The notes under the pieces: model-generated
What the model was told of the DNA's origin: nothing
Database searches by the model: none
Seen by the model: the letters and a program-made list of their open reading frames with translations, nothing else
Part shown: positions 1 through 64,000 of the stretch, piece after piece
How positions within the stretch are numbered: position 1 is the stretch's first letter
How the letters are laid out: each line of letters opens with the position of its first letter
Source of the DNA: Escherichia coli
GTDB lineage: Bacteria; Pseudomonadota; Gammaproteobacteria; Enterobacterales; Enterobacteriaceae
Direction: 5' to 3' (one strand)
Assembly: GCF_001677475.2 (NCBI RefSeq)
Contig: NZ_CP015229.1
Length of the DNA stretch: 64,000 nt
Position numbers and translations under genes: made by a program

Positions 1-1832
1 AGAACCGCCGCAGCCACAAACGCGGCAACAATCAATCCGACCGGACTGAACAGCGCCCCGATAGCGCCACCCAGCAACGAGATGGAACCTGTTACCATTC
101 CCCATAGTGCTGGCAGCACCCTGACGACATTCATTGATCCGGTCAGGAGAGAAAAACCAAGACGTAACGTGGCCAGTTTCCCGTGAAGCACGCCAATAAC
201 CAGCGACAACGAGCCAATCGTTGCAGTCATTGCCAGCAACGCACCGCCTGCTATCAGTAGCTGGCGCGTCAGTGCCGGATGGGCCTGCGCCAGCGCCGTC
301 ACCCTTGATACCACCCGCGTGAGCCACTGCGTGACAGAACGCAGCGGGCCGTCAATCAGATCTGCAATGCGGATGCGCAACCCTTCCCATGCACTGCCGA
401 GTGATTTCAGATCGCCATCAAGGTTGTTGGCCATAACCTTTGCCGTGCGTTCAGCCTCACCGCGTGCGCCTTCAAGTTCTTTTCTCAGTTTGGGTAAGGA
501 ACCGTCACCTGCCGCATCAACGAGGGCCATAAACGATGTGAAAGCCTCTTCCCCGGCGATGTCCTTAAAGAAGGATACCCGGTCAACTTCCCCGTATTTG
601 CGGGTGGCTTTATAAAGGTCGGCCAGCACATCCTCCATCGGGCGCATTTTGCCGTTCGCGTCAGAAACTGCCACACCAAGCTCTTTCAGCGCCTCTGCTG
701 CTGCCTTTGGCGGTGATGCCAGACGAGCCAGGCTGGCACGCATTGCCGTCCCGGCATCACTCCCTCTGATACCCATATTCGCCAGCACGCCCGCCATCGC
801 TGCGGCCTGCTCCAGCGATATTCCCAGCTTACCCGCCACCGGACCTGCATATTTCATGGTTTCGCCCAGTGCGCGAAGGTCAGTGTTGGTACGGGTAAAC
901 GCTGCGGTGAGTGTGTCACCAACCCGGTCCATCTGGTCAGCAGAAAGGCCGAACTGCGTCAGGATATTTGAGCCAATATCCGCCGTCTCGCCGAGATCCA
1001 TACCGCCAGCCGTTGCCATGCTCAACACGCCGGGAAGCGCAGCCTGAATGGCCTGCGGTGTGAAGCCAGCCATTGCAAGAAATGCCTGTCCACTGGCGGC
1101 ATCGCCTGCGGTGAACTGCGTTTCAGAGCCAAGTTTTAACGCCTGCTCACGCAGCGCCTTAAACTGTGGGCTGTTCTGGTCGATTCGCGTCAGTGCCTGA
1201 ACGCGGGACATCTCTTTCCCGAACCCGATCGCAGGCTGCAAAAAACGCCCGGCAGCATAGCCGCCAGCCGCTGCCGCACCAATTGCCAGCGCACCACCTG
1301 TTTTCAGTTTTCCAGCAGTTTCCTGCGCGCGCGAATACCGCTCACGCGCCCGCGTTACACGCGCAAGCGTCTGCCGTTCGCGTTCAAGCTGGTTGTTGTA
1401 CTGTTCGGTGCGTCTGATGGCCTGCTGGATGGTGTTATCGCTGCCTGTCAGGGAAATGCCGTGGCGTTTCAGCTCTCCGCCAAGCTCCCGCATTTTCTGA
1501 ATTTCCCGTGTGCGCGATTCATTCAGGCGTTCAAGCCGGGTGCTTAACTGCTGCATCAGCTTTTGTTGTTTTTCGCTGAGCACTGTACCCGTGCGTTGTA
1601 ACTGATTAAGGGCGTTAAGCTGGCGTCGTGCTTTCACGATGCCCGCATCCGCTTTACTGACAGCGTCACGGGCGCGCTCAAACGAACGCGCCTGACGCTC
1701 GAGATTTTTGATCGCCCCCTGCGTTCGCTGGATGGAGTCACCAAACTGCCCCATCAGGCGGCGGGCGTTTTCGGCAGGCCGGGTCAGCCTGTCAACGGCG
1801 CTGAAAGCGACCCGGATATCAAGAGTCTTCAT
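1..1832 (-). CDS. Phage tail tape measure protein (P2 gpT-like), 3' end truncated by window edge
   Basis: Open minus-strand frame from ATG at 1832 (alternative ATG 1841) to position 1; translation MQTMKTLDIRVAFSAVDRLTRPAENARRLMGQFGDS... is coiled-coil rich and sits directly downstream of E/E' as in P2. Confidence 0.7.
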   Translation of the reverse strand, partial: MKTLDIRVAFSAVDRLTRPAENARRLMGQFGDSIQRTQGAIKNLERQARSFERARDAVSKADAGIVKARRQLNALNQLQRTGTVLSEKQQKLMQQLSTRLERLNESRTREIQKMRELGGELKRHGISLTGSDNTIQQAIRRTEQYNNQLERERQTLARVTRARERYSRAQETAGKLKTGGALAIGAAAAGGYAAGRFLQPAIGFGKEMSRVQALTRIDQNSPQFKALREQALKLGSETQFTAGDAASGQAFLAMAGFTPQAIQAALPGVLSMATAGGMDLGETADIGSNILTQFGLSADQMDRVGDTLTAAFTRTNTDLRALGETMKYAGPVAGKLGISLEQAAAMAGVLANMGIRGSDAGTAMRASLARLASPPKAAAEALKELGVAVSDANGKMRPMEDVLADLYKATRKYGEVDRVSFFKDIAGEEAFTSFMALVDAAGDGSLPKLRKELEGARGEAERTAKVMANNLDGDLKSLGSAWEGLRIRIADLIDGPLRSVTQWLTRVVSRVTALAQAHPALTRQLLIAGGALLAMTATIGSLSLVIGVLHGKLATLRLGFSLLTGSMNVVRVLPALWGMVTGSISLLGGAIGALFSPVGLIVAAFVAAAV

Positions 1833-2357
1833 TGTCTGCATTCCCGCTGCGAAGTGCCGCCCGCTCACGCCAGCTAACCACTTCGCCGGGCGTCATCATG
1901 AAGATTTCGGCGGGCGACCAGTTAAAAATGGCGGCGATATCTGCCACCAGATCTTCGATGTGCTCAAAGCACACCAGGGTAATTACGCTGCCGTCTCCTG
2001 CACGCTCTTCGCGCCAGAGTCTGGCTCGCTCATAAAATTTACAGCCACAGCGCACAACTGAATAAAATCGCGTGACGACATTTTTTTAATCATCACTTCA
2101 TCCAGTCGTGGCGAGGTCACGCGAGGCAACAGCGTAAACATGGTATCCGCTTTCAGATTCAGCACATCAGACAGCGACAGACCACGCAGGGATCCAGCCT
2201 GCTCAATAGCCCCGGTGATCTCCACATACGTGATTTTTTCGCCACCACGCTCAATTGGTCGGGTCAGTTTTACGCCACGTTCGACAGCCATATCCTCACC
2301 TGCCGTCACATCATCCGCCACGGTGTTATTCCGGGTTTCAGTATCGATGTCTTTCAT
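1819..2357 (-). CDS. Predicted E+E' fusion made by -1 programmed ribosomal frameshift
   Basis: The E' ORF is in the -1 frame relative to E; a candidate slippery heptamer AAATTTT lies at 2034..2040 (minus-strand sense) inside the overlap. Confidence 0.45.
1983..2357 (-). CDS. Phage tail assembly chaperone (P2 gpE-like)
   Basis: 124-aa ORF between the tube gene and the tape measure gene; an overlapping -1 frame ORF (1819..2055) fits the E' extension. Confidence 0.65.
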   Translation of the reverse strand: MKDIDTETRNNTVADDVTAGEDMAVERGVKLTRPIERGGEKITYVEITGAIEQAGSLRGLSLSDVLNLKADTMFTLLPRVTSPRLDEVMIKKMSSRDFIQLCAVAVNFMSEPDSGAKSVQETAA

Positions 2358-2412
2358 CAGTTGTCTCCTTTTCAGTCAGAGGCGACGCACTGCGCCGCCT
2401 GCATATTACTTA

Positions 2413-2925
2413 TCAGCCAAGCCCAAGCGCGGAACGGATACGGTCAGGCACAATGTCCTTGCCGTCCTTCCGGTAGATGTGGTTCAACAGGTCGATTTCC
2501 CACAGCGGGCGATCGTTAACGCTCAGCTTGTAGTAGGTGTTTTTGACAGCGTAAGTGTGTGATGTGGCTTCGCCCTGTTTGGCTTCCCCCATATCAATTT
2601 CCGTCACACGCCCACGCATCTCGATTTCATACAGATCGCTTTCTGCATCGGTGTAGTATTCACCCGCAAAACGCAGCAGCGTGCCGTCAATCGTGCCGCC
2701 ATATTTAAGGAACAGCGCACGAACAGCTCCCCCCATGACAAAACTCGCATCAAGCGCGGAGTCGTCCAGACCGAGATCAATACTTACCGCCCCCATCATG
2801 CCACCACCACGATAGCTGTCGGTTTTGCGCGTCAGTTTGGGCGGCGTGACGGATGTCACTTTACCCACTTCGTTTTCACCATCCACAAACAACGTAAAAA
2901 AGCGAAGATGTTTTGGTACAGCCAT
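2413..2925 (-). CDS. Phage tail tube protein (P2 FII-like)
   Basis: 170-aa ORF; motifs TPPKLTRK, YRGGGMMG, DLGLDD, MRGR, EIDMGE, KQGE resemble P2 FII; its ATG overlaps the FI stop (ATGA). Confidence 0.85.
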   Translation of the reverse strand: MAVPKHLRFFTLFVDGENEVGKVTSVTPPKLTRKTDSYRGGGMMGAVSIDLGLDDSALDASFVMGGAVRALFLKYGGTIDGTLLRFAGEYYTDAESDLYEIEMRGRVTEIDMGEAKQGEATSHTYAVKNTYYKLSVNDRPLWEIDLLNHIYRKDGKDIVPDRIRSALGLG

Positions 2926-4109
2926 CAGGCACCTCCCAGCACCGCAAATGCGGGACCAAAGAATTCATCAGTAAACGTCTGGTAAAGCTCCATGTCTTCC
3001 AGCGGGGGAACAGGCGTATATTTGTAGCGAATACGCACACGTCCCTGACGTAAATTCGTGGTGCCGTTATCCACCACGTCATACCAGCACTCCGCGCCAA
3101 TCAGTTTCCCGGCAGTAACCAGCGAATCCAGTTTTGCCCTGATGGCACTGATAACATCCTTCACGTTCGCAGGCGTCAGTGGACTGTCGATGGTTTCAAA
3201 CTGCGCTTCCGCAATTGAATCAGCCAGCACCTGTGCGGTTCGGGTATACACCTCAAAGATGTAGGCGTTCGTTTCCGGTGTGCGGTTGCCCCAGAAGCGG
3301 AACCCGTTGCGACGAATAATGGTCGTGATTTCTTTGTTGTTGAGGCTGTTGGCATCGCTGTCTTCGGCCTGCAACGACCAGAACACATGCCTCGACATCC
3401 CCAGCACATTTTTAACCGGAACGTTGGACAGTGATTTGTGCCATCCCTGCTCATGGTCAATGTACGCACGAAGGCCGCACGCATAGGCAGGCGCGGGGAA
3501 CGTTTCGTTTTTGCCACTTTTCGGGTTGTAGGCGATGAAGTCTGGCCATAAGAGCATCACCTCACGTTCGTTGAATTTCTGGCGGTAGGTAATTGCCTCG
3601 GCCATCGTGTTACAGCCATGACATGAGGCATACACAAACGCGCGCAGTTTACCCGCAATCACGCACAGGGATTTTGTCACCGCCTCCGTGTCCAGCTCCG
3701 GCGCGGCCAGAATACGCGGACGGTATCCGATGCTTTCATCCTGCTCTGCAACAAGCAGCGCATACATCCCCGTATAGCTGCCGTCAGATTCAGAACCACC
3801 GATAACCAGTTGATCCTGCGTTTTTCCGTCTTCTTCTTTGTGTTCAGCCACGCGAACGACGATCACCTTTGTGCTCACCTGGTCTGCGATGGCCTTAAGC
3901 GCACGATAAAGCGTCCCCGTTGTTCCGCATTTTCCCAGCACGTCATTGACGCGGGTCAGCAGTGTGGGCTTGTTCAGCGGGAACAGCTCCGCGTCCGCAT
4001 CATCTGCCGTTGCCACGATACCGATAACACTGGAATCAACATCATTAATCGCTGTTACCAGGTCGGTACTTTCCGTAACACGGGCACCATGAAAACGAGT
4101 TTCACTCAT
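2925..4109 (-). CDS. Phage contractile tail sheath protein (P2 FI-like)
   Basis: 394-aa ORF; motifs DADAELFPLNKP, AYRQKF, WPDF, DHEQGWHKSLSNV, IRRNGFRFWGNRT, YTRTAQV, YKYTPVPPLE match the P2 FI sheath as I recall it. Confidence 0.9.
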   Translation of the reverse strand: MSETRFHGARVTESTDLVTAINDVDSSVIGIVATADDADAELFPLNKPTLLTRVNDVLGKCGTTGTLYRALKAIADQVSTKVIVVRVAEHKEEDGKTQDQLVIGGSESDGSYTGMYALLVAEQDESIGYRPRILAAPELDTEAVTKSLCVIAGKLRAFVYASCHGCNTMAEAITYRQKFNEREVMLLWPDFIAYNPKSGKNETFPAPAYACGLRAYIDHEQGWHKSLSNVPVKNVLGMSRHVFWSLQAEDSDANSLNNKEITTIIRRNGFRFWGNRTPETNAYIFEVYTRTAQVLADSIAEAQFETIDSPLTPANVKDVISAIRAKLDSLVTAGKLIGAECWYDVVDNGTTNLRQGRVRIRYKYTPVPPLEDMELYQTFTDEFFGPAFAVLGGA

Positions 4110-4266
4110 AGCTTCAGCCCCTTGTATCCGTTAAATGATTCGGCAACAATCATCACCCACCACGCGCGTAATCTCACCCCTGCGCCGTTCTCCCGCCACG
4201 GCGACAACAAAAAGCAGTAATCCCCTCCGCACGCACATGCGACCATGCCGCACAGGGAGGGAACAG

Positions 4267-5376
4267 ATGACCGACACCACCATGCAATTGCTCAGTCAGG
4301 GCACAGACCCCGTGAAAATGCCGGATTTTGATATTCTCGCGGAGGGTAAAACGCTGTCAGGCGTGGCAGAGCGCCTGATGAGCCTGTCACTGACCGACAA
4401 CCGGGGATTTGAGGCGGACCAGCTCACCATCACGCTGGATGATGCGGATGGTCAGTTGCAGCTACCGCCACGGGGCGTGCGCCTGACGGTTCTCATTGGC
4501 TGGAAAGGAGAACCGCTGACAGAAAAAGGCACTTACATTGTTGATGAAATCGCTCACGAAGGACCGCCGGACAGGCTGACTGTTTCAGCCAGAAGCGCAG
4601 ATTTTCGGGATGAATTTAACGTTAAACGTGAGGTGTCCTGGCATGATGTGACCGTTGAGCGTGTGGTATCCGCCATCGCTCATCGGTACGGTCTGAAACC
4701 GCAAATCAGCGAAATGCTGATGGATATCGAAATCGACCACGCCGACCAGACCGAAGAAAGCGACATGTCCTTCCTTACGCGCATGGCGGAAATGCTGGGC
4801 GCAATCACCACGGTAAAAAGCGGCAATCTGTTATTCATCATGCCAGGTGGTGGCGTGAACGCACAGGGCCAGCCGTTGCCATCGTTCGCCATCACACGCA
4901 GCAGCGGCGATCGCCATCAGTTCCGCATTGCTGACCGCGAGGCGTATACGGGGGTGCGCGCCTACTGGCTTGATCTTAACTATGGGAAAAAGAAAAAAGT
5001 CAGCGTGAAACGCCGCAAACCACCCAAACCGAAAAAGGAGAAAAGCAGCAGCCGCGAAGGTGACTATATGGAAGGTGCGGAAGGCAACGTGTTTGTGTTA
5101 CGCAAGACTTATCAGAACGAGCAGGCAGCAAGACGCGCAGCGGCGGCAAAGTGGCAGCAGCTACAACGCGGAGCCGCATCATTTTCCATCACGCTGGCAC
5201 GTGGACGCGCAGAACTCTACCCCGAAATGCATGGCACAGTAACAGGATTTAAAAGCGAGATTGATAATCAGGACTGGATTATTGCAAAAGCCGAGCACAC
5301 CATTGATAACAGCGGCTTTACCACGCAGCTTGAGCTTGAGGCAAAAATCCCGGAATGGATAGCAGAAACAGAGTGA
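4267..5376 (+). CDS. Phage late control / tail protein D (P2 gpD family)
   Basis: ORF track 4135..5376; probable start at ATG 4267 preceded by GGGAGG; motif SLSLTDNRGFEADQLTITLDDADGQL is typical of the Phage_GPD family. Confidence 0.75.
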   Translation: MTDTTMQLLSQGTDPVKMPDFDILAEGKTLSGVAERLMSLSLTDNRGFEADQLTITLDDADGQLQLPPRGVRLTVLIGWKGEPLTEKGTYIVDEIAHEGPPDRLTVSARSADFRDEFNVKREVSWHDVTVERVVSAIAHRYGLKPQISEMLMDIEIDHADQTEESDMSFLTRMAEMLGAITTVKSGNLLFIMPGGGVNAQGQPLPSFAITRSSGDRHQFRIADREAYTGVRAYWLDLNYGKKKKVSVKRRKPPKPKKEKSSSREGDYMEGAEGNVFVLRKTYQNEQAARRAAAAKWQQLQRGAASFSITLARGRAELYPEMHGTVTGFKSEIDNQDWIIAKAEHTIDNSGFTTQLELEAKIPEWIAETE

Positions 5377-5502
5377 ACAACCTCGACGTTTTATTTAATA
5401 TACAAAAGCCTTCTGGACACGGTAAGGCAAGAACAAGGATAGAAGATCCTTTACAGTCAGAGTTACAGGTTATACCTGTAAGCAAAAACAAAGGCATATA
5501 TT

Positions 5503-6261
5503 ATGTTCAGTTTGTTTTCGTTAACTGCCGGAGCAAATGTGCGCTGGCATGATTTACCTGGTCAGGGTATTCCTGTTGTTTTTATTCATGGACTTGGCTG
5601 TTCCTCTTCTTATGAATATCCACGGGTTGTTGCAGATCCTGTATTTGGTGGACAACGAGCGATATTGATAGATCTCCCTGGATATGGATTCAGTGATAAG
5701 CCTAAAGGATTCGATTACAGCATATCCCATCAAGCTAAGGTTGTTATTGAAGTAGTAGAAACCTTAAATCTCTCACAGTTCCATATTTATGGTCACAGTA
5801 TGGGGGGAAGTATTGCGATTGAAGTAGCCAGACAACTACATGAGAGAACAAGAAAGCTTGTGGTTTCTGAGCCTAATTTTCACTCTGGTGGAGGTACCTA
5901 TAGCCGTAAGATAATAGAGAAGCCAGAAGCAGAGTTTATTTCGCATATATATAATGAATTACTGGAGTGTGAAACATCCCCATGGAAAGGTGAACTCCAG
6001 AATGCAGCCCCATGGGCAATATGGCGAGGAGCCAAAAGTCTGGTTGATGGAACCACTCCATCATGGCGAGATATATTCCTTAATCTGTCCTGTTCACGAA
6101 CACTAATTTTTGGCGAACAATCATTGCCAGATAATGATTTCCAGTATATAAAAGAATCAGGAATATCTGTTGCAATAGTGCCAAACGCCGGACACTCCAT
6201 GTCATGGGAAAACCCATCAGCACTGGCCGAAATTTTACACACAGAATTTTATAAAGAGTAA
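5503..6261 (+). CDS. Alpha/beta-fold hydrolase (probable esterase/lipase-type serine hydrolase); AT-rich cargo gene
   Basis: 252-aa ORF; N-terminal VVFIHGLG, nucleophile elbow GHSMGG, C-terminal NAGHSMSW candidate His; codon usage visibly more AT-rich than the flanking phage genes. Confidence 0.6.
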   Translation: MFSLFSLTAGANVRWHDLPGQGIPVVFIHGLGCSSSYEYPRVVADPVFGGQRAILIDLPGYGFSDKPKGFDYSISHQAKVVIEVVETLNLSQFHIYGHSMGGSIAIEVARQLHERTRKLVVSEPNFHSGGGTYSRKIIEKPEAEFISHIYNELLECETSPWKGELQNAAPWAIWRGAKSLVDGTTPSWRDIFLNLSCSRTLIFGEQSLPDNDFQYIKESGISVAIVPNAGHSMSWENPSALAEILHTEFYKE

Positions 6262-6621
6262 AATTGCTCATATATAAATGTTGTTCCATCAGTATCATAT
6301 TATCAAAGGGCAGGAGGTAAATTTATCTTCTGCCATTTCACTCAAATCAGGCGATTTGATAGCACGCATTTTATGAGATGCTTGAAACTTATAAATATAT
6401 AAGAACGTCTTGTTATCAAAATATATAAGCACAGAAAGCAAACACTTTCCCATAATTACTTTGTTAATTTTTTGCCTGATAATAAATGGCATAATAAACA
6501 GTATCAGAGAGTATTTTTATTAATAATTAAACACACATTCCTCAATCTGACATGACTGTTAGTTGGCATATTTACAAATACAATTTAAAATAACGACAGC
6601 AAAACGTTAAGGGAGGTCGCT

Positions 6622-6882
6622 ATGTTCCGTTGTCCGCTTTGTGGCGCATCTGCCCGTATCCGCACCAGTCGTCCAGAAAATGATTCAAACACCGTACGGC
6701 AAAAGTATTACCAATGTAACAACCTGGAATGCGGCGTATGCTTCTCAACACTGGAAGCTTTCCATAAATTCACATCGAAACACGCCTCCGGCGCTCACTC
6801 TTCAGAAAGTATCCCGTGGCATGAACTGCCAGCTTCCCACAGAGGAAACAATCAGATGAGTTTGCCCTTACCTCAAAATTAA
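6622..6882 (+). CDS. Ogr/Delta-family zinc-finger late transcription activator
   Basis: 86-aa ORF MFRCPLCGASARIRTSRP...YYQCNNLECGVCFSTLE; the C-x2-C...C-x4-C pattern and MF-CPLC-RTSR motif match P2 Ogr; RBS AGGGAGG upstream. Confidence 0.75.
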   Translation: MFRCPLCGASARIRTSRPENDSNTVRQKYYQCNNLECGVCFSTLEAFHKFTSKHASGAHSSESIPWHELPASHRGNNQMSLPLPQN

Positions 6883-6942
6883 CAGGCAGAATTGCCGGAG
6901 TAACAAAAAAGCGATAGATTACGCGCGGGTGCCTTTCGGCTG

Positions 6943-7206
6943 ATGGTCGGAGGGAATACCCGAAGGCCAGATGTGGAAAGGCCCCGGAAAACATCTCTGT
7001 TTAACCGAGGCCCTAACCGCATTACCTTGACAAGTGAAAGGTTAGCGCCTCTCCGGAAAAGGAGCAAGTGCTATGTCGCAAAAATCGCTTACAGCCATCA
7101 CGTTCTGCGTGACGGCAATCCTCATCATCTGGATGCTACACGGTTCGCTGTGCGAAATACGGATGAGCTTCTGGGGAGCGGAGTTTGCGGCGTTCTTACA
7201 GTGTAA
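6943..7206 (+). CDS. mok-like overlapping reading frame (translational coupler for hok)
   Basis: 87-aa ORF in a different frame that overlaps almost all of the hok-like ORF, as in hok/mok/sok loci. Confidence 0.35.
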   Translation: MVGGNTRRPDVERPRKTSLFNRGPNRITLTSERLAPLRKRSKCYVAKIAYSHHVLRDGNPHHLDATRFAVRNTDELLGSGVCGVLTV

Positions 7207-7213
7207 GCAGTAA
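7073..7213 (+). CDS. Hok/Gef-family type I toxin (46 aa, single transmembrane helix)
   Basis: Hand translation ATG 7073 to TAA 7211: MSQKSLTAITFCVTAILIIWMLHGSLCEIRMSFWGAEFAAFLQCKQ; hydrophobic N-terminal helix followed by SLCEIR and AAFL motifs; RBS GGAG upstream; too short for the ORF track. Confidence 0.6.
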   Translation: MSQKSLTAITFCVTAILIIWMLHGSLCEIRMSFWGAEFAAFLQCKQ

Positions 7214-7302
7214 GGAAACCGCGACGGGGGAGCAATCCCCCGTCAATCGGTTGCCAGGGTAAGGTCGATAAGGCACCCTATCTCACAGACATGAACAACA
7301 AA

Positions 7303-7335
7303 CCCGCAACGTAAAAACTGCGGGTTTTCTTTTTG
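7303..7335 (+). terminator. Intrinsic terminator downstream of the hok-like locus
   Basis: Inverted repeat cccgca...tgcggg followed by ttttcttttt; an additional perfect hairpin gacggggg-agcaat-cccccgtc lies at 7221..7244. Confidence 0.45.
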
Positions 7336-7482
7336 GTGTCCTCACCGACTTGAAACAGTGATCAGACTATAAGACAAAGCCCACAATGTAGCTGGCTTAC
7401 TCCCCTCCCCCCCCACACTAAATGTGGACACATCGTGGAATGAAGAGATATAAAACATTATAAATCAATTGGTTATTGAAAG

Positions 7483-7508
7483 AAAAAAGGCCGCAGAGCG
7501 GCCTTTTT
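7483..7508 (-). terminator. ihfA intrinsic terminator (hairpin flanked by A/T runs on both sides)
   Basis: aaaaaaggccgcagagcggccttttt immediately downstream of the ihfA stop. Confidence 0.55.
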
Positions 7509-7520
7509 AGTTAGATCAGA

Positions 7521-7820
7521 TTACTCGTCTTTGGGCGAAGCGTTTTCGACCCGGCTTTTTAACTTCTGCCCGGGTCTGAAGGTCACCACGCGCCGTGCTG
7601 TAATGGGAATATCCTCGCCCGTTTTCGGGTTACGTCCCGGGCGTTGATTCTTATCACGCAGATCGAAGTTACCAAAACCAGAGAGTTTCACCTGTTCGCC
7701 GTTTTCCAGAGCGCGACGGATCTCTTCGAAAAACAGTTCAACCAGTTCTTTGGCATCCCGCTTGCTAAGCCCAAGCTTATCAAACAGATATTCTGACATT
7801 TCAGCTTTTGTAAGCGCCAT
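7521..7820 (-). CDS. ihfA: Integration host factor alpha subunit
   Basis: 99-aa [91 protein letters not shown]... Confidence 0.95.
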
Positions 7821-7824
7821 AGGT

Positions 7825-10215
<2,391 letters not shown>

Positions 10216-10226
10216 CTATTCCTGCC

Positions 10227-11252
<1,026 letters not shown>

Positions 11253-11421
11253 TTAGAGCCTATCCCATCAGGCTATTTTACTTGCCATTTTGGTCCCGGG
11301 CAGTGCTCGAAATTCTCACGTACTTAAATACGCTCCGGTTTCTCCGCGCTGGCCGTGTCCAGACTGGCTGCGACAATTACACCTGATGAGACAGGCTTTT
11401 TATTTTTCAAAACGCGCATAC

Positions 11422-11448
11422 AAAAAAAGCCTCCACTGGGAGGCTTTC
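11422..11448 (-). terminator. pheST attenuator terminator
   Basis: Minus-strand hairpin agcctcccagtggaggct followed by a T-run, between pheM and pheS. Confidence 0.6.
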
Positions 11449-11493
11449 AGGCGCTGTTTTCCGTTTCTCTTCTCACGCGCTAGCCTCCTGGAG

Positions 11494-23197: not shown

Positions 23198-24589
23198 ATG
23201 AACTTTCCATTAATTGCGAACATCGTGGTGTTCGTTGTACTGCTGTTTGCGCTGGCTCAGACCCGCCATAAACAGTGGAGTCTGGCGAAAAAAGTGCTGG
23301 TGGGTCTGGTGATGGGTGTGGTTTTTGGCCTCGCCCTGCATACCATTTATGGTTCTGACAGCCAGGTACTTAAAGATTCTGTACAGTGGTTTAACATCGT
23401 TGGTAACGGCTATGTTCAACTGCTGCAAATGATCGTTATGCCGTTAGTCTTTGCCTCTATTCTGAGCGCGGTTGCCCGTCTGCATAACGCATCACAGTTA
23501 GGCAAAATCAGTTTTCTGACCATCGGAACGCTTTTGTTTACCACGCTGATTGCGGCGCTGGTCGGTGTGCTGGTCACCAACCTGTTTGGTTTGACGGCTG
23601 AAGGTCTGGTTCAGGGTGGTGCAGAAACTGCACGTTTGAACGCCATCGAAAGTAACTATGTTGGTAAAGTCTCTGACCTGAGCGTTCCGCAGCTGGTCTT
23701 GTCCTTTATCCCGAAAAACCCGTTTGCCGATCTGACCGGAGCCAATCCGACGTCAATTATCAGCGTGGTAATTTTTGCCGCATTCCTCGGTGTAGCTGCG
23801 CTGAAACTGCTGAAGGATGATGCGCCGAAAGGTGAACGCGTCTTAACCGCTATCGATACCCTGCAAAGCTGGGTAATGAAGCTGGTTCGCCTGGTCATGC
23901 AGTTGACCCCTTACGGCGTTCTGGCGCTGATGACCAAAGTGGTTGCAGGTTCTAACCTGCAAGACATCATCAAACTGGGAAGTTTCGTTGTCGCGTCCTA
24001 CCTCGGTCTGCTGATTATGTTTGCAGTGCATGGCATTCTGCTGGGCATTAATGGCGTGAGCCCGCTGAAGTACTTCCGTAAGGTATGGCCAGTTCTGACG
24101 TTTGCCTTTACCAGCCGTTCCAGTGCTGCGTCTATCCCACTGAATGTGGAAGCACAAACGCGTCGTCTGGGTGTTCCTGAATCCATCGCCAGTTTCGCCG
24201 CCTCTTTCGGTGCGACCATTGGTCAGAACGGCTGCGCCGGTTTGTATCCGGCAATGCTGGCGGTGATGGTTGCGCCTACGGTTGGCATTAACCCGCTGGA
24301 CCCGATGTGGATTGCGACGCTGGTCGGTATTGTTACCGTTAGTTCCGCAGGCGTTGCCGGTGTCGGTGGTGGTGCAACTTTCGCCGCACTGATTGTGCTG
24401 CCTGCGATGGGCCTGCCAGTTACCCTGGTGGCGCTGTTAATCTCCGTTGAACCGCTTATCGACATGGGCCGTACGGCGCTAAACGTTAGTGGCTCGATGA
24501 CAGCTGGCACGCTGACCAGCCAGTGGCTGAAGCAAACCGATAAAGCCATTCTGGATAGCGAAGACGACGCCGAACTGGCACACCGTTAA
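23198..24589 (+). CDS. tcyP: L-cystine / dicarboxylate:sodium symporter-family transporter
   Basis: 463-aa polytopic ORF (ydjN). Confidence 0.8.
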
Positions 24590-24592
24590 TTC

Positions 24593-25408
24593 TTATGCTG
24601 GCAACGGTCCGTTTTGTATAGGAGCCGTTGCCTTACTTTTTAAATGTTCCATCGCGGCGATGCATACTGACTCATATTTAAACAGATCGTCAGCGAAAAA
24701 AATGGCTAACTTATCGAAACATTCCTGACTCAATGAATGTGCCTGTAGCGAGAAACTTAAAACCTCATACCCGAGACGTTTTCTAAGTGAACTATCTGGA
24801 ATACTCATAATATCTTCAAGCACACCGCTTCCCATTCCCGGAAGATTTAGTGGATTAAAAAGAAGATTGATATTAAGCATTGATATTATCGAAGGAAACT
24901 TTAGGAGACTCTCATTTTTTTGAATCGCAGCAAAAATGCTCCCGACAGGATGTATATAATTTTGTTCATAGTATATAGTCCTTAAATAGTGAATAACCAA
25001 CCTGTTTTTTATATTGATCAAATTGGTCATTTTTTCGGGTCGGAATTCACAGGTAAAATCCATCCCAACAAAATTCTCATTAATACCTCTTATCCGAAAC
25101 TCACTGCCATAAAGATTATTAATTATCACTCTATATTTAACATTGTCCTGCAGATACGTATCAAAACTAAGTGCTGGCGCTCCTGGCTTTGAGGCATCAA
25201 AGTTAATGTTAGACATATAGGCAATCATATAATTGAAGTTTGATTCTGCTATTTCATCGCAGTCACATTGCCCCGTTGATATAAAGAAAGTGAGTGCTGT
25301 CATAGTAGACTGCAACCTTTCTTTAAAAGAATCGAAAGCCAGGCTTTTAATATTTAAATCACTATAATTACTCTGTATTAAGTTTGTAGAAAGCATCTCC
25401 CGCCTCAT
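24593..25408 (-). CDS. ydjO: Uncharacterized AT-rich protein YdjO
   Basis: 271-aa ORF with AT-rich codon usage. Confidence 0.6.
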   Translation of the reverse strand: MRREMLSTNLIQSNYSDLNIKSLAFDSFKERLQSTMTALTFFISTGQCDCDEIAESNFNYMIAYMSNINFDASKPGAPALSFDTYLQDNVKYRVIINNLYGSEFRIRGINENFVGMDFTCEFRPEKMTNLINIKNRLVIHYLRTIYYEQNYIHPVGSIFAAIQKNESLLKFPSIISMLNINLLFNPLNLPGMGSGVLEDIMSIPDSSLRKRLGYEVLSFSLQAHSLSQECFDKLAIFFADDLFKYESVCIAAMEHLKSKATAPIQNGPLPA

Positions 25409-25684
25409 ATTATTAACAAAATTATTATCTCATTTAAATCTAAGTCACTTACAATGTAAGTTTAAGAGCGACGCCACAGGATGAACTATCAAAAATAGCT
25501 CATCATGATTAGCAAAACTTAACCATTTTAAAATAAATAAACAATTAAAGAAAAAAGATCACTTATTTATAGCAATAGATCGTCAAAGGCAGCTTTTTGT
25601 TACAGGTGGTTTGAATGAATGTAGCAATGAAATACAGAATTTCAGGCCATGTAACTCCCGGCAAAACCGGGAGGTACGTAATCC

Positions 25685-25927
25685 TTACTCAGTCACTTCC
25701 CCTTCCTGGCGGATCTGATTTGCCCAACGCTGGGCGGATTCAGGCACAGTAAACGCCGGTGAGCGCAGAAATGACTCTCCCATCAGTACAAACGCAACAT
25801 ATTTGCCACGCAGCATCCAGACATCACGAAACGAATCCATCTTTATCGCATGTTCTGGCGGCGCGGGTTCCGTGCGTGGGACATAGCTAATAATCTGGCG
25901 GTTTTGCTGACGGAGCGGTTTCTTCAT
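25685..25927 (-). CDS. cedA: Cell division activator CedA
   Basis: ORF track 25685..25948; start placed at MKKPLRQQNRQIISYVPRTEP (80 aa). Confidence 0.7.
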   Translation of the reverse strand: MKKPLRQQNRQIISYVPRTEPAPPEHAIKMDSFRDVWMLRGKYVAFVLMGESFLRSPAFTVPESAQRWANQIRQEGEVTE

Positions 25928-26130
25928 TACTGGCTTCACTAAACGCATATTAAAAATCAGAAAAACTGTAGTTTAGCCGATTTAGCCCCTGTACGTCCCG
26001 CTTTGCGTGTATTTCATAACACCGTTTCCAGAATAGTCTCCGAAGCGGGATCTGGCTGATGGTCTATAGTTAGAGGGTTTTTTGACCAAAACAGCGGCCC
26101 TTTCAGTAATAAATTAAGGAGACGAGTTCA

Positions 26131-28392
26131 ATGTCGCAACATAACGAAAAGAACCCACATCAGCACCAGTCACCACTACACGATTCCAGCGAAGCGAAAC
26201 CGGGGATGGACTCACTGGCACCTGAGGACGGATCTCATCGTCCAGCGGCTGAACCAACACCGCCAGGTGCACAACCTACCGCCCCTGGGAGCCTGAAAGC
26301 CCCTGATACGCGTAACGAAAAACTTAATTCTCTGGAAGACGTACGCAAAGGCAGTGAAAATTATGCGCTGACCACTAATCAGGGCGTGCGCATCGCCGAC
26401 GATCAAAACTCACTGCGTGCCGGTAACCGTGGTCCAACGCTGCTGGAAGATTTTATTCTGCGCGAGAAAATCACCCACTTTGACCATGAGCGCATCCCGG
26501 AACGTATTGTTCATGCACGCGGATCAGCAGCTCACGGTTATTTCCAGCCATATAAAAGTTTAAGCGATATTACCAAAGCGGATTTCCTCTCAGATCCGAA
26601 CAAAATCACCCCAGTATTTGTACGTTTCTCTACCGTTCAGGGTGGTGCTGGCTCTGCCGATACCGTGCGTGATATCCGTGGCTTTGCCACCAAGTTCTAT
26701 ACTGAAGAGGGTATTTTTGACCTTGTTGGCAATAACACGCCAATCTTCTTTATCCAGGATGCGCATAAATTCCCTGATTTTGTTCATGCGGTAAAACCAG
26801 AACCACACTGGGCAATTCCACAAGGGCAAAGCGCCCACGATACTTTCTGGGATTATGTTTCTCTGCAACCTGAAACTCTGCACAACGTGATGTGGGCGAT
26901 GTCGGATCGCGGGATCCCGCGCAGTTACCGCACCATGGAAGGCTTCGGTATTCACACCTTCCGCCTGATTAATGCCGAAGGGAAGGCAACGTTCGTACGT
27001 TTCCACTGGAAACCACTGGCAGGTAAAGCCTCACTCGTTTGGGATGAAGCACAAAAACTAACCGGACGTGACCCGGACTTCCACCGCCGCGAGTTGTGGG
27101 AAGCCATCGAAGCAGGCGATTTTCCGGAATACGAACTGGGCTTCCAGTTGATTCCTGAAGAAGATGAATTCAAGTTTGACTTCGATCTTCTCGATCCAAC
27201 CAAACTCATCCCGGAAGCACTGGTACCCGTTCAGCGTGTCGGCAAAATGGTGCTCAATCGCAACCCGGATAACTTCTTTGCTGAAAATGAACAGGCGGCT
27301 TTCCATCCTGGGCATATCGTGCCGGGACTGGACTTCACCAACGATCCGCTGTTGCAGGGACGTTTGTTCTCCTATACCGATACACAAATCAGTCGTCTTG
27401 GTGGGCCGAATTTCCATGAGATTCCGATTAACCGCCCGACCTGCCCTTACCATAATTTCCAGCGTGATGGCATGCATCGTATGGGGATCGACACTAACCC
27501 GGCGAATTATGAACCGAACTCGATCAACGATAACTGGCCGCGCGAAACACCACCGGGGCCGAAACGCGGCGGTTTTGAATCATACCAGGAGCGCGTGGAA
27601 GGCAATAAAGTTCGCGAGCGCAGCCCATCGTTTGGCGAATATTATTCCCATCCGCGTCTGTTCTGGCTAAGTCAGACGCCATTCGAGCAGCGCCATATTG
27701 TCGATGGTTTCAGTTTTGAGTTAAGCAAAGTCGTTCGGCCGTATATTCGTGAGCGCGTTGTTGACCAGCTGGCGCATATTGATCTCACTCTGGCCCAGGC
27801 GGTGGCGAAAAATCTCGGTATCGAACTGACTGACGACCAGCTGAATATCACCCCACCTCCGGACGTCAACGGTCTGAAAAAGGATCCATCCTTAAGTTTG
27901 TACGCCATTCCTGACGGTGATGTGAAAGGTCGCGTGGTAGCGATTTTACTTAATGATGAAGTGAGATCGGCAGACCTTCTGGCCATTCTCAAGGCCCTGA
28001 AGGCCAAAGGTGTTCATGCCAAACTGCTCTACTCCCGAATGGGTGAAGTGACTGCGGATGACGGTACGGTGTTGCCTATAGCCGCTACCTTTGCCGGTGC
28101 GCCTTCGCTGACGGTCGATGCGGTTATTGTCCCTTGCGGCAATATCGCGGATATCGCTGACAACGGCGATGCCAACTACTACCTGATGGAAGCCTACAAA
28201 CACCTTAAACCGATTGCGCTGGCGGGAGACGCACGCAAGTTTAAAGCCACAATCAAGGTCGCTGACCAGGGTGAAGAAGGGATTGTGGAAGCTGACAGCG
28301 CCGACGGTAGTTTTATGGATGAACTGTTAACGCTGATGGCAGCACACCGCGTGTGGTCACGCATTCCTAAGATTGACAAAATTCCGGCGTAA
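26131..28392 (+). CDS. katE: Catalase HPII (large-subunit monofunctional catalase)
   Basis: 753-aa ORF; catalase motifs RERIPERVVHARG-like, FDHERIPER, and C-terminal flavodoxin-like domain. Confidence 0.95.
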
Positions 28393-28410
28393 ATATGGAT
28401 AAGGTCACGT

Positions 28411-28438
28411 CCCCTGGGGAGTGACCTTACCACCTTAC
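28411..28438. terminator. GC-rich inverted repeat between convergent katE and chbG (possible bidirectional terminator)
   Basis: aaggtcacgtcccctggggagtgacctt; no clean T-run. Confidence 0.3.
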
Positions 28439-29200
<762 letters not shown>

Positions 29201-30553
29201 TTAATGTGCTTTTTTAAGCTCTGCGATGCAGTCGGCAAAATTTGGCAACCATTTCTCGTGCGCCAGAATCATCTCACGTGCCAGCAGCTCAGCATCGCGA
29301 TCGGAATGCACCAACGGACTAAGGTTTAGCGCCAGTAACACATCGTTAAATTCTCCGCTAAGTGCGGCGTTGCTGGCAGCAATCTCGAAGCCTTTGATGG
29401 TGTGAATCAGCCCCATTACTTTATCATCGAAATGCGTAATGCGCGGATGTGGCGTCGCGCCATCGCGCCCCAGCGTACAGGTCATTTCTACCGCCCAGTC
29501 TGCCGGAATATTATCAATATGCCCAAGATGCGGGATATTAACGTAATGTTCTGCTTGCTTGTCGTTGTAGATAGCGTTGATCACTTCGCATGCTGCATCA
29601 GAGTAATAAGCCCCACCGCGCTGTTCCAGTTCTTTCGGCTTAACTTTCAACTCCGGGTTTTTATAGAGCTCAAAAAGTTGTTTCTCGACTTTCTGTACTA
29701 CCTGCGCTCGTGCGCCGCCTTTATAGTATTCGCCCATTTCAATAGCCAGCATCTCTTTTTGCTTGAAGTAATAAAGCAAATACGAACACGGCAACAGATT
29801 CAGAGAACGAATTAAGCCTTCGCTAAATGGCAGATCGAAAATATTTTTAACGCCAGATGCTTTTAACTGCCCGGATGCCACACCATCAAGCAATTCGGCA
29901 AAGCGTGATTTGCCATTTACCAGCACATCCTTAATGAACACCATATGGTTGAGGCCGAACAGATCGATAGATAACTCATCGCTGTCTTTCAGCATCAGAA
30001 CATCGCGAATAAACATCTTCATGCCGATCGGAATATTACACACGCCGATAAAGCGTTTAAATCCGGTATGACGATAAACGGCTTCAGTGACCATTCCCGC
30101 CGGGTTAGTGAAGTTAATCACCCATGCATTCGGACAAAGTTCTTCGACATCTTTTATGATGTCAAAAATCACCGGAATGGTACGCAGACCTTTAAACAGA
30201 CCGCCCGCGCCGTTGGTTTCCTGACCAAGATAACCATGACTTAATGGAATACGTTCATCCAGTTCGCGCGCCGGTAATTGGCCTACGCGCAGTTGGGTAG
30301 TAACGAAATCAGCATCTTTCAATGCTTCGCGGCGATCCAGCGTTTTATAAAGCTTCATCGGGACGCCAGCGTTATCAATCATCCGTTGGCAGAGATCGAA
30401 AATAATATCCAGTTTAGCTTTGCCACCTTCGACATCCACCAGCCATAATTCGCTGACCGGCAATTCGTGATAACGCTTAATAAATCCTTCCAGTAACTCC
30501 GGGGTATAGCTGCTCCCGCCACCAATAGTGACGACTTTTAATTTCTGGCTCAT
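29201..30553 (-). CDS. chbF: 6-phospho-beta-glucosidase (family 4 glycosyl hydrolase)
   Basis: 450-aa ORF MSQKLKVVTIGGGSSYTPELLEG... Confidence 0.9.
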   Translation of the reverse strand: MSQKLKVVTIGGGSSYTPELLEGFIKRYHELPVSELWLVDVEGGKAKLDIIFDLCQRMIDNAGVPMKLYKTLDRREALKDADFVTTQLRVGQLPARELDERIPLSHGYLGQETNGAGGLFKGLRTIPVIFDIIKDVEELCPNAWVINFTNPAGMVTEAVYRHTGFKRFIGVCNIPIGMKMFIRDVLMLKDSDELSIDLFGLNHMVFIKDVLVNGKSRFAELLDGVASGQLKASGVKNIFDLPFSEGLIRSLNLLPCSYLLYYFKQKEMLAIEMGEYYKGGARAQVVQKVEKQLFELYKNPELKVKPKELEQRGGAYYSDAACEVINAIYNDKQAEHYVNIPHLGHIDNIPADWAVEMTCTLGRDGATPHPRITHFDDKVMGLIHTIKGFEIAASNAALSGEFNDVLLALNLSPLVHSDRDAELLAREMILAHEKWLPNFADCIAELKKAH

Positions 30554-30657
30554 AATTTCTCCCTTCAGTACAGAATACTGATATCTGGCATATCTGCCCC
30601 CTAGGACATAAATGATCCAGCAACAGGACAGATATGTGAATTGTCAGGTATAACGAC

Positions 30658-31500
30658 TTACTGATTAAATTCAGTCAATTTCTTACGATAGCTCTTAGGC
30701 GTAAAGGACGTTAATTTCTTAAACGTTTTAATAAACAAACTCGGGCTACTATAACCGGCCTCAAACGCAATATCCGTCACTGAATAGTTGGTCATTTCCA
30801 GTTGTTTTTTGGCAAAATTAATACGGATTTCATTAATAATCTGCATTGGCGTTTTGCCATAATATCGTTGAGTCGCCCGCGTCAAATATTCCTGTGATTT
30901 GGCTGACAACGTCACCATATTCTCCAGCGCCGATTCACTAAACTGCTCTTTATCATGCATCTTTTCTACCGTACTTTTCAGCCACTGCGGTACATCATCA
31001 ATCACCTGTTCTTCGCGGTAATGACGCAAACGGTTAATGACATAAAAAGTAACCATCTCAACAAACTCTTCCAGCCCTGTTTCGCGGAAATTCAATGAAG
31101 AAATCACTGTTTCCACATAGGTGAGAAAAGCGTTATTGGTCCGGTATACCTGCGAAGCTACAAAGCAATAAGGCAACAACGGCAGGTAATGCTGCTCAAA
31201 AAAGCGTTTACTGATCCCAACGTTCAATATACGCGTGGCACCAAACTCATAAAAACTTTGATGGTGCGAACCTAACGGAATAAAAACAAAATCGCCCCGT
31301 TCCAGTAACACGCGCTTACCGTTAATCTCCTGGAAATAACGCCCGGTTAATACCAGAGTAAATTCATAATAGTCGTGCTGATGCAGTCCGCTGATACTCT
31401 CAGTTTTGTTATAGATAAACACATGGAAATTTTTGCCATTAAACAACTGCTGTTCTCGGGCAGTGGCAATTTCCGGCGCGTTAATCACTGGCTGCATCAT
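30658..31500 (-). CDS. chbR: AraC-family dual regulator of the chb operon
   Basis: 280-aa ORF with C-terminal AraC-type HTH. Confidence 0.85.
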
Positions 31501-31507
31501 CGACTCC

Positions 31508-31858
31508 TTATGCCTTCAGTTTTTCATGAAGCTCAATTAATTCAGTAATCAGTTCACGCGCAAGCATAGACGTCATTAAATGATCCTGAGCGTGGACCAG
31601 CACCAGACTCACTTTCATCTTACCTTCGCCCGCATCGCCTTCAATCAGTTTCGTCTGTACCAGATGCGCTTCATTCAATGCCATCCGTGACTGATCCATC
31701 ATGGCTTTTGCTGCGGCAAAATCGCCCTGCTTCGCCTGTTTCAGTGCGGCATACGCCAGGCTGCGCGCTTGTCCGGAGTTGATGATAAGTCCCATCACCA
31801 CTTCTTCCAGCTCTTCAGCTTCCGTTTGCGTATCGGGAATATTATCGAGATCCATCAT
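31508..31858 (-). CDS. chbA: PTS chitobiose-specific EIIA component
   Basis: 116-aa ORF. Confidence 0.85.
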
Positions 31859-31908
31859 ACATCGTTCCTCTCTATTCTTACCGGCACGATTACCCGTACC
31901 GGCATCGA

Positions 31909-33267
31909 TTAAAATTTCAGGGCGTTAGCGATATCTTCTTCGCTCTCTTCTTTATCAATCGCGTTTTGTGCTTTGTTAGCCACCACAACAAAGGGCAGAT
32001 AAATTAACGTTGCGATACCAAGGTTGAAGAGTGCAACCAGCAATGCGGCGACGCTACCGTTGGTGTTAAAGAAGGCTCCCAGACCGGTTGGCATGGTCCA
32101 CGGTGCAATATTGGTCACCGGAGGAATAATACCCATGTAGTACGCTGCCAGGGTGATTGCCGCCAGAATCGGTTGTACCAGTACAAACGGGATAAACATC
32201 ACCGGGTTCATGATAATTGGCAGACCAAACAGAATCGGTTCGTTAATCTGGAAGATGCCGGACGGCAGCGCCAGTTTTGCCACCTGACGATAATCAGCAC
32301 GGCGAGAGGCGATAAAGATAGCCAGGATCAGACCTAAAGTCGCACCACTGCCCCCAAGGAAAATAAAGGAGTCCAGCATCGGCTTGGCCCAGATATGGAA
32401 GGTCTTACCGGCTGCCAGAGCCGCTTCGACGGAACCATATTGCTGATAGGTCGCGATATTTTCCAGCGCCCACGGCGTCATAATGCCGTTGTCCAGTGCG
32501 GTCAGCGCCAGCGCGCCATGAATACCGAAGAACCAGAGCAGTGGAACAAAGATCACATAGGCCCAGCCCACCACGCTACCCAACGATGCCAGTGGGGTTG
32601 AGATGGTATCCATAATGATCTGATGGAAGTTGGTGCCCCAGGTATTCAACGCCCAGGCAATAATCCCCATCACGGAAAGAATAATAAAGCCGGGAATTAA
32701 AGCCGAGAAGGAACGCGATACTGAAGCAGGTACGCTATCGGGCAATTTAATGACCCAATTGCGGCGGACAATAAAGGTAAACATTTCTGCCACCACCAGG
32801 CCAATAATAATCCCGGAGATGATATTCGCCCCACCTAACCAGTTTGCGCCAACCGCATAGGCCTCCCCGACACTATATGGGGTGACGGTCATAAATGCTG
32901 CAACGGATAACAACCCAGCCGCCAGCGCATCGACTTTACGCTCTTCTGCCAGCGCCATGCCAATAAAGAACGGTGCCATTAAAGACATTATCCCTAATGT
33001 TCCGTTATATACGTTGCCGCCAATACCTTTCAGACCATTAAGTGTTTCAATGGTTGAGGCGTCGAGGCGAATACCTAAGGAATAAAAAAACGACCCCTCC
33101 CCAAAGCTTAGAAAAACGTTGTTAATTAATACAAACATGGCCCCCGCAAGGGTTAACGGCATTAAGCGAATAAAGCCATTTTTGATTGCATTAACGTGTG
33201 GCTGCTTTCCTATTTTAACTGCAAAAGGGAGGAGTACCTTTTCAAGCGATGCAATAACATTACTCAT
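31909..33267 (-). CDS. chbC: PTS chitobiose-specific EIIC component
   Basis: 452-aa polytopic ORF. Confidence 0.9.
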
Positions 33268-33351
33268 AGAAAAATACCCTTAAAAACCGCAATTTAAATA
33301 TTGCGGTATTGATTTATGAAATAACTCTTTGACGGGAAAATTTAAAAAAAA

Positions 33352-33672
33352 TTAATTTGCTGCGGCTTTTTTAATCGCTGCAACCGCAGCCTTAAGCACG
33401 CCTAAACCATCGACTTTGCCATAAAGCAGCGAGTCAATTACTTCGACCGGTTTGTTGGGTAACAAACGCTGGATTTCGGGCAACATATAAGCAATCTGTG
33501 GCCCTAATAACACGACATCGGCATTCTGACCTTTTTCACCAGCCAGTGTTTCCGGAAATGCTTCAATAATGACCGGAACTTCATATTTTTCTGCCTGTGC
33601 GCGCATTTTTGATACCAGTAAAGAGGTAGACATGCCCGCAGAACAAAACAGATAAATGTGTTTCTTTTCCAT
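33352..33672 (-). CDS. chbB: PTS chitobiose-specific EIIB component
   Basis: 106-aa [30 protein letters not shown]... Confidence 0.85.
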
Positions 33673-33912
33673 AAAACTGCCCTCATCGACGATTATCTGT
33701 CAGCCAGACACTCCGCAAGCCTTAACCTGCTTCCATGCTCTGGGTAACTTGCGAAACCAACATGACTTTTTTTGTGGCTGAAAGGAGTATACGGTATAGA
33801 CCTGAGCAATAGTATTTCTTTGACCTTATAAATTGTCTCTCCTTGACCTGCGGTTATGACCCTCTTCACATTTCGGGCAAATAATTCGCGAAGATAATTA
33901 AGAACTCAGGCC
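33673..33912 (-). promoter_or_regulatory. chb operon promoter/operator region, boundaries approximate
   Basis: Position upstream of chbB; NagC/ChbR/CRP control assigned from established knowledge, individual sites not mapped here. Confidence 0.3.
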
Positions 33913-33940
33913 AAAAAAAACCGGCGCAATGGCCGGTTTC
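33913..33940 (-). terminator. osmE intrinsic terminator
   Basis: Minus-strand hairpin ccggccattgcgccgg followed by an 8-T run. Confidence 0.55.
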
Positions 33941-33970
33941 CGTTGTAACTCAAGCTTTCAGGCGAAGTGA

Positions 33971-34309
33971 TTACTTCGCAGCCTGTGGATCAGTGTCGTA
34001 TTCAGCACAGGTCTGATAACCGGAGTTGATGACATGTCCGGTATCATCTAACGCGACAAAGTAGGTTTCTGCTTTACCATCACGTTGACCCAGGATGTAG
34101 GTCTGGCAAGTACCACGAGCATGGATCATGCTCACTTCAGACGAAGGTTTACCCGCAATTTGTGCAACCTGCGCCCGGCTCATGCCTTTTTTGACGTCTT
34201 TCACCACAGGCTGTACAAACTGGTCTTTGGTACGATCATAAGCCGTACAACCCGCCAGCATGGTTAATACCGCCGCTGCACTCAGAATTCCTGCCATATT
34301 CTTGTTCAT
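33971..34309 (-). CDS. osmE: Osmotically inducible lipoprotein E
   Basis: 112-aa ORF with lipoprotein signal (LAGC). Confidence 0.85.
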
Positions 34310-34510
34310 ATTCCGTCCTCTTGTTTATCAGCGTGTTAGATAAGCCTGGAATACATTGGGCGCTTTTTCAAGCCCGTGAACGAAACGGCTCCGCTTTCAG
34401 AGGATTCCTGTATGACGTTTTAACCACCATTCAGCCCGCTGTCGCTTGTCGTTTCAGTAGCAACGGGTTAGCTTTAAGGAAGTTTTGTCTTTTCTGTCTG
34501 GAGGGGTTCA

Positions 34511-35338
34511 ATGACATTGCAACAACAAATAATAAAGGCGCTGGGCGCAAAACCGCAGATTAATGCTGAAGAGGAAATTCGTCGTAGTGTCGATTTTCTG
34601 AAAAGCTACCTGCAAACTTATCCGTTCATTAAATCACTGGTGCTCGGGATCAGCGGCGGTCAGGACTCCACGCTTGCCGGAAAGCTGTGCCAGATGGCGA
34701 TTAATGAGCTGCGCCAGGAAACTGGCAACGAATCGCTGCAATTTATTGCCGTACGCCTGCCCTATGGTGTTCAGGCCGACGAACAAGATTGCCAGGATGC
34801 CATTGCCTTTATTCAACCGGATCGCGTATTAACCGTTAATATCAAGGGCGCGGTATTGGCCAGCGAACAGGCGCTGCGCGAAGCGGGTATTGAATTAAGT
34901 GATTTTGTCCGTGGCAATGAAAAAGCGCGTGAGCGGATGAAAGCACAATATAGCATTGCGGGTATGACCAGCGGTGTCGTGGTGGGCACCGATCATGCAG
35001 CAGAAGCCATTACCGGATTCTTCACTAAATATGGTGACGGCGGTACGGACATTAATCCACTGTATCGTCTCAACAAACGTCAGGGTAAACAGTTACTGGC
35101 AGCATTAGGTTGCCCGGAACACCTTTATAAGAAAGCCCCAACTGCCGATCTGGAAGATGATCGCCCTTCTCTGCCAGATGAAGTGGCACTCGGCGTGACC
35201 TATGACAATATCGACGACTATCTGGAAGGGAAAAACCTACCTGAACAGGTCGCCAGAACAATAGAGAACTGGTATCTGAAAACCGAACATAAACGCCGTC
35301 CGCCAATTACCGTTTTCGATGATTTCTGGAAAAAGTAA
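34511..35338 (+). CDS. nadE: NH3-dependent NAD+ synthetase
   Basis: 275-aa ORF with PP-loop motif GISGGQDST. Confidence 0.9.
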
Positions 35339-35383
35339 TAATTTGCACATATTGGTTTGTGCGAAAAAGAGTACTTTGTTCAC

Positions 35384-35413
35384 GCCGGATGCGGCGTGAA
35401 CGCCTTATTCGCC
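35384..35413. repeat. REP-like palindromic element
   Basis: gccggatgcggcgtgaacgccttattcgcc resembles the REP consensus. Confidence 0.4.
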
Positions 35414-35535
35414 CCACAAAACTATGCAAATTCAATATATTGCATGAGTCGAATAGGCCTGACAGGCGTAGCACGTCAGACGGTGTAACCTTTGTCATCA
35501 ACCCGCCTCTTTTTTAATCGCTCCCCGCCTGTTAC

Positions 35536-35553
35536 ACTGGATAGATAACCAGC
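35536..35553 (+). promoter_or_regulatory. Candidate LexA box upstream of cho
   Basis: actggatagataaccagc (CTGg-N8-cCAG) about 15 bp upstream of the GTG start. Confidence 0.4.
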
Positions 35554-35567
35554 ATTCGGAGTCAACA

Positions 35568-37068
<1,501 letters not shown>

Positions 37069-37104
37069 TTAGTGGCGATCAGGCTTTTTTTGCATCTGTT
37101 TGAG

Positions 37105-37170
37105 AACAAAAAAGAAAACCGCCGATCCTGTCCACCGCATTACTGCAAGGTAGTGGACAAGACCGGCGGT
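37105..37170 (-). terminator. Intrinsic terminator downstream of spy
   Basis: Nested GC-rich hairpin (ccgccg...gtccac...gtggac...cggcgg) with T-runs on both strands. Confidence 0.45.
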
Positions 37171-37192
37171 CTTAAGTTTTTTGGCTGAAAGA

Positions 37193-37678
37193 TTATTCAG
37201 CAGTTGCAGGCATTTTACCTTTTGCCGCTGGACGTTCTGTCAGACGCTTCTCAAAATTAGCATTAAATTGCTTTTTCTGTTCCGGCGTCAGGATGTTGTA
37301 AATCTTGTTCTGGGTTTCCATGTGCGCCAGCATGTTAGCTTTGCGCTGTTCTTCCATTTTTGCGATCTGCGCTTCAGCTTTTGCTTTATCGAAGGTATCG
37401 CTGGCAATGATGTCATGCATTGCGCGGCGTTCTTCCAGCGGCGGACGTTTCATCTGGTCACGCTGGCCTTTCATGATTTCGCGGATCTGCTGTTTCTGCG
37501 CGTCGGTCAGGTTCAGGTCTTTGAACATCATGTCCTGATGCGGACCGAACTTGCCTTTGTGGTGCATCATCGGCTTCGCGTCAGCCGGTGCTGCGGTAGT
37601 GGTGTCTGCAGCATGGGCCAGGTTAGCCGCGCCAAGAGCCAGGGTAGAGGCAACAAACAGTGCAGTTAATTTACGCAT
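37193..37678 (-). CDS. spy: Periplasmic ATP-independent chaperone Spy
   Basis: 161-aa ORF with signal peptide and MHHKGKFGPHQDMMFKDLNLTDAQKQQIREIMKGQRDQMK. Confidence 0.9.
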   Translation of the reverse strand: MRKLTALFVASTLALGAANLAHAADTTTAAPADAKPMMHHKGKFGPHQDMMFKDLNLTDAQKQQIREIMKGQRDQMKRPPLEERRAMHDIIASDTFDKAKAEAQIAKMEEQRKANMLAHMETQNKIYNILTPEQKKQFNANFEKRLTERPAAKGKMPATAE

Positions 37679-38007
37679 ATTCTATATCCTTCCTTTCAGT
37701 TATTTATTACGGCTTTCTTAAGTAGCGTGCCGTGTTGACGAGATTAACTTTACTGACTTTAGCGTCAATTAATCAGAGCAACGGTAAAACAATGAAAGTG
37801 TAAAAAACACTTTTGCGCCAATTATGGAGAAAAAAAGAAAATTTGATGGAGAGTGATGAGAGAATATTACAACACGATGATTTTGCAGAGATTATGAAGA
37901 ACTATACCGGATGACTGGTGATAAATAAAGCAAATAACCAGGATTAATCTGTATTAATTTATAAGAAAGCAACTTAATACCCGCAGAATGATTTCTGCGG
38001 GTAAGTA

Positions 38008-44071
<6,064 letters not shown>

Positions 44072-44107
44072 TTAATAATAAGTAATGTTTGCGCTGTAAA
44101 TGTAGAT

Positions 44108-64000: not shown

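Follow-up and report, generated by a model that had tools for sequence, protein, structure and literature searches.

The next gene past ihfA in Escherichia coli K-12 is btuC, but in the strain of assembly GCF_001677475.2 a set of phage tail genes adjoins ihfA on this side, which raises the question of what element they belong to, whether it is decayed and where it ends. The window analyzed here is a stretch of 64,000 nucleotides of contig NZ_CP015229.1, and an earlier note had read its first 7,335 nucleotides as the remnant of a P2-like tail module. Our analysis indicates that positions 1–7503 very probably belong to a P88-like temperate myovirus, forming the ogr-proximal (attR) end of its prophage at the ihfA terminator. 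The features on which this reading is built are listed in Table 1.

Table 1. Features of the prophage end and its chromosomal flank in the window.
Feature	Position	Strand	Evidence and remarks
Tape measure T	1–1832	-	N-terminal 610 codons without stop; gene cut by left window edge
E' (GpE family)	1819–1974	-	PHROG 1756 E=9e-29
Tail assembly chaperone E	1983–2357	-	PHROG 103 E=1e-36; 75% aa identity to P88, 35% to P2 E
Major tail tube FII	2413–2925	-	TIGR01611 117 bits vs cut-off 103; 97% aa identity to P88
Tail sheath FI	2925–4109	-	PHROG 23 E=8e-126; 98% aa identity to P88, 48% to P2 FI
D (baseplate hub / late control D)	4267–5376	+	PHROG 52 E=1e-165; Pfam Phage_GPD 6e-17
Low-GC cargo insert, D-ogr slot	5377–6621	+	38% GC vs 55% in backbone; one gene
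Alpha/beta-fold serine hydrolase	5503–6261	+	252 aa; Pfam Abhydrolase_1 4e-20; GHSMG nucleophile elbow, residues 97–101
Sigma-70-like promoter TTGGCA-17-TAAAAT	6563–6591	+	Upstream of ogr, in right cargo flank; 10/12 consensus positions
ogr, Ogr/Delta zinc-finger late-gene activator	6622–6882	+	Pfam Ogr_Delta 8e-14; C4-X2-C7-X24-C32-X4-C37
hok/mok/sok-like type I toxin-antitoxin locus	6927–7213	+	Leader/sok-like region 6927–7086; mok-like overlapping ORF 6943–7206
hok	7073–7213	+	46 aa; PHROG 251 'MokW-like host killing' E=1e-22
Terminator-like hairpin + T-run	7300–7335	+	Inverted repeat 7300–7308 / 7319–7327
ogr-proximal attachment arm ('P arm' side, P2 nomenclature)	7336–7478	+	Absent from K-12 and P88; 94% identical to NCTC9022
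Candidate Int arm-type direct repeats TGTGGACA-N3-CGTGGAAT	7423–7441	+	Match P2-type consensus
Candidate IHF consensus AATCAATTGGTTA	7463–7475	+	3 bp from core; pattern occurs just twice in 64 kb
att core AAAGAAAAAAGGCCGCAGAGCGGCC, 25 bp	7479–7503		ihfA rho-independent terminator (hairpin + U-tract, minus strand)
ihfA, chromosomal flank outside element	7521–7820	-	Identity to K-12 and annotation

The products proposed for 1–7335 in the earlier note (T, E/E', FII, FI, D and Ogr) were all found to be encoded by uninterrupted genes and were matched by PHROG, NCBIfam and Pfam models as well as by identity to P2 and P88. The tape measure, for example, matched PHROG 28 (E=1e-181) and TIGR01760 (E=7e-88) and shared 97.7% aa identity with P88 T. 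Phage P2 (Peduovirus P2, NC_001895) has homologs of FI, FII, E, E', T, D and Ogr, and a tblastn comparison with P2 gave 32–49% aa identity (E values between 1e-12 and 1e-110). These family matches bore out the assignment to one end of a P2-family prophage. The same proteins were 75–99% identical to those of P88, compared with 32–49% for P2; D reached 99% against P88 and 49% against P2 D, and Ogr reached 96.5% against the P88 region and 38% against P2 Ogr. The start codon of D is likely the ATG at 4267, with GGGAGGG just upstream. In relatives, D carries the RefSeq name 'contractile injection system protein, VgrG/Pvc8 family'. The hydrolase and hok genes had been overlooked in the first reading.

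A slippery heptamer A_AAT_TTT was located at 2040–2034 on the minus strand, and an overlapping -1 ORF (1819–2055) runs on into E'. E' is thus predicted to be made as an E+E' product by -1 frameshifting at this heptamer. The P2 genome annotation describes an equivalent E+E' -1 frameshift, a likeness between P2 and the window that extends to the Ogr/Delta zinc finger.

At the nucleotide level, close phage relatives showed 92–97% identity over 79–82% of the visible 7.5 kb (1–7500). P88 (Xuanwuvirus P88, NC_026014), Xuanwuvirus P884B11 and Citrobacter phage PhiSM each aligned at 95–97% nt identity over 81% of this region, and the uncovered part was the cargo. Over the common backbone, P88 and its relatives were ~95–97% identical to the window in nucleotides and 75–99% in amino acids, with T, E', E, FII, FI, D, ogr and hok in the same order and on the same strands. 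P88 and PhiSM are active temperate phages (PMC5285337, PMC6456863). We are highly confident that the element is P88-like and of the family Peduoviridae, and regard it as a probable member of the genus Xuanwuvirus, judged from the 7.5 kb of the element visible in the window, the genus criterion being a whole-genome one.

The strand arrangement at first suggested a rearranged element. The genes from FI to T lie on the minus strand and D and ogr on the plus strand, whereas the P2 order FI-FII-E-T-U-D-ogr is on one strand. An inversion of a P2-type tail operon, suspected from the divergence of D from FI, was considered and rejected, since P88 is arranged likewise: its genome carries invertase, U, T, E', E, FII and FI on one strand, followed by D and hok, in agreement with the window in order and strands. 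As judged from these genomes, the opposite strands of FI-FII-E-T and D are the native order of inducible P88-like phages (P88, PhiSM). Because this order is native to P88 (Xuanwuvirus), the departure from the P2 arrangement speaks against P2 proper (genus Peduovirus) and not against the family. P2 also differs from the window in its genus, in using locI as its attB and in having neither a hok locus nor cargo between D and ogr.

Downstream of D, the right end of the module contains ogr and a hok/mok/sok-like locus. Canonical Ogr-type TGT-N11-13-ACA sites (including TGT-N12-ACA) were not found between FI and D, between D and the cargo, or between the cargo and ogr. The hok product matched the HokA NCBIfam model with E=2e-8, under the model cut-off, and the Rfam sok match scored 48.4 bits, under the gathering score of 59. 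An NCBIfam search of a further ORF in the window (15359–17257) gave no match. Similarity to P88 stops at 7334, and copies integrated at another site end at 7336–7345. The terminator-like hairpin at this point marks the end of the backbone common to P88 and to copies integrated elsewhere; position 7335, given earlier as the end of the element, closes only the module shared with P88.

Beyond the hairpin, the element runs on to the core at 7479–7503. Homology to K-12 begins exactly at 7479, and 7479–8000 is 100% identical to K-12, in line with the proposal that the element is a strain-specific insertion at the place where ihfA and btuC are neighbors in K-12, with a spacer of ~100 bp. The ogr gene adjoins the attachment site. 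Just inside the core lie candidate Int arm-type repeats, resembling the P2-type Int arm consensus tgTGGaCa (PMC3448106) and expected 0.07 times per window by their pattern, and a candidate IHF site. P2 has the same order of terminator, Int arm with TGTGGACA repeats, IHF site and core. The putative P2-type attP features of the window thus comprise arm repeats and an IHF site together with a core of the same sequence as attB, and the statement that no att repeat is visible has to be amended, as one 25-bp core copy is present. On this sequence evidence, the right boundary of the prophage is 7503, at the ihfA terminator that forms the core, and not 7335. Because the whole terminator, hairpin and U-tract, is inside the duplicated core, integration would leave ihfA with a terminator and place another copy ahead of btuC. 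P88 differs from the window in its attachment site, a 14-bp GCCACCCGAAGGTG, and its integrase shares 44% aa identity with that of NCTC9022.

To place this junction among other strains, 5,426 complete E. coli genomes were considered. The ihfA-side junction was present in 296 of them and the btuC-side junction in 303, so that the locus occurs in ~5% of complete E. coli genomes, at a phage att site that is either empty or filled. In NCTC9022, the space between ihfA and btuC is filled by a complete prophage of ~36 kb, whose int and C genes are nearest btuC and whose two ends each carry an identical copy of the 25-bp core; in JB2 the two junctions are ~35 kb apart. In SE11, a 35.8-kb P2-like prophage, PP_SE11-4, was published in 2008 as lying "between btuC and ihfA", its insertion marked by a duplication of 25 nt. 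Equivalent prophages were found in NCTC9022, O26:H11 11368, O55:H7 CB9615, E2348/69 and O111 strains, and same-site relatives contain an integrase, the C/Cox switch, replication gene A, capsid and terminase genes, and cos. PP_SE11-4 and its equivalents share the btuC/ihfA site and the junction sequences with the window but have different D-ogr cargo (HxsDBCA, a PIN-domain protein, hypothetical proteins, or none), and NCTC9022 is the only btuC/ihfA-site relative with a hydrolase, at 91% nt identity to that of the window. The window holds only one end of the element, as had been recognized; integrase, repressor, capsid genes, cos and the other core copy would lie outside it. By analogy with these relatives, the present copy would reach ~29 kb further left, to an integrase adjoining btuC, and would probably be inducible, as is P88.

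These comparisons bear on the description of the element as a remnant, namely a prophage reduced by deletion or rearrangement to the tail module, D and ogr beside ihfA. The window shows nothing left of T, and IS2, ISCro1, IS100 and ISEc20 insertions occur in this end of some relatives, as decay would have it. However, all eight visible genes are full length relative to P88, the divergent D is native to P88 and needs no rearrangement, and the frameshift site, the ogr promoter-like element, the hok locus and the att arm with its candidate Int and IHF sites are all kept. Moreover, the near-equal numbers of the two junction types in E. coli and the 35–36 kb length of the examined copies at the site (complete in NCTC9022, JB2 and SE11) argue against loss. 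The visible first 7.5 kb is without any sign of a broken remnant, and we regard decay as improbable.

The tail and regulatory genes, which are all that the window shows of the element, together with the injection-system label on D in relatives, could also suggest a domesticated contractile-tail cluster (tailocin or R-type bacteriocin-like) that has retained tail genes only and is no longer a phage. We consider this very improbable indeed: among the relatives at 92–97% nt identity over this end are complete phages that have genes for portal, terminase and capsid as well as for lysis, replication and integration, an intact att arm with candidate Int and IHF sites would be unexpected in a fixed tailocin locus, and only ~5% of E. 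coli genomes carry the locus, at an empty-or-filled phage att site.

A P88-like prophage at the ihfA terminator therefore remains our preferred reading, in which a P2-type tyrosine integrase would insert the phage between ihfA and btuC, at a 25-bp attB formed by the ihfA transcription terminator. From left to right, the integrated end would consist of the late tail operon FI-FII-E(E+E')-T, read leftward, then D, read rightward, a presumably horizontally acquired alpha/beta serine hydrolase cargo, and ogr as the late-gene activator. These would be followed by a hok/mok/sok-like addiction module, the terminator, an attachment arm with two putative Int arm-type sites and an IHF site, and the core. 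The prophage type and its attachment site are ordinary and already known; the sole unusual part is the rare hydrolase cargo gene.

Only five of the 5,426 complete E. coli genomes contained the hydrolase cargo. The best match reached 91% nt identity, and none was identical to the present variant. Comparison of the hydrolase with NCBIfam and PDB sequences gave generic alpha/beta-hydrolase similarity only, all far under family cut-offs, and the cargo segment had no match in the phage collection. PADLOC defence models (E<=0.01) did not match the hydrolase, Ogr, Hok or D. We infer that the prophage expresses this hydrolase as a moron, a gene for lysogenic conversion.

The slot that holds this gene proved to be a hotspot, at which 19 types of cargo were counted over 79 related loci; it measures only 45 bp in 37 of the 79, and the P88 slot is likewise an empty 45 bp, in contrast to the filled slot of the window. 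Few of the 19 cargo types match known or candidate defence families. Most cargo types, with flanks judged by eye and not by scripted count, retain hexamers, like those of the promoter upstream of ogr, near TTGGAG/A-N17-TAGAAT despite differing spacers. Terminal inverted repeats are weak (~72%), belong to only some cassette types and are absent from the cassette of the window. The flanks were also considered as a mobile MITE- or IS-like element, which was rejected: the right flank occurs only 1–3 times per genome, apparently only in such prophages. Flank co-variation inside cassettes was not detected (identity 0.464 within vs 0.463 between cassettes; 4,687 of 10,000 permutations reached the observed value), and RNAalifold gave no consensus structure for the left flanks. 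As a conjecture to which we give a low probability, P88-like phages may exchange cargo at the D-ogr slot within a conserved frame, made up of left and right flanks of ~60–100 bp that weakly resemble each other in inverted orientation, with the 7-bp ACTTAGA found singly where the slot is empty and on either side of the cargo where it is filled. The mostly unannotated cargo of the slot, including the present hydrolase, may then hold new lysogenic-conversion or anti-phage functions.

For annotation, these results identify the element as a P88-like prophage with its true boundary at the ihfA terminator, a published attachment site. They remove a false impression of rearrangement or decay and provide exact coordinates for the att core and the candidate Int and IHF sites. 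The D-ogr slot is the only part with discovery potential, a compact place in which new phage-carried functions, the rare hydrolase included, may be sought.

Searches against PHROG, NCBIfam and Pfam models agreed that the P2-family products named in the earlier note are real, with matches far beyond chance, as listed in the table. Among the predicted ORFs and their translations, none of the minus-strand tail genes T, E', E, FII and FI was interrupted. At 2040-2034 on the minus strand, the canonical slippery heptamer A_AAT_TTT joins E to an overlapping -1 frame that runs into E', and GGGAGGG is located seven bases 5' of the D ATG.

Coordinates and family matches of the phage genes and the hok locus
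Feature	Position	Strand	Match or remark
T, tape measure	1-1832	-	610 codons without stop, continuing past the window edge; PHROG 28, E=1e-181; TIGR01760, E=7e-88
E'	1819-1974	-	PHROG 1756, E=9e-29
E	1983-2357	-	PHROG 103, E=1e-36
FII, tube	2413-2925	-	TIGR01611, score exceeding the cut-off
FI, sheath	2925-4109	-	PHROG 23, E=8e-126
D	4267-5376	+	PHROG 52, E=1e-165; Pfam Phage_GPD, 6e-17
ogr	6622-6882	+	Pfam Ogr_Delta, 8e-14
sok-like region	6927-7086		Rfam sok, 48.4 bits, under the gathering score of 59
mok-like overlapping ORF	6943-7206		
hok	7073-7213		PHROG 251, E=1e-22

Escherichia phage P88, Xuanwuvirus P884B11 and Citrobacter phage PhiSM shared 95-97% nucleotide identity with 81% of the 7.5-kb element, and the uncovered 19% is the cargo between D and ogr. 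The gene products showed 75-99% protein identity to those of P88 and 32-49% to those of P2. In P2, the order FI-FII-E-T-U-D-ogr is collinear, unlike that of the window, whereas the P88 genome record has the window's layout: an invertase (plus strand), U, T, E', E, FII and FI (all minus), and D and hok (both plus), with D and hok near the end of the record, adjoining int. A rearrangement that left D divergent from FI, which is apparent only against P2, was thus ruled out, as this is the native order of the genus. P88 was recovered by mitomycin C induction (PMC5285337) and PhiSM has been described as spontaneously active (PMC6456863), indicating that the gene arrangement is compatible with a functional phage. 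P2 Ogr binds motifs of the type TGT-N11-13-ACA, none of which occurs in the 157-bp divergent FI/D intergenic region (4110-4266); if both late transcription units start there, the activator site must deviate from the P2 consensus.

The chromosomal boundary was located by comparison with K-12, in which btuC is the gene beyond ihfA. In the window, ihfA (7521-7820) is followed by pheT and pheS on the minus strand. K-12 was 100% identical over 7479-8000 with nothing matching leftward, and the match started at the same base, 7479, in 5,129 of the 5,425 E. coli genomes matching a junction probe. Strain NCTC9022 carries a complete prophage flanked by btuC and ihfA; its int and C repressor genes lie toward btuC, and AAAGAAAAAAGGCCGCAGAGCGGCC is present at both of its ends. 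The window copy of this 25-bp att core occupies 7479-7503. The end at 7335 proposed in the earlier note was not borne out, since both the core and the K-12 identity start at 7479. Similarity to P88 does stop at 7334, directly past a hairpin and T-run (7300-7335), and the following 143 bp (7336-7478) match neither K-12 nor P88 and are 94% identical to NCTC9022. This segment is the attachment arm of a different integrase module.

On the minus strand, the att core is the ihfA terminator, consisting of the hairpin GGCCGC-TCT-GCGGCC followed by TTTTTTCTTT. Because the hairpin and TTTTTTCTTT both lie within the duplicated core, the whole terminator is contained in it, and ihfA would retain its terminator upon integration. 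The enterobacterial sRNA STnc540 of the ihfA 3' end was also matched by Rfam at 7427-7579 (minus strand; 42.8 bits, gathering score 38). The hairpin that terminates this sRNA is the phage att core, and integration therefore swaps the sequence downstream of that terminator.

As judged from predicted sites, the arm has the anatomy of P2. Putative Int arm-type sites, TGTGGACA-N3-CGTGGAAT, were found at 7423-7441, and the int-side arm of NCTC9022 contains TGTGGTCA-N3-TGTGGATC in the same orientation. The chance expectation for this repeat pattern is 0.07 per 64 kb. The P2-type Int arm-site consensus is tgTGGaCa, and direct repeats flank the core on both sides (PMC3448106). A predicted IHF site with the exact consensus (WATCAANNNNTTR) is located at 7463-7475, 3 bp off the core, and is one of only two matches window-wide. 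The annotated attP of P2 has the same order of ogr, terminator, Int P arm, IHF site and core. We consider it very likely that this end of the window is the attR, the ogr-proximal end, of a P88-like prophage that has inserted at the ihfA terminator. Prophages of this kind are ordinary, and both they and the site are already described.

Of 5,426 complete E. coli genomes, 296 had the ihfA-side junction and 303 the btuC-side junction; in 278, a single region covered at least 80% of window 1-8000. Carriers include O26:H11 11368, O55:H7 CB9615, E2348/69 and O111 strains. The junction-to-junction distance was approximately 35 kb in JB2 and 36 kb in NCTC9022. The element had been read as a remnant, but its visible part has the native gene order and shows no sign of decay: the genes are as long as in P88, the E/E' heptamer is present, and so are the att arm, the hok locus and a promoter-like element for ogr. 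Judging from its relatives only, the window copy is quite probably complete.

The chromosomal backbone at 30000-54000 showed at most 97.9% identity over 24 kb to any of the 5,426 genomes, and the host lineage is probably absent from that set. Downstream of thrS, an uninterrupted 632-aa ORF (15359-17257, plus strand) is syntenic with a frameshifted "ShET2/EspL2 family type III effector" pseudogene of NCTC9022, to which it is partly homologous (64-94% amino acid identity in pieces); an NCBIfam search of this ORF gave no match.

Two features overlooked in the earlier note are the hok/mok/sok-like locus, the region of which is approximately 82% identical to a hok region of Stx phages, and the D-ogr cargo insert at 5377-6621. 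To compare the latter, the window and four E. coli loci were combined with 80 IMG/VR loci fetched with D as probe; D and ogr anchors were both present in 79 loci. In 37 of these the slot was empty, the D-ogr interval being 41-45 bp. The other 42 held cargo of 19 unrelated types, 1.0-3.8 kb long and invariably low in GC (32-43%). P88-like phages thus have a cargo hotspot between D and ogr. The two classical P2 hotspots are located elsewhere, at A-Q adjoining cos and at Z/fun (PMC9122126, PMC9519451). The D-ogr slot is probably covered by an earlier published description and hence not wholly new. Three cargo types had strong PADLOC matches to defence families, known or candidate (a PDC-S06 candidate, E=2e-277; a PifA-like protein, 1e-64; PDC-S31, 4e-27). 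A PsyrT-like PRTase matched weakly, and HxsB and HxsC gave only weak matches to pVip (viperin) models. No convincing PADLOC match, meaning none at all or weak short-stretch matches (E=7e-8 to 1e-3), was obtained for HxsA, HxsD, a 500-aa PIN protein, the hydrolase of the window, or cargo proteins of 340, 389, 473, 478, 932 and 1,039 aa.

Empty slots read TGA-GCAACTTAGAATAGCGGCAGCACCACGTTAAGGGAGGTCGCT-ATG. In filled slots, GCAACTTAGA is followed by TGCATTAGCTCAGAC... on the left, and ...GTCTGAGCTAGTACA by ACTTAGAATAGCGG on the right, such that empty slots have a single copy of the 7-bp ACTTAGA and filled ones have it on either side of the insert. Left and right flanks (approximately 5377-5440 and 6540-6600 in the window) are conserved among inserts and missing from empty slots, most clearly in the fetched loci L056 (8111-8200 / 10230-10290) and L057 (8118-8206 / 9814-9902). 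Once reverse-complemented, right flanks can be aligned with left flanks as a single family. The resulting inverted repeat is weak (approximately 72%), limited to some cargo types and not found in the window's own cassette; neither within-cassette covariation of the two flanks nor a consensus RNA fold was detected. With only 1-3 copies per genome, the flank is not a dispersed repeat. This pair of flanks could have originated from an old inverted duplication or from site-specific insertion. In most cargo types, the right flank has, as judged by eye, hexamers near TTGGAG/A-N17-TAGAAT with a variable spacer (TTGGCA-17-TAAAAT at 6563-6591 in the window), which look like an ogr promoter.

The insert of the window (1,245 bp; 38% GC versus 55%) encodes, at 5503-6261, an alpha/beta hydrolase of 252 aa whose GHSMG elbow is intact. 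This variant is rare: it was found in five of the 5,426 E. coli genomes (91% nucleotide identity) and one IMG/VR contig (97% amino acid identity), with zero matches in the phage collection. The family is widespread across Enterobacteriaceae (55-79% amino acid identity), and its homologues occur in three different settings. In E. hormaechei the gene is chromosomal; in Enterobacter sp. 638 it closes the tail module of another prophage, next to the tail-fibre assembly gene; and in Salmonella it adjoins the resolvase of a Tn3-family transposon. This distribution fits a phage-defence gene no better than it fits a generally useful passenger enzyme.

The P88 integrase is 44% identical to that of NCTC9022, and P88 uses a different, 14-bp att sequence (PMC5285337). 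Four mouse E. coli strains (including M8, L096) carry the same backbone, hydrolase cargo included (91% nucleotide identity), beside the tRNA-Leu/Cys/Gly cluster near pgsA. Their similarity to the window ends at 7336-7345, which indicates that the int/att module was swapped at the terminator at 7300-7335. Backbone and int/att module are exchangeable blocks, joined at approximately 7335.

What the first reader, a model, noticed from the sequence alone, without database searches (positions are those of the whole stretch)
2034..2040. Candidate -1 slippery heptamer for E/E' tail-chaperone frameshift
The E' ORF is in the -1 frame relative to E, and the overlap contains AAATTTT read as A AAT TTT in the E frame, which fits the X XXY YYZ rule. 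P2 itself is reported to use a T-rich slip site, so this would be a variant site conserving the chaperone frameshift that sets the tail-assembly ratio.
Basis: partly seen in the sequence, partly recalled or inferred. Interest (0 to 1): 0.35.

Follow-up and report, generated by a model that had tools for sequence, protein, structure and literature searches.

The report
Variant slip site, P2-like tail chaperone
A P88-like (P2-family) prophage of E. coli makes its two tail-assembly chaperones, E and E+E', by the well-known -1 ribosomal frameshift, but this allele has lost the classic P2 slip sequence TTTTTTG and retains only the overlapping heptamer A AAT TTT one codon upstream; this is a minor, untested variant of an ordinary mechanism.

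Summary
AAATTTT (2040..2034) is read A AAT TTT in the E frame (2357..1983). It is the only in-frame X XXY YYZ heptamer in E. The E' frame (Pfam Phage_P2_GpE) is -1 and open from 2085 to 1819.

The motif alone is weak evidence, since about 0.10 is expected by chance. The support comes from comparison:
- Its Phe codon aligns with the Phe of the P2-type T TTT TTG site.
- All 80 related IMG/VR loci carry an in-frame heptamer at this position.
- Purifying selection switches from the E frame to the -1 frame exactly here.

P88-type relatives have A AAT TTT TTG, which holds both heptamers. In the window allele a T->A change (TTG->ATG) destroys the P2 heptamer. This allele occurs in 597 of 5,426 complete E. 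coli genomes. A Klebsiella lineage independently kept only C CCT TTC.

In published E. coli reporters, A_AAU_UUU shifts 11% with a strong stimulator, against 0.8% for U_UUU_UUG, but only 0.07% without one. No conserved stimulator was found. An allele-specific hairpin is possible.

Rejected rivals are the A7 run (2087..2081) and independent E' initiation.

This is a small new variant of a known system, and no experiment has tested it.

The parts
1983..2357 (-). Gene E, the tail assembly chaperone (0 frame). 124 aa, ATG 2357..2355, stop TAA 1985..1983, SD GGAG 2368..2365.
   Evidence: ORF. PF10109 Phage_TAC_7 scores E=4.7e-4, below the gathering score. phrog_103 'tail protein' scores 1.4e-33. 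tblastn gives 35% identity to P2-type gpE (Wphi, L-413C). It lies between tail tube FII (2925..2413) and tape measure T (T inferred from relatives' annotation).
2034..2040 (-). Proposed slippery heptamer A AAT TTT (Asn107-Phe108 of E). The T at 2034 is read twice after a -1 slip.
   Evidence: Phasing. It is the only in-frame heptamer in E. Its Phe column is invariant in the alignment with P2-type E+E'. Selection switches frame here. A_AAU_UUU gives 11.4% frameshifting with the IS3 pseudoknot in E. coli (PMC4066793 Table S3).
2031..2033 (-). Codon ATG (Met109) following the heptamer. Relatives have TTG here. The A at 2033 is the derived change that destroys the P2-type heptamer T TTT TTG.
   Evidence: Alignments. 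The outgroups (phiT5282H, KSP20, Wphi, Klebsiella phages) all have TTG, TTA or TTC. 41-mer counts: the ATG allele is in 597 E. coli genomes and the TTG allele in 818. No cross-type alleles were found.
1819..2034 (-). E' extension read in the -1 frame after the slip (71 codons: YERARLWREERAGDGSVITLVCFEHIEDLVADIAAIFNWSPAEIFMMTPGEVVSWRERAALRSGNADNEDS, stop TGA 1821..1819). The predicted E+E' is 179 aa.
   Evidence: PF06528 Phage_P2_GpE scores 2.9e-12. phrog_1756 covers fusion residues 104-177, starting at the junction. -1-frame syn:nonsyn is 1629:1162 against 265:2279 in the 0 frame within the overlap.
1986..2030 (-). Possible allele-specific stimulatory hairpin: 45 nt starting 3 nt after the heptamer, paired region 2029..1987. 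Hypothesis only.
   Evidence: MFE is -18.9 kcal/mol, z=-1.89, and 11 of 200 dinucleotide shuffles fold as well. The related ATG allele L027 gives -20.7, z=-2.45. The P88-type TTG allele gives -8.1, z=+1.41. The segment was chosen post hoc. There is no covariation and no family-wide consensus structure.
2081..2087 (-). A7 run (ATT AAA AAA ATG) at the very start of the open -1 frame. Considered as an alternative slip site and rejected as the main one.
   Evidence: Coordinates. P88-type relatives have a -1-frame TGA between the A7 run and AAATTTT. The 14 codons in between evolve under 0-frame constraint: syn:nonsyn is 2008:702 in the 0 frame against 77:2906 in the -1 frame.
1972..1974 (-). GTG used by GenBank/PGAP annotations as the start of a separate 51-aa 'GpE family phage tail protein'. 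Probably an annotation artefact.
   Evidence: Annotations. No SD lies at a usable distance (the nearest GGAG is 20 nt upstream). 21 of 33 unique relatives have no ATG, GTG or TTG in this stretch, and none has ATG.
1..1832 (-). 5' part of tape-measure gene T. ATG 1832..1830 overlaps the end of E'. The gene runs off the window start.
   Evidence: Translation. Relatives annotate a 2,808-nt tape measure gene at this position.

Best explanation
The region is the E/E' tail-assembly-chaperone pair of a P88-like (Xuanwuvirus, Peduoviridae) prophage. Most ribosomes translate E (124 aa) to its stop at 1985..1983. A minority slip back one nucleotide on A AAT TTT (2040..2034). In the model I favour, tRNA-Asn sits in the P site (AAU re-pairs to AAA) and tRNA-Phe sits in the A site (UUU re-pairs to UUU, a cognate re-pairing). 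These ribosomes continue in the -1 frame through E', giving a 179-aa E+E' fusion with the junction ...AVNF|YERARLW.... By analogy with lambda gpG/gpGT and P2 gpE/E+E', the shared E part binds the tape measure protein T and the E' part recruits the tail tube protein. The slip frequency would then fix the E:E+E' ratio needed for tail assembly.

The site is the positional homologue of the P2 site T TTT TTG, moved one codon upstream. Close relatives carry both overlapping heptamers (A AAT TTT TTG). This allele has lost the P2 heptamer (TTG->ATG).

What is shown: the sequence anatomy, the homology, the positional conservation, and the switch of selective constraint at the site. What is inferred: that slippage occurs, its efficiency, which tRNAs slip, and the protein functions.
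For: 1. Anatomy. E' is -1, open from 2085, and carries PF06528. E lies between FII and T.
2. Positional homology. The Phe codon of the site is an invariant column in the alignment with Wphi, whose E+E' is annotated as a -1 frameshift product.
3. Survey of 80 IMG/VR loci. Every locus has an in-frame heptamer at this position. 29 lack any T_TTT_TTN, and all 29 keep the upstream heptamer: 15 have A_AAT_TTT and 14 have C_CCT_TTC. These represent two independent lineages, each with sister lineages carrying the double site.
4. Constraint switch. Upstream of the site, variable columns fall 4/3/12 on 0-frame codon positions 1/2/3. In the overlap after the site they fall 4/11/4. Pairwise syn:nonsyn flips from favouring the 0 frame (2008:702 against 77:2906) to favouring the -1 frame (1629:1162 against 265:2279).
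5. No conserved start codon for E'. phrog_1756 matches from the junction onward.
6. Motif competence. In Table S3 of PMC4066793, AAAUUUU gives 0.070/0.355/11.4% (no stimulator/IS911/IS3 pseudoknot), against 0.118/0.247/0.765% for UUUUUUG. H_HHU_UUY is among the 15 best E. coli motifs, and A_AAU_UUU is under-represented in E. coli genes (z=-9.1).
7. The allele is not a sporadic lesion. It is in 597 of 5,426 complete E. coli genomes, including ST131 EC958, and in deposited phage genomes (P88_4B11 at 99.5%).
Against: - No experiment bears on this sequence.
- Without a stimulator, A_AAU_UUU is barely above background in the reporter (0.07% against about 0.055%).
- No conserved downstream structure or upstream SD-like element was found. 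The allele-specific hairpin is marginal and was chosen post hoc.
- The heptamer alone is expected by chance about 10% of the time.
- The comparative support for the upstream heptamer rests on only two or three independent evolutionary events.
- The element common to all 80 loci is just T_TTY, a Phe codon preceded by T. A slip by tRNA-Phe alone would give the same protein.
- The pairwise syn/nonsyn counts are not phylogenetically independent.
Confidence: 0.8

Rival explanations
1. Same place, different mechanics. Only tRNA-Phe slips, on the tetramer T_TTT (2037..2034). This would happen either in the A site without P-site help, or in the P site while the A site waits on AUG. The flanking A AA would be irrelevant. 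The product is identical (...NF|YER...).
For: The only element shared by all 80 related loci is NNT TTY. U_UUC and U_UUU are the second and third best tetramers in E. coli (1.78% and 0.80% with a pseudoknot; PMC4066793). Many relatives (G CCT, C GGT, T GAT before TTT TTG) lack any upstream X XXT match.
Against: Every locus that has lost T_TTT_TTN keeps a perfect upstream X_XXT (29 of 29 loci in two lineages). The third base of the preceding Val codon is A in 12 of 13 unique segments of this clade, while neighbouring synonymous positions vary. In the reporter data the heptamer A_AAU_UUU (11.4%) is about 14-fold better than the tetramer U_UUU (0.80%) (the constructs differ).
Confidence: 0.15
2. 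The shift occurs at the A7 run (2087..2081), by ribosomal slippage of tRNA-Lys or by transcriptional slippage. This would give E(1-92)+NVVTRFYSVVRCGCKF+E'.
For: In this allele the -1 frame opens exactly at the A7 run, just after a -1-frame TAA. The A7 run is conserved in the clade. tRNA-Lys is shifty, and AAAAAAA in the proper phasing gives 24.8% with a pseudoknot.
Against: - The phasing is T AAA AAA, not A AAA AAA. The in-phase tetramer A_AAA is weak, 0.26% with a pseudoknot.
- P88-type relatives have a -1-frame TGA between the A7 run and AAATTTT.
- The intervening 14 codons are constrained in the 0 frame only (syn:nonsyn 2008:702 against 77:2906).
- The more distant relatives shown lack the run (INEM or IATL where this clade has IKKM).
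- From general knowledge, appreciable transcriptional slippage needs runs of about 9 or more.
Confidence: 0.02
3. E' is translated independently as a 51-aa protein from the GTG at 1974, as GenBank/PGAP annotate it. There is no frameshift.
For: All fetched annotations of this clade list a separate 'GpE family phage tail protein' or 'tail protein' CDS. The GTG is present throughout the AAT clade.
Against: - No SD lies within reach of the GTG.
- The 22 -1-frame codons upstream of the GTG, back to the slip site, are under -1-frame purifying selection and are matched by phrog_1756.
- 21 of 33 unique relatives have no ATG, GTG or TTG there, and none has ATG.
- In P2 the homologous E' lacks a ribosome binding site (PMC3931495) and is made as an extension of E (PMC3091744).
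Confidence: 0.02
4. The T->A change crippled frameshifting. The window allele belongs to tail-defective or decaying prophages, and the remaining heptamer is fortuitous.
For: The canonical T6G is destroyed. The motif-only efficiency of A_AAU_UUU is about background. The chance of a fortuitous heptamer is about 0.1.
Against: - The allele is in 597 complete genomes, with E' intact in all 15 IMG/VR copies and the fetched E. coli copies.
- The upstream heptamer pre-exists in TTG-bearing relatives, so it is not fortuitous to this allele.
- A P88-like phage was plaque-purified from infant E. coli isolates (PMC6969025). That it is P88_4B11, the 99.5% match, is my inference.
- A second lineage (Klebsiella, C CCT TTC TTG) shows the same pattern.
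Confidence: 0.03

Closest known systems
Bacteriophage P2 gpE / gpE+E' (FETUD operon). -1 programmed frameshift at T TTT TTG (Christie et al. 2002, as cited in PMC3091744 and PMC3931495).
   Same: The gene order FI-FII-E-E'-T is the same. E is homologous (35% identity by tblastn). The E' domain is PF06528. E' is -1, has no start or SD of its own, and overlaps the start of T. The Phe codon of the slip site sits in the same alignment column.
   Different: The T6G heptamer is absent (TTT ATG). The only heptamer is A AAT TTT, 3 nt upstream, so the P/A-site tRNAs would be Asn/Phe rather than Phe/Leu. E is longer (124 aa against 91) and E+E' is 179 aa against 142. About 11 extra -1-frame residues (WREERAGDGS...) follow the junction. 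The FI-to-U block is inverted relative to gene D in this genus.
Phage P88 and other Xuanwuvirus/Gemsvirus prophages (P88-type allele, A AAT TTT TTG).
   Same: 86-88% DNA identity across E/E', with the same genes and lengths. They share the A AAT TTT heptamer.
   Different: They also keep the P2 heptamer T TTT TTG. They have a -1-frame TGA upstream, so the overlap is shorter. They lack the predicted 45-nt hairpin (-8.1 against -18.9 kcal/mol). In complete E. coli genomes the two alleles never appear with swapped site types.
Klebsiella Reipivirus prophages (ST16-OXA48phi5.4 type), C CCT TTC TTG.
   Same: This is an independent case in the same protein family where the T_TTT_TTN heptamer is broken and only the upstream X_XXT_TTY heptamer remains.
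   Different: The upstream triplet is different (Pro codon CCT), and the break is different (TTT->TTC rather than TTG->ATG). C_CCU_UUC is the more efficient motif in reporters, at 23% with a pseudoknot.
Lambda gpG/gpGT tail chaperone frameshift (G GGA AAG), and the general dsDNA-phage tail chaperone frameshift (Xu, Hendrix and Duda 2004; reviewed in PMC5009743).
   Same: The logic is the same: two products share an N-terminus, the genes lie between the major tail protein and the tape measure, and a low-frequency -1 slip near the 3' end sets a fixed ratio.
   Different: There is no sequence similarity. The heptamer and tRNAs differ. This is a contractile-tail phage rather than a siphovirus.

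Membership tests
P2-type gpE / gpE+E' tail chaperone pair (Peduoviridae) | The two overlapping ORFs lie between the tail tube gene (FII) and the tape measure gene (T). | tested here: met
   FII (PF04985, 2.1e-45) is at 2925..2413. E is at 2357..1983 and E' runs to 1819. T starts at 1832. Relatives annotate the tape measure there.
P2-type gpE / gpE+E' tail chaperone pair (Peduoviridae) | The upstream ORF is homologous to gpE (Phage_TAC_7, PF10109). | tested here: met
   tblastn hits annotated gpE of Wphi, L-413C and other P2-like phages at 35% identity over 90% of the query, E=1e-7. phrog_103 scores 1.4e-33. The Pfam hit itself is below the gathering score (20.6 against 25 bits). NCBIfam gave no hit.
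P2-type gpE / gpE+E' tail chaperone pair (Peduoviridae) | The downstream ORF carries the P2 GpE (E') domain, PF06528. | tested here: met
   46.3 bits against a cutoff of 23, E=2.9e-12, covering profile positions 1-36 of 37.
P2-type gpE / gpE+E' tail chaperone pair (Peduoviridae) | E' is in the -1 frame, overlaps the 3' end of E, and has no initiation signals of its own. | tested here: met
   No SD precedes the annotated GTG. No start codon is conserved among relatives.
P2-type gpE / gpE+E' tail chaperone pair (Peduoviridae) | A T6G-type slippery sequence (T TTT TTG, with known variants T7G and T7C) lies in the overlap. | tested here: not met
   The window has A AAT TTT ATG, with only four T residues. 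P88-type relatives do have T TTT TTG at the same place. For this reason I file it as a variant rather than a plain member.
P2-type gpE / gpE+E' tail chaperone pair (Peduoviridae) | E+E' is actually produced by a -1 frameshift and is essential for tail assembly. | not testable with these tools
   This needs reporter fusions, mass spectrometry or genetics. There is only indirect support, from the constraint switch at the site.
Canonical bacterial -1 PRF signal (X_XXZ_ZZN heptamer plus stimulator, as in IS3/IS911/dnaX) | An in-phase X_XXZ_ZZN heptamer that allows re-pairing of the A-site and P-site tRNAs. | tested here: met
   A_AAU_UUU is in phase. It belongs to the H_HHU_UUY class, which is listed among the most efficient E. 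coli motifs (PMC4066793).
Canonical bacterial -1 PRF signal (X_XXZ_ZZN heptamer plus stimulator, as in IS3/IS911/dnaX) | A downstream hairpin or pseudoknot 5-9 nt from the motif, and/or an SD-like element 6-17 nt upstream. | tested here: inconclusive
   There is no consensus structure in 15 diverse relatives. The 74-nt folds are not better than shuffles (z from -0.99 to +0.94). No GGAG, GAGG or AGGA lies within 20 nt upstream. However, the 45 nt after the site in this allele fold to -18.9 kcal/mol (z=-1.89), against -8.1 in the TTG allele.

The most novel reading that the evidence does not exclude
In the P88/Novemvirus/Reipivirus branch of the P2 family, the working slip site may not be the textbook T6G. 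It may instead be the overlapping upstream heptamer X_XXU_UUY, with tRNA-Phe slipping in the A site. That would explain why T6G could be lost twice independently. In the E. coli 'ATG' allele the loss would be accompanied by a downstream hairpin that acts as a compensating stimulator. The two co-circulating alleles, found together in about a quarter of complete E. coli genomes, would then be a natural example of slip-site migration with retuning of the E:E+E' ratio.
Probability: 0.3. Interest if true: 0.45.

Novelty: new variant of a known kind. Interest (0 to 1): 0.3.

Why it matters
- **Annotation.** The E/E' pair of this very common E. coli prophage family, present in 1,373 of 5,426 complete genomes, is annotated everywhere as two separate genes. 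The 179-aa E+E' fusion is missing from protein databases, and tools that look for T6G will not find the site in the ATG allele.
- **Mechanism.** The site offers a natural, minimal pair of alleles (A AAT TTT TTG and A AAT TTT ATG) for testing which of two overlapping heptamers is used. It also allows a test of whether the bacterial rule that cognate A-site re-pairing matters most (Sharma et al. 2014) holds in a native phage context without a strong stimulator.

The biology, a tail chaperone ratio set by a -1 frameshift, is otherwise textbook.

Tried and rejected
- **A7 run (2087..2081) as the slip site.** Rejected, because relatives have a stop codon in between and the constraint there is in the 0 frame.
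- **Independent initiation of E' at the GTG at 1974.** Rejected.
- **Conserved downstream RNA structure.** RNAalifold on 15 diverse relatives predicted 0 pairs. 74-nt folds of 6 phages were no better than shuffles.
- **Upstream SD-like stimulator.** None was seen within 20 nt upstream in the window. Wphi has AAGGTGG 4 nt upstream of its T6G, but I did not pursue this.
- **Cross-type alleles in E. coli.** I searched for the window background with TTG and the P88 background with ATG, and neither gave a match. One IMG/VR contig (L028) does carry ATG in a P88-type background.
- **NCBIfam search of the fusion.** No family was hit.
- **Literature.** Christie et al. 2002 could not be read, so the P2 facts are taken from papers that cite it. 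My recollection that P2 shifts at about 10% is from memory only. A search for 'P88_4B11' found nothing. A search for AAATTTT with frameshift and tail found nothing relevant. The gene-cluster search of Sharma et al. 2014 did not include A_AAU_UUU or U_UUU_UUG and lists no P2-type E cluster.
- **An error of mine.** In the first shuffle I used an out-of-frame codon split. I redid it correctly and the answer was the same (0.10).

Full report
**Observation.** The genes lie on the minus strand. Plus-strand 2034..2040 is AAAATTT, and the minus strand reads AAATTTT.
- E is the 124-aa ORF at 2357..1983. It has a good SD (GGAG 2368..2365, 7 nt before the ATG) and stops at TAA 1985..1983.
- The -1 frame is open from 2085, just after a -1-frame TAA at 2088..2086, down to TGA at 1821..1819. 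It encodes a clear P2 GpE domain (PF06528, 46.3 bits).
- The tape measure gene T starts at ATG 1832 and overlaps the end of E'.
- AAATTTT is the only in-phase X XXY YYZ heptamer anywhere in E.

By itself this is weak evidence. In-frame heptamers occur at 53 per 18,187 codons in the window's long ORFs, which gives about 0.10 expected in the 34-codon overlap. Codon shuffling of the overlap gives the same figure.

**What the element is.** The first roughly 7.3 kb of the window is the end of a P88-like prophage (Xuanwuvirus, Peduoviridae). The E/E' region is 99.5% identical to phage P88_4B11, and window 37..5381 is 97.3% identical to it. Tail sheath FI (4109..2925) and tube FII (2925..2413) precede E. 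E is homologous to P2-type gpE at 35% identity and matches phrog_103. All fetched GenBank and PGAP records annotate E and a separate 51-aa 'GpE family' ORF starting at the GTG at 1974. None annotates a frameshift.

**Comparative evidence for the site.**
- *Positional homology.* I aligned predicted E+E' fusions from the window, P88, phiT5282H, a Klebsiella phage, KSP20 and Wphi. Wphi's E+E' is annotated as a -1 frameshift product. The Phe codon of the site is an invariant column in this alignment.
- *Codon context.* Wphi has GGT TTT TTG, KSP20 has CCT TTT TTG, phiT5282H has C CCT TTT TTG, the Klebsiella phage has C CCT TTC TTG, P88 and its close relatives have A AAT TTT TTG, and the window has A AAT TTT ATG.
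P88-type relatives have both heptamers. In the window a single derived T->A change at 2033 has removed the P2 heptamer.
- *Survey.* All 80 IMG/VR loci recovered have an in-frame heptamer at this position:

| Heptamer(s) at the site | Loci |
|---|---|
| A_AAT_TTT only | 15 |
| A_AAT_TTT plus T_TTT_TTG | 17 |
| C_CCT_TTT plus T_TTT_TTG | 8 |
| C_CCT_TTC only | 14 |
| T_TTT_TTG only | 21 |
| T_TTT_TTA | 3 |
| T_TTT_TTC | 2 |

- *Independent losses.* The 29 loci without a T_TTT_TTN heptamer all keep a perfect upstream heptamer. They fall in two separate lineages, and each has sister lineages with the double site.

**Where the frame switches.** I compared 33 unique sequences of the AAT clade.

| Segment | Variable columns at 0-frame codon positions 1/2/3 | Pairwise syn:nonsyn, 0 frame | Pairwise syn:nonsyn, -1 frame |
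|---|---|---|---|
| 42 nt before the site | 4/3/12 | 2008:702 | 77:2906 |
| Overlap after the site | 4/11/4 | 265:2279 | 1629:1162 |

Position 2 of the 0 frame is position 3 of the -1 frame. Purifying selection therefore moves from the E frame to the E' frame at the heptamer. The counts are not phylogenetically independent, but the direction is unambiguous. Two further points agree. phrog_1756 matches the fusion from residue 104, which is at the junction. And 21 of 33 unique relatives have no possible start codon between the E stop and the conserved DDLVADIA motif, with none having ATG.

**Rivals.**
- *A7 run (2087..2081).* It sits exactly where the -1 frame opens in this allele, but it is phased T AAA AAA. 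P88-type relatives have a -1-frame TGA between it and AAATTTT. The codons in between are constrained only in the 0 frame.
- *Independent initiation at the GTG at 1974.* There is no SD, and this model cannot explain the -1-frame constraint upstream of that codon.
- *A crippled allele.* This is unlikely. A 41-mer centred on the site finds the ATG allele in 597 of 5,426 complete E. coli genomes and the TTG allele in 818, and swapped combinations are absent. E' is intact in every copy examined. A P88-like phage was plaque-purified from infant E. coli isolates (PMC6969025). Its identity with P88_4B11 is my inference.
- *tRNA-Phe slipping alone on T_TTT.* This rival cannot be excluded from sequence, because it gives the same protein. 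The minimal element shared by all 80 loci is NNT TTY.

**Mechanism and efficiency.** Sharma et al. 2014 (PMC4066793, Table S3) measured all 64 heptamers in E. coli. Values are % frameshifting:

| Motif | No stimulator | IS911 stimulators | IS3 pseudoknot |
|---|---|---|---|
| AAAUUUU | 0.070 | 0.355 | 11.4 |
| UUUUUUG | 0.118 | 0.247 | 0.765 |
| CCCUUUC | 0.193 | 1.39 | 23.2 |
| CCCUUUU | 0.212 | 3.0 | 11.7 |

[quoted passage not shown] They list H_HHU_UUY among the best 15 motifs. The window's heptamer is therefore mechanistically competent, and potentially better than the P2 heptamer, but only with a stimulator.

I found no family-wide stimulator. RNAalifold predicted no pairs, the 74-nt folds are no better than shuffles, and there is no SD-like element upstream. 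This agrees with the reported absence of hairpins in P2.

There is one allele-specific hint. The 45 nt after the ATG (2030..1986) fold into a single dominant irregular hairpin of -18.9 kcal/mol (z=-1.89), and L027 gives -20.7 (z=-2.45). The P88-type TTG allele gives only -8.1 (z=+1.41). I chose this segment post hoc, it shows no covariation, and one ATG-bearing contig (L028) lacks it. I treat it as a hypothesis.

**Comparison and novelty.** This is the P2 E/E+E' system in every respect except the family's T6G slippery sequence, which was tested here and is not met. The site is a canonical heptamer overlapping the ancestral one. I file it as a small variant of a known kind. The frameshift itself, its efficiency and the protein roles are inferred by homology with P2 and lambda. 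The practical consequence is mainly for annotation, since the 179-aa E+E' fusion is missing from records of a prophage family found in about a quarter of complete E. coli genomes. It also provides a neat natural allele pair for testing which of two overlapping heptamers is used.

**Scores.** Interest is 0.3. Confidence that a -1 frameshift into E' occurs at this position is about 0.8. Confidence that it is specifically a tandem A AAT TTT slip is about 0.6.

Noticed in passing
window 1864..1897 (E' 3' region, minus strand): A 34-nt stretch matches at 100% inside an annotated CRISPR array of E. coli strain GmM066 (NZ_CM183652.1). That strain therefore carries a spacer against this prophage family's E' region.
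   Followed up: partly
window 5382..6580: A roughly 1.2-kb insertion relative to phage P88_4B11 lies between gene D (ends 5376) and the ogr-like regulator region (homology resumes at 6581..7286). It carries a 252-aa alpha/beta-hydrolase gene (5503..6261; PF00561, 1.9e-20). It looks like a cargo gene ('moron').
   Followed up: partly
window 1972..1974 and all related database records: E' is annotated everywhere (GenBank phage records and RefSeq/PGAP E. coli genomes) as a free-standing 51-aa 'GpE family phage tail protein' starting at this GTG. No ribosomal slippage is annotated, so the E+E' fusion protein is absent from annotations.
   Followed up: yes
window 2081..2087 (minus strand): An A7 run in E (ATT AAA AAA ATG) is conserved across the P88 clade and sits exactly where the -1 frame opens in this allele. 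It is not the main slip site, but low-level slippage giving a minor third product is not excluded.
   Followed up: yes
window 2925..4109 (-) against 4135..5376 (+); L094: The FI-FII-E-E'-T(-U) block is transcribed divergently from gene D (PF05954). In P2 these genes form one FETUD operon. P88_4B11 has the same layout, with a DNA invertase and duplicated tail-fibre genes beyond U, so this is normal for the genus.
   Followed up: partly
window 7427..11544: Host chromosome begins just after the prophage end (about 7290). It contains the STnc540 sRNA (7427..7579), large minus-strand ORFs of 795 and 331 aa (7825..10212 and 10227..11222, probably pheT and pheS) and the Phe leader (11420..11544). The ES036 sRNA lies at 35418..35460. 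No tRNA genes were found in the window.
   Followed up: no
L028 (IMGVR_UViG_2534681835_000034): This is one contig with a P88-type sequence background but ATG instead of TTG after AAT TTT. The T->A change has therefore arisen or been transferred at least twice. This combination is absent from 5,426 complete E. coli genomes.
   Followed up: partly

Follow-up and report, generated by a model that had tools for sequence, protein, structure and literature searches.

P2-like phages carry cargo hotspots that are rich in defence genes and that hold non-defence cargo too (PMC9122126; 10.64898/2026.02.27.708500; 10.1101/2024.10.15.618418). The interval between the tail gene D and the late activator gene ogr is not named among such sites in PMC9122126, in the iLund4u preprint (10.1101/2024.10.15.618418) or in 10.64898/2026.02.27.708500, and the word "ogr" has 0 occurrences in them. 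Here we describe a gene that occupies this interval in a 64,000-nucleotide stretch of Escherichia coli DNA (contig NZ_CP015229.1), referred to below as the window. The host element is a P88-like (Xuanwuvirus, Peduoviridae) E. coli prophage integrated beside ihfA; about 30% of complete E. coli genomes contain a backbone of this type. The gene is a 252-aa open reading frame on the plus strand, at 5503..6261, and encodes a complete alpha/beta-fold serine hydrolase. The original prediction, made by a model from the letters of the window, had placed the frame exactly there, with D as its left and ogr as its right neighbour, and both placements are correct. The hydrolase is a real accessory gene and bears no sign of being a new system.

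The two neighbours belong to the phage backbone and delimit the cargo site. Gene D (4267..5376, plus strand) shows 95-98% nucleotide identity to D of P88 and of other Xuanwuvirus/Gemsvirus phages; its start is 4267 rather than 4135, as the annotated start of P88 maps to the former position, which has a GGAGGG ribosome-binding site. On the right, ogr (6622..6882, plus strand) encodes a zinc-finger late-gene activator, and homologous loci bear the annotation ogr/Delta-like zinc finger family protein. Farther to the right, the backbone closes, ahead of the prophage end and ihfA, with a module made up of a hok/gef toxin gene (7075-7213) and a sok-like RNA region (6927..7213 for the whole, plus strand). 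This module is assigned from Rfam, in which the sok family RF01794 scores 48.4 bits, below its gathering score of 59, and from the annotation of relatives, since Hok/Gef is annotated at the equivalent position in three of the compared loci (L001, L002 and L018).

The junction between D and ogr differs widely among related phages. In P88_4B11 and Chuche the gap is only 42 bp, and in other related phages the junction holds a different single gene; therefore, the hydrolase with its surroundings is a cargo cassette of about 1.2 kb, extending from about 5382 to 6580 of the window, in a variable site. A spread sample of junctions contained 22 empty sites, 9 with inserts of 0.97-1.29 kb, and 10 in which homology ended at the end of D; that is, inserts were found in 9 of the 31 fully matched junctions and the remaining 22 were empty. 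Further junctions appear to hold larger inserts. Every cargo seen at the site is a single gene, almost all of them without known function: besides the hydrolase, they include a PIN_4 protein, a protein with a weak HEPN match, a DUF2971 protein that matches the PADLOC candidate PDC-S31, and two proteins without a detectable domain.

The identity of these other cargos gives weight to an alternative explanation of the hydrolase, namely a single-gene function against phages or other mobile elements, in which the prophage-expressed enzyme would block superinfecting phages, either by cleaving something on which the invader depends (a lipid, an acylated host factor or a small molecule) or through damage to the infected cell. 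In addition to the PIN, HEPN-like and DUF2971 cargos found at this site in other phages, the location itself (a site in a P2-like phage whose single-gene cargo varies, of a type that is rich in defence genes), the foreign composition of the gene and its patchy occurrence in E. coli are in line with this explanation, as is the presence of a membrane phospholipase A among the structural neighbours of the protein (Foldseek rank 14). We regard it as possible but unlikely, on the evidence given below; note also that non-defence cargo is known in hotspots of the P2 type.

The composition of the gene sets it apart from the phage genes around it. The coding sequence has a GC content of 0.414 and a GC3 of 0.296, against 0.54 and 0.59 for D, 0.54 and 0.60 for the sheath gene, and 0.48 and 0.46 for ogr, in agreement with the claim that the gene is more AT-rich than its flanks. 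Its absence from the site in close relatives, where the junction is empty or differently occupied, together with a composition unlike that of the neighbouring phage genes, bears out the view that it is a horizontally acquired, non-structural moron. By the same comparison, it is not a standard resident of the D-ogr position in most P2-like phages; its presence there with a known structural or lysis function would have spoken against that view.

The cassette can be divided into several parts. Its 5' leader (5382..5502, plus strand) is limited to the hydrolase-carrying prophages, among which it is 92-100% identical, and contains a 15-bp palindrome, ACAGGTTATACCTGT (5469-5483), together with AAAGG (5490-5494) as a weak ribosome-binding site. 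Phages whose site is empty or holds another cargo share the backbone sequence only up to about 5381-5392, and homology with other mobile copies of the hydrolase gene begins only at 5482-5488. A scan of the 126 bp upstream of the hydrolase (5377-5502) returned neither a sigma-70-like promoter nor a terminator; a benefit to the host requires expression in the lysogen. The interval downstream of the gene (6262-6621) has a GC content of 0.30 and contains no ORF that is conserved on either strand, so that it is, as predicted, about 360 bp of AT-rich non-coding DNA. In particular, a minus-strand ORF of 65 aa (6295..6492), considered as a hidden partner, is absent, different or frameshifted in other hydrolase-carrying prophages. 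A structured RNA was likewise rejected for these 360 bp, in which no Rfam family matched at E up to 1 and only a terminator-like hairpin stood out.

This hairpin (6309..6334, plus strand) begins 48 nt past the stop codon of the hydrolase and consists of an 11-bp stem and a 4-nt loop followed by AUUUCAC. Its folding energy is -16.3 kcal/mol (z = -6.3), and no shuffled sequence folds equally well. Its U-tract is weak, and a simple terminator scan did not call it; the loci L001 and L002 retain a hairpin with another stem sequence, followed by UUUUAC. Beyond it lies an AT-rich non-coding spacer (6346..6555; GC about 0.28-0.30) that diverges fast: between hydrolase-carrying prophages it has 69-73% identity plus indels, compared with 93-97% for the coding sequence, and it matched no other locus compared. 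The last part (6556..6621, plus strand) comprises the promoter and ribosome-binding region of ogr, with a -35 element TTGGCA (6563-6568), a 17-nt spacer, a -10 element TAAAAT (6586-6591) and the ribosome-binding site AAGGGAGG. With 10 of 12 positions matched, this promoter ranks first among the sigma-70-like sites of the region, and its -10 element and all the sequence downstream are common to empty-site phages. The motif TGTTAGTTGG(C/A)A, present in the ogr promoter region, recurs in the locus L019 at the right end of another cargo.

From this layout, transcription of the hydrolase could come by read-through from D, because no terminator separates them; the transcript would probably end at the hairpin at 6309-6334, and ogr would then be expressed from its own promoter at 6563-6591. 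Ogr-dependent late promoters carry the dyad TGT-N12-ACA, which had 0 exact matches in the prophage part and was found in the whole window less often than expected by chance; this result speaks neither for nor against such a promoter upstream of the hydrolase or of D. The same layout brings in a second alternative, in which the hydrolase aids lytic growth: a transcript from the late promoter would carry both D and the hydrolase, which would serve the late stage of infection instead of the lysogen, for example in counter-defence, in remodelling of envelope lipids or in helping lysis. The gene does lie on the strand of D, 126 bp downstream of it with neither a terminator-like site nor a sigma-70-like promoter between, and with the hairpin behind it D and the hydrolase would make one late transcription unit. 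However, nearly all related phages do without the gene, its homologues are chromosomal genes or passengers of a transposon and a plasmid, for which late phage timing has no meaning, and the protein has no signal peptide or membrane segment by which to reach the envelope. We therefore consider a lytic role quite improbable.

The assignment of the protein to the alpha/beta-hydrolase superfamily (Pfam clan AB_hydrolase) is based on a profile match, a sheet with a cap after strand beta-6, and a G-X-S-X-G elbow. Residues 25-243 match the Pfam families Abhydrolase_1 (E 3.9e-20) and Abhydrolase_6 (E 1.3e-16). In the AlphaFold2 model (pLDDT 94.1, pTM 0.93), the predicted order of strands and helices is that of the canonical alpha/beta-hydrolase fold, with a helical cap modelled at residues 132-194. 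Because the strands begin at residue 2, there is no signal peptide; the model contains no membrane segment and no sensor or regulatory domain either. In Foldseek searches, TM-scores of 0.65-0.81 were obtained against esterases, lactonases and dehalogenases with solved structures. The product is thus a compact, intact cytoplasmic alpha/beta-fold hydrolase that is kept by selection, as the substitution rates given below show.

The catalytic residues follow from conservation and alignment. The GHSMGG motif pointed out in the original prediction corresponds to residues 97-102, in which Ser99 sits in a nucleophile elbow (G97-H-S99-M-G101) directly after strand 93-98; the predicted NAGHSMSW motif contains His231 (GHSMSWENP), which follows strand 222-226. 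Both residues, and the G97-G101 elbow as a whole, are invariant in 33 homologues, and the serine-hydrolase residues do align. The third residue is most likely not an Asp after strand beta-7: E205 and D210, at the canonical acid site, vary among the 33 sequences, while Glu123 (VSEPN), which follows strand 116-122, is invariant in them and is most likely the acid. Cys33, Tyr37, Tyr39, Asn125, Trp161, Arg175, Trp188, Trp235 and Glu236 are invariant too. In more distant homologues (30-45% identity), S99, H231 and E123 are still invariant or nearly so. In an alignment with DhaA, E123 corresponds to E130 and S99 to D106 of DhaA. Accordingly, Ser99, His231 and Glu123 are the likely triad, in which the acid follows strand beta-6; the role of Glu123 rests on this conservation and alignment. 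In such a triad, Ser99 on the elbow would attack an ester, lactone or thioester at its carbonyl, with His231 as the base, and Glu123, placed after strand beta-6 as in enzymes of the DhaA/LinB type, would orient the histidine.

No characterised enzyme subfamily could be assigned: searches of NCBIfam, of PDB sequences, and of PDB and AFDB50 with Foldseek gave only generic or uncharacterised matches, with about 20% identity to solved structures. Among the curated NCBIfam equivalogs, which were judged by their own cut-offs and included MenH, PcaD, RutD, BioH, BphD, HsaD and the alpha/beta-fold macrolide esterases, the best score was 66 bits against a cut-off of 307, and the macrolide esterase model gave 20 bits against a cut-off of 420. 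A literature search for a substrate or phenotype of this gene or family, for alpha/beta-hydrolase defence genes, and for a link between ortT and the hydrolase found nothing relevant.

The hydrolase gene is rare. It is carried by 5 of 5426 complete E. coli genomes, in which two attachment sites are used, and by 0 of 50,697 phage records; in IMG/VR, 2 contigs carry it, both colinear with the window. Of the five complete genomes, four are from mice and may therefore represent one lineage. This rarity, the failure to identify a promoter upstream of the gene and the fast drift of the spacer after it are what one would expect of a neutral passenger, that is, a cassette gained by illegitimate recombination that serves neither phage nor host in E. 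coli. However, all five phage-borne copies have an intact reading frame, and omega values of 0.09-0.43 point to purifying selection; the 90% cluster comprises 57 distinct sequences on many E. coli contigs; and at least four kinds of mobile element have captured the same gene lineage independently. Given these observations, we hold a neutral passenger to be very unlikely.

Most relatives of the hydrolase are chromosomal: in Enterobacter, Klebsiella, Kosakonia, Leclercia and allied genera, the gene has a fixed place immediately behind ortT. In 22 species-representative genomes, ortT ends 70-90 bp upstream of the homologue within patD...srfC synteny. The adjacency to ortT was set aside as a functional clue: synteny extends over all of patD...srfC, so that common descent may be all that it means, and no mobile copy is accompanied by ortT. 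These mobile copies group in a single clade that is nested among the chromosomal ones, and GC3 rises from 0.30 in the phage copy to 0.56-0.69 in the resident chromosomal copies. The chromosomal ortT-linked genes are the older members of the family, of which a low-GC branch became mobile. Members of this branch occupy the D-ogr phage site, a Tn3-family transposon, a large plasmid of Salmonella, the terminus of an unrelated prophage and a genomic island, where the gene adjoins an integrase; in Citrobacter and Serratia, they are chromosomal single-gene insertions. Only the coding sequence and about 20 nt upstream are common between the genomic contexts. An operon or a conserved partner gene was also considered and rejected, as in every distant homologue (35-45% identity) the neighbours were unrelated. 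That at least four kinds of mobile element took up the gene independently suggests a selectable trait.

These relatives weaken the case for an immune function. Families of immune genes are not usually syntenic chromosomal genes in many genera, as most of this family is, and the mobile copies adjoin metabolic, efflux and beta-lactamase genes instead of lying in defence islands. Moreover, the 252-aa protein consists of the catalytic domain alone, has neither a sensor or regulatory domain nor a partner gene, and matched 0 families of PADLOC-DB 2.0.0 at E up to 1. For the same reasons, the idea that this locus was the best candidate in the window for an undescribed system did not survive: it is a lone single-domain enzyme without a defence-model match, most members of its family have a fixed chromosomal position in Enterobacter, Klebsiella and allied genera, and its mobile relatives lie among ordinary metabolic genes. 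We think it unlikely that the hydrolase represents a new kind of single-enzyme function against phages or mobile elements in an uncharted D-ogr single-gene hotspot of P88-like phages. If that were true, it would be selection for immunity that lay behind its capture by two unrelated prophages, a genomic island, a plasmid and a Tn3 transposon.

The best explanation, which we hold with about even confidence, is that the D-ogr insert is a single-gene cargo cassette of about 1.2 kb encoding a lone, constitutive esterase or lactonase for small molecules, which benefits the host and has no role in the virion. The hydrolase would act alone in the cytoplasm on some small ester or lactone, the host cell would gain through detoxification or use of this compound, the prophage would gain indirectly, and the virion would receive no contribution. 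If this explanation is true, the gene is one more accessory enzyme of a temperate phage and of modest importance. Its independent captures (Tn3-family transposon, plasmid, two unrelated prophages, integrase island) suggest a directly selectable trait, possibly the inactivation of an ester or lactone compound. The D-ogr site is compact, holds single, easily cloned genes and has cargos almost all without known function, and is therefore a practical place in which to look for new genes of phage-host conflict; this value is independent of the role of the hydrolase itself.

Among characterised enzymes, the closest over the full length are the N-acyl-homoserine-lactone-degrading esterases of the Est816/AidH type (PDB 5EGN, 4G5X), which have the same fold and size and, as predicted for the hydrolase, a catalytic Ser and His. 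Among PDB profile matches over the full length, Est816 comes first (E 3.5e-23, residues 15-255), and it is near the top by Foldseek, but identity is only about 20-22%, and the likeness is one of fold and sequence that does not imply lactone substrates. Est816 has a Ser at the position of Glu123 ("lsSGt" versus "laEpn"), so its acid residue is elsewhere. In the predicted position of its acid, the hydrolase resembles the HLD-II dehalogenases DhaA and LinB, in which a Glu acid comes directly after strand beta-6, 24 residues past the nucleophile position, and whose TM-scores to the hydrolase are 0.76-0.80. These enzymes, however, have an Asp nucleophile where the hydrolase has Ser99, and the halide-binding residues N41 (HGNP) and W107 (DW) of DhaA align with Leu31 and Met100. 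With a Ser nucleophile and without the halide-binding Asn/Trp pair, the hydrolase is therefore not a dehalogenase, and the NCBIfam dehalogenase models give it only 50-55 bits against cut-offs of 241-466. The best single-sequence matches are to the meta-cleavage-product C-C bond hydrolases CumD, BphD and MhpC and to MenH, PcaD, RutD and BioH. These matches cover the N-terminal half, including the nucleophile elbow, but end at about residue 121-131, the cap and C-terminal half being unrelated, and their scores of 26-66 bits are far under the curated cut-offs of 172-466 bits.

As a mobile gene, the hydrolase resembles the passenger genes of Tn3-family transposons. A 79%-identical Salmonella homologue is the sole passenger of a 4.68-kb tnpA-tnpR transposon of this family with 38-bp inverted repeats, which is found at two insertion points in one backbone on Salmonella plasmid contigs. 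The copy in the window, in contrast, has no transposase (tnpA), resolvase (tnpR) or terminal inverted repeats and has only the coding sequence in common with the Tn3 copy, so that a transposon origin was rejected for it.

As a locus, the D-ogr junction resembles most closely the described cargo hotspots of P2-like phages (PMC9122126; 10.1101/2024.10.15.618418; 10.64898/2026.02.27.708500). In both, close relatives differ in what they have in a short interval between two conserved core genes: nothing, or one gene out of many that are unrelated, foreign in composition and placed in either orientation. The present case differs in that the site is the D-ogr interval of P88-like phages, that all the cargos seen are single genes, and that the hydrolase is not a recognised defence gene. 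In summary, the gene is of an already known kind: an accessory hydrolase, from a family that is itself uncharacterised, in a P2-like cargo hotspot.

The gene between tail gene D and ogr of this P88-like (Xuanwuvirus) prophage encodes an intact, single-domain, cytoplasmic Ser-His hydrolase that is under selection and is carried as cargo. It lies at 5503..6261 on the plus strand, where the original prediction had placed a 252-aa open reading frame. The AT-rich composition claimed for it is also borne out: the coding sequence has a GC content of 0.414 and a GC3 of 0.296, versus 0.54 and 0.59 in D, 0.54 and 0.60 in the sheath gene, and 0.48 and 0.46 in ogr, and the GC content of the interval 6262-6621 is 0.30.

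The window starts inside the prophage tail genes, with the tape measure gene and E, and continues with the tube (2413-2925) and sheath (2925-4109) genes on the minus strand. Gene D, which is 95-98% identical to its counterparts in phage P88 and other Xuanwuvirus and Gemsvirus phages, has its true start at 4267 on the plus strand, with a GGAGGG ribosome-binding site. P2 has a single FI-FII-E-T-U-D operon. Unlike in P2, the sheath, tube, E and tape measure genes within 1-5376 lie on the strand opposite D, so that, judging from gene order, D must have a promoter of its own in 4110-4266 in this phage group. After the hydrolase come ogr (6622-6882) and the hok/gef toxin gene (7075-7213), whose module (6927-7213) is the last of the prophage and is kept in all P88-like phages examined; a sok-like antisense region accompanies it, with an Rfam match to RF01794 of 48.4 bits, short of the gathering score of 59. 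Beyond hok/gef are the chromosomal genes ihfA, pheT and pheS; an identity of 98.8-99.0% to E. coli genomes over the ihfA-pheST segment marks the host as E. coli. Just beyond the prophage end, 7427-7579 on the minus strand overlaps the ihfA 3' end and matches the enterobacterial sRNA STnc540 in Rfam with 42.8 bits, which exceeds the gathering score of 38.

Between D and ogr, P88-like prophages have a cargo site for single genes, and at least six different genes occupy it in one prophage or another. In the related phages P88_4B11 and Chuche the gap is only 42 bp, and phage 500465-2 has a 340-aa gene on the opposite strand in the same interval. When the empty D-ogr-hok stretch was compared with 5426 complete E. 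coli genomes, 1634 genomes matched. A spread sample of the matches contained 22 empty sites and nine inserts of 0.97-1.29 kb, together with 10 further cases in which homology stops at the D stop codon, the one inspected being an interval of 1.97 kb. Each of the inserts that we opened, in phage 500465-2 and five E. coli prophages, is a single gene. Besides the hydrolase, the occupants are a 221-aa protein and a 500-aa PIN_4 protein, all three on the plus strand, and, on the minus strand, a DUF2971 protein that matches the PADLOC candidate PDC-S31, a 340-aa protein whose HEPN match is weak and a 274-aa protein with no domain detected; a domain search of the cargos other than the hydrolase left two without any detectable domain. 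A second cargo position of the same phage type is seen in a P88-like prophage of E. coli O26 (L025, 519-1091), where a serine O-acetyltransferase gene lies between the tail-fibre assembly and tail protein genes.

The hydrolase cassette measures about 1.2 kb, since backbone homology ends at 5381-5392 on the left and restarts at 6556-6586 on the right. It occurs in five of the 5426 complete E. coli genomes, at the D-ogr position every time, in prophages at two attachment sites (ihfA, and a tRNA cluster near pgsA). Four of these five genomes come from isolates of laboratory or wild mice, which may reflect one lineage or hint at a niche-specific benefit. A nucleotide search of 50,697 phage records found no such cassette, and a protein search gave one match, at 29%; IMG/VR holds two contigs with the cassette, colinear with the window. 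The gene had been called a moron, and this reading stands, because it is not common at this position in P2-like phages, where related phages have the 42-bp gap or other genes, and its predicted catalytic residues do not misalign with the triad.

As for the protein itself, Pfam assigns Abhydrolase_1 (E 3.9e-20) and Abhydrolase_6 (E 1.3e-16, residues 25-243), and PHROGs gives 'esterase/lipase'. An AlphaFold2 model built with 33 homologues has a mean pLDDT of 94.1 and a pTM of 0.93; its first beta-strand starts as early as residue 2, which leaves no room for a signal peptide. In the model, Ser99 (of GHSMGG) directly follows strand 93-98 and His231 comes after strand 222-226, and neither residue changes across 33 sequences. 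At the place where the acid usually lies, after strand 198-204, there is no conservation: E205 and D210 are both variable. Glu123 comes right after strand 116-122; it is invariant in the same set and close to invariant in relatives at 30-45% identity, and in a profile alignment with the dehalogenase DhaA, Ser99 corresponds to the nucleophile Asp106 and Glu123 to the catalytic Glu130. From this conservation and alignment we infer a catalytic triad of Ser99, His231 and Glu123. A dehalogenase identity is rejected, since the protein lacks both the Asp nucleophile and the halide-binding residues. It belongs to the alpha/beta-hydrolase superfamily but to no characterised subfamily: no curated NCBIfam cut-off is reached (top score 66 bits versus a cut-off of 307), the closest AlphaFold DB entries are all uncharacterised, and the nearest solved structures, at about 20% identity, are generic esterases, AHL-degrading esterases (Est816, AidH), aryl esterases and DhaA. 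The family is small (about 90 clusters at 50% identity, E 1e-30 or better) and consists of stand-alone proteins of about 250-265 aa. NCBI lists the exact protein as 'alpha/beta hydrolase [Escherichia coli]', in a 90%-identity cluster of 57 sequences.

The 121 bp upstream of the gene (5382-5502) belong to this cassette alone, with 92-100% conservation among copies. They contain a perfect 15-bp palindrome, ACAGGTTATACCTGT (5469-5483), 20 nt upstream of the start codon and kept in two other hydrolase-carrying prophages (L001 and L002); the palindrome could bind a protein or form a small RNA hairpin. A scan of this region found neither a sigma-70-like promoter nor a terminator, so transcription by read-through from D is possible; that the enzyme is a helper late in the lytic cycle seems improbable to us. 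Downstream, a hairpin at 6309-6334 (-16.3 kcal/mol, z = -6.3), retained with a different stem sequence in other copies, is a plausible terminator because a short U-run follows it. The AT-rich spacer at 6346-6555 has no conserved open reading frame and no Rfam match. Between hydrolase-carrying prophages it is only 69-73% identical, with indels, whereas synonymous divergence in the adjoining coding sequence is only 0.05-0.23; a mosaic origin or hypermutable DNA could account for this. The sigma-70-like scan places the ogr promoter at 6563-6591 (TTGGCA-17-TAAAAT), with a -10 element common to empty-site phages and a -35-like motif common to the right end of another cargo.

Homologues split into two groups. 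Resident chromosomal copies, at 55-62% identity, occur in Enterobacter, Leclercia, Lelliottia, Klebsiella oxytoca/michiganensis, Raoultella, Kosakonia, Pluralibacter, Pseudocitrobacter and others, with a GC3 of 0.56-0.69 that matches the host. In 22 species-representative genomes the homologue is preceded, on the same strand and at a distance of 70-90 bp, by ortT, which encodes a GhoT/OrtT small membrane toxin. The pair lies within a conserved patD...srfC region; for example, one such locus (L038) has ortT at 3741-3911 and the homologue at 4001-4747. Several of these genomes have two ortT copies. A functional link between the two genes is one possibility, simple synteny the other. Among more distant homologues, the neighbouring genes are not conserved.

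The low-GC group is a single clade (71-97% identity) nested among the chromosomal copies. Its many unrelated contexts include the D-ogr phage site; plasmid pRSE40; a place behind the tail-fibre assembly gene where an unrelated prophage of Enterobacter sp. 638 ends; a position adjoining an integrase in Yersinia canariae; and single-gene insertions between ordinary genes (pgaA, ampC, PTS genes) in Citrobacter and Serratia chromosomes. In Salmonella enterica, a 4.68-kb Tn3-family transposon with tnpA, tnpR and 38-bp inverted repeats at 97% identity (L003, 2177-6853; also in L004-L006) carries a copy 79% identical to the window hydrolase and no other passenger gene; it is found at two insertion points in one plasmid-like backbone. 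What the mobile contexts have in common is limited to the coding sequence and about 20 nt in front of it. Values of omega among phage-borne copies are 0.09-0.43, so the gene is kept by selection; we give little credence to its being a neutral passenger.

The reading that we favour, at roughly even probability, is that the hydrolase would work by itself, cleaving a small molecule as an esterase, lactonase or thioesterase, to the benefit of the host cell. We prefer it to an anti-phage function, which is unlikely even though other D-ogr cargos include the PIN_4, HEPN-like and DUF2971 proteins: no PADLOC model matches the hydrolase, it has neither a sensor domain nor a partner gene, its ancestry is chromosomal and syntenic, and its mobile copies lie outside defence islands. 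Against a small-molecule role for the host are the lack of a detected promoter and of a known substrate, and those conflict-type domains. Two leads follow: a presumed selectable trait that would have put the gene on several kinds of mobile element, and the D-ogr site, a compact place in which to look for uncharacterised single-gene cargos. Published descriptions of P2-type hotspots (PMC9122126; 10.1101/2024.10.15.618418; 10.64898/2026.02.27.708500) mention neither ogr nor the hydrolase; the D-ogr site of P88-like phages fits the known pattern of such hotspots.

Follow-up and report, generated by a model that had tools for sequence, protein, structure and literature searches.

The stretch of DNA analysed here (the window, 64,000 nucleotides of Escherichia coli contig NZ_CP015229.1, assembly GCF_001677475.2) begins inside a prophage and thus covers only its right end. 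The tail tube and tail sheath genes, at 2413-4109 on the minus strand, are intact. They precede gpD (4267-5376), which matches PF05954 and is full length at 369 aa, and, downstream of it, a gene for an ogr-type late activator at 6622..6882 on the plus strand. The ogr gene, taken from the list of open reading frames and the sequence itself, runs from an ATG start through 86 codons to a stop. Its coordinates, its 86-aa length and the C-terminal residues quoted in an earlier sequence-only reading of the locus were all found as that reading gave them.

The ogr reading frame is genuine. The other two frames of the locus carry stops, and comparison with E. coli NCTC9022 gives nine synonymous and no non-synonymous codon differences, six of the synonymous ones lying in the tail that follows the zinc finger. 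In the tail, P88 differs from the window by six synonymous and three non-synonymous codons. These codon comparisons indicate that the tail is real coding sequence under purifying selection. A ribosome-binding site read from the sequence, AGGGAGG (6610-6616, plus strand), stands 5 nt before the ATG and is conserved in phage P88. A consensus scan also gave a sigma-70-like promoter candidate for ogr on the plus strand, TTGGCA-17-TAAAAT at 6563-6591, with 10/12 matches, in a region where the count of such sites is not above that of shuffled sequence. Only the -10 part of this candidate lies in DNA common to P88. The -35 part falls within a cargo insertion, since in the window, as in NCTC9022 and unlike in P88, DNA carrying a hydrolase gene between D and ogr replaces what stands upstream of the ogr -10.

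This cargo segment (5380-6600) is AT-rich, with 31-42% GC against 53-56% in the flanking phage genes, and holds a gene for an alpha/beta-fold hydrolase at 5503-6261 on the plus strand; NCTC9022 has the same hydrolase. In PADLOC neither ogr nor the hydrolase matched a defence family, and the hydrolase had no NCBIfam match above cut-off. Elsewhere the junction between D and ogr is filled differently: in P88 it measures only 42 nt, and in O26:H11 strain 11368 it carries a His-Xaa-Ser radical-SAM cluster, hxsDBCA. Given these differing contents in P88, NCTC9022 and 11368, the junction looks like a variable cargo hotspot of this prophage lineage, as far as the compared sequences suggest.

Between ogr and the end of the prophage sits a hok/sok locus. 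A Hok/Gef toxin ORF (7073-7213, plus strand; PF01848, E=4.1e-7) overlaps a mok-like ORF at 6943-7206, and an Rfam match to 'sok' at 6927-7086 reaches 48.4 bits where the gathering score is 59. This toxin-antitoxin locus is part of the phage, as P88 has it too, with annotation. Homology to P88 extends over ogr and hok and ends at about 7335, leaving some 190 bp to the 3' end of ihfA. That gene (7521-7820, minus strand) lies beyond the right end of the prophage, with pheT further on. The homology stops just past a hairpin, AAACCCGCAACGTAAAAACTGCGGGTTT, and a subsequent T-run, at about 7300-7340; in the terminator scan the hairpin was called on the minus strand, and the T-run follows it on the plus strand. 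This interval is probably the right junction of the prophage (attR), downstream of ihfA. Just outside the junction, an Rfam match to the enterobacterial sRNA STnc540 (7427-7579, minus strand; 42.8 bits, gathering score 38) overlaps the 3' end of ihfA and the DNA downstream of it.

Relationship to P88

The closest known counterpart of the locus is that of phage P88, the type of the genus Xuanwuvirus, which was induced as a phage from its host E. coli K88 (PMC5285337). The P88 Ogr is 96.5% identical to the window protein over 86/86 residues. P88 also has in common with the window the position of ogr after gpD and before hok/sok at the right end of the prophage, the ribosome-binding site and a candidate late-promoter dyad. 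Six other named phages, 500465-2, Chuche, PhiR44_2, Shae_phiSM, 520873 and P884B11, likewise encode an Ogr of 86 aa, and together with P88 these proteins are 91-98% identical to that of the window. A P88-type Ogr was recognised by at least 90% identity over the full length together with the neighbourhood D...ogr - hok/sok - att beside ihfA, and the window shows both. NCTC9022 and O26:H11 11368 have the same ogr neighbourhood; gpD is annotated there at 264-266 aa, and the locus is a remnant in some genomes. In P88 itself, ogr is intact at 34476-34736 (3001-3261 in the extracted piece), between gp51 (tail protein) and gp52 (hok), yet its annotation is 'none' in both GenBank KP063541 and RefSeq NC_026014.

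On this evidence, the ogr gene very probably belongs to a P88-like prophage of the P2 family (genus Xuanwuvirus, family Peduoviridae), inserted downstream of ihfA, and is its late-gene activator.

The zinc-ribbon core

Residues 3-49 of the protein (6628..6768, plus strand) match Pfam Ogr_Delta (PF04606) with 52.4 bits against a cut-off of 26.3 (E=4.9e-14), and the protein also matches PHROG 603, 'transcriptional regulator' (E=4.1e-15). This core contains Cys4, Cys7, Cys32 and Cys37, spaced as CX2CX24CX4C. All four are invariant in an alignment (A1) with P2 Ogr, 186 B, PSP3 Pag and P4 Delta. The finger of P2 is spaced CX2CX22CX4C (PMC3931495). A loop of 24 residues is a minority variant in the family: of about 132 representatives, 13 have it and 107 have one of 22 residues.

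The P2, 186 and PSP3 activators, to which the window protein is 32-38% identical, resemble it in more than the N-terminal C4 zinc finger: their genes also stand directly downstream of D near the attachment site and have a promoter of their own. The gene in the window has a comparable setting, in a P2-like element with tail gene D upstream and the attachment site nearby. The Pfam match, the C4 finger and this position after D at the end of a prophage all support the description of the product as an Ogr-like activator, which the sequence-only reading had proposed. Against the P2-Ogr equivalog model (NCBIfam NF007241 / PRK09678, 72 positions), the protein scores 43.4 bits, below the cut-off of 116, with only residues 1-55 aligned, to model positions 1-53; such a score is expected at about 35% identity to P2 Ogr. 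By these profile matches the protein is to be classed as a PF04606 family member and, under the NCBI criterion, not as a P2 Ogr equivalog.

In an AlphaFold2 model built on a 35-sequence alignment, residues 1-50 are predicted with a pLDDT of 95-97 and form strands at 10-18, 25-32 and 40-46. A sequence search of the PDB returned no solved Ogr/Delta structure, only weak generic zinc-finger matches. The best solved fold match to the predicted core is the N-terminal zinc ribbon of NrdR (7p37, 9fvr, 9fxk), with an rmsd of 1.2-1.9 A over 46-50 residues, 26-30% identity and a Foldseek E-value of only about 3e-3. The ribbon of NrdR binds DNA. NrdR is a repressor with an ATP-cone domain, and therefore has no functional relationship to Ogr.

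Length of the protein and its tail

P2 Ogr, 186 B and PSP3 Pag have 72 aa each and P4 Delta has 166 aa, and the comparison of 86 aa with the 72 aa of P2 Ogr made in the sequence-only reading was correct. That reading described the difference as a C-terminal extension with a divergent tail. In alignment A1 the 14 extra residues are instead spread over the protein, with two in the finger loop, nine inserted in the linker (SESIPWHEL) and three at the end (PQN). The last stretch, PASHRGNNQMSLPL, aligns with the C-termini of P2 (RPHPLPSGQQIMWM), 186, PSP3 and Delta. The ends that can be aligned with P2, 186 and PSP3 follow the pattern P..(G)..Q..hydrophobic; the window tail finishes as ...QMSLPLPQN, whereas the P2, 186 and PSP3 type finishes as ...QIMWM or ...PLWL. 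A second alignment (A3) independently showed the two-residue loop insert and, in the long-type members, a common tail block. The tail thus does differ in sequence from that of P2, as had been said, but it is not idiosyncratic, being a conserved block of a whole subfamily.

Within the post-finger tail (residues 51-86; 6772..6879, plus strand), residues 64-83 (6811..6870, plus strand) form a conserved motif, IPWHELPASHRGNNQMSLPL, with the consensus IPxxx(F/L)PxSHxGxxQ(L/M)xL. Relatives with 26-69% identity, from Salmonella, Klebsiella, Enterobacter, Serratia, Symbiopectobacterium and metagenomes, have the motif too, and the relatives that share the tail block in these genera and metagenomes are 79-86 aa long. 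Phages provide named examples. The P2-like phages phiT5282H, 3LV2017 and ST16-OXA48phi5.4 of Klebsiella and Enterobacter have an Ogr of 83 aa, and Serratia KSP20 has one of 82 aa, all with the same tail motif in the form FIPxDAFPASHYGxDQLNL. These homologues differ from the window protein in being 42-49% identical to it and in having the common 22-residue loop, so that only the linker and tail features are shared. P4 Delta belongs to the same Pfam family, and in its second domain the C-terminal end is preceded by a linker insert about as long as that of the window protein (AERLHEKQEL...). In contrast to the window protein, Delta is a satellite-encoded tandem duplication of two fused Ogr-like domains, and its tail, ...SLRLE, is of a separate type.

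The tail as a whole is predicted to be flexible, with a mean pLDDT of 58-71 and no regular secondary structure. Such a picture fits a flexible segment in which a short conserved motif is embedded.

When 1.84 billion representatives were searched with a family profile, 556 members emerged; the best 150 of the 556, on which lengths were counted, have a median of 82 aa. Because the census profile was built mainly from long-type sequences, and because some of the 150 are fragments or gene calls that run too long, the tail following the fourth Cys was measured as well. For the 107 members of this best 150 with an N-terminal finger, its median length is 45 residues, against 49 in the window protein and 37 in P2; the tail is longer than that of P2 in 68% and at least as long as that of the window protein in 35%. 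The motif of the window tail occurs in only 12 of the 150 representatives (50% identity clusters; mostly 79-86 aa), so the bias of the census is limited. Sorted by C-terminal type, the same 150 comprise these 12 with ...FPxSHxGxxQLxL, eight with ...(S/T)xRLE as in P4 Delta and eight with ...W[ML] as in P2 and 186, the rest being unclassified.

The Ogr of Burkholderia P2-like phages has 82 aa (PMC3091744). A full-length gene is present in 1196/5426 complete E. coli genomes, where PGAP names the product 'ogr/Delta-like zinc finger family protein', and 90%-identity clusters of the 86-aa protein hold hundreds of member sequences. Since the same 86-aa protein is found in named phages and in this many genomes, and the family median is 82 aa, the extension is common in the family, which is the outcome that the sequence-only reading had itself named as its refutation. 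The 72 aa of P2 stand at the short end of the family range; 86 aa is the normal size of the P88-type branch, and the gene is ordinary and already annotated.

Candidate late promoters

The consensus dyad of Ogr-type activators is TGT-N12-ACA (PMC3931495). Exact copies of it were absent from the late promoters and intergenic regions of the window and of P88, with fewer matches than in shuffled sequence. The exact form was dropped as a test because the annotated activator sites of P2 are themselves imperfect: TGTTGT-N12-CCATCC (PO/PP), TGTTGT-N12-CAAATG (PV) and GGTTGT-N12-CCAACC (PF). P88 has one TGTTGT-N12-AGAAC in each of its divergent late intergenic regions (terminase/scaffold, sheath/D), at 14214-14236 and 33253-33275. 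A third dyad, equivalent to PV, was not found in P88. In the window, the divergent intergenic region between the tail sheath gene and gpD carries an exact match to the same pattern at 4187..4209 on the minus strand, a candidate activator-binding dyad and probable target of the protein. As the pattern was derived from the P88 sites, only the comparisons with phiT5282H and with P2 are independent of it. The Enterobacter phage phiT5282H, from another genus and with an 83-aa Ogr of the same tail type, has TGTTGT-N12-AGACC in both equivalent regions. Matches with one mismatch elsewhere in the window number only two, which is close to chance.

The distances to the genes are also P2-like. In the window, 89 nt separate the centre of the candidate dyad from the sheath ATG (83 nt in P2), and over the window, P88 and phiT5282H the distance from site centre to start codon is 74-89 nt, compared with 78-96 nt in P2. 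The candidate sites therefore appear to keep the usual recognition geometry of the family, and nothing in them points to a new promoter specificity.

A second element, CCCyTTGTATC..., is also shared between the two phages, at 4123-4148 (plus strand) in the window and at 33189-33214 and 14245-14270 in the late intergenic regions of P88. In the sheath/D region it forms a dyad with 9-nt arms, TTGTATCCG-N10-CGGCAACAA (TGT-N20-ACA). It was considered as an activator site with altered spacing and rejected, being too near the sheath and O start codons for binding at -55; the site of canonical geometry fits better.

Discussion

Studies on the related activators provide a working model for the P88-type protein. 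If it works as its homologues P2 Ogr, 186 B and P4 Delta do, its residues 1-50, the N-terminal C4 zinc ribbon, would bind the imperfect dyad TGTTGT-N12-AGAAC, centred about 55 bp upstream of the late transcription starts. The bound activator would then recruit RNA polymerase by way of the alpha C-terminal domain, and this recruitment would switch on the capsid, tail and lysis operons. For the 86-aa protein, zinc binding, DNA binding and activation are inferred from these better-studied relatives.

The sequence-only reading had assumed that the C-terminus of Ogr contacts alpha. In P2, Ogr binds around -55 and a contact between Ogr and alpha is required, which was placed on the C-terminus of alpha (Wood et al.; PMC3152322). 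That P2 Ogr binds zinc and turns on late transcription by way of the C-terminal domain of alpha is established (PMC3152322). King et al. in 1992 implicated one Ogr residue in this contact, through suppression of rpoA109 (PMC11434276). With the contact assigned to the C-terminus of alpha and to a single residue of Ogr, the earlier premise appears to be a conflation of two C-termini. The suppressor residue, which we take to be Tyr42 of P2 Ogr, aligns with Leu44 of the 86-aa protein, in the third strand of the ribbon core and outside the tail. Moreover, Gebhardt et al. are said to have truncated the carboxy terminus of P2 Ogr in 1993 (reportedly in J Bacteriol 175:7724) with no effect on transactivation. 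Our best guess for the tail is a role in partner- or self-interaction, or as a stability element, rather than in the contact with alpha.

A more specific proposal can be made tentatively, and we hold it to be unlikely in its full form. It says that the tail motif marks a distinct Ogr subfamily, represented here by a member with a 24-residue loop, and that the tail is a functional short linear motif, acting for example in dimerisation or as a second contact with RNA polymerase or with another phage or host protein. Such a motif might tune the activator to late promoters of the TGTTGT-N12-AGAAC kind and partly insulate P88-type phages from cross-activation by P2-type helpers and P4-type satellites.

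It is less probable still that the longer, divergent C-terminus alters the contact with alpha and gives the protein a promoter specificity unlike that of P2 Ogr, as the sequence-only reading had suggested. The tail does differ from that of P2 and is conserved within its own subfamily, the finger loop is two residues longer than in most members, and the right half-site of the candidate dyads, AGAAC or AGACC, departs from the CCATCC, CCAACC and CAAATG of P2. Because AGAAC differs from the CCAxCC of P2, some difference in affinity or site preference from P2 is possible, judging from the sites compared; nothing ties this difference to the tail, and DNA specificity would be expected to reside in the finger. 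The literature places the alpha contact elsewhere, and the candidate dyads keep the TGTTGT left half-site, the 12-nt spacer and their distance from the genes. The right half-site is itself not far from the family norm, given that AGAACA is only one mismatch away from ACAACA, the ideal half-site in P2-like phages of Ralstonia (PMC5694545).

Could the gene be intact and yet serve mainly as a domesticated regulator of the host, left over from a cryptic prophage? There is a precedent in NucC of Serratia, an Ogr homologue of a cryptic prophage that activates nuclease and bacteriocin genes (cited in PMC2716549). Genomes with a rearranged tail region or a shortened gpD also retain the ogr-hok end beside ihfA, with the gene still under purifying selection. 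Against this, the window has a gpD of the full 369 aa, undamaged sheath and tube genes and a candidate late-promoter dyad, complete phages carry the same gene as part of their genomes, and no host target is known. We regard domestication as very unlikely.

Hardly credible at all is the idea that the extension is an artefact, a meaningless read-through produced by loss of a stop codon, by a frameshift or by decay of the gene within a defective prophage. The databases do hold frameshifted or extended variants, one of them of 97 aa with a different end, and several truncated forms of 47-78 aa, and many E. coli copies lie in prophage remnants. But relatives with as little as about 26-40% identity still keep the tail at the protein level, the 86-aa length is identical in seven named phages including the inducible P88, and the end of the tail aligns with the C-termini of P2, 186 and Delta. 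The conservation together with the ratio of synonymous to non-synonymous differences contradicts a read-through or frameshifted tail.

The reading that we favour is that of an ordinary late-gene activator of a P88-like prophage. It carries little weight as a discovery, the protein being a routinely annotated member of a well-known family of phage activators, but it corrects two ideas, that of 72 aa as the 'standard' size of Ogr and that of the C-terminus of Ogr as the surface that contacts alpha. Of modest practical use, like these corrections, is the record that Ogr/Delta tails come in a small number of conserved types (FPxSHxGxxQLxL, ...RLE, ...W[ML]); what such tails do is a question for the whole family rather than for this locus. 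If the tail motif does mediate an interaction, it would make a small addition to what is understood of cross-activation among P2-like phages and their satellites.

Follow-up and report, generated by a model that had tools for sequence, protein, structure and literature searches.

On the plus strand of the window, by which we mean the whole stretch of 64,000 nucleotides of the Escherichia coli contig NZ_CP015229.1 that was analysed, a hok toxin gene is found at 7073..7213 and encodes a peptide of 46 amino acids (MSQKSLTAITFCVTAILIIWMLHGSLCEIRMSFWGAEFAAFLQCKQ). The original prediction had assigned this ORF to the Hok/Gef type from the letters alone, and profile searches bear the assignment out, with Pfam HOK_GEF (PF01848) matching residues 7-44 of the peptide to positions 5-42 of its 42 (E=4.8e-7, 29.7 bits) and PHROG phrog_251 matching the full-length peptide (E=1.3e-22). 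Read by eye from the sequence, residues 6-22 (LTAITFCVTAILIIWML) are uncharged and charges are found at position 4 and at positions 28-45, which is the arrangement expected of a Hok/Gef protein, a small peptide (about 50 aa) in which a single hydrophobic helix at the N-terminus is followed by a polar C-terminal portion. Over its entire length the toxin can be aligned with HokA-E, R1 Hok, PndA and SrnB, and all of the positions emphasized in the logo of a recent survey of Hok homologs (M1, C16, T18, L30, C31, E32 and E41) are kept in it, as M1, C12, T14, L26, C27, E28 and E37, respectively.

In a large protein collection 67 relatives were found, nearly all of exactly 46 aa, originating from E. 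coli, Shigella, Salmonella and Klebsiella; their source name is 'Hok/Gef family protein', and for most of the 46-aa relatives PF01848 is precomputed. An alignment of 17 relatives displays G24, C27, E28 and a C-terminal AE.AA.LQCK as invariant, and AEFAAFLQCK is invariant across the 46-aa cluster, its cysteine aligning with the C-terminal cysteine of HokA and HokB. The C-terminus, at first regarded as unusual, is therefore a signature of the cluster and not an anomaly. When codon differences among the loci are examined, the synonymous share amounts to 37% in the hok frame vs 12-16% in the other two frames, and the coding constraint thus sits in the hok frame.

Among the classical paralogs, HokA of E. 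coli K-12 is the closest (43% identity), sharing the WM..SLCE core and a C-terminal AAFL.CK with its cysteine, whereas identities with HokB, HokC, HokD, HokE, R1 Hok, HokW and PndA range from 22 to 30%. The HokA equivalog NF007290 is also the best NCBIfam match of the toxin, though a weak one, since its 34 bits fall short of the cut-off of 89, and the Hok subfamily model NF007279 likewise remains below its own cut-off (21.6 vs 73 bits); the toxin falls beyond the range of both models. In contrast to HokA, which belongs to the core chromosome, the toxin of the window is four residues shorter and is carried by a prophage, and its being a HokA orthologue is ruled out by the NCBIfam cut-off together with an identity of only 43%. 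A PADLOC search returned no match for Hok.

Position in the prophage

Identity between the window and E. coli genomes with an empty site (K-12) starts only at about 7479, at the ihfA terminator, which indicates that the hok locus is prophage cargo and neither a junction nor a chromosomal feature. Judged by this comparison, the locus is carried about 140 bp inward from the right end (about 7478) of a P2/P88-like (Peduoviridae) prophage inserted at the ihfA terminator, and its earlier placement at the prophage-chromosome junction needs to be corrected by that distance. The remaining right-end DNA of the prophage (7336..7478) is absent from empty-site E. coli and is partly common to a Salmonella prophage at the same site, and the first chromosomal sequence is the ihfA terminator itself (7479..7510, minus strand), the probable location of the att core. 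The same junction was found in about 296 E. coli genomes. Upstream of the hok locus lie the genes for the tail sheath, a gpD-type tail protein and ogr.

The Salmonella P2-like prophage at the same ihfA-terminator site (loci L090 and L091, 1-3141) displays the order gpD, ogr, hok, ihfA, pheT, with a Hok only 61% identical to that of the window. Given the same site and order, both the integration site and the position of the cargo are conserved across genera.

A 252-aa ORF at 5503-6261 of the window (plus strand), between the gpD-type tail gene and ogr, gave weak PHROG matches to esterases/lipases only and no match in PADLOC. A different gene on the opposite strand occupies its position in E. 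coli 2D, and this site accordingly resembles a slot in which the cargo of the prophage varies. On the minus strand, a match to the Rfam sRNA STnc540 was found at 7427-7579 (42.8 bits vs a gathering score of 38); it spans the 3' end and terminator of ihfA together with about 50 nt of prophage DNA, so its distal part is not chromosomal here. Other Rfam matches above gathering in the window are the Phe leader of the pheST operon, expected beside ihfA (11420-11544, minus strand), and the ES036 (CssrF) sRNA (35418-35460, plus strand).

The predicted hok mRNA and antisense RNA

A putative weak hok promoter is located at 6892..6920 (plus strand), with the -35 element TTGCCG at 6892-6897, a 17-nt spacer and the -10 element TAGATT at 6915-6920. 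All homologous loci have either TAGATT or TAGAAT as their -10 element, and the -35 element is variable. A promoter scan of the locus at a threshold of 9/12 returned no site, for hok or for the antisense RNA, and for this reason both promoters were placed by conservation. The predicted full-length mRNA would extend from 6927 to 7335 (plus strand, about 409 nt). The Rfam alignment suggested along with the original prediction gave a match of the hok/sok leader RF01794 on the hok strand, at 6927-7086 and over the full model (1-157), with E=1.1e-9, though its 48.4 bits are below the gathering score of 59. Folding of 6927-7335 yielded a minimum free energy (MFE) of -170 kcal/mol (z=-7.2) and a helix between the 5' end (6927-6941) and 7262-7280.

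In order to assess this structure by covariation, the window was aligned with 14 diverged loci (copies from P88, Chuche, Stx-type phages, Salmonella and Klebsiella), a consensus was obtained with RNAalifold, and pairing partners slid by 1-3 columns served as a control. In the full-length consensus of these 15 loci 96.3% of cells are paired, vs about 40% in the slid controls, and 23 compensatory pairs are observed vs 0-6, including pairs in the extension of the helix between the tac and fbi boxes, in the hairpin after the stop codon and in the terminator. The tac box (6927..6941, plus strand; 5' end GGGUGCCUUUCGGCU) has two alternative partners, the fbi box at 7262..7280 (plus strand; ending in GGUCGAUAAGGCACCC), which would lock the full-length mRNA, and a ucb-like box at 6976..6985 (plus strand; GAAAGGCCCC), to which it would turn after removal of the 3' end. 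The tac-fbi pairing (helices 1-3) is kept in 14 of the 15 loci, and in helix 3 all four pairs change on both sides.

When the 3' end is removed in silico (fold of 6927-7262), the 5' end pairs with 6976-6985 and a hairpin forms between 7007-7016 and 7042-7051. In the alternative tac-ucb fold 95.8% of cells are paired over the 15 loci, vs 33-52% in the slid controls. Columns 73 and 74 of the tac box covary with both fbi and ucb, the ucb pairs being CG in nine loci and UA in six for columns 73/116, and GC in nine and CG in six for columns 74/115. Covariation of the same tac columns with both partners is characteristic of two structures that exclude each other, and two such folds are established for the hok mRNA of R1. 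The hairpin of the truncated mRNA (7007..7051, plus strand; GAGGCCCUAA.../...UUAGCGCCUC; helix 5, 97% paired) is of the type targeted by Sok and has its counterpart in the GaGGC...GCCuC hairpin of the Rfam consensus.

Immediately downstream (7051..7064, plus strand), an anti-Shine-Dalgarno CUCC (7051-7054) is followed by the Shine-Dalgarno of hok, GGAG (7061-7064), 8 nt before the ATG; the arrangement CUC(U/C)CC-N-GGAG is found in all loci and is paired in the MFE structures. Directly 3' of the hok stop codon lies a stable hairpin (7222..7245, plus strand), which had been proposed at 7221..7244 and was recovered within a few bases: its perfect 9-bp arms (7223-7231/7236-7244) enclose a 4-nt loop, a tenth pair is added by 7222/7245, and five of nine pairs of this helix (helix 15) display compensatory change. 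A downstream box (7247..7259, plus strand) forms in the full-length fold a dcb-like long-range helix with 7025-7037 (helix 7), in which five of 11 pairs are compensated. The T-run terminator announced at 7303..7335 is likewise present, as an intrinsic terminator of the hok mRNA at 7300..7335 (plus strand) with a stem at 7300-7308/7319-7327 followed by TTTTCTTTTT up to 7335, and three of the four pairs of helix 16 show compensatory change. The terminator scan called no terminator on the plus strand and flagged terminator-like sites on the minus strand only, because the 10-nt loop exceeds the 8-nt limit of the scan. This terminator is common to the P88, Chuche and Salmonella loci and is absent from the Stx-phage copies.

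In Stx-converting phages, and in other lambdoid ones, a Lom/OMP gene is followed by a 46-aa relative (for instance L093, 770-910, and L096, 1501-1641), which is catalogue entry 72_1589 or an 89%-identical variant; the homology of these copies to the window ends just past the fbi box, which implies a different terminator there. In one Salmonella hok copy (L087/L088, about 1318-1420) the -10 element and the tac box are replaced by unrelated sequence and the rest of the locus is conserved; to judge from this replacement, the copy is probably 5'-truncated and silent.

An antisense RNA had been expected from the Hok assignment, and a putative Sok promoter can be placed on the minus strand at 7039..7067, with the -35 element TTGCTC (7067 to 7062), overlapping the Shine-Dalgarno of hok on the opposite strand, a 17-nt spacer and the -10 element TAACCT (7044 to 7039), which matches the consensus at only three of six positions. 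The promoter element is kept in all 15 aligned loci, with TATCCT as the -10 element in two of them and TTTACT and TTGCCT as variants of the -35 element. The same antisense layout was obtained in the R1 leader, used as a control (reverse complement TTGCGC-17-TATCCT). On the minus strand, the Sok gene is accordingly predicted to run from about 7032 to 6970 (6970..7032), the transcript itself being a prediction: an RNA of about 60 nt, with approximate ends, whose 5' tail is a variable stretch of about 20 nt that differs between loci, followed by a conserved GC-rich hairpin (GGGCCUCGG...CCGGGGCC) and UUUCC. The predicted RNA folds with -26.4 kcal/mol (z=-4.0), and its hairpin (helix 6 of the consensus) is preserved across the loci by compensatory changes.

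Tandem 46-aa hok modules are found in Salmonella, three of them directly after an ogr gene in L094 and likewise in L095 (505-645, 1003-1143 and 1501-1641 in L094) and in others two (L085, 1501-1641 and 1991-2131; L086, 1501-1641 and 1995-2135). The predicted 5' tails of Sok differ between these tandem copies, a difference that might prevent cross-talk of paralogous antitoxins.

The working model and the overlapping mok-like frame

Taken together, the Hok-family peptide, the structured mRNA and the predicted antisense promoter agree with the core of the original prediction, a type I locus of the Hok family, and we consider it highly probable that the window carries an intact hok/sok-type toxin-antitoxin module, borne as accessory cargo by the prophage and working in an R1-like manner; in this model the RNA ends, the 3' processing, the action of Sok and the biological role are deduced by analogy. 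The weak promoter would give rise to the stable mRNA of 6927-7335, in which pairing with the 3' fbi box would lock the 5' tac box and the ribosome-binding site of hok would be sequestered, while a short and unstable Sok would be made from the conserved promoter on the opposite strand. Slow trimming of the mRNA from its 3' end would remove fbi, and the freed 5' end would then pair again with the internal ucb box and expose the target hairpin, to which Sok would bind, leading to destruction of the mRNA; in the R1 paradigm the activation is exonucleolytic and the Sok-mRNA duplex is cut by RNase III. If synthesis of Sok ceased, by loss of the prophage, by the transcription shut-off imposed by an infecting phage or by induction of the prophage, Hok would be made, and the 46-aa peptide would insert in the inner membrane and kill or lyse the cell. 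Candidate roles, which can only be inferred at this point, are prophage addiction, exclusion of other phages and help with lysis. The hok/sok system of R1 has been reported to exclude other phages.

A further element of the R1 system, mok, had been suggested in the form of an out-of-frame ORF that overlaps hok at 6943..7206 (plus strand). This ORF of 87 codons does exist in the window, but as a conserved mok it does not stand, and on comparative grounds it is probably not a functional one. In the copies of P88, Chuche and the Stx phages, and in most of those of Salmonella and Klebsiella, the frame is interrupted by a stop at -46 or -16 and lacks a start codon. The set used for this test included 80 viral loci, all of which encode an identical Hok and are consequently of no use for covariation and useful for mok: of the 83 loci with identical Hok, 24 lack any ATG, GTG or TTG in the mok frame, and the stop of the frame is shifted back and forth, from +80 to +131, by a synonymous TGT/TGC change in Cys27 of hok. 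In no frame is an upstream start codon conserved in the leader, except for the hok ATG and a GTG within the tac box. As a control, the same method recovers the canonical mok of R1 (GAGG, 7 nt, ATG at -58, 70 codons). A clear mok is also missing from three of four other plasmid Hok loci, and its absence can therefore not be claimed as unique to the 46-aa cluster; in the loci compared, the want of a conserved mok is taken as a real feature of the cluster, though not one peculiar to it. In a plasmid hok locus of Atlantibacter (L101, 244-459), the ATG found where mok would begin shares the reading frame of hok and gives an annotated, N-terminally extended Hok of 72 aa.

Since no conserved mok is found, the R1 scheme, in which Sok blocks translation of mok and thereby that of hok, is not transferable as it is. 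For a Sok that acts without mok, the simplest guess is that decay of the Sok-mRNA duplex would prevent synthesis of Hok. We may further speculate, tentatively and with the odds rather against it, that the 46-aa cluster (cluster 72 of the survey) represents a mok-less branch of hok/sok in which Sok acts through decay of the mRNA or by blocking its refolding, with no translational coupling, and in which the position next to ogr and att reflects a specific role for the prophage. If this were true, the conserved place of the module beside ogr and att in P2/P88-like prophages, with occasional tandem arrays whose Sok tails diverge, would point to a role such as addiction, phage exclusion or the timing of lysis.

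The opposite reading, a genuine mok as in R1, would require that the frame be translated from ATG 6943 or from TTG 7027, with Hok coupled to it and Sok blocking it. In the window the frame is indeed open across the start of hok, and most loci with identical Hok possess the TTG, which is at -46 in the loop of the target hairpin, in sequence complementary to Sok; moreover, recognizing mok sequences is known to be difficult, as the survey authors state (bioRxiv 10.1101/2025.08.07.668861). Nevertheless, besides the missing starts and the toggling stop described above, no GGAG-like Shine-Dalgarno precedes either ATG 6943 or TTG 7027, the ATG falls within the stem formed by tac, at 16 nt from the 5' end, and no start is found at the position homologous to that of mok in R1 (GAGG+7). 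We therefore regard a functional mok in this locus as unlikely, and the R1-like module with no conserved mok is the reading retained here.

Decay is another possibility to be weighed, as most chromosomal hok loci of K-12 have been reported as inactive, and some relatives of the present locus are damaged, such as the L087 copy with neither tac box nor -10 element. A silent relic of this kind would not be expected to have an intact ORF with the identical peptide in 83 loci, synonymous changes enriched in the hok frame, or -10 boxes, tac, ucb, fbi, Shine-Dalgarno/anti-Shine-Dalgarno and terminator all conserved with compensatory changes; the module is, in addition, present in phage genomes deposited as complete, and its peptide is reported to be toxic, so that we judge a relic to be very improbable. 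Finally, short ORFs are frequent by chance (19 in 1 kb) and this one has only 46 codons, but a fortuitous ORF with hairpins in a non-coding prophage tail is refuted by the peptide profile matches, the Rfam match, the conservation across genera and the covariation of the RNA, and its probability is negligible.

Related systems and earlier records

The intact hok/sok-type module proposed here resembles hok/mok/sok of R1 in having a membrane toxin of the same family, in the layout of its mRNA (5' tac, ucb, Sok-target hairpin, sequestered Shine-Dalgarno, hok, post-stop hairpin, fbi and terminator) and in a predicted antisense promoter at the same position, with its -35 element overlapping the Shine-Dalgarno of hok. 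It differs from R1 in that the toxin is only 28% identical and has 46 aa instead of 52, in the want of a conserved mok, in its location on a prophage and not on a plasmid, and in an RF01794 score below the gathering threshold.

Another prophage-borne hok/sok module is hokW-sokW of the Stx2 prophage Sp5 (Takada et al. 2021, PMC8621323), which was experimentally shown to be a toxin-antitoxin module of type I whose Sok RNA vanishes on prophage induction, upon which Hok aids lysis (PMC8621323). HokW is, in contrast to the toxin of the window, a peptide of 51 aa of the HokD/C type (MKQQKAM...YESEK; sequence 35_712), and the two share 28% identity. The possibility that the locus is hokW-sokW itself, suggested by phage annotation, was ruled out, HokW being a different 51-aa peptide that, according to its primers, starts with MKQQKAM. 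Some Stx-type phages bear a 46-aa relative of the window toxin (e.g. Lyz12581Vzw, L093).

The locus had been taken as unannotated, and it was absent only from the ORF track that accompanied the original prediction; tracks with a floor of 60 aa miss genes of this class. The identical protein is RefSeq WP_000078916.1 ('Hok/Gef family protein'), annotated in E. coli 2D between the ogr/Delta gene and ihfA, the same ogr-hok-ihfA arrangement as in the window. The module is 94-98% identical in P88, Chuche and other Xuanwuvirus/Peduoviridae (94-96% in P88 and Chuche), where it is annotated as 'MokW-like host killing'. This label, borne also by the P88 gene, goes back to hokW-sokW, derives from the name of the PHROG family only and is misleading, given the different size of HokW and its low identity.

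The exact peptide is also entry 72_1621 (construct LRP137, Shine-Dalgarno GGAGC) of a high-abundance cluster in the 2025/26 Hok survey (Escalera-Maurer et al., bioRxiv 10.1101/2025.08.07.668861), and the 46-aa peptide and GGAGC Shine-Dalgarno of the window are the same as those of 72_1621; the closest known counterparts of the toxin are cluster 72, WP_000078916.1, P88 gp52 and phrog_251. In that survey 42 of 45 Hok homologs were toxic upon induction with arabinose, the exceptions being 19_179, 60_1482 and 69_1540 (bioRxiv 10.1101/2025.08.07.668861). As 72_1621 is not among the named exceptions, the exact peptide is reported by others to be toxic when overexpressed, in an assay in which the CDS was overexpressed from a plasmid and not from the native locus (bioRxiv 10.1101/2025.08.07.668861), and the test by induced expression named for the ORF in the original prediction has thus in effect been carried out by others.

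The toxin locus is consequently already known: it is present in RefSeq and in phage records, it belongs to a PHROG family, and its peptide has been catalogued and reported as toxic. A search of the literature on hok together with P88, Peduoviridae, Xuanwuvirus or ogr returned only irrelevant papers, and the genome paper of E. coli 042 mentions only a plasmid hok/sok. With regard to cluster 72, mok, Sok and mRNA structure were outside the analysis of the survey (bioRxiv 10.1101/2025.08.07.668861) and are added here. What is new is small, an RNA-level description of this cluster comprising the full tac/ucb/fbi switch, a predicted Sok gene that can be placed and the absence of a conserved mok. 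From the closest known loci the window differs by a few nucleotides, synonymous ones included. Among 5426 complete E. coli genomes, the 518-bp region is found in 1552, and at least 80% of it in 1001; the best E. coli match is 99.0% identical over 518 bp.

Follow-up and report, generated by a model that had tools for sequence, protein, structure and literature searches.

An ogr-side attachment arm, most probably of a P2-like prophage, next to the ihfA terminator of Escherichia coli

Introduction

In phage P2 (NC_001895), the attachment site attP is annotated in the order ogr terminator, integrase (Int) P arm, IHF site, core, Cox sites, Int P' arm and int, with a core of 27 bp and an Int P-arm site that reads ATGTGGTCAATGTGTGGACG; the P2-type arm consensus has been given as tgTGGaCa (PMC3448106). 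A prophage of this kind was described in 2008 in E. coli strain SE11, where the P2-like PP_SE11-4 lies between btuC and ihfA and is flanked by a 25-nt duplication (Oshima et al. 2008, PMC2608844), so that the integration site is already on record, in a paper that describes no arm anatomy. A third related system is the Peduoviridae phage Chuche (PP925824), which resembles our locus at its hok-ogr end.

Here we analyze the segment 7336-7482 of a 64-kb stretch of E. coli DNA (hereafter the window), which shares with PP_SE11-4 the site, the phage type and the 25-nt duplication as that paper describes them. The window follows the order of P2, with a terminator closing the last gene of the late region, a pair of arm repeats at 11-bp spacing that parallel the annotated P2 site, an IHF site and a core, the distance from arm to core being 56 bp in the window versus 63 bp in P2. 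It departs from P2 in the sequence of the core and the host target, which is here the ihfA terminator, in the presence of hok between ogr and the arm, in some 87 bp of extra filler between terminator and arm repeats (4 bp in P2), and in the integrase of its relatives, only ~48% identical to those of the P2/Wphi group. Over ogr and hok, Chuche matches the window at 96% identity as far as 7341, and immediately upstream of its own integrase it has a region homologous (73% identity) to the hairpin and arm repeats. In Chuche, however, a com and DNA-methyltransferase cassette separates the arm from the hok terminator, CTCTACCTCTCG replaces the C-tract, and both the IHF/core region and the integrase are different. 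We consider it very probable (about 0.9) that positions 7336-7478 are phage DNA, namely the ogr-proximal P arm of attP from a P2-like (Peduoviridae) prophage inserted at the ihfA terminator, which together with the core and the ihfA flank makes up attR (P-O-B'). The segment is an ordinary attR arm at a reported E. coli integration site and is in that sense already known.

Results and discussion

Setting of the segment

The initial annotation had placed this segment between the hok and ihfA terminators, and we located both, one on either side of it (Table 1). The ogr gene marks the right (ogr) end of a P2-like prophage and stands beside the attachment arm, the same placement as that of ogr and attP in P2; hok is the last phage gene ahead of the arm. 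A match to the Rfam sok model at 6927-7086 reaches 48.4 bits, below the gathering score of 59. Between the segment and ihfA, a GC-rich hairpin bordered by runs of A and T spans 7483-7508, within which the ihfA terminator hairpin (GGCCGC-AGA-GCGGCC) occupies 7489-7503. This terminator does not appear in the list returned by the terminator scan, probably because its A/T flanks lengthen the stem and use up the T-run; folding confirms it (-16.1 kcal/mol, z = -6.2, for the core terminator). The segment is non-coding, as had been proposed: its sole open reading frame (ORF), of 38 aa on the minus strand (7342-7458), is unconserved. A small protein was considered for this ORF and rejected because of that lack of conservation, both the start codon and the frame changing among close relatives. 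No tRNA gene was found in the 64-kb window.

Table 1. Coordinates of the features surrounding the segment 7336-7482 in the window
Feature	Position	Strand	Remarks
gpD	4135-5376		left of alpha/beta-hydrolase gene
ogr/Delta-like zinc-finger late activator	6622-6882	+	Pfam PF04606, 52.4 bits
hok/gef-family toxin gene	7073-7213	+	Pfam PF01848, 29.9 bits
hok terminator	stem-loop 7300-7327, T-run to 7334	+	-12.6 kcal/mol, z = -2.3
Phage spacer	7336-7376		conserved among prophages of this group (alignments)
Decayed hairpin AAGCCCACAATGTAGCTGGCTT	7377-7398	-	in relatives a perfect 9-bp stem, then a T-rich minus-strand tail
Pyrimidine tract CTCCCCTCCCCCCCC	7400-7414	+	C8 at 7407-7414, between hairpin and arm repeats
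Arm-type direct repeat TGTGGACA	7423-7430	+	predicted integrase site; 11 bp from the second repeat
Arm-type direct repeat CGTGGAAT	7434-7441	+	predicted integrase site
IHF consensus match AATCAATTGGTTA (WATCAANNNNTTR)	7463-7475	+	between arm repeats and core
att core (common core O) AAAGAAAAAAGGCCGCAGAGCGGCC	7479-7503		stem-loop and U-tract of the minus-strand ihfA terminator
ihfA, host gene	7521-7820	-	Pfam PF00216; 100% identical to K-12 from 7479 on
pheT	7825-10212	-	beyond ihfA

The prophage junction and the duplicated core

When window positions 7000-7900 were compared by megablast with 5,426 complete E. coli genomes, nearly all of them, including K-12, matched solely from 7479 rightward, at 100%, the hok side being also present in 294; the attachment arm is carried by 299 of these genomes (~5.5%). 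The segment differs from the K-12 ihfA-btuC spacer (...ttcgacagtgAAAAGAAAAAAGGCCGCAGAGCGGCCtttttagtt...) and identity begins only at 7479. The suggestion that the prophage junction lies here holds in that the segment is foreign to K-12, but the junction is found at its right end and not at its left. Strain JNE120393 (locus L002) has a 37-kb P2-like prophage between ihfA and btuC. On the ihfA side, its junction is a homologue of the window sequence (98.7% identity over 7000-7900); on the btuC side, the junction reads ...ttcgacagtgaAAAGAAAAAAGGCCGCAGAGCGGCCataaacac..., after which come a 131-aa ORF and the integrase. These two junctions have exactly 25 bp in common, the core AAAGAAAAAAGGCCGCAGAGCGGCC, the direct repeat between attL and attR that the initial annotation had proposed to look for at the other prophage end.

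The core is single-copy in K-12, an empty site, and duplicated at both prophage ends in related lysogens, among them HUSEC2011 and the IMG/VR contig L049, and it is joined to the btuC flank at all 53 IMG/VR attL junctions. It occurs once in the window, which holds the ogr-side end (attR) alone, the duplication being read from the related lysogens. In lysogens, the part of the K-12 spacer to the left of the core sits at the int end, and int is at the btuC end, opposite ogr, in the complete prophages of JNE120393 and HUSEC2011. Since identity with K-12 starts at 7479 and the 25-bp core is present at both ends, positions 7336-7478 are most probably phage DNA, which fixes the right boundary of the prophage: phage sequence to 7478, then the core, then host DNA. 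The att core had been expected within this stretch, possibly in its C-run; it coincides instead with the ihfA terminator and overlaps the interval only in its last 4 bases. Only ~12 kb separate attL from attR in contig L049 (16.4 kb), a spacing that points to a remnant of this prophage type left by deletion.

The arm and core were also found beside other flanks (L062 and L079, both from ETEC1738, as well as L073 and L074), so the arm travels with the phage. In ETEC1738 (~3428.4-3434 kb) and in IMG/VR locus L074, arm and core abut the holin/endolysin lysis region of another prophage (...GCGGCCTTTATGGTTTATTG...), and in L073 they lie at a further, different site. These cases suggest secondary attachment sites at similar terminator hairpins.

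That the segment is instead host DNA, a strain-variable form of the ihfA-btuC spacer with the true phage end at the hok terminator, might be thought from the fact that homology to sequenced phages stops at 7341 (Chuche) and 7334 (P88) and that no phage record has the arm at high identity. We regard this as extremely improbable, given that more than 5,100 genomes with an empty site lack the arm, which occurs only together with the hok/ogr end, that it is seen beside unrelated flanks, that lysogens have the K-12 spacer sequence from the left of the core at their int end, and that the 73%-identical homologue in Chuche lies directly upstream of an integrase. Neither a free phage nor a circular attP with this arm was found among 50,697 phage records or in IMG/VR, and the attP considered here is a reconstruction from attL and attR. 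An attP-specific 28-mer had 0 matches in IMG/VR, where the matches to a looser 23-mer were all integrated attL junctions, and a BLAST search for distant homologues of the arm in phage records returned just the weak match to Chuche and two 30-bp terminator matches.

The integrase encoded at the other end in the relatives is a tyrosine recombinase with Int_N and Phage_integrase domains, 48-51% identical over its full length to integrases of the Wphi/P2 group; the integrase of the ihfA-site prophage type has no counterpart above 56% identity in the 50,697 phage records. Between integrase and attL, these prophages encode the 131-aa ORF without Pfam match (L002 38631-39026; L082 4800-5195), whose 3' end overlaps the int-side arm repeats in the ihfA-site prophages.

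Integrase arm repeats and IHF site

Two short direct repeats in the right third of the segment are candidate integrase arm sites. Both fit the P2-type consensus, CGTGGAAT deviating from it at three of the eight positions (the first, seventh and eighth), and the pattern GTGGA-N6-GTGGA that they form occurs once in the 64-kb window, against 0.04 occurrences expected. The IHF motif is a perfect match, one of two in 64 kb, and this copy is separated from the core by just 3 bases (7476-7478). We aligned twelve attR arms from a BLAST ranking, spread over 89-97% identity. Across them, the GTGGA pentamers are invariant, the IHF motif varies at two of its four N positions and in no other column, and the core is almost invariant. 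In strain 2013C-3033 (L005), the same site is occupied by a P2-like prophage that has diverged further; it retains only arm repeats, IHF site and core, which begin ~25 bp past its hok terminator. The int-side arm of the relatives contains a matching repeat pair, ATGTGGTCACTTTGTGGATCA, and another IHF consensus, AATCAATAAGTTA. Judged from its sequence, the locus has what would be expected of a P2-type attachment arm: location at the ogr end, a duplicated core, putative arm repeats and a predicted IHF site.

By analogy with P2, we infer that the N-terminal domain of the phage tyrosine integrase would bind the direct repeats (7423-7441) and that IHF would bend the DNA at its predicted site, so that the arm-bound integrase could reach the core. 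Strand exchange would then take place within the core, probably to the right of its fourth base, as the attR cores of L005, L076 and L183 carry AAAT where the host has AAAG. Integration rebuilds the ihfA terminator at attR, because the core holds the entire terminator hairpin and T-tract, and it leaves another copy at attL, downstream of int. The two core copies of HUSEC2011 differ in the hairpin loop, which is AGA at attL (L082 4668-4692) and TAA at attR (L060), and a third loop variant, ATA, is present in IMG/VR locus L073; such variants could help to locate the region of strand exchange.

Spacer and decayed hairpin

The left two-thirds of the segment (7336-7419), composed of the spacer, the decayed hairpin and the C-rich tract, are most likely dispensable filler. 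In the relatives, the stem and tail of the hairpin suggest a leftward terminator: the F11 version folds at -18.8 kcal/mol (z = -4.7), whereas that of the window reaches -11.8 kcal/mol (z = -1.3). A functional role could accordingly be imagined for 7336-7419 as a leftward terminator and spacer that protects ogr and hok against antisense transcription reading through from ihfA (in the prophage) or from the C-int operon (in the phage). Besides the strong hairpin and T-rich minus-strand tail of the relatives, the conservation of the hairpin block (0.032 differences per column) speaks for it. We nevertheless find this role doubtful: in the window the stem is mismatched and folds no better than shuffled sequences, the tail TTTGTCTTAT is a weak U-tract, the core terminator is already located upstream of the hairpin, and L005 has no hairpin at all.

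The C8 tract

The initial annotation had drawn attention to the run tcccctcccccccc, which does exist but lies ten bases further left than reported, at 7401-7414 and not 7411-7424. Its C8 is the sole run of eight or more C or G in the 64-kb window; a plain base-composition model expects ~1.6 such runs per window, so that its presence is not beyond chance. A run of seven G is found at 48568-48574.

The block that contains the tract (7400-7419) is the most variable of the arm, with 0.176 differences per column versus 0.013-0.126 in the other blocks, and all indels in the twelve aligned arms are confined to it. As anticipated for a slip-prone homopolymer, the length of the C-run differs between relatives: C8 is found in the window and in JNE120393 (L002), C6 in nine loci, and a sister lineage carries both C7 (L063) and C6, all three lengths occurring among arms at least 95% identical. 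In the remaining relatives the tract is interrupted (CTCTCCCTCC or CTCACCCTCC), and F11 has in its place the same CTCTACCTCTCG as Chuche. In IMG/VR, these variants were sampled with an attR pattern (5 loci) and an arm pattern (11 loci); a gapped pattern applied to metagenome contigs gave mostly chance matches, with at least 7 relevant loci among the matches listed.

Differences in tract length between arms that elsewhere share 95% identity or more, together with the proximity of the tract, which ends 8 bp ahead of the first Int arm repeat, could evoke a contingency (phase-variation) switch acting on a nearby gene or on the efficiency of integration and excision. We consider such a switch very unlikely. 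The tract is within no conserved ORF, the relatives differing in frame and start codon, and no sigma-70-like promoter was detected in 6800-7900. Moreover, many functional-looking relatives have an interrupted tract or, like Chuche and F11, unrelated sequence, L005 occupies the same site without the entire region, and the gap between terminator and arm site in P2 is just 4 bp. Slippage most likely makes the length of the tract drift, with no detectable regulatory role. The C8 run is thereby removed as a candidate for either att core or switch, and beyond annotation the importance of the segment is small.

The STnc540 locus and btuC

The Rfam model STnc540 (RF02082) matches window positions 7427-7579 on the minus strand with 42.8 bits (gathering score 38), only the ihfA 3' end and terminator aligning well. 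In K-12 (L001 1443-1601, minus strand), the model extends from the ihfA 3' end across the terminator and the entire spacer to btuC, with 67.4 bits. The last ~60 model positions fall in the window on phage arm DNA; the prophage replaces them, and the insertion therefore splits this sRNA/leader locus and leaves the phage int operon upstream of btuC. An insertion at the ihfA terminator might consequently have a regulatory cost or benefit, through the split ihfA 3'UTR/btuC leader locus and the position of btuCED directly downstream of the int operon, a possibility to which we assign a low probability. If true, lysogeny would rewire the expression of the vitamin B12 transporter or of a small RNA derived from the 3'UTR of an IHF gene, IHF being the host factor that the phage, by analogy with P2, presumably needs for recombination. 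Even then, the C-tract would still have no role.

Cargo genes and other features of the window

Between gpD and ogr, the window encodes an alpha/beta-hydrolase (5503-6261, plus strand, PF00561), a slot occupied in relatives by a hypothetical protein (JNE120393) or by HxsB/HxsD (ETEC1738), and which looks like a variable cargo position. The com and DNA-methyltransferase cassette of Chuche (L003 1795-2737) corresponds to window positions 7342-7368, in what looks like a second cargo slot adjoining the attachment arm. Elsewhere in the window, the Phe leader upstream of pheST (11420-11544, minus strand, 74.4 bits) and the ES036/CssrF sRNA (35418-35460, plus strand, 38.9 bits) are expected features of the chromosome.

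Follow-up and report, generated by a model that had tools for sequence, protein, structure and literature searches.

A small AT-rich islet with the orphan gene ydjO between tcyP and cedA of Escherichia coli: probably old, acquired and coated by H-NS

In many Escherichia coli genomes the two convergent core genes tcyP and cedA are separated by about 1.1 kb of DNA that differs in base composition from everything around it and holds a single gene, ydjO. This raises the questions of where the stretch came from, whether ydjO is a real gene, and whether it is kept silent by H-NS, as an initial annotation of the locus had expected for an acquired gene of such composition. The window referred to below is the whole 64,000-nt stretch of an E. 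coli chromosome (NZ_CP015229.1) that was analysed. It is an E. coli-type chromosome segment in which the gene order ydjM-tcyP-ydjO-cedA-katE, and also the gene names, match those of K-12 MG1655 and C600. We consider it likely that the stretch is a small, old, acquired AT-rich islet with an orphan gene, and that it is coated by H-NS and largely silent. The composition, the polarity of the insertion, the selection on the coding sequence, the absence of homologs and a conserved upstream block were computed here, and the occupancy by H-NS is taken from the K-12 literature. The genes and the insert are as follows.

22463-23065, plus strand: ydjM
23198-24589, plus strand: tcyP (also called ydjN), with its stop codon ending at 24589
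24590-25684, no strand: the AT-rich insert from the tcyP stop to the cedA stop, 1095 bp, in the place of a 46-bp spacer in empty-site genomes
24593-25408, minus strand: longest open reading frame of ydjO, 271 codons
24593-25396, minus strand: ydjO coding sequence with the RefSeq-type start, 267 aa, the frame being open up to an upstream ATG at 25408
25397-25684, minus strand: 5' region of ydjO, identical with the cedA-ydjO spacer, 33% GC
25685-25948, minus strand: cedA
26131-28392, plus strand: katE

The stretch under study, 24593-25684, thus comprises ydjO and the entire ydjO-cedA spacer. It corresponds to ydjO (b1730, "protein YdjO") of K-12, which is the same gene at the same locus tcyP-ydjO-cedA-katE, with 95% amino acid identity and 96.2% nucleotide identity over 24593-25684. 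The length of 271 aa given in the initial annotation holds for the longest open reading frame. In K-12 MG1655 and C600 the RefSeq start is the second ATG (25396 in the window), giving 267 aa; a GAGG lies 6 nt 5' of this ATG, and its position is common to a divergent E. coli allele and to E. albertii, so that the likely product has 267 aa. At the other end, the stop codons of tcyP and ydjO are only 3 nt apart, and expression data for ydjO that are not strand-specific may therefore reflect read-through from tcyP. As an example, ydjO has been listed beside ydjN among serum-responsive genes (PMC4145685). Other mentions of ydjO are of SNPs correlated with H2 production in the LTEE and of a synonymous SNP in a lactate-evolved line; they shed no light on function.

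The GC content at 24593-25684 is 35.1%, compared with 50.4% over the window (36.2% in the ydjO reading frame, 32-33% in the upstream spacer). Windows of the same length have a mean GC of 0.503 with a standard deviation of 0.049, which puts the region at a z of about -3.1. It is the lowest-GC stretch of 1092 nt in the 64 kb, and the sliding windows that are equally low (0.14%) all overlap it. GC3 is 33.6% in ydjO, compared with 52.7% in ydjM, 58.2% in tcyP, 53.4% in cedA and 52.4% in katE. The frequency of TpA and the density of A/T tracts (runs of at least 4 A or T) are both about twice the window average. The drop in GC is sharp: it begins where tcyP stops (24589) and is over at about 25640-25684, i.e. 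0-45 bp before the cedA stop. The description of ydjO and its 5' region as markedly AT-rich is therefore borne out by composition statistics that do depart from the average, while the "GC-rich core context" ascribed to the surroundings is overstated, as the flanks have ordinary E. coli composition (50-58% GC).

The window contains other AT-rich DNA. An intact 632-aa open reading frame at 15359-17257, with a ShET2-enterotoxin N-terminal domain (E 5e-45) and ankyrin repeats, lies in a second AT-rich stretch (~37% GC) adjoining thrS; in K-12 this gene (arpB) is a pseudogene. The region 4135-6261 looks like a prophage remnant with cargo: a 413-aa open reading frame there has a Phage_GPD baseplate-hub domain (E 7e-17), and the frame after it, at 5503-6261, is AT-rich (~37% GC) and encodes an alpha/beta-hydrolase.

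Composition aside, the distribution of the insert bears on its origin. The 1092-nt ydjO region is present in 4300 of the 5426 complete E. coli genomes, with sensitive and fast searches in agreement, and it is absent from 1126-1128 of them, or about 21%. The empty site was searched for with the window sequence from which 24593-25639 had been excised, a match in one piece being counted as empty. Such a match was found in 1128 of the 5426 genomes, including SE15 and APEC O1, both phylogroup B2 strains. In SE15 only 46 bp separate the tcyP stop from the cedA stop, and they form a bidirectional terminator of the classical kind. A scan of the genome collection with CedA as the query gave 54 species representatives for comparison of the spacers. 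E. whittamii and three more non-coli Escherichia genomes have a spacer of ~50 bp with the same hairpin as SE15 (AAAAAACGCCTGTCGGGATGACAGGCGTTTT), spacer and terminator being orthologous to those of SE15. A short tcyP-cedA spacer is found in about 45 other Enterobacteriaceae; Citrobacter, Salmonella, Enterobacter, Kluyvera, Leclercia and others have convergent spacers of 54-110 bp with analogous terminators. Taken across ydjO-less E. coli, other Escherichia and the outgroup genera, the short-spacer sites hold 46-110 bp. Because orthologous short spacers occur in other Escherichia and outgroup genera, the empty site appears to be the ancestral state and ydjO an insertion; in this comparison, the 1095 bp from one stop codon to the other are best read as an insertion that displaced an old bidirectional terminator. 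Horizontal acquisition, as proposed in the initial annotation, is thus supported by an ancestral empty site in 1128 of 5426 E. coli genomes and in outgroups, and also by published work, since ydjO was predicted to be foreign by Nakamura and by Lawrence & Ochman, according to the tabulation in PMC3661553.

Xenogeneic DNA is recognised by an AT content above the host average over several hundred bp and by absence from relatives at a conserved locus with an ancestral empty site, and both are found for the ydjO insert. A donor or a mobility signature (integrase, IS, tRNA site, direct repeats), which is a supportive and not a defining feature of such DNA, is not seen here. At the insert there is no mobility gene, no inverted repeats, no target-site duplication and no flanking repeats beyond chance, and a donor or relative of ydjO was found neither in phage genomes, true plasmids and IMG/VR viral contigs nor among 1.84 billion protein representatives. 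Three matches to "plasmids" are in fact mislabelled chromosomes of 4.8-4.9 Mb. E. coli HH97 was rejected as the model for a ydjO-less genome in favour of SE15, since its site contains a G-rich filler found only in HH97 and HH45. This filler sits exactly at the ydjO position (HH97, L001:3882-4052; HH45, L004:1391-1612), is 170-220 bp long with GGGGGGG runs and a tract of 13-14 A, adjoins a katE that is annotated as truncated, and has no match in any other complete E. coli genome. Both genomes are described as "pre-treated sample", Ontario, and the filler reflects either faulty assembly or an unusual rearrangement.

Outside E. coli, traces of the insert are found in two further places. Escherichia sp. 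MOD1-EC7003 has kept both ends of the insert and lacks the middle 893 bp, and so has a remnant of ydjO. Its junction, GACGATCTATT|TAAATATGAG (L005), falls exactly in a short direct repeat of the intact insert.

24681-24692 (left copy) and 25574-25585 (right copy), no strand: 12-nt direct repeat AACAGATCGTCA / AATAGATCGTCA, the endpoints of the deletion in MOD1-EC7003

Recombination between the two repeat copies, i.e. a microhomology deletion, explains the 893-bp loss. The second case is the type strain of E. albertii (NBRC 107761), in which an AT-rich open reading frame (31-33% GC) lies directly downstream of cedA and runs off the end of the contig. A metagenome contig extends this frame, so that 192 codons can be aligned to YdjO, with 34% amino acid identity, a dN of 0.65 and a dS of about 1.4; CedA is 92% identical between the window and the E. 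albertii genome. In the metagenome copy one nucleotide is inserted, and a search of 5.8 billion clusters gave no full-length YdjO of the E. albertii type, only a 79-aa fragment, so that this copy may be decaying. The diverged syntenic copy in E. albertii shows that the acquisition is old and wider than E. coli.

The flanking gene cedA gives a further hint on how the insert has spread.

25685-25702: 3' end of cedA, with the last five codons co-varying with the ydjO insert

Wherever ydjO or its remnant is present, i.e. in non-B2 E. coli with the insert, in MOD1-EC7003 and in E. albertii, the C-terminal codons of cedA read GEV[T/A]E*, and in all empty-site Escherichia (SE15, E. whittamii and others) they read NEVEE*. 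As the end of cedA co-varies with the insert, the boundary of haplotype recombination lies inside cedA, and the pattern points to one haplotype spread by homologous recombination rather than to many independent clean losses. These distributions also bear on the use of YdjO as a marker. YahL, YdjO and YjfZ have been described as three "conserved signature proteins" of E. coli/Shigella (PMC11057252), and our searches likewise find no homolog of YdjO outside Escherichia. YdjO is, however, neither universal, as it is absent from ~21% of complete E. coli genomes, nor strictly exclusive, given the E. albertii copy and the remnant in MOD1-EC7003.

Whether ydjO is a gene at all can be judged from its reading frame and from its alleles. 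At the composition of ydjO (35% GC) the stop probability is 7% per codon and the frame is open over 267 codons; the chance of an open frame of 271 codons is about 1.5e-9. Among five ydjO alleles the Nei-Gojobori dN/dS is 0.13-0.28, which indicates that ydjO is under purifying selection, weaker than that on tcyP (dN/dS 0.00-0.03). With these values and the low chance of an open frame of this length, ydjO is a genuine coding gene. Full-length YdjO of cluster P0001 is represented by 8291 sequences. Damaged alleles are also common: WP4 and EC6 carry Q261stop, the gene is frameshifted in an O157:H7 strain, SLK172 has an IS1 within it, and the allele P0006 has an in-frame deletion. Two clusters of truncated proteins end at a homopolymer.

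24915-24921, minus strand: A7 homopolymer on the coding strand, ydjO codons 160-162

These clusters, P0012 with 2273 sequences and P0013 with 149, carry +1 or -1 frameshifts and are all from Logan assemblies; either true slippage or errors of sequencing could account for them.

The intact alleles are diverged to very different degrees. Between the window and K-12, dS is 0.15 in ydjO and 0.07 in tcyP, and in a central segment the window has ENFVGMDFTCEF, which is the type of P0001, while K-12 has KDFIGMDVTSVF. For the divergent allele P0005/L061, compared with the window or K-12, dS is 0.44-0.52 over the whole of ydjO and reaches 0.76-0.93 in codons 1-160, against 0.06-0.11 in tcyP. The divergent patch of L061 runs from ~75 nt upstream of the ATG to near codon 160, and its cedA-proximal spacer and the C-terminal 100 codons of its ydjO are nearly identical in these comparisons. 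With a patch so bounded and the rest so similar, the ydjO alleles are mosaics formed by recombination, in which imported segments are much older than the rest. The allele of the window is itself rare: its best match among the 5426 complete E. coli genomes has 97.4% nucleotide identity and carries an IS1 insertion, compared with up to 99.2% for the flanking ydjM-tcyP.

The protein gives few clues to its function. YdjO has a mass of 30.3 kDa and a pI of 5.4, is acidic and soluble, and lacks a hydrophobic segment of the kind expected for a membrane span or a signal peptide. Searches of Pfam, NCBIfam, PADLOC and PHROG gave no family match (one PHROG match at E = 0.41, 0 PADLOC families), which agrees with the earlier remark that the product has no recognisable catalytic motif. 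The matches at E <= 1 in Pfam consist of a chance match to STATB_N alone, and a sequence-profile search of the PDB gave chance matches to L-selectin at E > 1 and nothing else. When 1.84 billion representatives were searched exhaustively with phmmer, nothing but E. coli sequences and one artefact came back. The latter, P0031, looked like a distant homolog (26% identity, E 1e-34). It derives from a Logan contig (L066, SRR33321306, 2042 nt) whose sequence is that of the cedA-ydjO-tcyP locus after exchange of every A for G and every G for A, C and T being kept, and such a contig could mislead homology searches. Paralogy among YdjO, YahL and YjfZ, which have similar lengths and are all E. coli-specific, is rejected by BLASTP, with E = 2.0 for YdjO against YjfZ (DUF2686) and 0.23 against YahL. 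An AlphaFold2 model from an alignment of 7 sequences is poor (pLDDT 52, pTM 0.43). Only residues ~20-125 reach a pLDDT of 63-73, forming a long helix, a short helix, five antiparallel strands and another long helix; the C-terminal 140 residues are helical at low confidence, and Foldseek with this model against BFVD gave TM <= 0.22. The check by remote homology and structure prediction that the initial annotation had proposed gave no homolog outside Escherichia, no family match and no confident fold. Our best guess would make YdjO a protein-binding factor without enzymatic activity, composed of an alpha/beta domain at the N-terminus and a helical part at the C-terminus.

Regarding H-NS, the region has been noted before in K-12. 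The ydjO/cedA spacer of K-12 is promoter island 1811053_320, one of 78 such islands (PMC3661553 Table 1; Panyukov & Ozoline 2013), and in the same table it is associated with predicted foreign genes. Its entry there carries the code "K" for binding by H-NS, reporting at second hand the ChIP data of Kahramanoglou and of Oshima in K-12. The island is not placed in a genomic island by IslandViewer or GIST (columns A and B of PMC3661553 are empty). By genomic SELEX, a constitutive RpoD promoter ATGACT-16-AATAAT has been assigned to K-12 ydjO, with "HNS" marked in the same ydjO/cedA spacer (PMC3946193), and a SELEX peak of the RpoS holoenzyme has been reported in this spacer (PMC5493296). The counterpart in the window is as follows.

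25421-25448, minus strand: sigma-70-like promoter GTGACT-16-AATAAT, a consensus match only, counterpart of the K-12 SELEX promoter ATGACT-16-AATAAT

A scan of 23000-27000 gave seven promoter-like sites. The AT-rich insert holds five of them (25046-25448), four of these five on the ydjO strand and two of the four in the cedA-ydjO spacer. The total over the 4 kb is not above that of shuffled sequence (7 sites, 6.3 expected in this crude consensus count), and as the scan is a simple search for hexamer pairs and not the PlatProm of PMC3661553, it is only suggestive. Of the properties of promoter islands given in PMC3661553, the insert shows the AT-richness and a suggestive clustering of promoter-like hexamer pairs; the class is defined by unusually dense overlapping sites over 300 bp or more together with little transcription, and the K-12 counterpart is listed in it. 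The insert shows no enrichment of the high-affinity H-NS 10-mer TCGATAAATT when up to 2 mismatches are allowed (3 sites, ~1.6 expected), so that binding would rest on general AT-richness. A search of the literature that mentions ydjO gave no result on its derepression in hns mutants; that ydjO is silenced by H-NS, as the initial annotation had it, we infer from composition and reported occupancy. Like the H-NS-silenced acquired genes of bgl, proU, LEE and the SPI loci, ydjO combines AT-rich DNA in a core of average GC with patchy distribution and reported H-NS occupancy. Unlike them, the insert is very small (1.1 kb, one gene) and has neither mobility machinery nor an enriched H-NS 10-mer. The reading of ydjO as AT-rich, foreign and H-NS-bound is already known for K-12.

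The insert contains further sequence elements.

25484-25503, minus strand: 20-nt block ATGAGCTATTTTTGATAGTT, 88-107 nt upstream of the ydjO ATG
24600-24632, plus strand: hairpin GGCAACGGUCC...GGAGCCGUUGCC followed by the U-rich tail UUACUUUUUAAAU, -18.7 kcal/mol, z -2.75
25651-25677, minus strand: hairpin CCUCCCGG-UUUUG-CCGGGAG just downstream of cedA, -23.2 kcal/mol, z -3.7

No base of the 20-nt block differs among the fetched E. coli alleles or in E. albertii, whereas the DNA around it is only about half identical, and the block holds an imperfect inverted repeat, GA(A/G)CTAT-N5-ATAGCTC. This makes it a good candidate for a regulator-binding site, possibly that of a counter-silencer. The first of the two hairpins sits within the final 14 codons of ydjO and may act as a terminator-like element for tcyP. 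The second, on the cedA side, has no U-run and occupies the place of the ancestral bidirectional terminator. No RNA family of Rfam was found in 24000-26400.

Putting these elements together, a course of events can be proposed that is consistent with the likely reading given at the outset. An AT-rich islet of 1095 bp would have taken the place of the ancestral bidirectional terminator at the tcyP-cedA junction in part of Escherichia, bringing with it one protein-coding orphan gene, ydjO, and probably its own promoter region. The composition of the islet (33-36% GC, with doubled TpA and A/T-tract density) would lead to coating by H-NS, which in turn would keep the ydjO promoter and the promoter-island sites largely silent. 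Expression of ydjO would then need a counter-silencer, possibly acting at the 20-nt block ~90 nt upstream of the start.

Other explanations differ from this one in the origin of ydjO or in its nature. One is that ydjO is an ancient gene of the genus, inherited from the ancestor that E. coli shares with E. albertii and lost repeatedly in B2, E. whittamii and other clades, in which case its AT-richness and rapid divergence would come from weak selection and mutational bias and not from foreign origin. This would fit the syntenic AT-rich ortholog in the E. albertii type strain and the one metagenome contig (34% amino acid identity over 192 codons), and losses do occur, as seen in the 893-bp deletion remnant of MOD1-EC7003, the IS1 insertion, the frameshift and the nonsense alleles. 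The empty sites, however, contain no remnant, have the orthologous terminator and the cedA end "NEVEE" in common, and have the same spacer layout as the outgroups. All ydjO haplotypes have the cedA end "GEV[T/A]E", as predicted by the transfer of one haplotype and not by clean deletions, and there is no trace of ydjO outside Escherichia. We regard repeated loss of an ancient gene as unlikely. Less likely still is the view that the reading frame is non-functional, being a decaying pseudogene or a spurious frame in AT-rich junk DNA. The lack of any known domain, the poor AlphaFold model and the failure to find a full-length protein of the E. albertii type among 5.8 billion clusters are what this view would expect. 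Against it stand a dN/dS of 0.13-0.28 in every informative pair of alleles, including pairs with a dS of 0.44-0.93, 267 codons that stay open where each has a 7% chance of being a stop, a full-length cluster with 8291 sequences, and the conservation of the start position and the upstream element. This makes a non-functional frame highly improbable.

A functional gene need not be a quiet one, and ydjO could be a conflict-type gene (phage defence, anti-defence, or of a toxin/immunity-like kind) that is under diversifying or balancing selection and exchanged between lineages. The dS of ydjO, at 0.15-0.52 (0.76-0.93 in codons 1-160 of L061) compared with 0.06-0.11 in tcyP, the mosaic structure of the alleles, the contrast between YdjO and CedA in identity to E. 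albertii (34% and 92%) and the binding of H-NS, which is shared with many accessory loci, would all agree with this. Yet no match is found in PADLOC or PHROG, the gene stands alone without partners, outside a defence island and between housekeeping flanks, dN/dS is well below 1, and the high dS could come from patches imported from other Escherichia lineages; there is very little chance, in our judgement, that ydjO is of this type. A broader idea, which we likewise doubt while giving it somewhat more room, is that ydjO is a genus-restricted, fast-evolving polymorphism, in presence and absence as well as in multiple alleles, that moves between E. coli, E. albertii and the cryptic clades by recombination in the cedA and tcyP flanks, with a dedicated conserved operator overriding the silencing by H-NS. 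If this were true, the pattern would be one typical of conflict or niche genes, and YdjO would be a new, structurally unclassified effector.

Taking ydjO as an old acquired islet under H-NS, the locus is a textbook-style, tiny xenogeneic islet whose main features have been published for K-12, and it will not surprise a specialist. What is added here is modest, namely the ortholog in E. albertii with the spread between species, the deep divergence of the ydjO alleles, and the conserved 20-nt block. In practice, ydjO is in use as an "E. coli/Shigella-specific" qPCR marker, and yet it is missing in about one fifth of complete E. coli genomes, including SE15 and APEC O1. For the biology of the genus, YdjO, being taxonomically restricted and under purifying selection, may serve as a small and clean case of how an orphan gene is maintained and regulated under H-NS.
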